Assembly: GCF_004010195.1 (NCBI RefSeq)
Contig: NC_057751.1
Location: 6,642,863 to 6,706,862, forward strand
Origin: Chiloscyllium plagiosum
Lineage: Eukaryota
Direction: 5' to 3'
Length of the DNA: 64,000 bases
Shown here: one piece after another, positions 1 through 64,000 of the stretch
Position numbering within the stretch: position 1 is the first letter of the stretch
How the letters are laid out: every line of letters begins with the position of its first letter
Made by a program: the position numbers and the translations under genes
The notes under the pieces: generated by a model
The model's input: only the letters and a program-made list of their open reading frames with translations
Databases searched by the model: none
Told to the model about the DNA's origin: nothing

Positions 1-2189
1 AACCAGCCATAACCACAGTTAGTTCACAATCCTCTCAGAGATTTCGCCTCGTCTCAATCCGATTGGATTGACACCTGTGCTGAGGGCTATTTTCCTGTGT
101 TCCAGATTCCCCAGTCAGGGAAAATAAGTGCCTTCAGAATCTTCAAGTGTTCACTTTTCCAAATTTGAAGTTAGCTTCACTCTTAAACTCCTCTGCAGGA
201 ATCAATATTCCAACCACAATATTCACAGCTCTTAAAACTCATGTCCTTTTAATGTTTTTTATAGAGTGTTTTCTAAGCTCATATGAGTAACAAATTCTTC
301 AGACTTAAATCAAATGTCATATTTCACAACACGACAAGTGACTCACAGCTATTAATCATTTCCTTTCCTTTGAAAATTAGCACTCTGGATAAGTGTCAAA
401 AACTACTGAAATGTAACTTGAAAGATATGTTTCCTCTGCTGTTTTTCAATATCCCTCTGGTTTGTTTACTAAATGAATACAACCAGCCATATATGTGCCT
501 CAATGTAGTTCTCTTGAAATGATAATGCTGACAAGATTGTGGGTTTTTTTAAACTCAGAGAGGAAAGAAATACTGAAAATACACACCACGCACCTGCCAT
601 GTTGCGACACAATCATTTACAGGTGTTGTTCCCTCAGAAAGGACCTGGACTGATGGAATGCCATTCGGTTCCAATACCAGCTACAATGAATTCGTTCCAT
701 AAGGATTTATAATAGATGAACAGCAAGTTAAAACTAAGGTCACATTACACATTTGTAATTCAGGTCAATAAAGCAATTGTGGAAATCTTCAGATTAACCA
801 ATGGACCTTCATGTGAAGACTCCTTAGTTTGTCAATACATAAATAAATGATACCTATACTGCTTCCCATAAAAAGGATCGGAACACAATACAGAAATAAC
901 TATTGGTATTAGCTAAACAAGACTATTCATAAAGGTGTAGAATTTTGTCAATCACGTATGCGATGGGGAAATAAGGGCAAGACAATTAAACAGCCTCTCT
1001 CTTTACAAACTCTGGAATGCTTCTTACTGCAGATATTATCAGTAAAACTTCCAGGAAAGCTTTATGTCATTCAGTTTGCATCAAAGGATAACACACTGCT
1101 GATTGTGCTGTTCAGCTCAGTGTCCTTTGTAATCACCAGTCTGTGATTCACAAAATGTCAAAGAACTCTATGCCGAAATACATTCAAGTGTTTTAGCTCA
1201 TGAAGCAAATCAATAAGTTGAAAGCTGGCAAGTTCGTTGAGCGAAATTGGGAACAAGTAACCAATAGTCATGATTCCTATCATGACAATCCACGTGAGAC
1301 ATGAACACATGGCACAATTTATTCTCCTTTCGAGCTGTACGTTAACAAAATAAATTGTTGCCAATCATTGCGAATGCAGAAACCATAAAATATTCTAAGA
1401 AGTGAGACAGTCTGTGAACAGAGATCACCACCAAATGATAAAGCACTGATTCAGAATCTGAACCAAATGTTTGTGATTAGGAAAGCAGCTCAGGCTAGAG
1501 GTTAAATGTGAGTACAAGACAGAATGCATTTGATCTCTACCAGAGAATCATGTCCATGGAATGCTTTGGGGTTTAATAATGTTGTGATAGCCCCTGGTAG
1601 AGATCAGAAGAGTTCAGAAGAGTTGGCACAAGGACATGCTAAAGGGGCTCATTTTAACTGTTAGTAATGCCTCCAAGTTGATTGTATTGAATCTATCATC
1701 ATTCATTTTACACTCGAGCTGACTATTAAAATCAGGCCTAAAATGAGTTCCTGGTGGAGGATAATCATGACTATTTTTGTCAAAAATGATCGAACAATGA
1801 AAATGGTTGCGACATTCAGACAAGGTGAAGGTATTTTGGTGGTAAAATGGCAATCTCATGCAGCAAAGCCAAACAGCAATCTGCATGGAAAATGAAAAAT
1901 TTCACTTTGACTCAACTACTGCATAGGCACAACAGTGGGGCAAAGTAGACGTGAGTCTGAAATGTGAGTGTACTGCCCCCAATGTTGGACATGGTTCATT
2001 TCCCAGTATCACATGGATTTCTTTTGGCTGAATGGTTAGGATTTGGTACTTCCGCCACAACAACCTTGGCTTGATTTTTGATCAGGAATTGAAACATCCA
2101 AACTTTCAAAATGATCAGACAGAATAGAGTGACAGGAATTTGTTCCCAATGGTAGCAGGGGACAGGACATTGATTGAAGAGGATGATAG

Positions 2190-2470
2190 AAGAACCAACA
2201 CTGATGGGAGGAAATATTTTGTTTTAAATAGACGGTGGTTTGTAGATTAAACAAACTGACTGAGATTTGGGGGGGGCGGGGGGGGGTCATATTTATTAAT
2301 CGCTTTTAAAAGGAAATCAGAACAGCTAATTGCCTGAAAAGAATGAAATTGCAATAGGTCTGGGAAAAGATGGTTGAATTGGACTTGCTGAATTGCGGTC
2401 AGCTGACACTGACAGAACAGATTGAAAGGTCACTTTCTGTGTCAAAACCGTTGCACTATTTTACGATCCT
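2190..2470 (+). mobile_element. Old, degenerate CR1 LINE 3' end
   Basis: Degenerate CR1 tail pattern (ttttaaaaggaaat...gcaataggtctgggaaaaga...ctttctgtg...ttttacgatcct). Confidence 0.4.
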
Positions 2471-2689
2471 GCAATGCACACAATCGCATCTTCAAAGGAA
2501 CAGTATGAAAAGAAACCTCATTTATCATTTCCTTGGCTGTCCCTCAACCAATTAAATCTTTCTGGAGTATTGTTCTATTGCATGCAGTCAGATCCAGTTG
2601 ACATGTTCCAGAATTCTGACTTAACAACAAGAAAGAGAAAGTGTTGGACTTCAAAGTCAAAATGGATGATAACTTGAAGGCCATGGTAT

Positions 2690-2797
2690 ATGCAAGGAAC
2701 TGTGACTATGTTTCGGGGGCAGGATGGGGGGAGGTGTAGTCCAGGTAGCTGTGGGAGTCGGTTGGTTTGTAGTAGATGTCCGTGTTGATTCGGTCGT
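2690..2797 (-). mobile_element. Penelope-like element RT fragment
   Basis: Reverse strand translates NTDIYYKPTDSHSYLDYTSPHP, a typical PLE RT C-terminal motif. Confidence 0.7.
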
Positions 2798-2827
2798 GAT
2801 TGTCAGATCATGATTGTCAGTTTGGTC

Positions 2828-4330
2828 ATAAGAGTCGTAGAGTCATACAGGATGGAAGCAGAACCTTCAATCCAACCACTCCATGCCAACCATAAACGTA
2901 AACTAGTCCCTCCAAACATTTCTTATTCATGTACTTATAGATAAGTCTTGTAAACGCATCCACCACTTTCTCTGGAAGTTCATTCCACATGTGAACATGT
3001 GTTGGAAAAAGTTGCCCCTCATGTCTTATTTAAATCTTTCTCCTCTCAACTTAAAAATATGCTCCCCTCATCTTGAAATCCCCCACCCTCGGGAAAAGAC
3101 GTGCTATTCACCTTATGCATACCCTTCATGATTTTATAAAGCTTTCTCAGATCATACTCAAACTCCTACGCTCAAATGAAAAATGTTCCAGCCTGTCCCC
3201 ATAACTCAACCTCTCCATTCCCAGCAACATCCTGGTAAATCTTTTCTGTACACTTTCCAGTTCAATAAAAGCCATCCCTCCAACAGCATGGTCAGAACTG
3301 GACACAGTATTCCAGAAGAGGCCTCACCAACATCTGCTGCTGTGCCCGTACTAGTCTTTTTGGTCACTTCCTCAAAAAACTCAGCCAAGTTTGTGAGGCA
3401 CAATTTCCCCCGCAAAGAAACATGTTGACTATCTCTAATCATTCCTTGCCTCTCCAAATGCATGTAAATCTTATCTTTCATAATCATTTCCAACAACTTA
3501 CCCACCACCAAAGTCAGGCTCACAGGTATATAGTTCCCAGGCTTCTACTTCCATCCTTTCTTAAACAAAGGCACAACATGATCCACTCTCCAGTGGACCG
3601 GTGTCTTACCCGTAGTTATAGCTGATACAAACTTTTCTGCAGGTGGCCCTGCAATTTCCTCCATAACGTCCACTTCTATATTTTTTAAGACATCCATCAC
3701 TTTCTCTTATGTGATGTGAATTGTTTTCAAAACATCAATATTTGTTTCCTGGAGTTCTCCAGCCTCCATTTCTTTCTCCACAGTAAAAACTGATGCAAAA
3801 TATTCATATAATATCTCTTCCATCTCCTGAAATTCAACACAAAGATGATCTCTTTGACCTTTAAGGGGCCCTACTCTCTCTCTAGTTGCTGTCTTGCTCT
3901 TAATGTTCTTGTAGGATCTCTCTGGATTATCCGTGACCTTACTTGTCAAAGCCGTCTTATATCCTGTCTGTGCCCTCCTGATCTCTCTTGCTTAAAAGTG
4001 TTTCTGCACTCTTTAGGCTGTTCATGAGATTCAGTTGAACCCAGTTGTCTGCATCTGTATATGATTTTTTTTATTCTTGACTAGGACCCAATATCTTTTA
4101 TTCATCTACTGTACTCTCATTTACCAGCCTTACCTTCCACTCTCACAGGAGCAGAATGACTCTGAACTTTCATTATCACACTTTCGAAAGCCTCCCACTT
4201 ATCAGACTTCCCTTTACTAGCGATGTCTACTCTAATCAATTTAAGAACGTTCTTTCTCATACTATTAAAATTTGCCTTACTCCAATTAAAAATTTAAATT
4301 TTTACGCAAGTCATAACTTTTTCCACAACT
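2828..4330 (-). mobile_element. CR1 LINE, 3' portion with decayed RT
   Basis: ORF fragments VVGKLLEMIMKDKIYMHLERQGMIRDSQH..GKLCLTNLAEFFEEVTK and RVGPLK..EILYEYFASVFT; tail repeat (agagtc) at ~2830. Confidence 0.9.
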
Positions 4331-4337
4331 TTTGTTG

Positions 4338-6105
4338 TTATTCATTTGTGAGGTGTGCAAGCTGGCCAGCATTTATTGCCCATCACTAGTTGCCCTTGAG
4401 AAGGTGGTGGTGACCTTTCTTCTTGAACTGCTGCAGCCCACATGCTGTGGGTTGACCTACAAAGCACGCAGGGATGGAATTCCAGGATCTTGAACCAGCG
4501 ACAATGAAGGAGTGGAGATAAAATTTCCAAGTCAGGATGGTGAGTGGCTTGGAGGGGATCTTGAAGGTGGTGTCATTCCCATGTATCTGCTGCTTTTGTC
4601 TTTCTAGATAGAAGTGGTTGTGGATATAGAAGATGCTGCCTGAGGATCTCTTGTGAATTTCTGCAATGCATCTTGTAAGAGTTTTGGTGGTGGAGGCAGT
4701 GGACGTTTGTGGATATAGTGCCAATCAAGCGTGCTGCTTTGTCCAAGATGGTGTCAAACTGCTTGAGTGTAATTGAAGCTGCACCCATCCAGGCAAGTGA
4801 GAAATATTCCATCACACTCCTGACTTGTGCCTTGTGAATGATAGACAGGCTTTGAGGAGTCAAGAGTAGAGATTTTTTTCAAATTATCGCTAGCCTCTGA
4901 CCTGCTCTTGTTGCTACTGTGTTTATATGGTGAGTCCAGTTGAGTTTCTAGTTAGTGTTAACCCTCAGGATGTTTTTTGTGGGGGATTAAGGGCTACGGG
5001 GAGAATGTGGGTAGTGGAGTTGAAATGCCCATCAGCCATGATTGAATGGCGGAGTGGACTCGATGGGCCGAATGGCCTTACTTCCGCTCCTATGTCTTAT
5101 GGTCTTATGGATTTAGTGATGGTAACACCGTTGAGTGTCAAAGGACAATGGTTACATTGTCACTTATTGGTTTTGATCATCGCCTGGCATTTGTGTGGCA
5201 CCAACATTACTTGCCACTTGTCAGCCCAAGCCTGGATATTGTACCGATCTCATTGCATTTGAACATGGATTGCTTCAGTATCTGAGGAGTCATGAATGGT
5301 GCTGAGTATTCTCCAATCATTGGTGAACATCTCCACTTCTGATCTTATGCTGGAAAGACGTCATTGGTGGAGAACTGAAATTGGTTGCACTTCGGAAACT
5401 ACCCTGAGGAGATGTCCTGGAGCTGAGATGACTGACCTCCTACAACCTCAGCCATCTTCCTCTGTGCTTGGTATGATTCCAACTGCCAAAGAGTTTTCCC
5501 CCGATACTTATTGATTTCAATTTTGCTCGGGCTCCTTGATGCCACGTTGGTTGAATGCAGCCTTGATGCCAAAGTCTGTCACTCTCCTCTCACCTCTGGA
5601 ATTCAGTTCTTTTTTCCATGTTTGAACCAAGAGCTGAGTTGTCCTGGCAGAACCCAAACTGGGTGTCAGTCACTGAGCAGGGTTATTGCTGAGCAGGTGC
5701 TGCTTGATAGCTCTGCTGACGACACCTTCCATCACTTTACTGATGATCAAGAAAGGACTGATGGGGAGGAAATTGGCTGGGTTGGATTTATCATGCTTTT
5801 TATGTTCAGGACATGCCTGGGCAATTTTCCACATTGTCGGGTTGATCTCAGTGTTGTAACTGTACTGGAAACGATTGTCTCGGTAAGCACAAACCTTCTG
5901 TGCTATTGCTAGAATGTTGTCAGGGCTTGTAGCCTTTGCAGTATCCAGTATCTCCAATTGTTTCTTGTGGAGTGAATCAAAGTGGCTGAAGACTGGCATC
6001 TGTAATGCTGGGGACCACTCGAAGAGGCTGATATGGATCATCCACTTGGCATTTCTGGCTGAAGTTTGCTGCAAAAGTTTCAGCCTTATCTTTTGCACTG
6101 ATGTG
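4338..6105 (-). mobile_element. Second LINE family (CR1/L2 group) inserted into the CR1
   Basis: KAQVRSVMEYFSLAWMGAA..LDKAARLIG and KKHDKSNPANFLPISPFLIISKVMEGVV RT fragments; host CR1 resumes at ~6105. Confidence 0.85.
4981..5110 (+). mobile_element. 5'-truncated CR1 3' tail nested in the LINE
   Basis: gatgggccgaatggcc...cctatgtcttatggtcttatgg tail with tandem terminal repeat. Confidence 0.75.
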
Positions 6106-6149
6106 CTATTTTAAAACAAATAGAATTATAATCACTGGACCCAAAGTCC

Positions 6150-6241
6150 CCTGATGAAGGGCTTTTGCCTGAAACGTCAATTTCGAAGCTCCTTGGATGC
6201 TGCCTGAACTGCTGTGCTCTTCCAGCACCACTGATCCAGAA
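6150..6241 (+). mobile_element. Penelope-like terminal fragment with hammerhead core
   Basis: ctgatgaagggcttttgcctgaaacgtc...ggatgctgcctgaactgctgtgctcttccagcaccac; flanked by ccaaagtcc duplication (6141-6149, 6242-6250). Confidence 0.8.
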
Positions 6242-6490
6242 CCAAAGTCCTCCCCTGCTATCACTTCAGTCACCCGTCCTGTCTTATTACTAAAAGAAGG
6301 TCAAGTTTTGCTCTTTTACATATTGACAAAAGAAAATTTTCTTGAACACATGTAACAAATTGTTCACCATCCAAATCTTTAACAGTATGGTAGACCTGGT
6401 CAAGGCTTGGAAAATAAAAGTCACCGACAATTACAAAGAACACCAATTCATATTGTTGGCCATAACTAAAATAAGTCTGCATTGTTTTAG
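6242..6490 (-). mobile_element. CR1 endonuclease remnant (continuation of 2828-4330)
   Basis: VIVGDFYFP..LDGEQFVTCVQENFL..AKLDLLL resembles APE endonuclease GDFN and LDLLL motifs. Confidence 0.8.
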
Positions 6491-8936
6491 CCCCATTTTA
6501 TGACAAGATTGGTTTGATTTGTTTGTGTCGATTTCAGGTCCTTTCATTATCTATGATCTAATTTAAATTGAGAGGAATCAAAGCAGTAAAGTGGCATTAA
6601 GCTCCTTGATAAATCTTGCACCAAATTTTAAAAACTCTTTCAGAAAAATGTTCTTCCACCGGCGCCTTCTCAGCAGGTAAAATGCAAAGCAAAGCAACAA
6701 GGAAGATTTCTGGTGTGAGAAAGATTAGCTCTCAGGAATTAATAGGTCAAGTTAGATTAGTCAGCTTCAAAAAGAAATATGATAGATGGAATGGGTTTGT
6801 TAATGACACAGATCAGAGTACCAAGGTATTTACAAACATTGTTTGCTTTTAATTCTGAAATCTGATATTTTACTTCTTATACAAGAGGACTGCATTAGGA
6901 AAAGAAAACTGTAGATGTAAATTCAGTGACCATAAGATAATGAAATAAATGAGCATAATTAGGCCATTTGATCCATCATATCTGTTCCACTATTCATCAT
7001 GGCTGATATGTTAATCAAACCATTCTCCTGGGCTGTCTCCATGTAACTTCTGATTCCCTCAATAATCAAGAACCCATCCCTTCTGAAATACACTCAATGA
7101 CTTGGCCTCCACAGCCTTCTGTGGCGATGAGTTGCACAGATTCACCACTCTCTGCCTGAAGAAATTGCTCCTCGTCTCCATTCTAAAGGGCCGTCCCATC
7201 ACTCTGAGGCTGTGCCCTCAAGTCCTAGTCTCTCCCATGAGTAGAAACATCTTCTCCATAACCACTTTATCCAAGCCTCTCAGTGTTCTATTTGTTTCAA
7301 TGAGNNNNNNNNNNNNNNNNNNNNNNNNNNNNNNNNNNNNNNNNNNNNNNNNNNNNNNNNNNNNNNNNNNNNNNNNNNNNNNNNNNNNNNNNNNNNNNNN
7401 NNNNNNNNNNNNNNNNNNNNNNNNNNNNNNNNNNNNNNNNNNNNNNNNNNNNNNNNNNNNNNNNNNNNNNNNNNNNNNNNNNNNNNNNNNNNNNNNNNNN
7501 NNNNNNNNNNNNNNNNNNNNNNNNNNNNNNNNNNNNNNNNNNNNNNNNNNNNNNNNNNNNNNNNNNNNNNNNNNNNNNNNNNNNNNNNNNNNNNNNNNNN
7601 NNNNNNNNNNNNNNNNNNNNNNNNNNNNNNNNNNNNNNNNNNNNNNNNNNNNNNNNNNNNNNNNNNNNNNNNNNNNNNNNNNNNNNNNNNNNNNNNNNNN
7701 NNNNNNNNNNNNNNNNNNNNNNNNNNNNNNNNNNNNNNNNNNNNNNNNNNNNNNNNNNNNNNNNNNNNNNNNNNNNNNNNNNNNNNNNNNNNNNNNNNNN
7801 NNNNTGTATTCCAGCCCTCTTAAAATGAATACTAACAGTGCATTTGCCTTCCTAGCTGCCAACTGATCGTGCATGTTAACCTTACTTACAGTATTCCAGG
7901 TGCAGTCTGACCAGAGCCTTAGGCAGCCTCTCAACATCTCTGCTCTTGTATTCCAGCCCTCTTAAAATGAATATTAACAGTGCATTTGCATTCCTAGCTG
8001 CCAACTGATCGTGCATGTTAACCTTAAGTGAACCTTGAAGTGGGACTCGTAAGTCCCTTTGTGCTTCAGGTTTCCGAAGTCTTTCCCCACTTAGAAAACA
8101 GTCTACACCTCTACTCTTCCTACCGAAGCACATAACCTCACACTTTCCCATATTGTATTCCAAGTGCCATTTTTTGCCAGTCCCTTAAGCCTGTCCAAGT
8201 CCTACAACCTCTCCTGCTAAATACTACCTGTCCCTCCATCTACCTTTGTGCAATCTGAAAACTGAGCTCTCTGCATTTTGCCATTCAGCGAATCCTCTAT
8301 CCATGTTCATACCTTGTCCCTAATACCACGGGCTCTTACGTTATTTCGCAGTCTTCTGTGTAGCAACTTGACAAAGGTCTTCTGGTAATCCAAGTAGATC
8401 ATGTCCACTTGCTCTACTTTGTCTAACTTGCTCATTACCTTCACAAAGAACTAGAACAGGTTTGTCAGGGATGACCTCCCATTGATGAAGCCATGCTGAC
8501 TCAACCCTGCTTTACCATGCACTTCCAAGTACTCTGCAATCTCATCCAAAATAATAGATCCTAAAATCTCATCCATGACTGAGGTCAGGCTATCTGGCTT
8601 ATAGTTTCCTGCCTCTGCCTCTCTCCCTTCTTAAACAGGGGTATTACATTTGTCATTTTCCAGTCCTTTCGGATCCTGCATGACTACAGTGATTCCTGAA
8701 AGGTCACCATCAACGCCTAACAATATTCTCAGCTAGCTCTTTCGGAACACTGGACTACAAACCATCTGGTTTGGGTGATTTATCCAGCTTCATACTTCTG
8801 GTCTGCCCCACACCTTCTCCTTCGTGATGACCACTCTATTTACCTCTGCCCTCTGACTTGTTTGAAGTTGCGGTATGCTACTGGTGTCTTCCACTATGCA
8901 GACTGACACAAAGCACCTATTCTATTGTGGTGTAAT

Positions 8937-9267
8937 GGGGAGCACAGTGGCTTAGTGTTTAGAACTGCTGCCTCATAGCGCCAGGACCCAGGTTCGATTC
9001 CACGTTCGAGTGACTGTATGGAGTTTGCACATTCTCCCCCATCTGTGAGGGTTTCTTCCGGTTGCCTTCCATTGCCCAAAGATGTGCAAGTTTGGTGGAT
9101 TGGTCATGGTAAATTGCCCATAATATCCAGGGATATGCAGGCTTGGTGGATTAACCATGACAAATGCAGGGTTATGGCGATGTTCTGGGTGGGATGCTCT
9201 TCAGAGAGTCAGTGTGGTCTTGATAGGTCACACGGCCTGCTTCCACACTGCATGGATTCTATGATTC
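8937..9267 (+). mobile_element. HE1-type tRNA-derived V-SINE
   Basis: A/B-box head (cagtggcttagtg...ggttcgattcc), V-domain (ggagtttgcacattctcccc), CR1-like tail (attctatgattc). Confidence 0.85.
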
Positions 9268-9467
9268 CTCCATCATTTGTTAATTCCCCATTACGAATAC
9301 TCCTGTTTCATTTTTCAGCTGTCCAATGTCCACTCTTACCTCTGTATTTGCTTTGAGACATCAAAATAAAAATTCTTAAACTTTTATAAGAAAGCTGCTG
9401 TTACACTTGAGAGGGTGCAGAAAAGATTTACAAGCATGTTACCAGGACTGGAGGGTTTGATCTATAG

Positions 9468-10175
9468 TGTTTCAATATGAGGTAAACGCCTCTGTTAATT
9501 TTAAACCAGCAACACTGAAAAGTTTTATCTGTGCAGTAATCTGAGAAAATTTGAGAGGCCAAGAACTGTTAAAGTAAAAAGTAGCACCTTTATTTCTTAA
9601 AGTATAACAGAGAACAATTAGCTAACAACTATTTACAACTCCTTCCTCTAACCTATCTTTTACCTTTCCCTCTACAATAGTAGCCCGATAAACCCCCAAT
9701 TAAGATTTACTGAAAAATTCAAGTTTCAAAACTAACCAGCTGTTGAATCTTCTCTTGGTGTCTTCCTCTATAGATTTTCTTCTTCTTTGGGATTTCTGTT
9801 TCATAGGTCACTGATCGATAAAGGTACCTTTAAGAGAGCTATTCTGCAGGCAGTCTGTATATGTTGGTGGCTTGGCAGTTATCCTCCAACTGCTCTATTT
9901 TTCCTGGTCTTATACCCCAAAGCATCAGATTGTTTCATTGGTGTTAATATTGCCAAATACCAAATTCAAACTTGATTGGAGTTTGGTATTTTGGGGCATA
10001 ATTTAAAATGATTGGCTGAATTTGAATTTTTTTTTGTCTCAAGGAAACCCAGCCAATCTCGCTGTTCGACAAAGTGTTACATTGTATCTAGTTCAGAACA
10101 CTTTGTACTATGTCAGATAGTTTTGCTAGCTTTTAATTCTCTTTAAGTTACAGTACACCTTACACCTTCATAACA
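9468..10175 (-). mobile_element. Solo LTR, family A (708 bp)
   Basis: TG...CA ends, 4-bp TSD ATAG (9464-9467, 10176-10179); similar to 19300-20078. Confidence 0.8.
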
Positions 10176-10290
10176 ATAGTGATGGGCTGAATAGGCTGGG
10201 ACTTTTTTCCCTGGAGTGTCAGAGACTTGAGGGTTGACCTTTCAGAAGTTTATAAAATCTTGAGGAGCATGCTTAGGGTGAATAGTGTTA

Positions 10291-10413
10291 TGGGGCGAAA
10301 GTGAGGTCTGCAGATGCTGGAGTGAACGGCTTTTGCTTGAAACGTCGATTTTCCTACTCCTCGGATGCTGCCTGACCTGTTGTGCTTTTCCAGCACCACT
10401 CTAATCTTGATTC
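10291..10413 (+). mobile_element. Penelope-like terminal fragment
   Basis: gtgaggtctgcagatgctggag...gaaacgtcgatt...ggatgctgcctgacctg; 12-bp duplication tgaatagtgtta (10279-10290, 10414-10425). Confidence 0.75.
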
Positions 10414-10759
10414 TGAATAGTGTTAAGCCAGACCCATCAAAACATGTCAAAGATGGGCCAGACCCTAACTTTTCTAGCTGTTTTAAGTGGGTGTAGAAGT
10501 GGATATTCCAGGAGTAATGCACCTGGTCAAACCACTCAGTTTTAAACAAAATGGAATTTATTTACAGACTACTGAATGTAACATGAACAAAAGAACCAAA
10601 TTTAGAACAACCTAACCTATCTGAAAACCCAACCGACACAAAATCACAACTTAACAAAGAGCTGTTCCAAATACCTGAAACATCCCATAATACACCCCTT
10701 GGCAAAAAGATAAATTTAAACACAGGTTCTTATAGGGGAGAGATTGTAGTGAGAGAGAG

Positions 10760-10970
10760 TTCTCCCCGTGTCTGCGTAGGTTTCCTCCGGGTGCTCCGGT
10801 TTCCTTCCACCATCCAAAGATGTGCAGGGTCAGGTGAATTGGCCATACTAAATTGCCTGTAGTGTTAGGTAAGGGGTAAATGTAGGGGTATGGGTGGGTT
10901 TCGCTTCGGCGGGTCGGTGTGGACTTGTTGGGCCGAAGGGCCTGTTTCCACACTGTAATCTAATCTAATC
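10760..10970 (+). mobile_element. 5'-truncated HE1-type SINE
   Basis: tctccccgtgtctgcg..ggtttcctccgggtgctccggt...ccacactgtaatctaatctaatc. Confidence 0.9.
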
Positions 10971-11320
10971 AGGATCAGCATGGAATGCTTCTTTAGGCCC
11001 CCAGCTAAAACTTGACCAGCAGCTTCAACTAGACTAGCCTGCTAAAATCCAAGACAAACCAAATCAGAAAAAAAAACCTTGAACTGGGAGAACTGGCCAC
11101 TCCCCTTTCATTGTACAAGTGTTTATTTGAAAAAAACACTTAAATGCATTTTCAAGTAAATATTTCTAGACATATCGGAACCCCTGCCTTTACGATCCCT
11201 CTGAGAAAGAAACAAAGACAACATTACCTTGTTAAAGGAGCATCATCATCGCAATAGTGAAGGTCTTCTTCCAAGATTGGGGATTCCAAAACTAGAGGGC
11301 ATAGGTTTACAGTGAGAGGG

Positions 11321-11535
11321 TGAAACACTCTAAGGCAGGAGGTATCACATCACCAAGTCACCTTTTATTTACATGTACACAGTATATTAACACTGACTAA
11401 CTTGCTTAGAGTCCCGAGACTGAGGAGGCTCTCTGAATTTTCTGTTATATCTGTGATCCAGGTTCTGATAGGCCCAGGTTAACAACCCCAGTCAGGGAAC
11501 TCGTTGTCCACCATGCCCTCATTCTAAGCACTACA
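11321..11535 (-). mobile_element. Short solo LTR, family C (215 bp)
   Basis: TG...CA ends, flanks gaggg/aaggg, AATAAA on the minus strand; homologous to 62551-62775. Confidence 0.7.
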
Positions 11536-12808
11536 AAGGGAAAAGATTTAAAAGGGACCTAAGAGTCAACTTTTTCACACAGAGGGTAGTGCTTGTATGG
11601 AATAAGCTGCCAGAGGCAGTGGTGGAGGCTGTATAATTACAAATTTAAAAGGCATCTAGATGGGTCCGTGAATATGAAGGATTCAGAGGGATATGGGCCA
11701 AGTGTTGGCAAATGGGTCGAGATCAGATTGGTACATTTGGTCAATGCGGATGATTTGGACTGAAGGGTCTGTTTCCATGCTGTATGACTCTTTGACTCTA
11801 AATATTCTTTTATCATACTTACTCACTTATTCTCACATTTCATCTTCTCTCCTGCTTACTGCGTTTTTATTATCTCTTGCTGGTCTTTAAAAGCTTCCTA
11901 ATCCTCTGGTTTCCCACAAAACCTCACCAGATTGTATACTTTTCATTTTGCTTTGATGCTGTTCTGACTTCCCTTCTCCACCATGGTTGCCTCATCCATC
12001 CCTTCATATATTTCTTCTTCTTTGGGATGAATTTTTTCTCTGCTTCTCATATTAGCCCCAGAAACTCCTCCAATTGCTGCTCCACTGTTGATCCTGCTAG
12101 CTTGCTCCCCCCCGCCCCCCTCCACCTCTTCCAATCAACTTCCAGTTCCTCCCTCATGTCTCTGTAGTTACCTATGTTCACGGTGACTGACAAGATCTTG
12201 TCAAGTCCGTGGAATTTCAGACTTATGAAATGTCAGAGAAATGTGATATATAGAGAGTGTAAACAGAGAAATAAGAAGAAACTGAGAAAAATTTGCTCAT
12301 CAGAAAGCCACTCCTTGCACACTTCTCTGTGTTACCCTCCAGGAATATCCAAAATAGGGATGAGAAACTGATTGTAACACTAACATGTGTGCTTTCAGCC
12401 AAATGTCCTGGAGTATTGATGAGACTGCTATGAGGGCGCAGTTTTGAGAAAAGCAGTTTTAAAAACCCCTGCATTGCAGGTAAAACAAAAGACCATGCAT
12501 CACCCTGAATCCTATAATTTATGCTTGAAAGGAACCAGAACAACAGAATTCACACCAACCTATGAAATGAAGAATGGTGAAATCAATTGCTCAGCTGCCA
12601 ACTCTGTTGTTGCCAATAGAGCTACAATGTTTTTGTGTACTTTATGAACAATTCAGTAGCTGATTGATTTGCTTTTTCCCCTTTATGACTTACTACCTCA
12701 TTCCATTTTGTGTATGTGTGTTATGTTGCTATTTACTCTTGTGTTGAGTACTTAATAGATTCTTTTTTGTTGTTAATTTAAGAAAATCTGGTTAATTTGG
12801 CTCCTTTT

Positions 12809-15800
12809 TTTTAATAGATATTTTTATTAGAAATTTAACATTTTTACAAGTTTACAAAAATAAACAAAACTCTCAGATATAAACATTGATATACAATTAG
12901 CCCAAATATACAATAGCCAAAATTTGACAAAAAAAAANNNNNNNNNNNNNNNNNNNNNNNNNNNNNNNNNNNNNNNNNNNNNNNNNNNNNNNNNNNNNNN
13001 NNNNNNNNNNNNNNNNNNNNNNNNNNNNNNNNNNNNNNNNNNNNNNNNNNNNNNNNNNNNNNNNNNNNNNNNNNNNNNNNNNNNNNNNNNNNNNNNNNNN
13101 NNNNNNNNNNNNNNNNNNNNNNNNNNNNNNNNNNNNNNNNNNNNNNNNNNNNNNNNNNNNNNNNNNNNNNNNNNNNNNNNNNNNNNNNNNNNNNNNNNNN
13201 NNNNNNNNNNNNNNNNNNNNNNNNNNNNNNNNNNNNNNNNNNNNNNNNNNNNNNNNNNNNNNNNNNNNNNNNNNNNNNNNNNNNNNNNNNNNNNNNNNNN
13301 NNNNNNNNNNNNNNNNNNNNNNNNNNNNNNNNNNNNNNNNNNNNNNNNNNNNNNNNNNNNNNNNNNNNNNNNNNNNNNNNNNNNNNNNNNNNNNNNNNNN
13401 NNNNNNNNNNNNNNNNNNNNNNNNNNNNNNNNNNNNNNNNNNNNNNNNNNNNNNNNNNNNNNNNNNNNNNNNNNNNNNNNNNNNNNNNNNNNNNNNNNNN
13501 NNNNNNNNNNNNNNNNNNNNNNNNNNNNNNNNNNNNNNNNNNNNNNNNNNNNNNNNNNNNNNNNNNNNNNNNNNNNNNNNNNNNNNNNNNNNNNNNNNNN
13601 NNNNNNNNNNNNNNNNNNNNNNNNNNNNNNNNNNNNNNNNNNNNNNNNNNNNNNNNNNNNNNNNNNNNNNNNNNNNNNNNNNNNNNNNNNNNNNNNNNNN
13701 NNNNNNNNNNNNNNNNNNNNNNNNNNNNNNNNNNNNNNNNNNNNNNNNNNNNNNNNNNNNNNNNNNNNNNNNNNNNNNNNNNNNNNNNNNNNNNNNNNNN
13801 NNNNNNNNNNNNNNNNNNNNNNNNNNNNNNNNNNNNNNNNNNNNNTGCAGCATTGTCAAGGGGCCAGTATGGAGGGAGTGCAGCGTTGTCAGAGGATCAG
13901 GGCGGAGGGAGTGCAGCATTGTCAGAGGATCAGTGTGGAGGGAGTGCCGTATAGTCAGACGATCAGTGCGGAGGGAGTGCAGCATTGTCAGAGGATCAGT
14001 GTGGAGGGAGTGCCGTATAGTCAGACGATCAGTGCGGAGGGAGTGCAGCATTGTCAGAGGATCAGTGTGGAGGGAGTGCCGTATAGTCAGACGATCAGTG
14101 CGGAGGGAGTGCAGCATTGTCAGAGGGTCAGTGTGGACGGAGTGCAGCATTGTCAGAGCGTCAGGATGGAGGGAGTGCAGCATTATCAGAGGATCAGTGC
14201 AGATGGAGTGCAGCATTGTCAGGGGGACAGTGTGGACGGAGTGCAGCATTGTAAGAGGGTCAGGATGGAGCGAGTGCAGAATTGTCAGAGTGTCAGTGTG
14301 GAGGGAGTGCAGCATTGTCAGAGGTTCAGTAGGGAGGTATTGCAGCATTGCCAGAGGAACAGTGTAGAGGGAGTGCAGCATTGTTTTAGTGTCAGTGGGG
14401 AGGTATTGCAGTATTGTCAGAGGAACAGTGTAGAGGGAGTGCAGCATTATCAGAGGGTCAGGATGGAGCGAGTGCAGCATTGTCAAGGGGTCAGTATGAA
14501 GGGAGTGCAGCATTGTCAGAGGACCAGTGTGGAGATAGTGCAGCATTGTCAGAGGGTCATTGTCAAGGGAGTTCAGCATTGTCAGAGGAACAGTGTAGAG
14601 AGAGTGCAGCATTATCAGAGGGTCAGGATGGACGGAATGCAGCATTGTCAAGGGGCCAGTATGGAGGGAGTGCAGCGTTGTCAGAGGATCAGGGCGGAGG
14701 GAGTGCAGCATTGTCAGAGGATCAGTGTGGAGGGAGTGCCGTATAGTCAGACGATCAGTGCGGAGGGAGTGCAGCATTGTCAGAGGATCATTGTGGAGGG
14801 AGTGCAGCATTGTCAGAGGATCAGTGTGGAGGGTGTGCAGAATTGTCAGATGATCAGTGCGGAGGGAGTATAGCATTGTCAGAGGATCAGTGTGGAGGGT
14901 GTGCAGCATTGTCAGAGGGTCAGTGTGGAGGGAGTGCAGTATTGTCAGAGGATCAGTGTGGAGGGAGTGCAGCATTGTCAGAGGGTCAGTACGGATGGAA
15001 TGCAGCATTGTCAGAGGGTCAGGGTGGAGGGAGATCAGCATTGTCGAGGGTCAGTACGGAGGGAGTGCAGCATTGTCAGAGGGTCAGTACGGATGGAATG
15101 CAGCATTGTCAGAGGGTCAGGGTGGAGGGAGTGCAGCATTGTCAGAGGATCAGTGTGGAGGGAGTGCAGCATTGTCAGAGGGTCAGTTTCGTGGGTGTGC
15201 AGCATTGTCAGCTGATCAGTGTGGAGGGAGTGCAGCATTGTTAGAGGGTCAGTTTCAAGGGAGTGCAGCATTGTCAGAGTATAAGGATGGAGGGAGTGCA
15301 GAATTATCGGAGGGTCAGTATGGAGGCAGTGCAGCGTTGTCAGAGGGTCAGAATGGAGGGAGTGCAGCCTTGTCAGAGGGTCACGGTGGAGGGAGTGCAG
15401 CATTGTCAGATGATCAGTGTGGAGGGAGTGCAGCATTGTCAGGGGGTCAGGATGGAGGGAGTGCAACATTATCAGAGGACCAGTGCAGAGGGAGTGCAGC
15501 ATTGTCAGGGGGACAGTGTGGACGGAGTGCAGCATTGTCAGAGGGTCAGGATGGAGGGAGTGCAGCATAATCATTGGTCAGGGTGGAGGGAGTGCAGCAT
15601 TGTCAGAGGGTCAGTGTTGAGGGAGTGCAGCATTGTCAGTGGATCAGTGTGGAGGTAGTGCAGCATTGTTAGAGGGTTAGTGGGGAGGTATTGCAGCATT
15701 GTCAGAGGAACAGTGTAGAGGGAGTGCAGCATTGTCAAGGGGTCAGTATCGAGGGAGTGCAGCGTTGTCAGAGGATCAGTGCGGAGGGAGTGCAGCATTG

Positions 15801-17090
15801 TCAGAGGATCAGTGTGGAGGGAGTGCAGTATAGTCAGACGATCAGTGCGGACGGAGTGCAGCATTGTCAGAGGATCAGTGTGGAGGGAGTGCAGCATTGT
15901 CAGAGGTTCTGTGTGGAGGGAGTGCAGCATTGTCAGAGGGTCAGTTTGGAGGGTGTGCTGCATTTTCAGATGATCAGTGTGGAGGGAGTGCAGCATTGTC
16001 AGAGGGTCAGGGTGGAGGAAGTGCAGCATTTTAAGAGAGATAGTGCGGAGGCATTGCAGCATTGTCAGAGGGTCAGTACGGAGGGAGTGCAGAATTTTCA
16101 GATGGTCAGTACGGAGGGAGTGCAGCATTGTCAGAGTTTCAGTGTGGAGGGAGTGCAGTATTGTCAGAGGATCAGTGCGTAGGGATTGCAGCATTGCCAG
16201 GGGGACAGTGTGGACGGAGTGCAGCATTGTCAGAGGGTCAGGATGGAGAGAGTGCAGCATTGTCAGAGGATCAGTGCAGAGGGAGTGCAACATTACCACT
16301 GGGTCAGGGTGGAGGGAGTGCAGCATTGTCAGAGGGTCAGTGTTGAGGGAGTGCAGCATTGTCAGTGGCTCAGTATGGAGGGAGTGCAGCATTGTCAGAG
16401 GATCAGTGTGGAGGGAGTGCAGCATTGTCAGAGGATCATTGTCAAGGGAGTTCAGCATTGTCAGAGGAACAGTGTAGAGGGAGTGCAGCATTATCAGAGG
16501 GTCAGGATGGAGGGAGTGCAGCATTGTCAAGGGGTCAGTATGGAGGGAGTGCAGCATTGTCAGAGGACCAGTGTGGAGGTAGTGCAGCATTGTCAGAGGA
16601 TCATTGTCAAGGGAGTTCAGCATTGTCAGAGGAACAGTGTAGAGGGAGTGCAGCATTATCAGAGGGTCAGGATGGAGGGAGTGCAGCATTGTCAAGGGGC
16701 CAGTATGGAGGGAGTGCAGCGTTGTCAGAGTATCAGGGCGGAGGGAGTGCAGCATTGTCAGAGGATCATTGTGGATTGAGTGCAGTATAGTCAGACGATC
16801 AGTGCGGAGGGAGTGAAGCATTGTCAGAGGATCATTGTGGAGGGAGTGCAGCATTGTCAGAGGATCGGGGAGGGGTTCCTGCTTGCTGAGAGCCTCGGGC
16901 TCCTTTCCCTTTAGTCATTTTAACTTAGGATTAAGTTGTTTAAATGTAATATTACACAACTAATTGAATTACAAAACTATTATAAATGATTTGGTGAGCT
17001 TGGTAGGGGGTAGGTGACCCACTGTGCCCAAGTCTTGGGAGGAGCACTATAGACTCAGTCTTACTGGGTCGCCGCCATCTTGGATCCCCC
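12809..17090 (-). mobile_element. L1-type LINE termini with 15-bp TSD; interior is an N gap plus minisatellite
   Basis: Minus strand starts GGGGGATCCAAGATGGCGGCG (YY1-type), ATG at 16918 (MTKGKGARGSQQAGTPPRS), AATAAA at 12828-12823 then A tail; TSD aatttggctcctttt at 12794-12808 and 17091-17105, followed by aa. Confidence 0.8.
13846..16866. repeat. 33-bp minisatellite, ~91 units (consensus gagggagtgcagcattgtcagagg(g/a)tcagtgtg)
   Basis: Obvious tandem periodicity; 11-aa repeats in the ORF track; left end runs into an N gap. Confidence 0.97.
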
Positions 17091-17744
17091 AATTTGGCTC
17101 CTTTTAAACTAATAATTAATTTGGGTCTGGGATGCAAGTATTTACAAGGGAGCTCGTTGGTCCGTTCTCAACCAAGATTTTAACGATTTGTGTACCCTCT
17201 CTGGAACTGTAACAAATTTAAGAAGCTCGCCAAATGGGTACTGCTCTTGCCTCTGGCTTTGAACACCACTACAAGTTTGGTTATGGACCTTCGGCTGGCA
17301 GTACGGTATGTTAGCATTCCTTATACCTACTGGAATATAAACTGAAAATGGAGGCGAGTTTGGATATTGCTATGTTGCAGAGAATGAAATTGATTTTTTT
17401 TCTCTTCAAAAGTAAAAGTGGAACTGTGTGTTGTTCACTTACTGGTTATGCAAGGTCAATGAACTTTGGAGAAGCTGGATTTTATATACTTGGGAGATAA
17501 GCAAGCAGAAAGCGCCTTTGGATTAAGAAACTGCCTTGTGACAGCTTTCAGATGGTTAATTTGCAGTTTGTCACAGGTATGAGAGAAGGCAGTTCTGCTT
17601 CAACTTCTGAAAAACCTATAAACCAGATCAAATCACATTCTCCCTCTTACCCTCTGTAATGGAAGAAAATCATTTTGAGTGGAAACACTAAAATACATTG
17701 AGCAGAAATATCTCAGTCAAAGACCTATCTCCAACTTTGTTGTT

Positions 17745-17947
17745 TCTTTTCATGCGATGTGGATGTCATTGGCTAGGCCAGTATTCATTGTCCAGAGAGG
17801 AGTTCAAAGCTACGATACGATTTTTATTGTATGACAATGAGCAATGGTTATATATTTGTCATTAGATAATCTATTTCTATTAATTCCTGAAACAACGGCA
17901 TTTGAACTCAAATCCTGAGACATTACCACCATGCCACCACCTCCCCA
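17745..17947 (-). mobile_element. Degenerate SINE sharing its 3' tail with the CR1/L2-group LINE
   Basis: tttcatgcgatgtggatgtcattggctaggccagtattcattg resembles 4338-4385; head ...cattaccaccatgccaccacctcccc. Confidence 0.55.
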
Positions 17948-19299
17948 ACTAACCAACTATTGATTGAGAATCTTCAGTAGTTGACAACAGTGAGATGTCA
18001 AAAACCAAAAACAAATGTGAAAAATCATCTCATTCCACCCTTATGGTTTGGACTCATGATTGATGGAATTTGCTCCCTCTTACCTATCTTTTCCACCCAT
18101 CATATTTCTGCAATCGTATTTGTGAATGAATGTTTATGTCTCTGTACTTGTGTTTCAAAGGGACATTATTGAACTCTGCAAACCAATAATGAAAAATCCA
18201 TTTTGCCATTTGTCAAAGGACAACTTTATTTCTAACAATTATTTTGTTTTCTAGTTTATCAATTAAACATGCTTTGAAGTTTCTTTTATTTTAGATAGTA
18301 GTCAAAGTCAGGTAAATTAACTGTGTTGGTGATTAGTTTGGTCATTTATACAATTGTGCTGGCTCATGGAATTGTCGTGCTTAAGTACCAGCACTTTTTT
18401 TTAATGTTCAGGGCTATATCAAGTGCTTTACTGAGTTGCTGTGGCATTGTGTGAGATGTTTTATACATCCATCTGCTTGTCTTGGTGTGTTTCAGAAGCA
18501 CAATCATAACACGTGAGGAATATTCTCTTCAACCTTGTCTAGATCAGACCATGACATGATTCCTGAAAATATATGAACTTTTAAAAAAATTTACTCTTCG
18601 TAAGATTCTGTAGGGATACTACAACATTTCTTTTTCTCTGTTTGTTGGTAAAATACTTAGTTGAAAATAGGAATTTTGAAAGTGTTTCTTGCTCCTATTC
18701 TTGTTTCTGAACAGTGGTAGTGCGGGGTTCTGGTTTACATCAGTTATTTCCTGATGTTTAAGTGGTTTGAATTGCTCCCAGACCCCTGTTTCTGGACACT
18801 GGACTTCTTTTGGGAATATGAAATGAAGACACAATGAACAGATGTTTCAGGGCAAAAGAATCTCTGCGTTTATTTCAAATGCAAAAAGTAATTATAATAT
18901 AATGAAATAGATAATGCAATAAATTAAAGAAATTAATACAACATATGTACTGGAGAACAACAGCACTTAAAAATACACTATTAATTAGATCACCATTGTT
19001 AGACACTACCTTACTGACACACCGACAACAACAGTGTTTAATTTCAGACTCTTTAATTAGAATTCCTACCCTTGGGGTCACAATGCATTCTCACCACCCA
19101 CTTTCCCTTCCATGCTAGCGAGATTTGAACTTGAGGATCTCGGGAGTTTAGTTCATTTTGAAACACCATTTTGAAGTGCACCTGGCTGTTCTGACTTGCT
19201 GTACCTGGAGCCTGGATAAAGATTTCGGATTGCGTAGGTTTTTCAGTTTTGGTTGAGTCTGCCAATGTGGTAAGGCGCAAATTGGATCTATTGGGTAAG

Positions 19300-20078
19300 T
19301 GTTACGACACGGGGTGGGTGGGGGGGGGATCCCCTCTGTGTTCTGTTCATTATCCCAAATACCCAGAAAAGCTCACCTTGCCTCGTAATCTGTTAAAATT
19401 TGAGTGACAGAGAACTCCCAAATTCCATTATTCAAAGAAAATAACATCAATTTATTTTTAACTCCAAAAGTGAATATTATAACAACAACTATTCACAACT
19501 CTAGGTGCCCCCCTTTCTCTTAATTGCTTATTACCTGCCTCTAACTCGATAACAATATGCTGTTCCAATAAGACACTTATTGAAATTATATCAACTGAAT
19601 TTCCAAACCACACAGCTGCTGTTGTCTTCTATAACTTCACTCTTCTGGCTGCTGAATTCCCTGGGTCACCTTCTTTATTTTTACTGTGAGTATATTTCGT
19701 ATGAAAAGATACCTTTGATTGAGAGCGTTTCCTAATTTTTTGTGTCTCTTTCTGTCTCCAATTTTCAAAATACTGTCATTTTTATATCCCCAACATTGGA
19801 TTGTCTCATTGGTTCGATGTTAGTAAAAAATAAATTCAAACTTGATTGAGTTTTAGTATCCTGGGTATAATATAAACTGATTGCTTAAATTTGAATTGTT
19901 GTCAAAACAGCAACCAAAACTTACGTATCCATTTCACAGCCAAATGTTGTACATTTTCAATGTTCCAGTCCACTCTGGGACTGCCATCTAGTCATATCAC
20001 AGGTGCTTGTAAGTTCTCAGTTCAGAACAGGATTCACTCTCTCATAAAGATACAGTGCACGCCTTCAACTTGTGAACA
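19300..20078 (-). mobile_element. Solo LTR, family A-related (779 bp)
   Basis: TGTTA...AACA ends, 5-bp TSD GTAAG (19295-19299, 20079-20083); shares aaattcaaacttgattg block with 9468-10175. Confidence 0.8.
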
Positions 20079-20872
20079 GTAAGTACCTGGTTTTCTTTAC
20101 TTTCTGCTGGATTTGCGGGCCTAGTTTTCACCTCAGGTTGTGTCTGAGGACTTGTGTGTTGGTGGATCAGTTGTTTCTCAGAGTTGTCAGTCTTTAGTTC
20201 TGCTGGTCATGGTTGATTGCTGAGGTTCTTGCTATTGGTCCCCTTGGTTCGAACAGGCCAAATCTGGAGGCTGTTGCTCGGACAGCAGCCCCAGGTGAGA
20301 TCAGGGCCAGCAGTTACACTGCTGGTGGACCCTTCCTCACCTTGCCAAATCTGTGATTTTCATTGTGCTCTGGTGTTTTCTTATAATTGGCTTTCCGACT
20401 GTGAGTACACGTGTGAATGGATATCGATTGAAGTTAGATACCTGGTATCTCTGTCAGCCCCATACTATCTGCACTGTGTAGCCCAAGGTGTTAAAGCTGT
20501 CTTGGACTAGAGAGAGTTGGTATTGGTTGAATGTTCCGTTTGCGATGAGGTGTAAATTAAGATTCTAAGCTGGACACTGATTCCAGACAGCAGTCTCTGT
20601 TCTGCGGGTTGTGTTTGTCTCTTTTCCACAGGGCTCAGTTCAACTGTCCCCTTTTCTTTTAAAAGTTTTGACAAGTCCAGGGTTTTTGTAAAGTCCAGTA
20701 TTTTAAATATTGGGGATTTTTGCTCCACCTATAACAGATAATTGTTAAGAAAGAAGAACATTGACCTTATTGTATGATTTTATGGTAAGGTGCCCTCGAT
20801 TATGATCACTGCATATTGCTATCATGTGTTCTGAGCAGACCCTGGATGACAAAAAGTGCCTGCTGTTTGATC

Positions 20873-20977
20873 AGGAGATCATCAGCTCTGAAAATGTGTT
20901 GCTGGAACAGCGCAGCAGGTCAGGCAGCATCCAGGGAACAGGAGAATCGACGTTTTGGATATAAGCCCTTCTTCAGG
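20873..20977 (-). mobile_element. Penelope-like terminal fragment
   Basis: ctgaaaatgtgttgctggaacagcgcagcaggtcaggcagcatcc...gacgtttt...cccttcttcag, the reverse complement of 52060-52150. Confidence 0.8.
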
Positions 20978-22782
20978 GCCTACGGTCATGACACATGATG
21001 TCATGATTAGCAATACCAGTGGCTGGTCAATGATCTCTACTGGTCTACATTGGCCCAAAAGGATTGGTGCTTTAAAATCTGTTCCAGAAGAGTTAATGTT
21101 TACTGAAGAGACAAGGTAGAAAAGAAGGAAGATGAATGAGAAGAAAAAGATTCATTTTCAAATCTTTGCAAATGCTGAGATTCTCAATATAAAAAGCATT
21201 GAAGACTAGTTTTACAAATTGCTTTAAAATCAGTGACTGTAATGCTTAATTTGCCAGTTCTGCTTCTCTTCAATTTCACTGAATGCCAATTTTGTGGTTT
21301 AATTTTAACAAGCCTCAGTTGGCCTGTATTAAAAAGCCCCTGAGCTCTGCTGGTTACAGACACGTGCTGGGTTTGTATCAAATTTCACATGTAAGCGTGT
21401 CATACACAGCGACATCTAGCTGGATGATTTACGGATAATAGTTTACAATGTCTTTAAATTATTGCTGCAGAGACACTTCAGTGACAAAAGGGAAAACAAA
21501 TAGCAGCTGCAAAAAAGCACTGAGTGTTCCTTTTGATCGGAAGAGAAGAGTGCTCATCTGTGACATGCTGGCGCCACAATGGCATTGCCAGTTAGTCAAA
21601 AGCCTAATTTACATGGTGTCAGGTGGAATGAGTGTGAAAATTCAAAGCACCTATTGTTCTTCAACTCAGAACACAAGCCGAGAGAGAAATGAGGCAGGTT
21701 ACTCATCAAATTAGAACAGTACGTGATTTCAGCTAGATTTACTTTAGCAAAAGACTGTTCTTTTCTTCTGACTGACAATAAATACACAAATCGCAGCAAG
21801 ATTATGACAAATTCTACATTTAGAACATTTAGACACATGCGATGTTTTTAACATAAATGACTTACTCTCAAAGTAGCCAACAAGGAAGTACTGAATAAAT
21901 GTCTAAGCATCAAGTGACTGCTTATTGTCATTTCTATTTGTTGTGTTAAAATGTCTGTCTTTGAGCCTGTATTCATTACAATAGCTGGTCATTTAAAATA
22001 AAATCTAATCAATACAATATCATCTTTTGAGATCCGATGTGAGTCAATGATGACTCTACTAAACAGAAAGTCAAAAGAAAGTTGCACTTATTAAAAAAGA
22101 CAAAATAACATTTTAACATGATCTTATGTAGGAAAACAGAAACTTGTCAAATTAGCAGTTCCTGGACTGATAATACACTCCAACCCCTGTGGCTTCCACT
22201 GGTCTCTAAAGGCCTGTATCATGCTAATGAGTACCGAGAAAAACAATGAAATGACAGGGAACTGCTTATTCTCCTGAAACTCAGGAGTGAACCAGGGACC
22301 TTCAGATCTTCAATCCAATGCTTTCCCAAGGTTTGGGCTTTGCAAATGACAGTTTTGTTCTTAGGCTCATTGAATTAGGGAGCACCAGTTATGGGGAGAG
22401 ACGATTGAAGAACTGTTGTCGGGAAAGTGAAGGTTGGTGGTAGTCATGTGTTTCTGGCAGTGAAAGACCCAGAGTGTATGTCACTTCTGATTGTGCAGTC
22501 TTGATGAAATTGTCAACTTAATGGGACTGAAAAACAGCCTTGGAAGTAAAATTGCATATGGCTGCCCCCTGAATAGGAAACTTCATTGAACTATGCTTTC
22601 TTAGTTAACCGTGCAGCCTGTAAGCCCATTCACTCAGACTGTAAAGATCCGGGATTATTTTGTTCATTTGATTATTGTGAGGTATACTGAACTCTACCAT
22701 AAATAAGGGACACATTTCTAACTTGGGAGGAAAAGATGACTGAAGATTTCTCGTTCCCAAAACTCTCCGAGGCAGGGGATTT

Positions 22783-22914
22783 AGGAGATAGTGAAGACTG
22801 CAGATGCTGGAGAGTCAGAGTGGATAAAGAATGGAACTGGAAAAAGCACAGCAGGTCAAGCAGCATCAAAGGAGAAGGGGAGTCAATGTTTCAGGTTGGA
22901 ACCTTTCATCAGGA
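22783..22914 (-). mobile_element. Penelope-like terminal fragment
   Basis: gactgcagatgctggag...ctggaaaaagcacagcaggtcaagcagcatc...cctttcatcagga. Confidence 0.7.
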
Positions 22915-24994
22915 GTCATTTCTGTCATGGTTGTGGAATTATTGTTCAAGATTTATTATGATTAATCAAGAAAGTAAATGATCACTGTCGATACCCAACT
23001 TAGTGTCACAAACATAAATTTATCATGCCCTCCCCTTCATAGACCTCTGCAAAACACCTCTGGGACTGAAATAATCACAATGTATCATTAACACTGATGA
23101 CCTGAAGTGAGACCTGCATTGTTCCAAAATGCTCACCGCCTTTACGGCTCACTTCCATGGATAAGGGTGAGTGCTAAACCAGAGACTTTTAGTGATGACT
23201 TTGTGAAAAGTTTGGCAGGTCTTTTGCACATGGGGATTGATCCTTAAGAGGAACCATTTGAGAAGCTGGAGCTTCACAGTCTAGAAAGACAATGTCCTTA
23301 GTGGCATTCATAACATATTAAAAGGTGTAAATAAATTGATTTTTTTTTAAGTAAGCCTGGAAGATTGGATCAGCAGATATGAAAGTATTTGAGTGAAAAG
23401 TGAATTTAAAATACGTATGAGGATTCCTTCCTCACTGAGGCATGTTTGGAATTTGATTTTGAATTACAGAAAAGAATATATGGGTTCTTCAAAGTACATT
23501 TGAATGGGGGGGAAAAGTAAAATTCAATGAGCTGAATAGTGGCCTTACGTGTCCATTTTCCATATTAAGCACCCTGATTTCCTTCTCGCCATTCAAATGC
23601 TAACATTTGGAAGGGGGCTGTTTGCTCTCTTCATCATTGCTTTCAGGATAATTTTGTAGGTAATTGCATGAACACAACACATGATTTTGTGTTTTCATGG
23701 AGTGAGTGCTGGTTTGATGTGGCCCATTTCAGATTAGTTTCCCCACTGTGCTGAGCATCATGTCCAACATTATAACATCTTACATTGCCTGGTGTATTTG
23801 GCTCTGAAAAGGGTTTTTAATTGAGATGCCACCCCAAACCCCCACCCACCTCCCCCAACCCCGCATCTCTTCTTTATACATTCACGTGGAATATGGGCCA
23901 CACAGTGCCTGTTCTCGGATATCACTTGCCCTAGAATTGCAAGCGCAGATTAAGCACATTCTTCAGGAAGAAACATCACCTGCAGTATTAGGTATGGATA
24001 AACAAAAGGTATTCTGTGCCCATTCTTGAAGCAAATGTTTGGCTTTCTGCAGAATTAGTACAGGGTTGGCTCGAGTTCAGCATAAAGCACCAGCATGGAT
24101 TGAATGGGTCAAAAGAGCTTTGCCTTCGATCCTATGTAATTGTACACGTACAAAAAAATGGAAAAAAAAGGCAAAAACTAATCAATGATTGAGTGCTCAT
24201 GTTTTTCACATGATCGACTTTCACTTCAAAAGAGTGTGAGAGTCGTGGAATAACCTACTCCGTCCACTCTCATTGAATGGAGAATAGGAAGGACAATGGC
24301 AGAGTTATATGTACACATTTTTATACAGTTAATTCCTTCTTGTTTTGTCAAATAGCAAATAGCAGAGCAGAGCCTCTCAGCCTAGCAGAGAAGTGTATCT
24401 CTGAAAGGATAGCGTCTTTTTGTGTCTGTGTCTTTGTACATAATGAAAATAACAGGAGTAAATCATTATGTGAATATACAACAGCTGGATTTCATGAGCA
24501 GCCTGTGTGGCAGTGTACTTGTTTGTTTTGAAGCGGAGAAGACTAGCATGTTTGCAGTATCGATGTAAATGCTTTACATCACAAAAAAAACCCAACAGAC
24601 TGCTTTTCAACAGGACATGTGGGAGGAAAGGTCTCACTCCATATTACAGTGATCTGGGGAAGTATTCTGAAATAAGGTAGAGCCCAAAACAGGAAAACAA
24701 TTTAGCTTTGCAGAACAACAGGAGGGGGTGACTGAAGATTGCAAAACATATCTCTGAAACTTCTGACTGCAAGTCTGAGAATACTTGGACAAGATGCATC
24801 CAAAGCTAGCACCACTTTATTTACACTGGTTGTCTGTGAAGGTGACTGCTGTCGTCAGGAGAAAGAGATTTACGCACATAATGTACATACTCACAGATTT
24901 CTATCCCGGATGGCGGATTTTAAGCATTGTGAGAGTGCGAATGAGAAAGTTCACACCATTGAGTAAGAAGGAAGAAAGGAAGCAGGAAAGATAG

Positions 24995-25270
24995 TCTTGC
25001 CTTTATAAAATGCTTTTCACAAGCTCAGGATGTCCCAACTTGTTTTTTTACCTCCAAGTGTGCTCATTAGTGCTGTGGAGGATACACGGCAGCCTACGTG
25101 TGCACAACCAGCTCCTACAAACAGCAATGTCGAAATAATTTGTTTGTTTTCTTGATGCCTAACACTACAGATGGCGTTTCATTTTTACGTCTTATCTGAA
25201 ACAGAGCACCTTCTGATCGTGTTAGACTGATTCAGCACTGTGCTTCAGTGTCAGACTAAGTCTTGCGTTC
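24995..25270 (-). mobile_element. DeuSINE (SacSINE1-like) remnant
   Basis: gtgcacaaccagctcctacaaacagcaatg...tttacgtcttatctgaaacagagcacc...cagtgtcagac; similar to copies at 44.6 and 48.9 kb. Confidence 0.6.
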
Positions 25271-25889
25271 AATTCACAAGAGTGAAACGAATTCTGAAAA
25301 CAGAGACTTCTGAATCAAAGACAAGAGTGCTGAGACAGACAACAACCCACTGAGCCAAGGATGATACACACTCAATGTAAGTTTAGAAAATATGCAAGAA
25401 ATCCAGTTGATTCTCTCAGAATCTTTTTTGAATTTTTTGCAATATGCACTCCATTTCATATTCAAATTCAAGTAAGGCAAGACCTTGAAGCAATTACAGA
25501 CAGCGTAATCTGGAGACATGTTGCCACAGTGTCACAAGTGAACAATTTTCAAGGATCTGCCCTTGCCCCCCAACTCCCGTTTCTCATCCATATGTTGTTC
25601 CTCAGCAATATTATCTATAGACCAGTCATTTTCTAAATACAGACTGACAGTTGCCAGCTCTGCCACACCACCACTTTTCTCAACACCCTCAGTACCTCCA
25701 TGTTTTCATGCCTGTCTTTGGTGAAGCAAAATTTCCTCTGCGTTCATAATGGCAAGAATCACAACACAGTGGCAGGAATTGAAGACAAACTGCATTTTTC
25801 ACCTGTCAATTCCATCTCTCTGCAACATCACCCTGGCCACTCTCAGGATAAACCAGAACGTTTTCAAATGAGACATCCCCAATTAGCAC

Positions 25890-26940
25890 TGTAAAGGTGA
25901 TGGTGACTTGCATTCTTGAAAATATGATATCCATTTGGTGCTGGTAAACCCACATCACTGTTAGAAATGGAGTTCTAGGATTTTGCAGGTGAAGGAATGC
26001 TGATAAAGATCCAAATCAGGATAGTGTGTGACTTGGAGGGGAACTTGTAGGTGGTGATTTTCCCATGTATGTGTTGTCTTTGACCTTAGTAGTGATCATG
26101 GCCTTGGAAGATGTGGCCTGAAGAGCCTTGGTGAATTTCTGCACCTCCTCCTGGAGATGGTATGCGCAGTTATTACTGTGTGTTGGTGATGAAAAGAATT
26201 AATGTTGTGGATATGATATCAGTCAAGTAGGCTGTTTGTCCTTGATGGTTTCAAGCTTCTTGAATGTTCTCAGAGCTGTACTCAGCCAGACAAGCAAGAG
26301 AGGTTTATAAAATCATGAGAGGTGTAGATAAGGTGAATAGCAAACATCTTTATCCTCGGATGGGGGTGTTCAAAACTAGGAGGAGTTTTTTAGCATGAGA
26401 GGAGGAAGATTTAAAAATGACATGAGGGGAAACTTTCTTACACAAAGAGTGGTTTGGATGTTGAATAAACAGCCAGAGGAAGTGGTGGATGTAGGTACAG
26501 TTATAATGTTTAAAAGACACTGGGATAAGTACATGAATAGGAAACAAGTGTAGAGACTTGGGCCAAATGCAGGCAAGTGTTACTAGTTTGGTTTCAGAAC
26601 ATGGTCAGTGTGGACGGGTTGGATCAAAGGATCTGTTTCCATGCTTTGTGACTCTCTGGCTCCACAAGTACTCCATCACACTCTGATTTGTGCCTTGTTT
26701 GAACATGCTTTGGAGAGTCAGGTGAGTTACTTGCTGCATGATTCTGAACCTCTGATCTGCTTGTCACAGTAGTTTTATGTGGCTGGTCCAATTGAGTTTT
26801 TGGTCAATTGTAATCCAGAATATTCATATTGGGAGGGTTATAGGAGATATTTGGGAGGAGTGGTGAGATGCAGGGTGGGGAGGGGGGTTCAATGACATTA
26901 ATGGCATTGCTTGTCAAGTGTCATGGTTCAGTTCTCTTTG
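25890..26940 (-). mobile_element. CR1/L2-group LINE 3' fragment (same family as 4338-6105)
   Basis: caggatagtgtgtgacttggaggggaacttgtaggtggtg matches 4533-4570; interrupted by a CR1. Confidence 0.75.
26297..26662 (+). mobile_element. CR1 3' fragment
   Basis: gaggtttataaaatcatgagagg...ctgtttccatgctttgtgactct. Confidence 0.85.
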
Positions 26941-27164
26941 CCTCCTGCAGCCTGTTTTCTCAGTTTTTGAAGGGATGGAGATTGAAGGAACTTCAGGCCG
27001 TGACACTTAAATAAATATTGTATGACCTTCAAGGGATTTGTATAGTCCCTCAAGTTTTGTGTATCCCACAACCCAGGTTAAGGCCTTTATTTGGACCCCA
27101 ACTGGTCCTGCTGAATTTGGGTTCTCCACCTGTATGAATCATGCCCATCTCTTTCCTGGTCACC

Positions 27165-27332
27165 AAAAATGGGATTGACGAGTAATGAGGATAGTATGCC
27201 TTTTTGGGATGGAAATAGCCATCCTAGCCTGATCAGATCTGCATGTGACTCTACATCCACAGCAAGGTGGTTGATCCTCAACTACACTGTAGGATAAATG
27301 TTGGCACAGCCAGTAATGCTCACATCCTGTGA
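27165..27332 (+). mobile_element. SINE 3' half with LINE-derived tail
   Basis: catgtgactctacatccacagcaaggtggttgatcctcaact...ataaatgttggcacagccagtaatgctcacatcctgtgaa. Confidence 0.5.
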
Positions 27333-27399
27333 AGTATTTGTGGTGGCTTGTGATCATGAAAGGCAGTTTAAAAATGCAAGCACTTCCTTCTCGGTGTTG

Positions 27400-27598
27400 A
27401 TTGAAGAAGGTGTGTTGGTTAGTTAACTTGGAGCATTTTCCTGTAGCACATGCCACAACATCTATCTGAAGGGCTCAGTTTAACATCTCATTTGTTCGTC
27501 AAAGAGACAGCACTTGCAGCAAAGCAGCTTGAGTTATGTGATTGATCCTCCTACCTCCTGACTCAGAGGTGAGAGTGCTACCAACTGAGACAAACTGT
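27400..27598 (-). mobile_element. DeuSINE remnant (head and Deu core)
   Basis: cagtttaacatctcat...gacagcac...ctgactcagaggtgagagtgctaccaactgag. Confidence 0.6.
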
Positions 27599-28129
27599 CA
27601 CTATGTAATACACACTGTCTAACATTAATTATCAATTTAAGACTGTGATGTGAGTTGGACTTAACTCATGCAGTACATCATGTTAATTATGAACTAACTG
27701 TTTGTACCATGATGGTGACATAATCTGGCTTGTGATCAAGCCGATGCAATAATCTAATTGTGTCTGTTTAATTTGGGGATTCGTCAATATTAAATGACAC
27801 TTCAAGCAATGCAGCACTTACTATCATCGGTGTCTTATTTCAAATTAGTGTTATAATTTCATCTGGATCAGGTTTATGTCACACTGTGGAGTTTAAAATC
27901 TGACACTTGCACATCTGTCAACCTCATGTAAATTCTCTCAGCAATATGCATTTTTAAAATAATTACCGATTTCCGCTTGTCATGAGCGACAATGTCACTT
28001 TGTTTCATCTGACATCCTGCGAGGTCTGGAAAGAGTGAGGATCAATTCTCGATGCTGGGGTTATGCAACAGGTTTTTCAGGAGGAAGCATAAATCACGGA
28101 GAACAAACTTTGATAAATCTCTGACGCTT

Positions 28130-29900
28130 GGGCTTCAAGGGTTAACGTGGATACATGTTTTTTGCGGCAGTCCAGGTGCAATGCTCTGAGGTCCCTGGAT
28201 CAACATATTACCTCGAATTCGCACGGTGCCTGCACACCGGGAGCAAAGCATTGCAGAGGGCAGGCAAACGCGCCGGTTCACTTGGCCGTCTGAGAGCAGC
28301 AAAGGCCAGCGAGGAGGGAGGGGAGAGAAGAGTGTTTCGCCTCTGCCCGTTGTTGGCATAAGGTCTGCTTTGCTTGCGGCCGGGGTCGGAGTGGAGGGGG
28401 AGGCTAAATCTTGGTCAGCCCTGTCCCTCTCCGAGTGGACGTGTATGTATGCGTGTGCCGGAGAAGAGGAGATCTCAAGCAGCATTTTTTCCCTCCAGCC
28501 GCAGACCCCGCTTGTGCTGCAGAACGACACGCGTCTCAGCCCAGGCGGGGAAAGGGGAGCACGCGCTGGCCCCGCGCCCTCCCATTGGCCGCCTGTTGTC
28601 TGTAACATTCCATCTTTGGAACGCGGAGACCTGCGGCACGGTGCCGATTGGAGGAGCCTGACTGTCAATCAAAGCGCCCGCGCTCAATCAGGTCCGCCTG
28701 AGCGCAGCAGGTTGCAACATACACACACACACTAAACAGGGACCCTCATCGCAGAGCCGGAGTTTGGTTAAAGTGAAAGGATCAGCCGCTCGACCGCAGT
28801 CCGACTCTCCCGCCTCGAGATGACCCGCCCTCGTTAGAGTTAAAGAAGTCGCAGGGCTTGAGGAGGTTTGCGCGCATCCAGGATCCCTCCCGCCCAGTCA
28901 AGGGACCATGAAGAAACTGCTACTGGGATGTTGCTGGCTGCTTCCTTGGGCTCTCCTCGCCGCAGGTGGAGGGGAAAAGGGTAAGGGGGTTGGGGGCGGG
29001 GGTAAGGCGCGGAGGGAGTAAAGTGCTGTACGTTGTCATTGCCCATCTTTGTATTGCAGCCGGTCGATGAAAGAAATGAGATGTGAAGGGGCGCTGCTGG
29101 GACCTGGGTCCCTTCCAAAGAGAGTGACAGCCAGTTAAGTTCACGACAAGAGCAAAGCGTGGCAGTCTGAACCTGCCACTTGGGCAGGGTTGTTAAAATC
29201 GTGCTCGGACCAGTATGCGTGAAATGGTCAAACTCCGGGCATAATTGAATAGGAGGTGGTTTGATTTGAGGAGAGAACGTATGATGGCCAAGGCAACGGT
29301 TTCAAATTCCATCTGTCAGGCTGAAAGTGCCTTCTGGAAAATGAATTGCCCGTTGAGGCTGTAAACCGTGGAAAGGTGAACAGAGCGTCAATTCTTCACT
29401 CCGGTATCTCACTGACTGCAGGACACTGCATCGATTTCTCAATTACAGTATCGGAATGACCGAGAGGATCTGTTAAAAACAGCTCCTCTCACCTTCTTCC
29501 CGTGTTCTCGCTTCTGTTTGCGAGCAACAGTCCCGGAGAGAGACTCGACCCGGTGTCCCTCTCAAGTCGCCAGCGGTTCAACAACTACCTCCCCACCACC
29601 ACCTCTCGCCCCTCCACCTCCCCCAACCCCATCATGTAAAATACTCCTAGACTTCAAAGTTGTCCTCCACCGAGAGATTGCAGTACAACAATTTGATACT
29701 TCTAAAATGTAACAAACGACAAGGTGAAATCGTTCCGAACTAATGATGAGCAAACGTTGTTGGGGGTGGGGAGCGGGGAGACTTCCGAGAGGTTTCTTTT
29801 CCCCCGTTTAGTTTGTTGAGATATTTTGGATCCAGCTCGCTGTAATCACACAAACGCCGGGCAATCATGCAAAACAACAAAATACCGTACGCTTTTCTGT
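28130..29900 (+). promoter_or_regulatory. CpG island and promoter of the + strand gene
   Basis: Sharp local rise in CpG and GC against CpG-depleted flanks; ATTGG boxes at 28584 and 28647, CTGTCAATCA at 28662-28671, GC-rich boxes; contains the first coding exon. Confidence 0.85.
28908..28980 (+). CDS. First coding exon (signal peptide) of an unidentified secreted or type-I membrane protein
   Basis: Kozak ggaccATGa; MKKLLLGCCWLLPWALLAAGGGEK+G (basic N-region, hydrophobic core, small residues); strong donor AAGG|gtaagg, phase 1; inside a CpG island. Too short for the ORF track. Confidence 0.8.
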
Positions 29901-32900
29901 ATTTCGAAGTTTATGTCTGAAGCAGGCTTTTAACGAACTGTCTTAGAACTGTTTGTCCAGTAAGTTTCGGAGGGAGAATTTGAGCTGTTAAACTGCAATT
30001 TTCCATGTCCTGTATGTATACGGCAGGACCTTGGAGAGCTAATTCTGTGCATGGGCTGCCTGGCATGTCTCGGCAGATGCACCGAAATAAAACAAAAACT
30101 CCTCTGCAGATTAGTTGGGTGGACTCAATTGCACACGTGTACTTACTCTACACTTTTCTGAGTGCGAGGAAAAATGCTAGAATTGAATTTCCTGTGAACT
30201 TGTTTCGTTCAAAACTTGGGCTTAAATATTTTTTGAACGCAAATTCATTTTTTCCTCATATGTGCAATGGGGCCTGCAGTCTTCCATTTAGAAACCATAT
30301 AAATCTTGCCTATGTGTTTGAGTTATGGTTGGTCAGGGTCTGTTGGCTGGTCATAGATCAGGTTGGAAAAAAACTTACTGCATTAGAACAGTGGCAGTAA
30401 AATGCTGTAAATTTAACGAGCCTGCCGTAGGGACAGGTGCTTAAATGCATTTTTGCTTAGAAACGAAGCTTGAAATCTGCAGCAAACAAGGAAGTCTGGG
30501 ATGGGGGAGTTTATTGACACACAGGAACAGTGCTCTGAATTATTTTAGCATCTCTGTGGAAAGTAAGTTTGTGTTATGCGTGTGATAGATTCTATGTGCG
30601 TCAAAGTTTTTTATTTTAAATTTGTACCAAATTTAAGTCATTATGCCACTCTGCTTGATTGATAGTTTTCAACCTGTACAAGTGTGCCTCCTTCTGGAAG
30701 TCCCAGCCACTGCATCTGTCTGGGAAGCCCTCAAGACAAGTGATGCAGTCTGACCTTCTCAAGGACAGTTGGATGTATTTTCAGAAGAGTCAAATGTTCC
30801 ATCAACAATCTCAGTTCGGTTAATCTGAACGTTAATGGAATAAATTGTATTCTTTTCAGACCAATCTCCTGATGCAAAAAATAATTTCAATTGTATTACA
30901 GTCAAAGAGCAAGGCAAATTTCATGTTCATTAAACTCCCTTTCCAGCCATTCCAATTGTTTCAATTCAGAGTTGCTGATCTGTACAGAAGAAGCAGAGGT
31001 TGGTTACTATTGAGTGACAAGTGCCTATCATATTCACTGCGGGTTTAACCACAAGTTCTTTTCCCTCCAGTAATACCTTAGTGTGTACACCAGATGAAGA
31101 CTTCGGACTGATTATCTTTGATAAACCCCAATAGTTCATCATTCTTTGGGAGGGAGAGAAGAAAACAAATTGAAGAGTTTGGTTTAAATGAAAATTTAAA
31201 GCATGTACCTTTAGAGATCACCCCAGGGAGCAGCATTCGCATGGCTGAATGTTTGACTATCCTTTGCTCCCAACTTCGATTTTTTTTTAAGGTGCAGGAA
31301 CTTGATTAGCTGGAATGAAATGTTGAAAAAGCATTTTTACTTTCCCCAACTTGTTGGTTTTGGTTTTGAAGAAAGAGCCTGAAAACATCTGAATTGATAT
31401 TTGTGTGCATAGTGTAGCTGCAATTGAGCTTTTTGCCAGAATTGGATAACTGTTAGGTGAAAACAAATTGTTGGCAGCATTGTGCACCACCATCTTAACA
31501 CGGATGATGTGAGAGAATGCAGATACACAGAATTTATCAGACTGATGTGAAATTGGCATAATTCATATCTCGATCGATGTGCCAGAATATCCTCACTCAC
31601 ATCCATATACTTCTTGTCTTCCATGTCTTTCTCCTTTCCTCTTTGTTAAACAAATGTACCGGAAAAGACTTGTCTTTTTCATCTCAAAGAAAGCCGAGAC
31701 ATGAAAGAGATAATTTAGATTTAATGCAAATTTAATGCTATGCTGCTTCAATGACTTTATAATTACAATATTGCAATTATAGTTAGATATATGAGCTGCT
31801 AATATACTCCCCAGCCCTAAACTACTGTAAAGGTACAACAAAATTTTTAAACTGAGGAGAAACTCTTTTTCTTCAAGGATCCTGCTGTTCCTCCAGTTAT
31901 TGTGAATCCAATTGTCATTTGATGTTGATTGAATCATTCATTATGATTTTGGGAACCAGGGGCAGAATAGCAGAGGAGTTAAGCTTCAGAGGTTTATCAT
32001 CCAGTACTTCATGTAAAATGTATTTCCCGTCATCCTATGAAAGTGGGATGTCTGGCACAGTCGTTATAAGATCAAGTGTGAATTTGGCTCTTGAGATCCA
32101 GTTGTTGTTTACCAGTCTTATAATCCATTACTGAATTGCAACCTCCTTTGGGGGATGCTATTTGTCATGTGTAATAAAAGCTTTGTGCAGTGTGTATCAC
32201 ATTTTAATGTGTGCATGTAAGGGGTCTTTCATTCTTCTGACTGGCTCATTTTGTCATTCTATTTACTTCATTGTCATCACAACTCATCATTACCAGTTGA
32301 CAGGCCCTGCACCCCACCCTGGGCAAGGACCACGAGAAGACACCCTACAAAATTGGTAGAATTGAGAGTGATGATATTTCAACTCAAGGTGTGTTCCTAT
32401 TGATGAGGAACCAGGTGAAGCAGTTGTATAGAAATCCATAGCCTTAATGTGAGCCTTCTCAATTCCTACATAAAACCTTCTGAATTTGTGAGTATTCTTC
32501 CTGATTGAAAACAAAGATGAGAATCATCACTTTACTCCTTTCTTATTGCTCCATTGCTACAGAACTCTGTGCGTCAGGCAGCATCTGTGGAGAGGTAAAT
32601 AAAGTTCATGTTTCGGTTGAATGATCATTCTCATTTAAGATCATTGACTGAAAACAAAGGGGTTCTTGTTTGCTCTCAACAAATGTTCTGCTGAGCAGTT
32701 CCAACATTTTCTCTTTTGTATTCCATAATCTCCTAAACTGCGCAATGTTTTATTCCGTAACCTTTACTTTGTGGGCATTCTTTTTTCTTCTGGGAAATAG
32801 TGTAAGTTATACATCTCCAGGGCATAGTTGCAGTCAGTTTAATCAAACTCACTAAGCTGTTGATAAAGAGTTGTGACTGCCATTGGGAATACCTGTTGGG

Positions 32901-34419
32901 TATCAGTCTATCCCTAATCAAGTGGTTGGCTTCTCAGGAGAGCATTATTTGTCTTCTACCTATGAAGTGTTTAATATTGTATAAAGTGATTAAGTAGCTA
33001 CATTAGTGGATGTACAATAATCAACCCATTCTTGCCTTCTGTTTTCTGCCCCACCTCTCTATTCTTAAAATAGTTCCTTCTACAGGGACCATTCACATCC
33101 ACATTGTACAAACTTCCAAATTAGTCAAGTGGGAACAATGTCCTCTGTTTAATTCCCTGATTGTCAAGAGCTGATCTGTGAAGGACTCTCTAGGGTGTCT
33201 CTGTCATACCCTTTAGTCATTGATTGACACAGATCATGTGAAAAATCCTGTCCTTTCCCAGTTAGATTCCAGCTTTGCGAGCTTCTCATTTTAACGTAAA
33301 TCTTAAATTCTTTGACAGCAGTTTGATTCAGAGGTGACTGTGAGCTGGAATAAATAAAATAGCTGCAGATTCAGCTGATTACATTGTCCCTGATCTTGTG
33401 GATGGGAAACAGTGATAAGAGGTTGGGCAGTGGGACAGGATTTTATCGCTGATGAAAGGATATAGACTGGTCTCAAATGTCACTGTCGCCTTAGCATAAA
33501 AATGCAGTTTGCATATTTGTCAACTCAGTTAGGTTCAATTTTCTTGAATGCACAGAATAAATTAGGCACATTAAAAATTAATTAATTTACGATTAACCTG
33601 ACTCATATCCATGAAGGTGGGTAAATCGATATAACTTTTAAAATTGTCATTTTTGATTTTTTAAAAACAAATGCAGGACACTGCTCTGGTTATTTAAACA
33701 AGATATTTACAGTATTTATGATTAGTTCATTTTTACGTTGTACAGAAAAATGTGCATCATGTCACCAGTCTTAAACATACAAATGATTTTATTGTGATTT
33801 TATGTTTATGTTTATAATGGAAAGTTGGTTTCCAATATTAGACAATTTAAGCCTAATTTCTTGATTGCACCCTCAATGTAAACTGTAATTATGCAAGTGC
33901 AGACCAGGTAAAGAAGTGTTGAGTTATTGTGAGTACTACTGAAGAAGTCAGCTGAAATCATTGGATATAATGGGGAAAGAGAGTTTGACCCATTTAGTGT
34001 TGTCTCTTTCAATTAGTCATTCCAGTGACTGAGGGGGAAGGTTAATCTTAATTGTCACATCAGTCATTCTCTTCTCTCTCTGAAATTCGCAAGTGAAAAA
34101 GAAAACAAAGCATGAGTATAAATTCTCTCTGGACCCTCTTAGCAAAAACAGTAGCCGACGATATTTGACAATTCAGTGAATCAGCCATGTCCCAGTAGGG
34201 ATCATGTTCTGGGCTTCCTTTGGCTCTGCTGGCAATACTTCTGCTTTTCATGCCATTAAACTTTGAGTTGAAAGCATACTCCAGTATTTGATTTCGTCTC
34301 ACTTAACAGGCTGTGGATGTGCTTCATTGTCAAAAGTTTTGTGTTCTTGGCAGGCTTGAAAACTCCGGACCCATTGTTGATCTGCTTCTGTCTTACATTA
34401 CAATAAAACAAAGAACTGT

Positions 34420-35310
34420 GGTTGCATCTCAGTGACACCTGTACCCATGATGCCATCTTCTGCGCTGATGCCTTGGAACTGTCCACTTTTTTCCTCAAAC
34501 GAAGATTCTCCATCACCTTTATTGAAAGGGTGACTGATTGATTTTCCACACTTTACTCACTCTTCCTGTTTCTCTCCCCCATCATCGATCGAGTACCCCA
34601 GTCCTCACTTCAAATCTCACCAGCATCCCCATATCCAGAGGACTGTAAGCCATCATTCCCATCACCTCCAGCAGGATGACATGACCAGACACATCTGCTC
34701 CTTCCATCCCTTGTCAACCTTTTACAGGGACCCTCTGGGACAGCCTGGTCCTTTCCTGCTTGCAAAACTTCCCCACACTCCCAGGGCACCTTCCCATGCA
34801 ACCGGAGAAGGTGCAACAGCTGCCCGTTTACTTCCTCCCTCCTCACTATCCAAGACCCCAGACAGACCTTCCAAGTGAAGCAGCAATTCACTTGCACTTG
34901 ACTCAATCTATTCTACTGCGCTCACTGCTTATAATCTGGTCTCCTCCACGTGAGGGAAGACAAAACGAAGACTGGATAACTGTTTTTCGAAACATTTACC
35001 TTCTGTTCATAAAAATGAACCTCAGCTCCCACTTAAACACACCACTGTGTTCCCCGACCAACATTTCTGTCTTGGGCTTGGTGCAGTGCTGCACTGCAAA
35101 CTGGAAGAACAGCATCTTTTTCTCTGCATGGGGACTCTGCAGCCTTCAGGATTCATTATTGAATTCAATACTATTAGAATCTATACACCTTCTATGTCCT
35201 TTACCCACCCCTACACCACAGACTCTCTCATGACAAGGGCAACCTTCAGCACAGCCAACCCATTTTCACCTATTTACGGTTCTCATTATCAGCTTTTCTT
35301 TCTCCCTGAC
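34420..35310 (+). mobile_element. Decayed Penelope-like element (RT C-terminus and GIY-YIG endonuclease region)
   Basis: Frameshifted QTFQVKQQFTCT*LNLFYCAHC..GLLHV..TKRRLDNCFSKHL at ~34860-35000. Confidence 0.7.
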
Positions 35311-35437
35311 AAATCTAATAAAAACACAAGGTTTAAGTCCTTGGTGGTGTTTACAGAACATGTAACTCATTTCTCTCTAAGTAGAGGTGATGTACGGTTT
35401 AGGGGGATGCAGGTGTCAAAACTGTAATAGTACCTCC

Positions 35438-35762
35438 TTAGGTTAGATTCCCTACAGTGCAGAAATGGGCCTTTCGACCAAACATGTCCACACCGACCCT
35501 CTGAAGAGTAACCCACCCAGACCCATTCCCCAACATTTACCCCTGACTAATGCACCTAACACTATGAGGAATTTAGTGTGGCCAATTCACCTAACCTGCA
35601 CATCTTTGGATTGTGGGAGGAAACCAGAGCACCCGGAAGAAACCCATGCAGATACGGGGAGAATGTGCAAACTCCACACAGACAATTGCCCAAGGCTAGA
35701 ATCAAACGTGGGTCCCTGGTGCTTTGAGGCCACAGTGCTAACCACTGAGCCACCGTGCCATC
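35438..35762 (-). mobile_element. HE1-type V-SINE, near full length
   Basis: ttagattccctacagtg...gagaatgtgcaaactccacacagac...gtgctaaccactgagccaccgtgcc. Confidence 0.92.
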
Positions 35763-36094
35763 CCTATAGTGTGGAATGAGGCCTATCGACTCTGCACCGA
35801 CACTTCAAACAGCATGCCACCCAACAATAACCCTCTCCTCCCAAACACAAACTGTCTCTCCATAATCCTGCAGTTACCATGGCTAATCCACCTGCTCTAC
35901 AATTCCCTGAACACTACCAGGGCGATTTAGCATGGCCACTGCACCTAACGTGCACAGCTTTGGACTATGGGATGAAACCAGACCACCCAGAGGAATCCCA
36001 TCCAGACGGGGAGAATGTGCAAACTCTACACAATCAAACTTGGAACCCTGGCACTGTGAGACAGCAGTGCAAACCATTGAGCCCCTCTGCTGCC
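35763..36094 (-). mobile_element. Second, older HE1-type SINE adjacent to the first
   Basis: Same V-domain (ggggagaatgtgcaaactc) and head, more diverged. Confidence 0.8.
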
Positions 36095-37484
36095 ACAGTG
36101 TCCGTCAAGAGTTGTCCCTCAAATGACATCTTGCTTCGTGTTCAGTTGTTGAATACTAGAAGTTAAATGCTTTTCAATGAAGCCGAGGCAGACACTTTCT
36201 AGTTTAATTTACATTTCAATCAACAAGCCAAATGGATAACTTTTTAATATGCATTTAATACAATTAACTAACGAGTTTATAACAGCTTGTTACCATTAAC
36301 TCCTAGATATAATGTATCCTACCAACAGAAATAGTTATTAACATATTGTATGGTATTTTAGTGGGAAGTTTCATATTTTCAGAAAGAGCCTGAGTACAGA
36401 AAAACATCATTCAACTAATTTTGTATCTACTAAGTAACTTCAATCCGAAAAGGAAATTGCTTGTATCAAATCATTATAATTGGTAGAAAAGTATTGGATT
36501 TTTATTTTATGGATTGTGTTCAGTGGAATTTATTATAATTCTCTTGTGTGAACAAAGACTGTCCTGCCAAGCATCTCATTCTTATTGATCGATTATTGCA
36601 ATTTGAAAGATACATCCGTGCCAATCCTTGTTCTTTTCCACGAATTTTCTTCAGCACATTGTGTTCTGAAATCCAAATTCTTTGTTGATCTTTCTCTGTT
36701 TTAGTTCTCTAACCTACTCACTCTGTGTCCCTTTCCATACTAACAGGTCCTCTTGTGATGAACCACCCCAACTCCCTAATGCTTCCACTCATGGTCATTG
36801 CCACACTGGTTACCAACTGGATTTCCCAGTCTAATCCTCTCCAACTTGTTCCATCACTTCCCACTTATAAAAAACACATTAAAGATGCTTATGCCACATT
36901 CTCCAGTCATCTGAAACATGTCAAGATTGTGCTCAAATGAGTCCCTTCCCTTCCCACAGTTCCTGAGTTAACTGCTCAGTGTAAATATTCAAATCTCTGT
37001 AATATAGTCATAAAGCTCATCACTTCTTTTCTCTGTTATTTTAACAAATGCATCAGTAGTCTGTATTGGTTAATGCATTATTAAATCCTGAGCGATTTGA
37101 TCAGATTATCCTAAATTTTAACTTGCTTTAACTTGTTCAATTACATTAATTTAAACTCAGGCTCCAGTAGACTTTATACAATAATATCAAAGCACAATTT
37201 CCAGGCCGAAGGCAGCTTTTTCCTATCAAGGTAAGTCTTTAATCAAAGCAGTTTTACTGAAGCTTCAAACCATATAAAAGTGATCCAATCCCAAACTATC
37301 TCAGCATATGTCTAAACACAAAACACAGAAATACTAATGATTAACGTAAAGATTATAATCAATATAGAGGTGCATGAGCTGCGTACAGCAATGCAGTTTT
37401 CAAATAGCATTAGTTAGACCAAAAGGCAAACTAAAGATCTTTGAATGACGCGAGAACATAGCACAAGAGACCTACTTTATTGAT

Positions 37485-37692
37485 TTAAAAATCACACAAC
37501 ACCAGATTATAGTCCAACAGGTTTAATTGGAAGCATACTAGCTCTCGGAGCGACACTCCTGACAGTCACCTGATGAAGGAGCGTCGCTCCGAAAGCTAGT
37601 GTGCTTCCAATTAAACCTGTTGGACTATAACCTGGTGTTGTGTGATTTTTAACTTTGTACACCCCAGTCCAACACCGGCATCTCCGAATCAT
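37485..37692 (+). mobile_element. Penelope-derived foldback insertion (second PLE family)
   Basis: 76-bp inverted arms 37485-37560 and 37577-37652; TSD tactttattgat/tactctattgat (37473-37484, 37693-37704). Confidence 0.8.
37567..37601 (+). ncRNA. Minimal type I hammerhead ribozyme motif
   Basis: cac-CTGATGA-a-ggagc gtc gctcc-GAAA-gc-TA-gtg: intact core, 5-bp stem II, stem I cac/gtg, palindromic minimal stem III. Confidence 0.7.
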
Positions 37693-38995
37693 TACTCTAT
37701 TGATGTCTGCTTTACCAGAGAAAGTTTTTGATAATCTTTCTGTCACCTCGAGTGTAATATAGATCACATGTTTTCTGCAATTAGGAGCCATCCCACTTCA
37801 ATGACCCGAACATGACTTTTACCAGCGATGTGCGACAATTGAGCTTGTTCTTGCTCCATTCACTAGATCCCAACCAATGTATAGCGAGGTGGAGGTTCTG
37901 AGGCACATATTTGATCTTCTTGCTTTTGAGTAAGAAAAATTCAGAATGACCCTGAGGCCCAATTACCTCAAAGTAGTGATGCGATAATGTGTGGCTAGTC
38001 CATCTGAGATTTATACTTGCAACTTTTATTTTCATTTGTGTTCAGAAACGTTGATTCTTTCTCCATTGTGAATATCCCTTACCCCTCTTGACATATTTGT
38101 AGTCATTGCCTGTTGTTTTTGTGTTTTTATTCCTTTCACTTTTATTCTGCCTTGCCTTGAAACACAATCTGTAATAAGTGCAAGTTGCTGGTGCAGAGCC
38201 ATTGAAACATGAAGCACAGGAGGTCATTTGACCAGTTGTTCCTGTCTCTTCAGAAACGGTAGTTACTGTTGGACTCTCAGTCATGCTGTTCATTGTAATC
38301 CTTGAAGTTCCTCATCCTCATGTACGAGCTCGAGTCGATGGGAAAAGAGCACAGGCATTTTATTGTGCGTTTCTGGACATTCCAGTTTAAGAACTTTGCT
38401 CAAGGCAGCAGGGAATTTAGGTCTGAAGTGACAACTCGGTCGAGTCAGCTCAATTGCATGAATGTCCATGATCAGAATAAACATCAGTGGAAAGGATAAT
38501 GTCCTTTCATAATCCATACATTGATTATATTCACTCAGTGACTGACAAGACTGTTGGTGACGAACCTGCAATTATAAGATCGTAAAATGAAGTGAACTAG
38601 GTTCACAAGTCAGCAGGAATAAATATAGCCAATCATTTTTCTTAAGGTCATCTTAAAATGAAGTCTTTGTAACTGAAGCCTCACCTTGTACCAAGGATTC
38701 GCATGGGCCATTTTTTATTTAAACAAGAGTGCTACCACGAGTGTTCATTTTCTTCCACAAATCTTCTGCTTTAAGTTGAAGTTGACGAAAATTAGGCTAC
38801 TACAAGACCTGTAAGGAGAATGATTCGCAGAATCAGATTACAGGTGATCTCACAACAGGGTTTCCTAATGATGGGTATTCATCCCAAAGTTGCTTTGTCA
38901 ATCGTCCAGCTTGGCAATCCCAATCAATCATAGCAAGGCTTTATTGGAACATTAGTGAAACAATCAAGTACAAAGTATTAAAGCAACAATATTAA

Positions 38996-39095
38996 GGGCC
39001 TGTCTTGCGGCACAGTGGTCGTGTCCCTCCCCCGGACGGAGAGATCCAGTTCAAGACCCACCTGCTCCAGACATCTCTGAACAAGTTGATTGGCA
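38996..39095 (+). mobile_element. Short tRNA-like SINE
   Basis: ggcacagtggtcgtgtccct...ccagttcaagacccacctgctccag...catctctgaacaagttgatt; homologous to the copies at 41473-41710. Confidence 0.6.
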
Positions 39096-39229
39096 AAAAA
39101 GGCAAAACAACAAAGTCCATCTGACCAGTTTTGAGCCTTGAGACAACAGCAGGTAGGTCTCTTTGAGATCTGCGATGTTTTTTCCTGGCTCCTGTTTAGT
39201 TCAGAACCCCCTCCAGGCTGTTTAGGCTC

Positions 39230-40833
39230 ATTCTGGATTAGTGGTGCTGGAAGAGCACAGCAGTTCAGGCAGCATCCAAGGAGCTTCGAAATCGACGTTT
39301 TGAGCAAAAGCCCTTCATCAGGAATAAAGGCAGTGAGCCTGAAGCATGGAGAGATAAGCTAGAGGAGAGTGGGGGTGGGGAGAAAGTAGCATAGAGTACA
39401 ATGGGTGAGGGGGGGAGGGGATGAAGGTGATAGGTCAGGGAGGAGAGGGTGGAGTGGATAGGTGGAAAAGGAGATAGGCAGGTAGGACAAGTCCGGACAA
39501 GTCATGGGGACAGTGCTGAGCTGGAAGTTTAGAACTAGGNNNNNNNNNNNNNNNNNNNNNNNNNNNNNNNNNNNNNNNNNNNNNNNNNNNNNNNNNNNNN
39601 NNNNNNNNNNNNNNNNNNNNNNNNNNNNNNNNNNNNNNNNNNNNNNNNNNNNNNNNNNNNNNNNNNNNNNNNNNNNNNNNNNNNNNNNNNNNNNNNNNNN
39701 NNNNNNNNNNNNNNNNNNNNNNNNNNNNNNNNNNNNNNNNNNNNNNNNNNNNNNNNNNNNNNNNNNNNNNNNNNNNNNNNNNNNNNNNNNNNNNNNNNNN
39801 NNNNNNNNNNNNNNNNNNNNNNNNNNNNNNNNNNNNNNNNNNNNNNNNNNNNNNNNNNNNNNNNNNNNNNNNNNNNNNNNNNNNNNNNNNNNNNNNNNNN
39901 NNNNNNNNNNNNNNNNNNNNNNNNNNNNNNNNNNNNNNNNNNNNNNNNNNNNNNNNNNNNNNNNNNNNNNNNNNNNNNNNNNNNNNNNNNNNNNNNNNNN
40001 NNNNNNNNNNNNNNNNNNNNNNNNNNNNNNNNNNNNNNNNNNNNNNNNNNNNNNNNNNNNNNNNNNNNNNNNNNNNNNNNNNNNNNNNNNNNNNNNNNNN
40101 NNNNNNNNNNNNNNNNNNNNNNNNNNNNNNNNNNNNNNNNNNNNNNNNNNNNNNNNNNNNNNNNNNNNNNNNNNNNNNNNNNNNNNNNNNNNNNNNNNNN
40201 NNNNNNNNNNNNNNNNNNNNNNNNNNNNNNNNNNNNNNNNNNNNNNNNNNNNNNNNNNNNNNNNNNNNNNNNNNNNNNNNNNNNNNNNAAAAAATGTCGG
40301 TGTCAAGTCGGTCGTCATTAATGGAGATGGAGATGGTCCAGGTAAATTTAAGGTCAGGGTGGAATGTTTTGGTGAAGTTGATGAATTGCTCAACCTCCTC
40401 GCGGGAGCACGAGGTGGCGCCAATGCAGTCATCAGTGTAGCGGAGGAAGAGGTGGGGAGTGGTGCCGGTGTAATTACGGAAGATCGACTGCTCTACGTAG
40501 CCAACAAAGAGACAGGCATAGCTGTGGCCCATTCATGCGCCCATGGCTACCCCTTTGGTCTGGAGGAAGTGGGAGGATTCAAAGGAGAAATAGTTAAGGG
40601 TGAGGACCAGTTCGGCCAAATGAATGAGAGTGTCGGTGGAAGGGTACTGTTGGGGATGTCTGGAGAGGAAAAAACGGAGGGCTTGGAGGTCCTGGTCATG
40701 GCGGATGGAGGTGTAGAGGGATTGGATATCCATGGTGAAGATGAGGCGTTGGGGGCTGGGGAAACGGAAGTCTTGGAGGAGGTGGAGGGCGTGGGTGGTG
40801 TCTCGAACGTATGTGGGGAGTTCCTGGACTAGG
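39230..40833 (-). mobile_element. Penelope-like element, 5'-truncated, RT pseudogene (gap inside)
   Basis: LPTYVRDTTHAL..FTMDIQSLYTSI..LTLNYFSF..QTKGVAMG/..YACLFVGYVE..FLRYTDD..FHPDLKFT; frameshift at ~40533; terminal repeat at 39230-39325. Confidence 0.93.
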
Positions 40834-40964
40834 ATGTTCACCTTTGTGACACCGAACTGTGAGCAGTGGCACTCTGTCTACCTTCAACCGGTCAATGTAA
40901 TTTATTTGTTTGCTTGGAGTCAATTGTGACTTCTACGCATTAATTGTCAAAAGCATACAGTTGA

Positions 40965-41445
40965 TAATACAAACAGAAAATTGTGGAAATATTCAGCAAG
41001 TGTGCAAGCATCTGTGCAGCGAGACACAACAGTGAACATTTATGCCTGTGGCCTATTCTTTCAGCATAATGGGGAAAAGTTGGAAATGTACAGGTGAAAG
41101 GGAAGAGATTTGTGAAGAACAACTAAAGGAGACAAGTTTTCTTCAAGGGTCAAGGGCAAGAGAGATTCAGTAATGAAATGTTTTTCATGCTACATGACCA
41201 AATGGAATATAACAGGACAAGCAAAGATGTGACTGGAGGAAATGCAAATGATGGGCTAGCTGCTGTCTGACTGAAAAGTGAAGGAAATAAGGAGGGAATT
41301 GCAAGGGGAGAAGGAGCCAAACTTGCAAAGGAAGACAAACTGAAATTGGAGAGACGTGTAATCTAACACTGTTCAACTCAGTGTTGAGCCTGTTAGGCTG
41401 TGATGAGTCCAGGTGAAAGATGAGACACTTTCCCTGAATCTGTGC
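40965..41445 (-). mobile_element. Old Penelope-like 3' remnant
   Basis: aaacagaaaattgtggaaatattcagcaag...gcatctgtg terminus and gttcaactcagtgttgagcc endonuclease-end pattern. Confidence 0.45.
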
Positions 41446-41472
41446 GAAAAAGTTTTTTTTAAATTCAACCAA

Positions 41473-41710
41473 TTTTTCTAATCAACCCATTCAGAGATGT
41501 TTTGCTCTGGTGCAGGTAGGATTTGAATCCAGGCCACCTTGTCTAGGGTAGGGCCACTACCACTGTGCCACAGAGCTTCTGGAAAAGTTGATATTTTCTA
41601 ATAAACCTGTTCAGAGATGTTATTACGCACCTTTGGAGCAGGTGGGACTTAAACACAGGCCTCCTGGCGCAGAGGTAGAGACATTCCCACTGCACCACAA
41701 GAGGGCCCCC
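41473..41710 (-). mobile_element. Two tandem copies of a short tRNA-like SINE
   Basis: ttttctaat..acc.ttcagagatgtt...gcaggt.ggactt...ccactg..ccaca occurs twice. Confidence 0.65.
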
Positions 41711-43069
41711 TCAAGGAAAATTGATAACTTGTGCAGTTAATTAAGTTGAGGTGCTCTGACAATTAACAGGGGTGTCATTCTGCCTGACTCCATCCTGTGT
41801 CCAACTATGGAACAGTTAACAAGTTTGTTTAATAATTCATTCATTATTATTAATAGAAATGGTTACTTCATCAACTTCCATACTGCTCTCACACAATTAA
41901 CTTCTAATGTATCACTATTATCAGTCAGTGAATAGAAGTGCCGTTTGAAGTCTCCCTGCTTTGTTTTATAACAGTTCTCAAATAACAAACTTGAGTACTA
42001 TAATTTGAACAATTAATGAATCCGTTAAAAAGCTGGTAGTCTGTATATTACCTTGCATTACACCGGAGTGTTTTCTGACATGCTAACTTTGTTTTTTAAG
42101 CTTGCTTCTTTCTCCTGAAGCACACACTGGCATTCTCAAATTTAGATTACAATGCACTGAAGGTGAAAGCTTTCCTCTTGGCAGTCTGAATTTCAATCAT
42201 TGTGGCTTTTCTGGGTCAAAAATATCAACAAAATACACAGTATACAAACAATGTCTTTTAAAAACCTGGCATGTTTCTTTTTCACATCATCATTGATTGG
42301 ACTCAGTGAATTCAGTTGTTAAATGAACAATGCTATCACAGGAGCTGAGAACGTAACCTTATAACCTTGCTTCAGTTTCCCACTGACATGAAGATAACTG
42401 CAGTGGAAAGAGAGTTTTAGCGAACCGTAAATTTGTGCCACACAATGCTGGATGCACACCTCAGAAGAATGCTTCCAGACAAGTCAGCTGCCTCAATTCA
42501 CTTTGGGAAGTGAGGCTTGGGCAACTGTCAAGTTTACATTCCACAATTCTTTCAAGCTGCTGTCCGGAGAGGAATAAGGACCAATTCTGGAAAGTGGTCT
42601 TGTGGCCAGGTCTTATCCGACTGGAGATCAAGTTGTGGGAAATTTGAAACTTGGTTGCCTTAGTGTTGTTCTCCTCCGATCAATAAATGCATAGAAGGGG
42701 CAGCAAATGACAATATTTATAACCATATTGCAGCAAGAACCTGTTGTAGGCTGTCTTCTGATAAATCATCTCTGTGTACTACTGAAAGGTTTTTGGAATT
42801 CATATCAGTGAGGCTGCAAAAAAATCCTATTATCGAGCTGCCATTCCGTTACTGCTGGAGACTGCACTCGTTTTTTCAGGACAAACCTTCACTGGTGTTA
42901 TGACACCAGTTTTGCATTCTCTTGACTCCAATATATCATGGCAAAAATGAACAATATTCCAAGGTGGTTGCATCTCTTGATGTATAGGCATGTCCAATTT
43001 CTCAGGTTCATTATAAGTAATGGAAAACTGCATTTTGACTTAGAATTTTAATGGATCCAACATGATTCA

Positions 43070-43530
43070 CATGATGATACAGTATAAAGGAGGCCGTTTG
43101 GCCCATTGAGCCCATGCTCACTCTTTGAAAGAGCAATTCACAGTGTCTCCTTCCACAACCCTTCAAATTCTTACCCTCAAACAATTTCTCCAATGTTCTT
43201 TTTAAAATTACTCGATATGCTTTGGAGTACACTCCAGGGTGTAAAACCTCATTGCATAAAATTATATTTATATCCTCATATCACTTGGGTTTCTTTCGTG
43301 TATTATCTGATGTGTGTGTGCTCTTGCCCTCTTGCCAATGAGAGCAGTTTCTACTTATTTGCTTCATCAAAATTATTCATGATTATGAACACCTCTTTCA
43401 AATACACCATTAACCTTGTCTGCTCCAAGGAGAGCGACTGCAGCTTCTCTCGTCTCTTATCAAAACTGAAGATGCATATCCCTGGTAACGTTCTGGCAAG
43501 TCATCTTTGCACTCTGTCTAAGACCTTGAA
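43070..43530 (-). mobile_element. Old CR1 3' fragment
   Basis: aggaggccgtttggcccattgagccc...ctctttgaaagagc tail; RT end at 43380-43530. Confidence 0.7.
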
Positions 43531-43796
43531 ATTTCAGTTGTTAAATACTGAACATCTGAGATTCTTATGATTTGGCACTAACATGATCATGGTCTTCATT
43601 TCCAGAAGAGATTAACTCAAATGGCAAGCTCGAAATGAGCAGTCATTTTGGAATGTAAGCGTGCCCCATCAGTTGCTCTTGAACCTGTCAAACTTATTTT
43701 CAGAAAAGCATAGCCTACAAGGGTATGCAATTGTGGCAGTCAGGTTGTCATTGAAAATGTGAATGACTTTTTATCCAAAGGGAAGAAATTTAAATT

Positions 43797-44170
43797 ATAG
43801 AGTCATTTGCACAAACAACATGGAAACAGACCCTTTGGTCTAACTTGTGCACACCAACTATGTTCCCAAACTAAAATAGTCCCACGTGCCTGTGTTTGGT
43901 CCATATTCCTCCAAAACTTTACCGTTTCATGTGCTTATCCAAATATGTTTTAAATGTTTTAAGTGTATCTGCATCCACTACTTCCTCTGGCAGCTCATTA
44001 CACATGCTAATCACTCTTTGTGTAAGAAAGTTGCCTCTCATGTTCTTTTTAAATCTTTCTCCTCTCACCTTAAAAATATGGCCCCTGGTTTTGAACTCCC
44101 CCACCTTAGGGTAAAAGACCTTTGCTATTCACCTTATCTATGCCTCTTGTGATTTTATAAACTTCCATAA
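43797..44170 (-). mobile_element. CR1 3' fragment
   Basis: MGEFKTRGHIFKVRGERFKKNMRGNFLTQRVISMCNELPEEVVDA (CR1 ORF2 C-terminus). Confidence 0.9.
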
Positions 44171-44589
44171 TGTGTTATTGACTCCTGAGAAGTCACAGTG
44201 GTATTACTGAATATGCCATGCAGGCAACTGAAACGTCACCAGCCAGTCTTGGCCAAGATCATGATTAGTGGTAACGCCGAGACTGTGGCTGCTGAAGGAA
44301 ACACACCCACACACAGCCCAGATCCTTTTTGGATGACTGGACTTGGACGAGTGTTGATGGAAAGGGTTTAATAGAAGCAGAACAATAGGGTGATATAGCT
44401 TAGCAGCAAGTGGAGGGAGGGGGGTCTCAACCCCCTTTGATGCCCACAAAAGTAGGAAGGCTAGGAACAGGAGGGAAGGTGTTGGGATCTTGATCCATCA
44501 CAATGCACCTGATTAGATGACCTCTCCATGGAGGGAGAGCATGGAACACTACCCGGTGTTATAATATAGGTTGGCAGAAACCTCATGAA

Positions 44590-44855
44590 GTGATGAGCAG
44601 GTAATTTGTTTTAGTGGCTCGTTGAGCGCTAAGTCTTGGCCAGGATTGGTTTCTCAGGTCTTCTTCAAAATAGTGTGATAGGATCTTTTGTGTTCACCTC
44701 AGAAGACAATGGGGCGTCACTTGAAGTCACATCTGAAATACAACACTCCCTCATACAGCATTGGAGTGTAAGCACAGATATTTCGTGCACAAATCCTGTC
44801 TTTAAGCCCACGACCTTCAGAGACTCAAGTGTTACCAGCTGAGCCGCAGCTGAAG
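44590..44855 (-). mobile_element. DeuSINE (SacSINE1-like)
   Basis: ggatcttttgtgttcacct...cactccctcatacagcattggagtgt...cccacgaccttc..gactca..ccagctgagccgcagctga. Confidence 0.7.
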
Positions 44856-45503
44856 ACAAATAGTGGATTTTGCCTGGCCTTTGCAGCACTCCATATTCTT
44901 TTATTCTTTCTGCAAAAAACACACATAATGGAATTTTAAACCTGCCAGAGTTGGATAGCTCTATCTGGAGCTGTGGGAGTCTGAGAATTGGTATCATTGC
45001 CTGAGATGCAGGTTTTCCAGATGGCAACATCGACTTCCTGTGTTCACTGGCACCAAATCATCATCTGTGCTGGTTTAAAGTTGCAGCACAGCTGTTGAAT
45101 GTACAAACTCTCTGGATTATACACTGGGCGGATTCAATCCGTTGACAATATCACTGCACTGCAAAAAAGAGTGACAAAGAGATGACTGGGGAATCCACAC
45201 TTGCTACAACCATGGTCTGCTACGACAAAAATATCAAATATAATGGAAGAGAGACTTTTCTTCATAAAATGCAGAGCATGTTGAATAACAAAACATATTT
45301 GTCATTGTCTTTTTTTCCAATCCTTCCATTGTGCTTGAACTTAGTTTCCCATCTACTGCTGAAGCATTCTGGTCTTCCCTCTGGTTCATTCAAAGTTGTG
45401 TCTTCCAGCCTCAGGCTGCAACCACAATCATGTCTTGGCTCACAATTAGCAATTTTGACAGTCCTTGAACCTGAGAGTGACAAACAAGGGGATCGAAGGC
45501 AAA

Positions 45504-46040
45504 TGTTATGGACCAGGCCAGACCCCCTCAAAATATGTCAAGAAGGTAGCCGAATTCCTAACGCTTTCTTATTTTAAATGCAAATATGAAGTGGATATTC
45601 CATGTTTGATGCAGCTGGTCAAATCAATCGGCTTTAAGCAAAACAGAATTTATTTAAACACTACAATTGAAACACAAACTAAAGAAAACAGCATTTAGAA
45701 CAACTTAACTATTTGAAAATCCATTCGACTCTATATAGCAATTTAACTAAGGAGCTGTTCCAAGTTGCGTAACATCCCATAAATACACCCCTTGGTAACA
45801 GATTCTTACGAACAGGAGAGACTTCACGCAGCAAAAACAGTCAAGAATCAACTGCTGCTGGAACCTTTTTCTGGTCAGCCACAGTTTCTCACTGTTACAA
45901 CTAAAAGAAACTGGAAAAATCCTGAACTGGGAGAACTGGCCAGTTGTTAAAGTAGACATTTCAGCACCTCTGCTTTTACGACCTCACTTAAAAAAAACTC
46001 AAGGACAAAATAACCTTTTTAAAGTGACAGCATCATCACA
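45504..46040 (-). mobile_element. Solo LTR, family B (537 bp)
   Basis: TGTTATGG...CATCACA ends, flanks caaa/caag; homologous to 10286-11253. Confidence 0.75.
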
Positions 46041-46239
46041 CAAGTGATAGAGAAAGAGACAACTTGTCAACAAGCAAACAACTAAGGGACGAAGAGATAA
46101 AGGACAAGCAGGAGCAACATTACTTGTTGTAGTCAGATGAAGAAATCACACCGATTTACCAGTTGCAGAACTCTTTTGGGGAAAGGATGCCATTTGACCC
46201 AATGAATCTATGCAACATATTTCAAAGTGCAGTCCTTAA

Positions 46240-46735
46240 GGCCATATGACGTGGGAGCAGAAATCAGCCATTCAGCCTGCTGAGTCTGCTCATCCATACA
46301 ATGAGGTCATGGCTGATCTGATCATCCTTCACATTTCTGTCTTATGTCCATAACGTTTGTCTCTTTTAATGATTAGAAATCTGTCTATCTCAGCCTTGAA
46401 TATACAAAACAATGCAGCTTCAGCAGCCCTGTGACTTGAAGAATTCCACACGTTGATCATTCCCCATGAGAAACGAAGTGTTTCCTCATCTCTGTCGTGC
46501 AACTCCTTACTGTGGGATTAAAGGAACCAACTTCTCCATATCAACTCTTCCATGCCCTCCAAGAATCCTAAACGTTTCAATAAGGTCTCATCTCATTTTT
46601 AAACTCCAACTAGCTCAACCTACCAAGTCTCTCCTCATAAGAAAATCCCTCCATATTTGCCATCAGCCAAGTGAAACTTCTTTGGACTGCCTCCAATGCC
46701 AGGAAATCTTTCATTAGACAGGGGGCCAAAACTCA
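46240..46735 (-). mobile_element. CR1 3' fragment
   Basis: ccatatgacgtgggagcagaaatcagccattcagcc...catggctgatctg tail. Confidence 0.75.
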
Positions 46736-46769
46736 ACCCGAACAGTGGCCAAGATCTGTGCATGCTGGG

Positions 46770-47170
46770 AATCTTAAATAAACACAGAGAATGCTGGAGA
46801 AATATGGCAAGTCTGGCGCCATCTGTGGAGAGAGAAAAACAGAGTTAATGTTTGAAGTCTGGTGTAGCTCTTCTTCAAGAACTCAAAGGTATTGGATATA
46901 TCTTTTCTTACATTTTTGACAGAGGCAGAGGCTCAAAACAAAAGCCTAAAAGCTGTTGTTAATGGTGGATAATGAAAAAAATTGTAAAATGGATGTAAAT
47001 TGATGCCTGAAAGGAAGGGAATGGGTTTGCAACATAATAGCCAGAGCACTCAAGACAGAAACAAGACGAAAGTAAAATGATTTTCTGAAAATTTGAAACA
47101 TTAACTTGGTTTCTTTCTCCACAGATGGTGCCACATCTGTTTAGTTTCTCCAATATTTTCTGTTTATTCA
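46770..47170. mobile_element. Inverted pair of PLE-type terminal repeats
   Basis: catctgtggagagagaaaacagagttaatgtttg (~46820-46854) versus tgaaacattaacttggtttctttctccacagatg (~47094-47127). Confidence 0.6.
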
Positions 47171-47329
47171 AAACAAGCCATGCTTCTAATCCATTTCAGA
47201 TTGTGCCCAATAATTATGACTTTGAACTGAATGAAATGAATTGAAAGAAGCCATCTTTTCACATTACTTATGGTTTCAAGTATAGGCTAAATTCAACAGA
47301 GAGGATTCGAACATGGTGCACTCAGGACA

Positions 47330-47535
47330 AGGCAGTGGAGTAATGGGTATATCAATCGACAACTAAACCGGAGCTCAAGCTAATGTCCTGGAGGCATGTG
47401 TTTGAATCCCACCATGGCAGCTGGCTGAACTTAAATTCAGTAGAAAATGGTCTATAAATGGAACCTAATGGCAACCAAATGTGAAAACCAATGTGATTTA
47501 CTCATGTCCTTCAGGGATGAGTATCTGCCTGACCC
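47330..47535 (+). mobile_element. SINE 5' half
   Basis: ggcagtggagtaatggg...tttgaatcccaccatggcag...ctcatgtccttcaggga. Confidence 0.55.
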
Positions 47536-47990
47536 TCGAGTCTGGGATTTGGGACGTCATGTTGCGGTTGTACAGGACGTTGATGAGACTACTTCCGGAG
47601 TACTGTGTACAGTTTCTGGTTGCCCTGTTATAAGGAAGACATTATTAAATTGGAGACGGTGCAGAGAAGATGAATGCGGATGTTACCAGGGCTAGAAAGT
47701 TTGAATTATAAGGATAGGCTGTATAAGCTAGGACTTCACTTCCTGGAGCAAAGGATGTTTCGGGGCTGACCTTATATTGGTTTATGAAATCATGAGAAAC
47801 ATTGATAAGGTAAATAGCAAAGGTCTTTTTCTCGAGGGTGGAGGAGTTCAAAACTTGAGGTCATATTTTAAGGTGAGAGGAGAAAGGTTTAAAAAGGACC
47901 TGAGGACCAATCTTTTCACACAGAGGGTGGTTTGTATGTGGAATGAACTGCCAGAGGAAATGGGTAGATGCGGGCACAGCTATAACATTT
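47536..47990 (+). mobile_element. CR1 3' fragment
   Basis: KVRGERFKKDLRTNLFTQRVVCMWNELPEE. Confidence 0.9.
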
Positions 47991-48680
47991 ATAGAGTCAT
48001 AGAGAAACAGACCCTTCGGTCCAACCTGTCCATGCCAACCAGATATCCCAACCCAATCTAGTCCCACCTGCCAGCACCCGGACCATATCCCTCCAAACCC
48101 TTCCTACTCATATACCCATCCAAATACCTCTGAAATATTTTAATTGTACCAGCCTCCACCACTTCCTCTGACAGCTCATTCCATACATGCACCAACCTCT
48201 GCGTGAAAAAGTTGTCCCTTAGGTCTCTTTTATATCTTTCCCCTCTCACCCTATACCTATGCCCTCTAGTTCTGGACTCCCCGACCCCAAGGAAAAGACT
48301 GTCTATTTATCCTATCCATGCCCCTCATAATTTTGTAAACCTCTATAAGGTCACCCCTCAGCCTTCAACACTCCAGGGAAAACAGCCCCAGTCTCTCCCA
48401 ATAGCTCAAATCCTCCAACCCTGGCAACATCCTTGTAAATCTTTTCTGAACCCCTTCAAGTTTCACAACATCTTTCCGATTGGAAGGAGACCAGAATTGC
48501 ACGCAATATTCCAAAAATGACCTAATCAATGTCCTGTGCAGCCGCAACATGACCTCCCAACTCCTGTACTCAATACTCTGACCAATAAAGGAAAGCATAC
48601 CAAACGCATTCTTCACTATCCTATCTACCTGCAACTCCACTTTCAAGGAGCTATGAACCTGCACTCCAAGGTCTCTTTGA
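47991..48680 (-). mobile_element. CR1 3' fragment, tail-to-tail with the previous copy
   Basis: QRDLGVQVHSSLKV..AFGMLSFIGQSIEYRSWEVMLRLHRTLIRSFLEYCVQFWSP..LEGVQKRFTRMLPGL. Confidence 0.93.
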
Positions 48681-48689
48681 TCAATGGCT

Positions 48690-48770
48690 CGTGCCTGAAA
48701 CATCGATTCTCCTGCTCCTTGGATGCTGCCTGACCTGCTGTGCTTTTCCAGCACCACACTTTCTGATTCT
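48690..48770 (+). mobile_element. Penelope-like terminal fragment
   Basis: gcctgaaacatcgattctcctgctccttggatgctgcctgacctgctgtgcttttccagc. Confidence 0.75.
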
Positions 48771-48924
48771 GTCGTCTTGTGCAGAGAAGTGGGCAAGACT
48801 GACCTCTTTTTTTTGCCTCCGAGAGGCAACAGCATTACCTCAAGTTAGTTAAATTTTCTGAAGAATGAGTCGCTGTCAATCATACTAATTGTAAAATAGA
48901 AGGACCATGAATTGTGAAAAGAAC

Positions 48925-49357
48925 TACTTGGATTTATGTACACCGTAGTGCCATTTTGACTTCCCAATATCCCACAATGGTTGACAGTCACTGAAGTACT
49001 TTTGAAATGTAGCTGCTCTTAGAATGTAGGAAAGTTGGCAACCAGTATGTGAACAAGATCCCACAAGCAGCAGGGAAACAATGACCATATAATTTGTGAG
49101 TGATCTTAGTTGAGTCAATAAACATTCGTCAGGACTCAGCTTGTATTGTAAGTAGCATTTTTCTTTTGTCTGCCTCAGATTCCAAAGAGGTCTTTTAGTT
49201 TGAAAGTTTGAGAAAGGAAAGGAGCCGTGCCCAATACTTTAGCATTTTGTGTGTGTGTATGTCAGCCTGGATGGTTGATCAAGTCTCAGGAGTGTGACTT
49301 CAGCCCTCACCCCATGGGATTTAGTGGTGACAGCACTCCCACTGAGCAACAGCTGAT
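48925..49357 (-). mobile_element. DeuSINE (SacSINE1-like), near full length, diverged
   Basis: gaagtacttttgaaatgtag...aagatcccacaagcagca...tgtcagcctgga...caagtctcaggagtgtgactt...cccactgagcaacagctga. Confidence 0.7.
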
Positions 49358-50617
49358 TCATGTCATGTGGCATATTACAGCATCACAAGGTTTTGAAATA
49401 ATCTTGAGTCACTTGCATAAGTCAACAACACTTCTCCTTTCAGACTAGAAGTTGAAAGTTCACATTTTACTCAAATGCTTCAGTTGGATTGTCTTGTTGA
49501 GACTTCAGGACAGGAGGGTGCTGTCATCATATGAAATGCTAAACCCATCTATGGTAAACCTTCAGAAGGACAAAAGGAGAGCTGATATTCCCAGAGGATG
49601 ATAGGAAAACTAGATGAGTCAAAATCTGACTGAAATCTTGCAAGACCATCACTTTAAGATTGCGTTATGGTTACCATGGTGATCGATCACTGACTGTCAA
49701 TACACTTTTAACAGAAGATCGCTGAAGTCACTTGCACAAAAGAAAAACAGTTCTAAGACAGTTCTGAAAGGTCTAATTAACAGCAATATCCTTCATAGAT
49801 GCTCAACCTCAGTGAAGCATCAGTTTGGTGTTTACTTTAAAAGTTGTTTTGAAGTAACAATGTCACAAATGTTTTCTTTTGGCAGCTTTCTGTGCAATAA
49901 ACTAGCACATCTCTCTCAGATATCCACTATTCAAAGGGTTATCACAGAAGTGAAGGATTTTAACAATTTTCTGAATTCACCCCTCATTTCAACCCAGATT
50001 GAAAGCATGACCCAGGGTTCTGTTGTTAACAGAATTATTATTTTTTCAAGTAAGTTTAAGGGAAACACAACTATGAACTGTCGGCATATAGCTCTACCAG
50101 TACAATCTGAAATGCTCTTATAAGCTGCCCCTTACACACACGCATTCAAAATGCAGAGGGTAAGACTGGGAAGACAGCTCAGTGGTTCCTGTTCACGGGG
50201 TTACTGAGCTGATTCTCTCTTTCGAGGTTGGGGTTGGTCAAAGCACCTGCTCCTCGGTCTTGCCTCTTCAGAGGCTCTCACTAGTTTGCTGGAGGCACAG
50301 GGTTCACACAAACAAAAAAAGTGCTTCCGACTGTTGCAATAAAAGTAACGGCATGCAGCAACTGCTGGAGGAAACAAGTTGTGTTTAGATTTAATGCACG
50401 CTTCAAGTTTGCTGCAAAGAACAGAAAGAGCTCCTGAGCTGGTGAAAATTGGCCATGCAGCTGCTCTGAGGTTCCTCCAAACTTCCACGCATTCAAATTG
50501 ACATACGGATGTGTTAACGTCCAGTTTCAGAAATTAATGTCCCGCTTGGACCTTGCAAGTCCACGCAGTGGAAAAAAAAATGAGCTTGTGTTTTGCTTCT
50601 CCCTGTCCTATTCATAG

Positions 50618-52150
50618 TCCCCACCGAACTCATCTCTGCATACCTCGACACGGTCCTGTCCCCCTTAGTCCAAGAACTCCCCACCTACGTTCGGGACACC
50701 ACCCACGCCCTCCACCTCCTCCATGATTTTCGCTTCCCCGGTCCCCAACGCCTTATCTTCACCATGGACATCCAGTCCCTATACACCTCCATCCCCCATC
50801 ACGAAGGACTTAAAGCCCTCCGCTTCTTCNNNNNNNNNNNNNNNNNNNNNNNNNNNNNNNNNNNNNNNNNNNNNNNNNNNNNNNNNNNNNNNNNNNNNNN
50901 NNNNNNNNNNNNNNNNNNNNNNNNNNNNNNNNNNNNNNNNNNNNNNNNNNNNNNNNNNNNNNNNNNNNNNNNNNNNNNNNNNNNNNNNNNNNNNNNNNNN
51001 NNNNNNNNNNNNNNNNNNNNNNNNNNNNNNNNNNNNNNNNNNNNNNNNNNNNNNNNNNNNNNNNNNNNNNNNNNNNNNNNNNNNNNNNNNNNNNNNNNNN
51101 NNNNNNNNNNNNNNNNNNNNNNNNNNNNNNNNNNNNNNNNNNNNNNNNNNNNNNNNNNNNNNNNNNNNNNNNNNNNNNNNNNNNNNNNNNNNNNNNNNNN
51201 NNNNNNNNNNNNNNNNNNNNNNNNNNNNNNNNNNNNNNNNNNNNNNNNNNNNNNNNNNNNNNNNNNNNNNNNNNNNNNNNNNNNNNNNNNNNNNNNNNNN
51301 NNNNNNNNNNNNNNNNNNNNNNNNNNNNNNNNNNNNNNNNNNNNNNNNNNNNNNNNNNNNNNNNNNNNNNNNNNNNNNNNNNNNNNNNNNNNNNNNNNNN
51401 NNNNNNNNNNNNNNNNNNNNNNNNNNNNNNNNNNNNNNNNNNNNNNNNNNNNNNNNNNNNNNNNNNNNNNNNNNNNNNNNNNNNNNNNNNNNNNNNNNNN
51501 NNNNNNNNNNNNNNNNNNNNNNNNNNNNNNNNNNNNNNNNNNNNNNNNNNNNNNNNNNNNNNNNNNNNNNNNNNNNNNNNNNNNNNNNNNNNNNNNNNNN
51601 NNNNNNNNNNNNNNNNNNNNNNNNNNNNNNNNNNNNNNNNNNNNNNNNNNNNNNNNNNNNNNNNNNNNNNNNNNNNNNNNNNNNNNNNNNNNNNNNNNNN
51701 NNNNNNNNNNNNNNNNNNNNNNNNNNNNNNNNNNNNGTGGGGGCTGCAGATGCTGGAGATCAGAGCTGAAAATGTGTTGCTGGAAAAGCGCAGCAGGTCA
51801 GGCAGCATCCAAGGGATGAACTCAGATTTCTCCAGTTTCCTCATTTCTCCTCCCCCCACCTTGTCTCAGTCAAATCCCTCAAACTCAGCACCGCCTTCCT
51901 AACCTGCAATCTTCTTCCTGACCTCTCCGCCCCCACCCCACTCCCCGGCCTATCACCCTCACCTTGACCTCCTTCCACCTATCGCATTTCCAACGCCCCT
52001 CCCCCAAGTCCCTTCTCCCTACCTTTTATCTTAGCCTGCTGGACACACTTTCCTCATTCCTGAAGAAGGGCTTGTGCCTGAAACGTCGATTCTTCAGTTC
52101 CTTGGATGCTGCCTGACCTGCTGCGCTTTTCCAGCAACATATTTTCAGCT
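50618..52150 (+). mobile_element. Penelope-like element (RT, gap, inverted terminal repeat) with TSD
   Basis: PTELISAYLDTVLSPLVQELPTYVRDTTHAL..FTMDIQSLYTSIPH; flanking duplication ctgtcctattcatag (50603-50617, 52151-52165). Confidence 0.93.
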
Positions 52151-52410
52151 CTGTCCTATTCATAGCCCAGTTTCTCCAACTGCCTGAGAACTAATCACAG
52201 AGTTGTTGACAGGCAGAAGGCCTTTTTCATCGATAATTGGTCATTGGTCCACAGATCGATCAGCCACTGTTGCCAACAAAAGGTGGTTTTCTCTCCAGCC
52301 CTTTGGTTCAAATGCATCTGCAAATGACACTTCAACTGGAACCTGCAGCTATGTCAACAGTCTTTCCAATGAATAATGGAAAGCGCGACAAACACTAGAT
52401 AGCTGAAACA

Positions 52411-52571
52411 AAAACAGAAGTTGCTTGAGAAACTCAACAGGTCTGGTAGCATCTGTGGAGAGAAAGCAGAGTTAATGCTTTAGAGTCCAGTGACAGTCCT
52501 GAAACATTGGCTCTGCTTTCTCTCCACAGATGCTGCCAAACCTGCAAAGCTTCTCCTGCAATTCCTGCTTT
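52411..52571. mobile_element. PLE-derived foldback element
   Basis: gcatctgtggagagaaagcagagttaatg versus cattggctctgctttctctccacagatgc inverted arms; degenerate relatives at ~32555-32720 and ~53090-53245. Confidence 0.7.
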
Positions 52572-54310
52572 CGTTTACAGTCAGTGTCAGTTTACTTGCT
52601 TTTAAAACATACAGCCACCTTTGGTTTTCAAAACAGTTCTTTTTCTTATTTCAGTCCACAATTAAAAACACAGAAAAAAGTAAAACAACAGTCTTTACAC
52701 AATAAGTTCTCTGTTTCTCCTCAAGATGTGCAAACAGGCTAACTTAACTGATACTTCCTCCATTGAATGCTATGGGTTTTTCCCAGCCCTATTTACTCGG
52801 GCTGCTAAAACTGGGTAGGACTACTCTCCATTTCTGTTGTTGTGGAAGCTGCTAAAAACTAAACTAACCTTCTGTTGGTCAGGATTTTCTCAACTCAATC
52901 TGTCAAGGTCCCTAGCTATCTATCCTTATGTAGGTCATAAAAGGTTCAGGAATTAGCTCGTCAGCTGACTTGCTAGTCACATGTTTCTTGGAAATCTGTT
53001 CAAACGTAACATGAGAAAGGAGTTTTTCTGACCCTTGAAGCCAGCCATCTTCAGAAAACCACAACCAAAAACCTATTTAACTCTCAAACAATAGCCGAAA
53101 TTGCTGGAGAAACTCAGCAATTTCAGAAACCTCTTCCGAAAGAATGTCTCTGCACCTGAAAAACTAACTCTGCTTCCTCCCCTTAGGTTTCTCGAGCAAT
53201 TTCTGTGTTTGTTTCAGATTTCCAGGATCCCTCGTTCTTGGTTTTATTTTTCACATGTAACTCCAATCAGAATTAAAACTGCAAAGTATTAACAACAGAT
53301 TACAAACCCACACCCCCCACAATCTGATCAAATTTACAGAATTTCTTCTTTCATCTGAATCAGAGAGAAAATTACTCTTTAGCCTTGACAAACCATGCAG
53401 TGTGGACCTTGTATTAAATCTTGTAAAAATGCAGTAAACTAAAGCAAATCGTCCTTTTGTAAATCACTCCGAGATGGCTAATTAAATCCTTCGTTTCTTG
53501 AGCATTATACCTGTATAATCACCTTTTTACAGCCATGGCCCGCAAACAAATAAACTGTGATGAAGCTGGGGGTGTTTGCTTGTTAATTGCAGCTGTTAAT
53601 CATTGCAATTACATTGATCGTGCTTTCATTTAATAAACCTTCCCCAGTTGCAGGCTCCCTTGGGAAGCCCAGACAGTTGTACACTTTCCTGTTCAATCAC
53701 ATGTCTGACACTTATCAGTTGCTGCTGGTATGAATTGCAAGAGCAGCAATCCCAGACATTGCCCAGGCTCTTCATTTAGACTAATGCTCTGCGCTGGGAT
53801 TCGATGAATATCGCAGTTTAATAATTCTGGTGGATAAGCCAAGAAGAAATCCTGATGGCTGAACAGACAAACTTTCTTGGTCATTAGCAGGCATATGCCC
53901 TTTGTATGTGTGCATTAGAGATGGGAAATGTGAAGGATGCCATGACTCATTATTGTCTGACAGAGCCATAGCTCTTCCACAGTGCAGAATTCATTGTCAC
54001 TTCATACTATCGCTATCACTGTGCTATTTTAACAGTTTGAATTTTAGTGCCACTAGGGCTTTTGAAATTGATCACTATCATCACTCCCAGGCCCTGAGCA
54101 AGATGTCCTAATTTGGAACGGTTCTGGCTGGGATACTCCAAATTATTGATGTCCCAGGTAAGGAGGGATGAACTGGCTCCCCTGCTTTATTCACACATCC
54201 CCTTGGTTGATTGCAACAATGTTAATTCAGAAAGGATTCTTTTGATGTGCGTACAGTTCTCCCAGATCACATGAACTCATGATTAAAAGGAGCCAATTTA
54301 AATTGGACTT

Positions 54311-54661
54311 GAATCGTAGAACCCCTACAATGTGGAAACAGGCCCTTCGGTCCAGCAAGTCCACACCAACCCTCCCAAGAGTATCCGATCCAGACCCATT
54401 CCCCCATTACTCAACATTTACCATTGACTCAAGCTTCTAGCCTACACATCCCTGAACACTACGGACAATTTAGATGGCCAAATCCACTAACCTGCACATC
54501 TTTGGATTCTGGCAAGAAACCAGAGGACCTGGAAGAAACTCATGCAGACACAGAGACAATGTGCAAACTCCACACAAGACAGTCGGCCAAGGCTGGAATC
54601 GAACCCGGGCCTCTGGTGCTGTGAGGCAGCAGTGTGAACCACTGAGCCACTGTGCTGCCCC
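54311..54661 (-). mobile_element. HE1-type V-SINE, full length
   Basis: ccctacaatgtggaaacaggcccttcgg...ggaatcgaacccgggcctctggtgctgtgaggcagcagtg...ccactgagccactgtgctgcccc. Confidence 0.92.
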
Positions 54662-57600
54662 GAACAAGGAGTTAACAAGGATTGATTTATTAATTTTGAA
54701 ACAGAAAAAGAATTCGTAAAACAACACACACACAGATTAGAATTAGGAGATGAGTCCAAAAAGTTTAAAATAATCAAAGAAATAGATAGATGGATCAGTC
54801 TGTGAGAAACAAAAGCTCACTCACTTTAATAATTTCAGTCCGAGACCAAATTTCTGAACAGCAGCTTCGTTTTATTTGTACACCTGCAGGTGGGTGCTTT
54901 GTCTAATTGCCAGGTAAGGCAATGACAAAATGCACAGTATATCCCAAAAAACCCTTGCAATTTATACTGTTTTTTTCCCATATGTTTTCCTTATTCCATT
55001 GTCTGTTCCCAGCTTCGCTTACGTCACTCATTTCCTTAAGACTTATCCCACAACTTCTGTTTATCCTGTCTTGTCCGTGACAAACTCTTATCTCTGACTC
55101 CCATAAGGGTGTTTGACGTCAGTCTATTGTAGATTATTGATTAGGCATATCTTTTCTTCTATCAGCATCTGTTTCCATCCAGAGGCCACTTTAACCTCTT
55201 TGATTAGGGTTTGTTCCTGTGCCGAGTAGGGGGAAACAGATGCTTTCCTGTTTGCCCATATATCCACCATTGTTCTGTATTCACGTCTCATGCTAACATA
55301 TCCTTTCTTTTTGCTGAATATGTATTTTCTCATTCCTGTTCTGTATCAGAATTTATACTTGCAGAAATAACATTAATTCATTTATATCCCACAAGTCTCT
55401 GATTTGTGAGAGAAAAGTGGACATTTGAATGTTGCAGCCATTGCAGTGGAGCTTATTCATAGAATTGATATTGGAAGATGAACAGTCAGTTTCGTGTTCC
55501 TTGGTTTTGCGGGTAGGTTTACATATCCAGCATTCAACATGAGAGGGAGTCCTTCAGTGTACTGTTTCCTTTGAAAGTGGTTAGCAGTGCTGAGTTAGAA
55601 TATTTTAGCTGCAACACTGGGGTAAGTGGAGGATAATTCCACAGCTATGACTGTCACAGCACACTGATGCACAAACCCAGGCTGGTACACACAAGAGCTT
55701 CAAGTTCCACTAGTCTACTCCAGTACAGATGAAACTGCCTATATTTGTGTATTTTTCCAAGTGAAAAACAAAATGCTTTTGCAGCTTAGGACCTCACTGT
55801 CAGGTGTAGCTTGCTTTTGAGCAGGGGAGCATCAGCCTTCATCATTTCTGTGAACAGAAGTAATCACAGACTAGTCTATTTTTGTCGATTTCAAACCTTT
55901 AGCTATTAAGACCCATTGATCCCACACAGAGTTTTTTTTTACACATGCAGTTATTGCCCTGTAACAATCCTCTTAGAATTGCACACATTTTAAAATCGAG
56001 GGTTGAAATTGTCTACAATGCTTCAGGGTTCTGATCATTGGTCTTGACTATATGGCTCTGGATTTCTGTTCTGTCTGGAGCAACTCCGCGATTACATTGT
56101 AAATTTCACCTTTGGAGTTGTCATACATAATTAATTAATTTCTGCAGCTAACTGATCTCTCATGGCATTTGTTCATGGGAAGTCTGCGGTTTGGAGCATA
56201 TTTCTGAGTTCGCAATTAATTTTCATTTCTTACTATAATTATTATTTCTTTTTGGGAAAATCATGCACCCTGAGCACGATCAGAGGTGAATTGTTGTCAC
56301 TGAGAAAAGTTTGCCTCCACCAGAGAAGTAATCAGAAACTTCTACAATTACCAAAATAAGTATGACTGGGAAAACTGTGAATCACAGGAACTGGGCAACA
56401 ATATTTGAGGCGATCGTAGAAAAGTCTGATGAATGCCTGACTTTGGCATGATTGATGAAAGCTGGATGCAAGTTTTAATGCTTTGGAGTGATCAGGATCT
56501 TGCACTTTTTTGGAAGAGGGATATTTGATTTTTGAAATAGAGGCATGGATACATTTACTTTGAGAGAATACAGAAAGAATGTTAGGAGATTTCACGAGAA
56601 ACCCCAATGCATAGATTTACTGGTCAGTCATTGGAGGATGATTGAAACTTCACTTGTCAAATGCACAGGTACATAAATTCTACAGTTCAGTAAATGAACC
56701 ACCGGACTCTGTCTTGTGCTTTTGAGTTCTTCTGATCTTCAGATAAATTCAGCCACACTTCCAGATTACTTGTAGAGAACTTTTATGAATGAACTTTAAA
56801 CAATGGCGGGACTACAGAGTTGCACGCTCTGTGTTGTACGAGTTCCAGCCTTCAGTAGAATATGAACACGTTACTGCTGAGGTCAGATATGTTCACAGAT
56901 CATTGGTCTTGACCAAATGACTCTGTATTTCTGTTCTGTCTGGAGCAAATCTGCGGCGCCACACTCTCTACTCGATATTGCAGATACCCCAGACACTCAT
57001 GTACATATTCATGAAGGGTTGGACTTTCAGACACCAAGCAATATGAGCATTGTTTACAATATATCTCATAAATAAACTTAAAAACTTTACCAAAATAATT
57101 GATGATACTTTGATAAAACATACTGCTTCATCATTGGTGTCAGCAAACAGATCCATTCATAAAACCTCCATCTCCGGTTCTGATGTTTCATTTATTGTCC
57201 CATGTAAAACTTGCATTGATCTTGACACCTTTCACATAGTTGAACATCCCAAGATGCTTAACAGGAATGTTTCAGAGAAAATGGGACACTCTAACCTTGT
57301 AACTTCAAACATTTTCAGAAAACAAGTTGGAGTTTTGTTTTCCTGAGGCTTTGACATTTCAAGTGGAAAACTATGACAGATTTCTGGAATTTTTAATCCG
57401 GTGGCTATTGGAACAGATTTCAAATGATTGGCAAAACATCAAGAGTAGAGATCAGGATAAACATTTCTTTTCAGTCTGAATCCACAAAGCTGTCCCTGAA
57501 AAGGTGGTGGAAGGTGATTCCAAAAGTGTTGTTAAGAAAAAAGACATGAATCCTTGACATTCAATTTGCTTACTCAACTCCAAAGATCATCAGCTTGAAG

Positions 57601-58944
57601 TGTTAAATCTGTTTCTAATTTTCTCAGGTGTAACCTAACCTTCTGCGTGTTTCCAGCATTTTTATTTGTGGAATTCAATCGATAGTTCACTATAACGTAT
57701 TGCTCTTGAAAGTGTGAAATCTGTGCAAATATTAATATAATCTGTGCAAGGTACCTGTGCAAAACTGTGGCAGAGTTAATGTTTCAGGGCATTACTATTC
57801 ATCTCATGAAATGCCATTGACCTAAAAAATTAGTTGGAATTTTCTGCTGGTGTTGCGGAATTGGAGACAGTACAAGTGGCACTCATGTTGGTTAAAACCC
57901 GACTTGACACCCACTGGAGAGTTGGAGGACCGGAGAAGTGTCGCTTAATCAAGGGCGCTCAGTCCCTGGGAGTGTGGGGAAGGTGGAAGTGGGTAGGATG
58001 TCCTTGCTGCCAAACTCTGCCACCCCTCCTCCCACCACCCCTATTTAATGTAAACCCTGTCCCACCTCACATTATTTCCACTAATCTGTGTTCTTACTGT
58101 CTTCTACCCAAGTGGAGCGGCTGAACACTCGAGCTGCTAGCCTCTGACCTACGCCCCTCAGGAGACAAGACGTCAGTCCCCATGGTCAAAGAGCCGATTG
58201 GCTGTGTCAGGCCTTTCCTTTAAGAAGTGGCATAAAACTCTCACTGGTGCTGACTCCCAGCAGGCAAGATCTCCCATTCTTCAGCAAGACTCAGCCCATA
58301 AACTTCAGTGTACTCTGCACCGACGCTGCCTGGCTTGCTGAATATGTTTGACTTTTTCCTGAGGCTGTAAAGTTGTGAAAGGGGCGAAAAATGCAGGTGT
58401 TTCTTTCTCACGTGAAAATTTTATTTTAAATCTTTAAGTGATGTTAAGGCTGCATGCTTGGTGAGCTCATTATGGGAATAGGAGATTGATGGGTAAATAT
58501 AGAAATAAACTTCGGGTCGATCACCTTTTATCAATTAAAGATACTCGAATTATGCAGAGACAGGAAAAGTTTACTGCTGCAGGAGCCTAACCCTTGTATA
58601 CTTTCAGCTATAATGTACCAATGCAATCATTGATTGGTGTTGTAGTGTGTGATGTTGGAAATGTACCAAGTAGTTGCCAGTAATTCGCAATCAGTAGCTA
58701 CTGTATATTAAGAATTTTAATTTTTTGGACTATTTTTCGTGACATACAGGGCCTGTATCTTGCAAGTGTTCATTGCTGCAGCTTTCAGCTTTCTCAGTGC
58801 ACAAGAGCTACACATTTTAATTTTGAAATCTGGCGGTCAAAACTTTAAGTCCAATTTACTGTACGGAGATTAGCTTCCTTGTTTTAATTGCTGTCAAGCG
58901 CATGCATATACACATCATGAGCGGACAGAAACGCTGCCATTCTA

Positions 58945-58966
58945 CACACACACACACACACACACA
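58945..58966. repeat. (CA)11 microsatellite
   Basis: Direct reading. Confidence 0.9.
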
Positions 58967-59857
58967 ATCACCAGCCAATTGGGAAAAGTGGAGTTAATTA
59001 GGCACAAGGTTCCTGTCCAAGAATTTAATGATACTGCAATGTTCCTGTAGCATAATACGATTATCACAATCTTTGCCACCTTGTATTCATCTCACAGACC
59101 TGTAATTCAGGCATTTTAAATTGCTCGAAATGCACTTTTTTGACTGCCTCATTACCCTTAAATTCTTATTTGGAGTACAATCTTATGCAATTACATTTTC
59201 TGAACGTCAGAATATCTCTTGCACCAAATTATGAGGGCAACTTAAGTTGTTCTCCATGACAATTTATGCCTGTTTATCAGAGTGAAGAAACTGAGAGACA
59301 TAATTATCTCCTAACTAGTAATTTATTTGCATTGCTGACCTTCCTCACCCACCCAGTCAGTCTCCCAGTGAACTCCCACACAAATTTACTTTTGGAAGTC
59401 AAAACAGACTGATTTTCTGCCAGTGCTGTTCCTTGCTTTAATGACAAACATCTAACCCAGAACATCTAACCCTAAAAATTAAAAAAGCCATTTTGTTCCT
59501 TATTAACATCGGCGCATTTGTTCTGTTATCTTTCACGGGATGTTTGGAACTGCAGCCTAATGCACTGTAGCACAATTTCTGACATGATCGTACAAATCAT
59601 TGTTAATTTAGGTGACTCACTTTGAATGTTGGGAAGGCATAGCAATTTATGTTTTCACTGTAGAAACTTAATTCCTGAGAAATTGTTTGAGGGAAACACC
59701 AACCTTGCTTTGATGAGAGCTTTTTTTTTTAAAAAAAGCACGAAATATCAATTAACTTCTTGCTCTTGCGCCAATGTAGCTCCTTAGCTGAAGATCCAAC
59801 ATGTTGTCTTTTATCAATTTTTTTTAAAGTTTTGCATTTAATGCCCTTTTAAACAAT

Positions 59858-61521
59858 GGGTGGAATTTTACAGAGGTCTGAATGATGTGGACAATGTTGA
59901 GGTCTGTGTCAGATTTGGGTAGCAAGAGTGTCAAGGCCTATCTTGATGTTGAGATCGTTCCAGCCAACCTTTTATGCTTTTCAAAAGCAGTATCGTGAGA
60001 TGCCAATTGAGAGGGATTAACGCTTTTTAAATATCTTGTTAACACAACTCATCTCTTTAAGATTCAGTCTCCCTCATGAGCGAACTCACCCAACAAGCTC
60101 GATGCTGGAAAACCAGGCAACAATGAGAGAATGACTACCTCATGGGTTCAACTCACGGCTTGTTCTAAATGACCTGCTTGTTTGGAAAATGGCTCCCAAA
60201 CATCTCAGGATATGCTCAATGGATATGCAGGACACACTCCCGCAACCACAGACATCAACATCCAACAGTGATAGCCCCTAACAACCTTCATGGTACTTCT
60301 CTGATCCACTTACAGGGCACTTCTGCACTTCAGTGATACACTGACTGCTACTAGAACACTCTGCGCTCTGGATCACACACCCAGGGCATGGACTGGACCA
60401 GATTGCAGCAAGCTCTTATCTTGCTTTCATAGTGCTCATTCACTCTGAGCCTACCTCAATGCCCACCATATCTTTGCTTTACCTTGCCTATTTCACTTTC
60501 CCACCCTCAGTCAGAGATATCAGTGTCATGTTACTGCTGTCTTGTTTTGTCGTAAGCACAGACACAACGTTAAGAAGTTTGCCATAACTATCAGCAAGTC
60601 TCAGTCAAGTTAAGGGGGCTGGCCTTTGCTCAGGGGTTCCCAACATTATCAGTCAAGGGCAACCTCTGATACCAGTCCAAGGTCTTCTCTGGCCTGGTCA
60701 GACTCAGGATACTTTCCTCATACGGGCTATGGAACACCTATCTTGAGTCTTTCTGTCCTGCTGTGAACTTTTTTTTTCCTTTGTGGAATGAGAGAGAGGT
60801 GTCATGGAATATGAAAGTGAGTGGCACTGCTGAACTTATTGGAGGTGAGAGGTGTCCTGAGTGAGTGATGAGGCAGAGGGCTTGCAGAGTTAGTGGTGGA
60901 GAGGTTGGAATGGGTGAGAGTGAGTGGGGAAGATGTTACAGGCATTCATGACAGTGGCTAAGCCTTGGCGGGAGGTGGATACAGTAGCAGAAGCAGAATG
61001 TGTGCGACATATTGGCGAGAAGGCAAAGGCACTTATGCTGACAGAGTGGTGAATGTCATCGACTTTCTTCTCACACTGTTGGGTATTTCTCTGGGTAACC
61101 TTTAACCAGAGCACAACCTTGGATCAGGCTGACACGGTGTGGGGCCGTGGCCTCCCATGGAACTCAGGACCTGGCCCACAAAGCAGGGCACCAATTTCCC
61201 CATGTCTGCCATGGCCAGAACAAAAAGAGCACCATGCAGGGTAGCTCGGGACTCAATGCTTGTTCGTACGTACAATATGCTTTTTTAAAGGTGGCCTGGT
61301 CTTTAAAGGGATGCTGGTGAATTCCAGGATCCCTGCTAATAAGCTGTTCTGAGGACAGTGCACTGTAAGAATGGCATGTAAATTGGATGTGAGAGATGCC
61401 ACAGTGACACTGTGGGTGAATGAGGCAAATGTGGGAAGGTCGAGCAAGAGCATTTGCTGGGCATCACTGCGGCAACTTGACGCAACACTGGCTTAGCCAA
61501 AATGAGGCAAGATTCAGGCCC
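59858..61521 (-). mobile_element. Decayed PIF/Harbinger-type DNA transposon with Myb/SANT-like ORF remnant
   Basis: Imperfect termini gggtggaattttac / ggcaagattcaggccc; minus strand 61213-61040 reads MADMGKLVPCF...*SKVV..QRNTQQCEKKVDDI, resembling the trihelix W...RTxxQCxKKxxDL motif. Confidence 0.5.
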
Positions 61522-62550
61522 ATTTTGTTCATGTGCCTTTCAACGAACAGTGGGGTAAAGCATTCCACACTGTAATCTTGTGTGGAAGCAGTGTGTTAAT
61601 GTTGACTTGATGCATGAACTGCGATCTGAGATGAGAGAGGAAAGGGTTCCTCATTTTGGTTTCCTTGGACCCTTTATCTTCTTCCCGATTCTGTTCCAGC
61701 TTGAAAGTCTGTGGCTGGTGAATTTACAGGGATGGTCCAATTTTGTTAGTGACTGCAGCACCTCGCGATAGCTACACAGCAGCTGGTAATTCCTGCAAAC
61801 TGGGAAATCAGAACAAAATTATTTTATGGATAATTTTGAGCATTTGATTTTCAACCGAAAATGTGTTTGTTTTTGCCTCCAACCTTTGAGCAATGATGCT
61901 GAAATGAGAGATCAGCTTTCATGATTTTTATTAACCTGTGTTGTCTGTTACCCTCCCCGGGTGAATGCCAGTAAACATAATGATTGCAGCATGTACTGTT
62001 ACTGCAATCTACTTCTTCATTTCTCACTCGGTTTAACACAACAACATAAAATTGTATCAGGTGGCAAACAACGCTGTATCAGACTGAGGCTTGGTTATTA
62101 CTCGCATTACTGAGGGCTAGCTGGAACAGGTTTCACTCACTCACCTCTATTTGTTGTTCTCTGAATTCCAAGTCCTGCTTCTGAGTTAGTTGTCCTGAGA
62201 TCACTCTGCCCATGTCTTTGAAACACTAATTTATACCTTTTCTCTTGAAACTTTGAGAAGGTTTGACTCCCACCCAGGAATTTGTGGCTTTAATATCATG
62301 CATCCATGGGTTGTACAGAGAAGTCACACCTGATTCCTTGTCCTCCCTTTGTCTAAAATTTAGTAGACTTGGTAACCAAGAAGGTCAAGCAGTATTTTAG
62401 CAGACCTTATCACCAGATTCCTGAACAGGCAGCGCCTGGTGCTGGCTGGCAGAGTGAGCTGTTGTTCTTGAGAAGTTGGCCAATTTTTCCCATCATCATT
62501 ACTTTCCGTCATTAGTTGTTAACCACTCTGGTAGAGTGTTAGATTTAAGA

Positions 62551-62775
62551 TGCTGTCATTCGAAAGGGATTTGGAAAGGGAACTACGAGGTCCTTGAGCG
62601 GGTTTGTTTTAACCTGGGCCAAAATTGCTCTGGCTGTTAAATACAAACAAAGGATTTAGAACGTCCTCAGTTCAAGGGACTGACACCGAGCTGGCTGGCC
62701 GCAGCTGGTGTACTAAGTACTAGTAAATAAAGGGTGACTTGGTGAGGGGATACCGGCTTCCCTGCAGTTATTTCA
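62551..62775 (+). mobile_element. Short solo LTR, family C
   Basis: ttaacctgggcc and gtaaataaagggtgacttggtga...tttca match the reverse complement of 11321-11535; no TSD visible. Confidence 0.6.
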
Positions 62776-63144
62776 AAACTACAGAGTTTTGCTCACATCT
62801 TGTCCAAAATCAAACAATTACAACACTTAATACATTGCAACTTGCTCAAACCAGAAGTTGATGTAAAGGTGGGAGGTACTTTGTTTGATAACATTGATAT
62901 CATTTTGAAGGGGATTCTTTTTTAAAAACCAGCAGTCTGTGCAGCTAGCTGGTGCCTCAAGGAAGCCAAGGTTGCAGTCAAAAGATCAAACTTGACACTG
63001 CCTCTAAAAATCTTCAAAACGTTTGAATATTTAAAACCATTAGACAACCTCGAGCCCAGTACTTCAACTTTTTGCAAAACTACATTGGAAGTTGTCTGTT
63101 CTATCTTCCCGTTCCCACAAGTTATAAATAATTGAAAAAAAAAC

Positions 63145-64000
63145 AAAGAACTATGGATGCTGTAAATCAGAAACTGAAACAAAAATTGCTGGGAAAGCTC
63201 AGCAGGTCTGGCAGCATCAGTGGAGAAAGAGAGTGAGTTAATGTTTCGGGGAAAGTCCAAAAGGTCTGAACTGACCCCATCTACCTCCAAGTTCCTCCAC
63301 CTGGCTGAGTTTGTTCTCGCTTTGAACAACTTCTCCTTTAACTCCCCTCACTTTCTTCAGTTAAAAATCACACAACAGATTATAGTCCAGGTTATAGTGT
63401 GCGATTTTTAACTTTTTACACCCAGCCCAACACCGACAGCTCCAAATCGCTTTCTTCATGTCAGACGTATGGCCATCGTTACCTGCGTGGACCCCAGTTC
63501 TTTGTGGGGTATGTAGAACGTACCTTATTCCAGTCCCACTTTGGTCCCTACCCACAACTCTTTCTCCAATACATTGATGATGTTGGTCCTGCTTCCCTCT
63601 CTCTTCTGGAATTGGAAAGGTTTATCAGTCACGTTTTCTAATATCACCTTGCTCTCACCTTCACCTGGTCCATCTCTCACTCCTCCTTTCCCTTCCTCCA
63701 CATCTGTTTCCATTTCCAAGAATAGACGAGCCACCAATATCTTCTCCAAATCCATTCAGTCCCACAGTTACCTGTATTATGCATTCTCACACTCTGCTTC
63801 CTATAGGGACTCCATCCCATTCTTCCAGTTCCTCTGTCTCCATCACATCTGTTTCGATGAACCCAACTTTGAAAAGGGGGCCTCCGAAATATCCATCTTC
63901 TTCCTCTACCAAAGATTCCACAGTACCATGATTGACAGGGCCTTCAGCTGTGTCCAAACCCCCCCATCTATTTCACCTCAGCCCTCACCTCTTCCCTTCC
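63145..64000 (+). mobile_element. Decayed Penelope-like element (inverted terminal piece plus RT), running off the window
   Basis: LHLAEFVLALNNFSFNSPHFL..FFVGYVE..LFLQYIDD; interrupted at 63360-63449. Confidence 0.85.
63360..63449 (+). mobile_element. Short PLE foldback (same family as 37485-37692)
   Basis: gttaaaaatcacac...gtgtgcgatttttaac; TSD ctttcttca (63351-63359, 63450-63458). Confidence 0.8.

Follow-up and report, generated by a model that had tools for sequence, protein, structure and literature searches.

L1-type LINEs of fish and other non-mammalian vertebrates, as described in PMC5381506, typically have a short 5' UTR (113-267 nt in the fish elements), a T-rich 3' UTR of low GC content (16.7-34.0% in fish), an AATAAA signal with an A tail, and a length of 5.2 kb or more. 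The element at 12794..17105, on the minus strand of the window (the whole 64-kb stretch of DNA that was analysed), resembles them at both ends, with a 5' UTR of 172 nt and a T-rich 3' UTR of 18.6% GC that carries AATAAA and an A tail. It differs from the elements of that description in its interior: ORF1 ends after about 20 codons, the assembled sequence has no ORF2, a minisatellite occupies the middle, and the whole measures 4.3 kb. The assignment to L1 rather than Tx1 is judged from the termini alone.

The boundaries of the element are defined by a 15-bp target site duplication (TSD), whose 5' copy (17091..17105, minus strand) and 3' copy (12794..12808, minus strand) are identical at 15/15 positions. 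This 15-mer occurs twice in total within the window. As a control for chance, 20,000 pairs of random 75-nt windows were drawn, and after leaving out pairs with N, inside the array or close together, an exact common word of at least 15 letters was found in 2 of the 16,007 valid pairs. On the plus strand the cut falls at 17105|17106 (CTTTT/AAAC, i.e. TTTT/AA), and a short TSD at such a cut is characteristic of L1-type LINE insertion. The preliminary description of an L1 shell with both ends inside a perfect TSD at a TTTT/AA site is thus borne out, with every feature in place. From TSD to TSD the element spans 4,282 bp, including a gap of 908 N.

The minus strand from 17090 reads G5-ATC-CAAGATGGCGGCG. 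The stretch 17006..17090 (minus strand) is recognised as a conserved L1-type 5' terminus, a G-run followed by CAAGATGGCGG, from contig depth, from copies elsewhere and from the motif itself, which at 17082-17072 resembles a YY1 site and agrees with the core of the mammalian L1 start consensus given in PMC5381506. It has the greatest summed contig depth outside the array, thousands of times that of the flank in public contigs, and the depth falls to only about 4-8 times single-copy at 17109-17117. The same terminus, ending at 17086-17091, stands next to unrelated flanks in 5 of the 24 pieces listed (18,987 in all). At the present flank, the 5' end is found in two samples from two studies, X1 and X6, both DNA runs of organism A: record 8 of X1 reaches 27 letters into the element with 0 other letters, and record 23 of X6 reaches 26 letters with 4 other. 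Both fall short of the 31 letters set as the rule for bridging, yet exceed chance. Since the end is present here in two samples and next to unrelated flanks elsewhere, it belongs to a real, dispersed L1-type terminus. A contig of a related species aligns over 17700-17145 and then continues with 743 unaligned letters; its alignment ends 40 nt before the TSD, and no clean empty site is seen in it.

The terminus leads into a leader of 172 nt (16919..17090, minus strand) ending at an ATG at 16918, as had been proposed. Part of this leader (16930-16989) is less widely shared and, at 88%, is not found in the related species. At the opposite end lies the 3' tail (12809..12937, minus strand; 129 nt), recognised by its composition and by AATAAA at 12828-12823. 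The claim of a polyadenylation signal with an A tail holds for AATAAA, but the A tail has only 4 As beyond the TSD, or 8 counting the TSD's own. The G-rich start with its CAAGATGGC motif, the short leader, the T-rich 3' UTR, AATAAA and the A tail are together the features that mark an L1-type LINE. The 224 nt before the array differ from the X1 majority letter at 7 positions which, together with the tail of 4 As, suggests that there has been time for a later rearrangement.

Between these ends, tandem-repeat detection finds a minisatellite of 33-bp period and 91.6 units (13846..16866, minus strand), in agreement with the proposal that an array of about 3 kb takes the place of ORF1/ORF2. It has 54% GC, its units average 89.8% identity to the majority unit, and it contains higher-order blocks that are about 97%, not 100%, identical. 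The array is abundant in both species, its summed depth being about 1-5 million compared with 4-13 for the flank, and its depth relative to the leader is of the order of 100:1 in both X1 and X6; summed depth is not copy number. The start of the array at 16866 is abrupt and lies inside a higher-order block, matching a block 2,044 nt further in at 40/40 and then 387/400 positions. Upstream of 16866 there is no match to the internal block, which indicates that the array did not grow from a seed within the L1.

The other edge of the array adjoins the 908-N gap (12938..13845), which is followed by the AT-rich tail, as the preliminary description had it, and hides the join between array and tail. 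The array consists mostly of unique sequence; it holds eight exact repeats of at least 60 nt, five of them at the gap end. By internal repeat comparison, 13846..14126 consists of exact re-runs of earlier array (13846-13998 equals 14638-14790 over 153 nt, and 159 nt are exact at an offset of 66), which probably reflect an assembler loop or else a very recent duplication. As the last ~280 nt are exact re-runs, the gap-side edge is suspect. The two other large gaps examined both adjoin repeats. Two Penelope-like copies were rejected as a means of calibrating the gap size, because a separate fold-back insertion forms the far side of the second gap.

Searches with the array itself returned little. 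Its frame of 447 codons gave none among 8,000 scored candidates in a protein search and no Pfam family; a frame on the opposite strand across the join gave 5 hits to long repetitive, bacterial-surface-like proteins without the array-coded motifs, and these are taken as chance. An origin of the 33-bp unit from a shark SINE is not supported here: the unit has a best local score of 39 in the masked window compared to 24-41 for 15 shuffled units, and nhmmer found nothing under E 0.66. Exact DNA patterns matched nothing in collections of metagenomes, prokaryotes and viruses (as distinct from animal-genome collections). There is no Rfam match within the element, and tandem-repeat detection found no hexamer repeat. 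No host gene was found among the frames scanned against Pfam (35 plus 7 of the 103 listed), which gave one sub-threshold hit. A single RNA run, of which about 6 in 100 was read, had 0 aligned reads, and this is no measure of expression.

The frame opening at ATG 16918 runs for 28 codons (16835..16918, minus strand) to a TGA at 16834-16832. Its first ~17-20 codons are the start of an L1-type ORF and the remainder is array-coded, so that the frame indeed joins the array at about 16866 and stops soon after. Read through its stops, the stub gave 5 candidates in a protein search, none at E<=10, with a query too short for sensitivity. An autonomous L1 has intact ORF1 and ORF2; here the stop is at codon 29, the element measures 4,282 bp in all, and 908 N could accommodate ORF2 only if the gap were badly underestimated. 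The copy would be dead, the leader being predicted from its sequence to yield only a 28-residue peptide. Relatives differ: in X12, a DNA run of the related species, six contigs depart from the window at 16859 and continue in frame after codon 20 for 7 codons (P-A-A-A-E-A-S, translated by eye) with no array. These six contigs make up one of the 18 loose-end rows listed (224 in all), and they indicate that relatives have an ordinary ORF continuation. Organism A shows no ORF-continuing loose end among its 12 rows listed.

The array identity begins at 16866 and the relatives align to 16859, leaving a join zone (16859..16866, minus strand) in which up to 8 nt are compatible with the array as well as with the start of the L1-type ORF. 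This candidate microhomology derives from mismatch-tolerant alignments. The join and the single-copy flank are 224 nt apart, and read pairs could presumably be anchored in that flank. The preliminary description had proposed a check for support of the junction at 16866; the 5' end is supported at its flank, but no contig bridging the join is present among those listed from the three DNA runs. As contigs drop rare paths, a missing bridge is weak evidence, yet it leaves the join without support. At position 16895, which is 29 nt away from the join, contigs of X1 have another letter than the window in 8901.6/8901.6 of depth, and the window's letter accounts for at most 30.6/19,704 of depth in X6. 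Consequently, no aligned X1 contig has the window's version of the join.

The reading of 12794..17105 that ranks first, and which we hold tentatively, is that of a single L1-type copy in which, at some time after insertion, a block of a pre-existing and abundant 33-bp minisatellite took the place of the coding interior. Such a later replacement was one of two alternatives named in the preliminary description, the other being a gap-closing chimera. A full-length L1-type element would have inserted by target-primed reverse transcription and would later have suffered a break. Repair would then have copied 3-4 kb from another array of the same minisatellite, the template switch probably occurring at a short stretch of similarity, for which the join zone (8 nt at most) is a candidate. 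ORF1 and ORF2 would have been lost, or displaced into an underestimated gap, and the TSDs would mark the original insertion boundaries. No observation separates such a replacement at the DNA level from template switching at insertion. On this reading the locus is one dead, rearranged L1 copy of modest value; if true, it would also illustrate cleanly how a template switch at short homology can carry a minisatellite block to a new locus.

Somewhat doubtful, and next in order, is an assembly misjoin, in which the locus would hold an ordinary full-length L1, and scaffolding or gap filling would have joined a real array from elsewhere to the end of the 5' contig. The array adjoins a gap and ends there in exact re-runs, the other large gaps also adjoin repeats, as in a fragmented assembly, no bridging contig is listed, the 16895 letter is absent from X1, and relatives run on in the ORF frame, all of which fit a misjoin. 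An assembler usually requires some 25-30 matching bases, however, and the overlap here is at most 8 nt. None of 21 internal array matches extends exactly past 16866 and the array is largely unique, so no long overlap was available for merging. Blocks of ~97% identity further argue that most of the array is genomic, and the 4,282 bp between the flanks are too few for a full non-mammalian L1, provided that the gap estimate is correct.

It is unlikely that the element arose as a one-off tripartite chimera at insertion, in which reverse transcription, primed at the L1 tail, would have jumped to a minisatellite-containing RNA, then back to the L1 RNA near codon 18-20, and continued to its true 5' end. 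All three parts lie within one perfect TSD, similarity at the join is patchy, and the 5' join is direct, the 3' join lying inside the gap. PMC2104539 describes double template switches flanked by direct repeats of 14-16 bp in Magnaporthe and in mouse, but the cases described there have a full-length cellular RNA as their 5' part, not a 224-nt LINE front piece, and mammalian switching, in the account of PMC4476161, is mostly confined to U6/U6atac. A chimera would also require a minisatellite RNA of 3-4 kb and two internal jumps.

More improbable again is a non-autonomous family, in which the L1 promoter would drive transcription of a master copy with a minisatellite body between L1 leader and L1 tail, and retrotransposition in trans would spread the minisatellite. 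The complete ends, the perfect TSD and the absence of an ORF-continuing loose end from the rows listed for organism A agree with such a family, as does the array to leader depth ratio, which is near the number of units in the array and may be a coincidence. Against it, no second copy of the join is seen among the 24 of 18,987 pieces or the 18 of 224 loose-end rows listed; the near-absence of the 16895 letter from X1 and X6 speaks against an abundant family with this haplotype; and the related species is rich in the array, yet its listed copies continue in the ORF frame. An SVA-like family dispersing the minisatellite, as first suggested, is therefore not supported so far. A target-specific Tx1-type LINE was rejected, as the 5 other copies listed have no alignment beyond 17091.

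Like the tripartite chimeras of PMC2104539 and PMC4476161, which are single copies with three parts in one pair of 14-16-bp repeats and the LINE piece at the 3' side, the element has a composite body inside one TSD; unlike them, with a full-length cellular RNA or a SINE as the 5' part, it has two ends that are apparently LINE-derived and a tandem array in the middle. As in HAL1 and bipartite non-autonomous LINEs (PMC5786205, PMC5753468), only the two LINE ends are kept, but HAL1 retains an intact ORF1, as described there, and only a 28-codon stub is found here. The ORF-less bipartite families in PMC5786205 are multi-copy, originate by internal deletion, and are reported there only for RTE, Ingi, Vingi and R2, which counts against a family here; the present element is one known copy. 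Parallels in form are SVA, LAVA, PVA and FVA (PMC4432496, PMC5753468), which combine a central array of 30-50-bp units with L1-type TSDs and a polyadenylated end, and for which microhomology has also been invoked in VNTR remodelling. The likeness of the 33-bp array to SVA units is one of form. Their head is a CT-hexamer/Alu-like domain, which is absent here, where an L1-type leader and ORF start are found instead, and they are described as multi-copy, hominoid-specific and shown to be mobilised in trans, whereas one copy is known here. Judged by its sequence, the element is not a member of the SVA/LAVA group. No shark element of such a layout appears among the titles and abstract openings listed from the open literature. 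An ORF-less shark composite family of L1 leader, 33-bp body and L1 tail, copied in trans by L1 and scattering an abundant minisatellite, is improbable, but would carry the greater consequences. With VNTR composites described as hominoid-specific in PMC4432496 and ORF-less bipartite LINEs as limited to four other clades in PMC5786205, such a family would be the first composite of this type known outside the hominoids and, within the L1 clade, the first derivative to keep both ends but no ORF. It would indicate an independent origin of SVA-like elements and provide a testable route for minisatellite spread in sharks.

The L1-like insert, on the minus strand, lies between two exact copies of a 15-mer (12794-12808 and 17091-17105), the target-site duplication (TSD), which has no third occurrence within the window; in a chance control, at least 15 shared exact letters were found in 2 of 16,007 valid random pairs of 75-nt windows. 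The outer edge of the insert reads TTTT/AA on the plus strand, the L1 endonuclease site. Read on the minus strand, the first letters of the insert are five Gs followed by CAAGATGGCGG, and a leader of 172 nt precedes an ATG at 16918 that opens a 28-codon ORF. This stub is followed by a minisatellite array (13846-16866; 33-bp period, 91.6 units), an assembly gap of 908 N (12938-13845), and a T-rich 3' tail of 129 nt (12809-12937) containing AATAAA; the A tail beyond the TSD consists of four As only. All of the features listed in the preliminary description, namely the TSD, 5' start, leader, ORF stub, array, gap, and tail, are present. Passages of PMC5381506 place a YY1 site (CAAGATGGC) at the start of mammalian L1s, report for fish L1s a 5' UTR length of 113-267 nt and 3' UTRs that are poly-T and low in GC, and put total L1 lengths at 5.2 kb or more. 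The termini of the insert fit L1; its total length of 4,282 bp does not fit an autonomous L1. Because protein searches gave no confirmation of the stub as ORF1, the assignment to L1 rather than Tx1 rests on these termini. A stop-free frame of 447 codons (15571-16914, minus strand), running from the leader through half of the array, is a consequence of the 33-bp period, and neither a homologue nor a Pfam family was found for it.

Part of 16840-19800 is contained in 20 of 24 listed public sequencing runs, from a best-matching organism A and a relative B, and four of the 24 were compared with 16810-17700 at 88% likeness. In two A samples, from two studies, contigs of single-copy depth start in the flank, cover 27 and 26 letters of the element, and then stop, a reach below the 31-letter threshold for bridging. 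This shows that the 5' end sits at this site in A haplotypes slightly different from the window. The same terminus ends at 17086-17091 against unrelated flanks, at single-copy depth, in 5 of the 24 listed pieces from a total of 18,987, and summed contig depth, which is not a copy number, reaches 35,000-190,000 over 17020-17079 versus 4-13 in the flank. The 5' end is thus part of a large dispersed family without a common target. In relative B, a contig of 2,441 nt aligns with 17700-17145 and its next 743 letters are unaligned, which suggests that the element is absent from this locus in B, although the site does not qualify as cleanly empty. The depth of the first ~85 nt (17006-17090) is several-fold above that of the rest of the leader (16930-17005), and 16930-16989 has zero depth in B, although the ORF start has depth there. 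Such unevenness could mean that the terminus is conserved while the leaders behind it vary, or that a shorter family has the same head. No reads matched in an RNA run, of which only about 6 in 100 reads were sampled.

At the boundary between ORF start and array, 18 of 224 entries for loose contig ends were covered (12 of them from A). One of the 18, decisive for relatives, comprises six B contigs that align as far as 16859 and then depart into non-array letters, continuing past codon 20 in frame as P-A-A-A-E-A-S (translated by eye); none of the 12 A entries continues the ORF. From 16866 inward, the array equals an internal block at an offset of 2,044 (40/40, then 387/400), with no match upstream. 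Because the B contigs align to 16859 and array identity begins at 16866, 16866-16859 would match both partners, an apparent overlap of at most 8 nt. Rather than L1 sequence expanded locally, the array is a segment cut out of a higher-order array that already existed; it is very abundant in both A and B (summed depth 1-5 million). No contig bridges the join among the pieces listed, and the window letters at 16894-16895 differ from almost all aligned contigs, the non-window letter at 16895 holding all of the depth in one A run, X1 (8901.6/8901.6), and 19,673/19,704 in another, X6. Neither result lends the join support, yet neither refutes it, because contigs lose rare paths. The two mismatched letters are adjacent and 28-29 nt from the join, and could represent private decay, error-prone repair close to a breakpoint, or read error.

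The ends of the insert are real. For its interior, we tentatively favor replacement after insertion: a full-length L1-type copy would have inserted, an internal break would have followed later, and repair would have used a minisatellite array as template, entered at a short similarity. The divergence of this copy from the X1 majority (7/224 positions), together with its short A tail, would allow time for a later replacement. A misjoin of the array to the leader during assembly is rather unlikely. In favor of a misjoin, the array adjoins the gap, and the ~280 nt nearest to the gap repeat earlier array sequence exactly (stretches of 153 nt and 159 nt), but the remainder is mostly unique (3 of 8 exact repeats of at least 60 nt fall outside the gap-side end), duplicated blocks show ~97% identity, and of the 21 internal array matches not one extends exactly past 16866. 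Moreover, assemblers merge on matches far longer than 8 nt, and anchored read pairs could presumably span the 224 nt from the join to single-copy flank. A double template switch during insertion is improbable; single tripartite chimeras with 14-16-bp repeats are known, but in those an entire cellular RNA forms the 5' part (PMC2104539), and mammalian switching goes mostly to U6 (PMC4476161). Least probable is a composite family with a minisatellite body, the L1-dependent family proposed initially, which has no direct support so far: in A, the depth of the array relative to that of the leader is of the same order as the unit count, but the window letter at 16895 takes 0 of 8901.6 X1 depth, which argues against an abundant family of the window haplotype.

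In each run, a few further contigs of single-copy depth match the target site itself (17091-17139); three of them, in X6, have a common inserted letter at 17115. The element apparently inserted into an old low-copy repeat, possibly LTR-like. Elsewhere in the window, reverse-transcriptase-like pieces at 39231-40877 and 50584-52153, which we take to be Penelope-like, adjoin two gaps and gave no Pfam matches; 51737-52153 is a fold-back short insertion. Degenerate SINE-like pieces at ~44600-44790 and ~48900-49300 (both minus strand) align weakly with each other. The repeats of the window outside the insert appear similar to those of sharks. Long inverted repeats with loops of 15-16 nt at 37485-37652 (76 nt at 95%) and 52406-52576 (78 nt at 79%; miRNA-family matches all sub-threshold) are likely hairpin-shaped transposon relics. 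A GC-rich island (28001-29000, 58%) could be a promoter, and no coding match was found among the frames scanned there.

In the literature listings covered, which exclude repeat libraries, subscription journals and supplements, nothing described such a layout in sharks. Shark genomes are described as rich in simple tandem repeat, more so on short chromosomes (part of PMC10620051), and known shark SINEs are named in a section of PMC10468316. That minisatellites can be dispersed within mobile elements is accepted in general terms (PMC6947457), and ORF-less bipartite LINEs are reported only from RTE, Ingi, Vingi and R2 (PMC5786205). HAL1 identity was rejected, as HAL1 retains ORF1. Although the insert is missing the CT/Alu-like head that defines SVA/LAVA and, unlike them, is not shown to form a family, its layout is similar to theirs, as set out in parts of PMC4432496 and PMC5753468.
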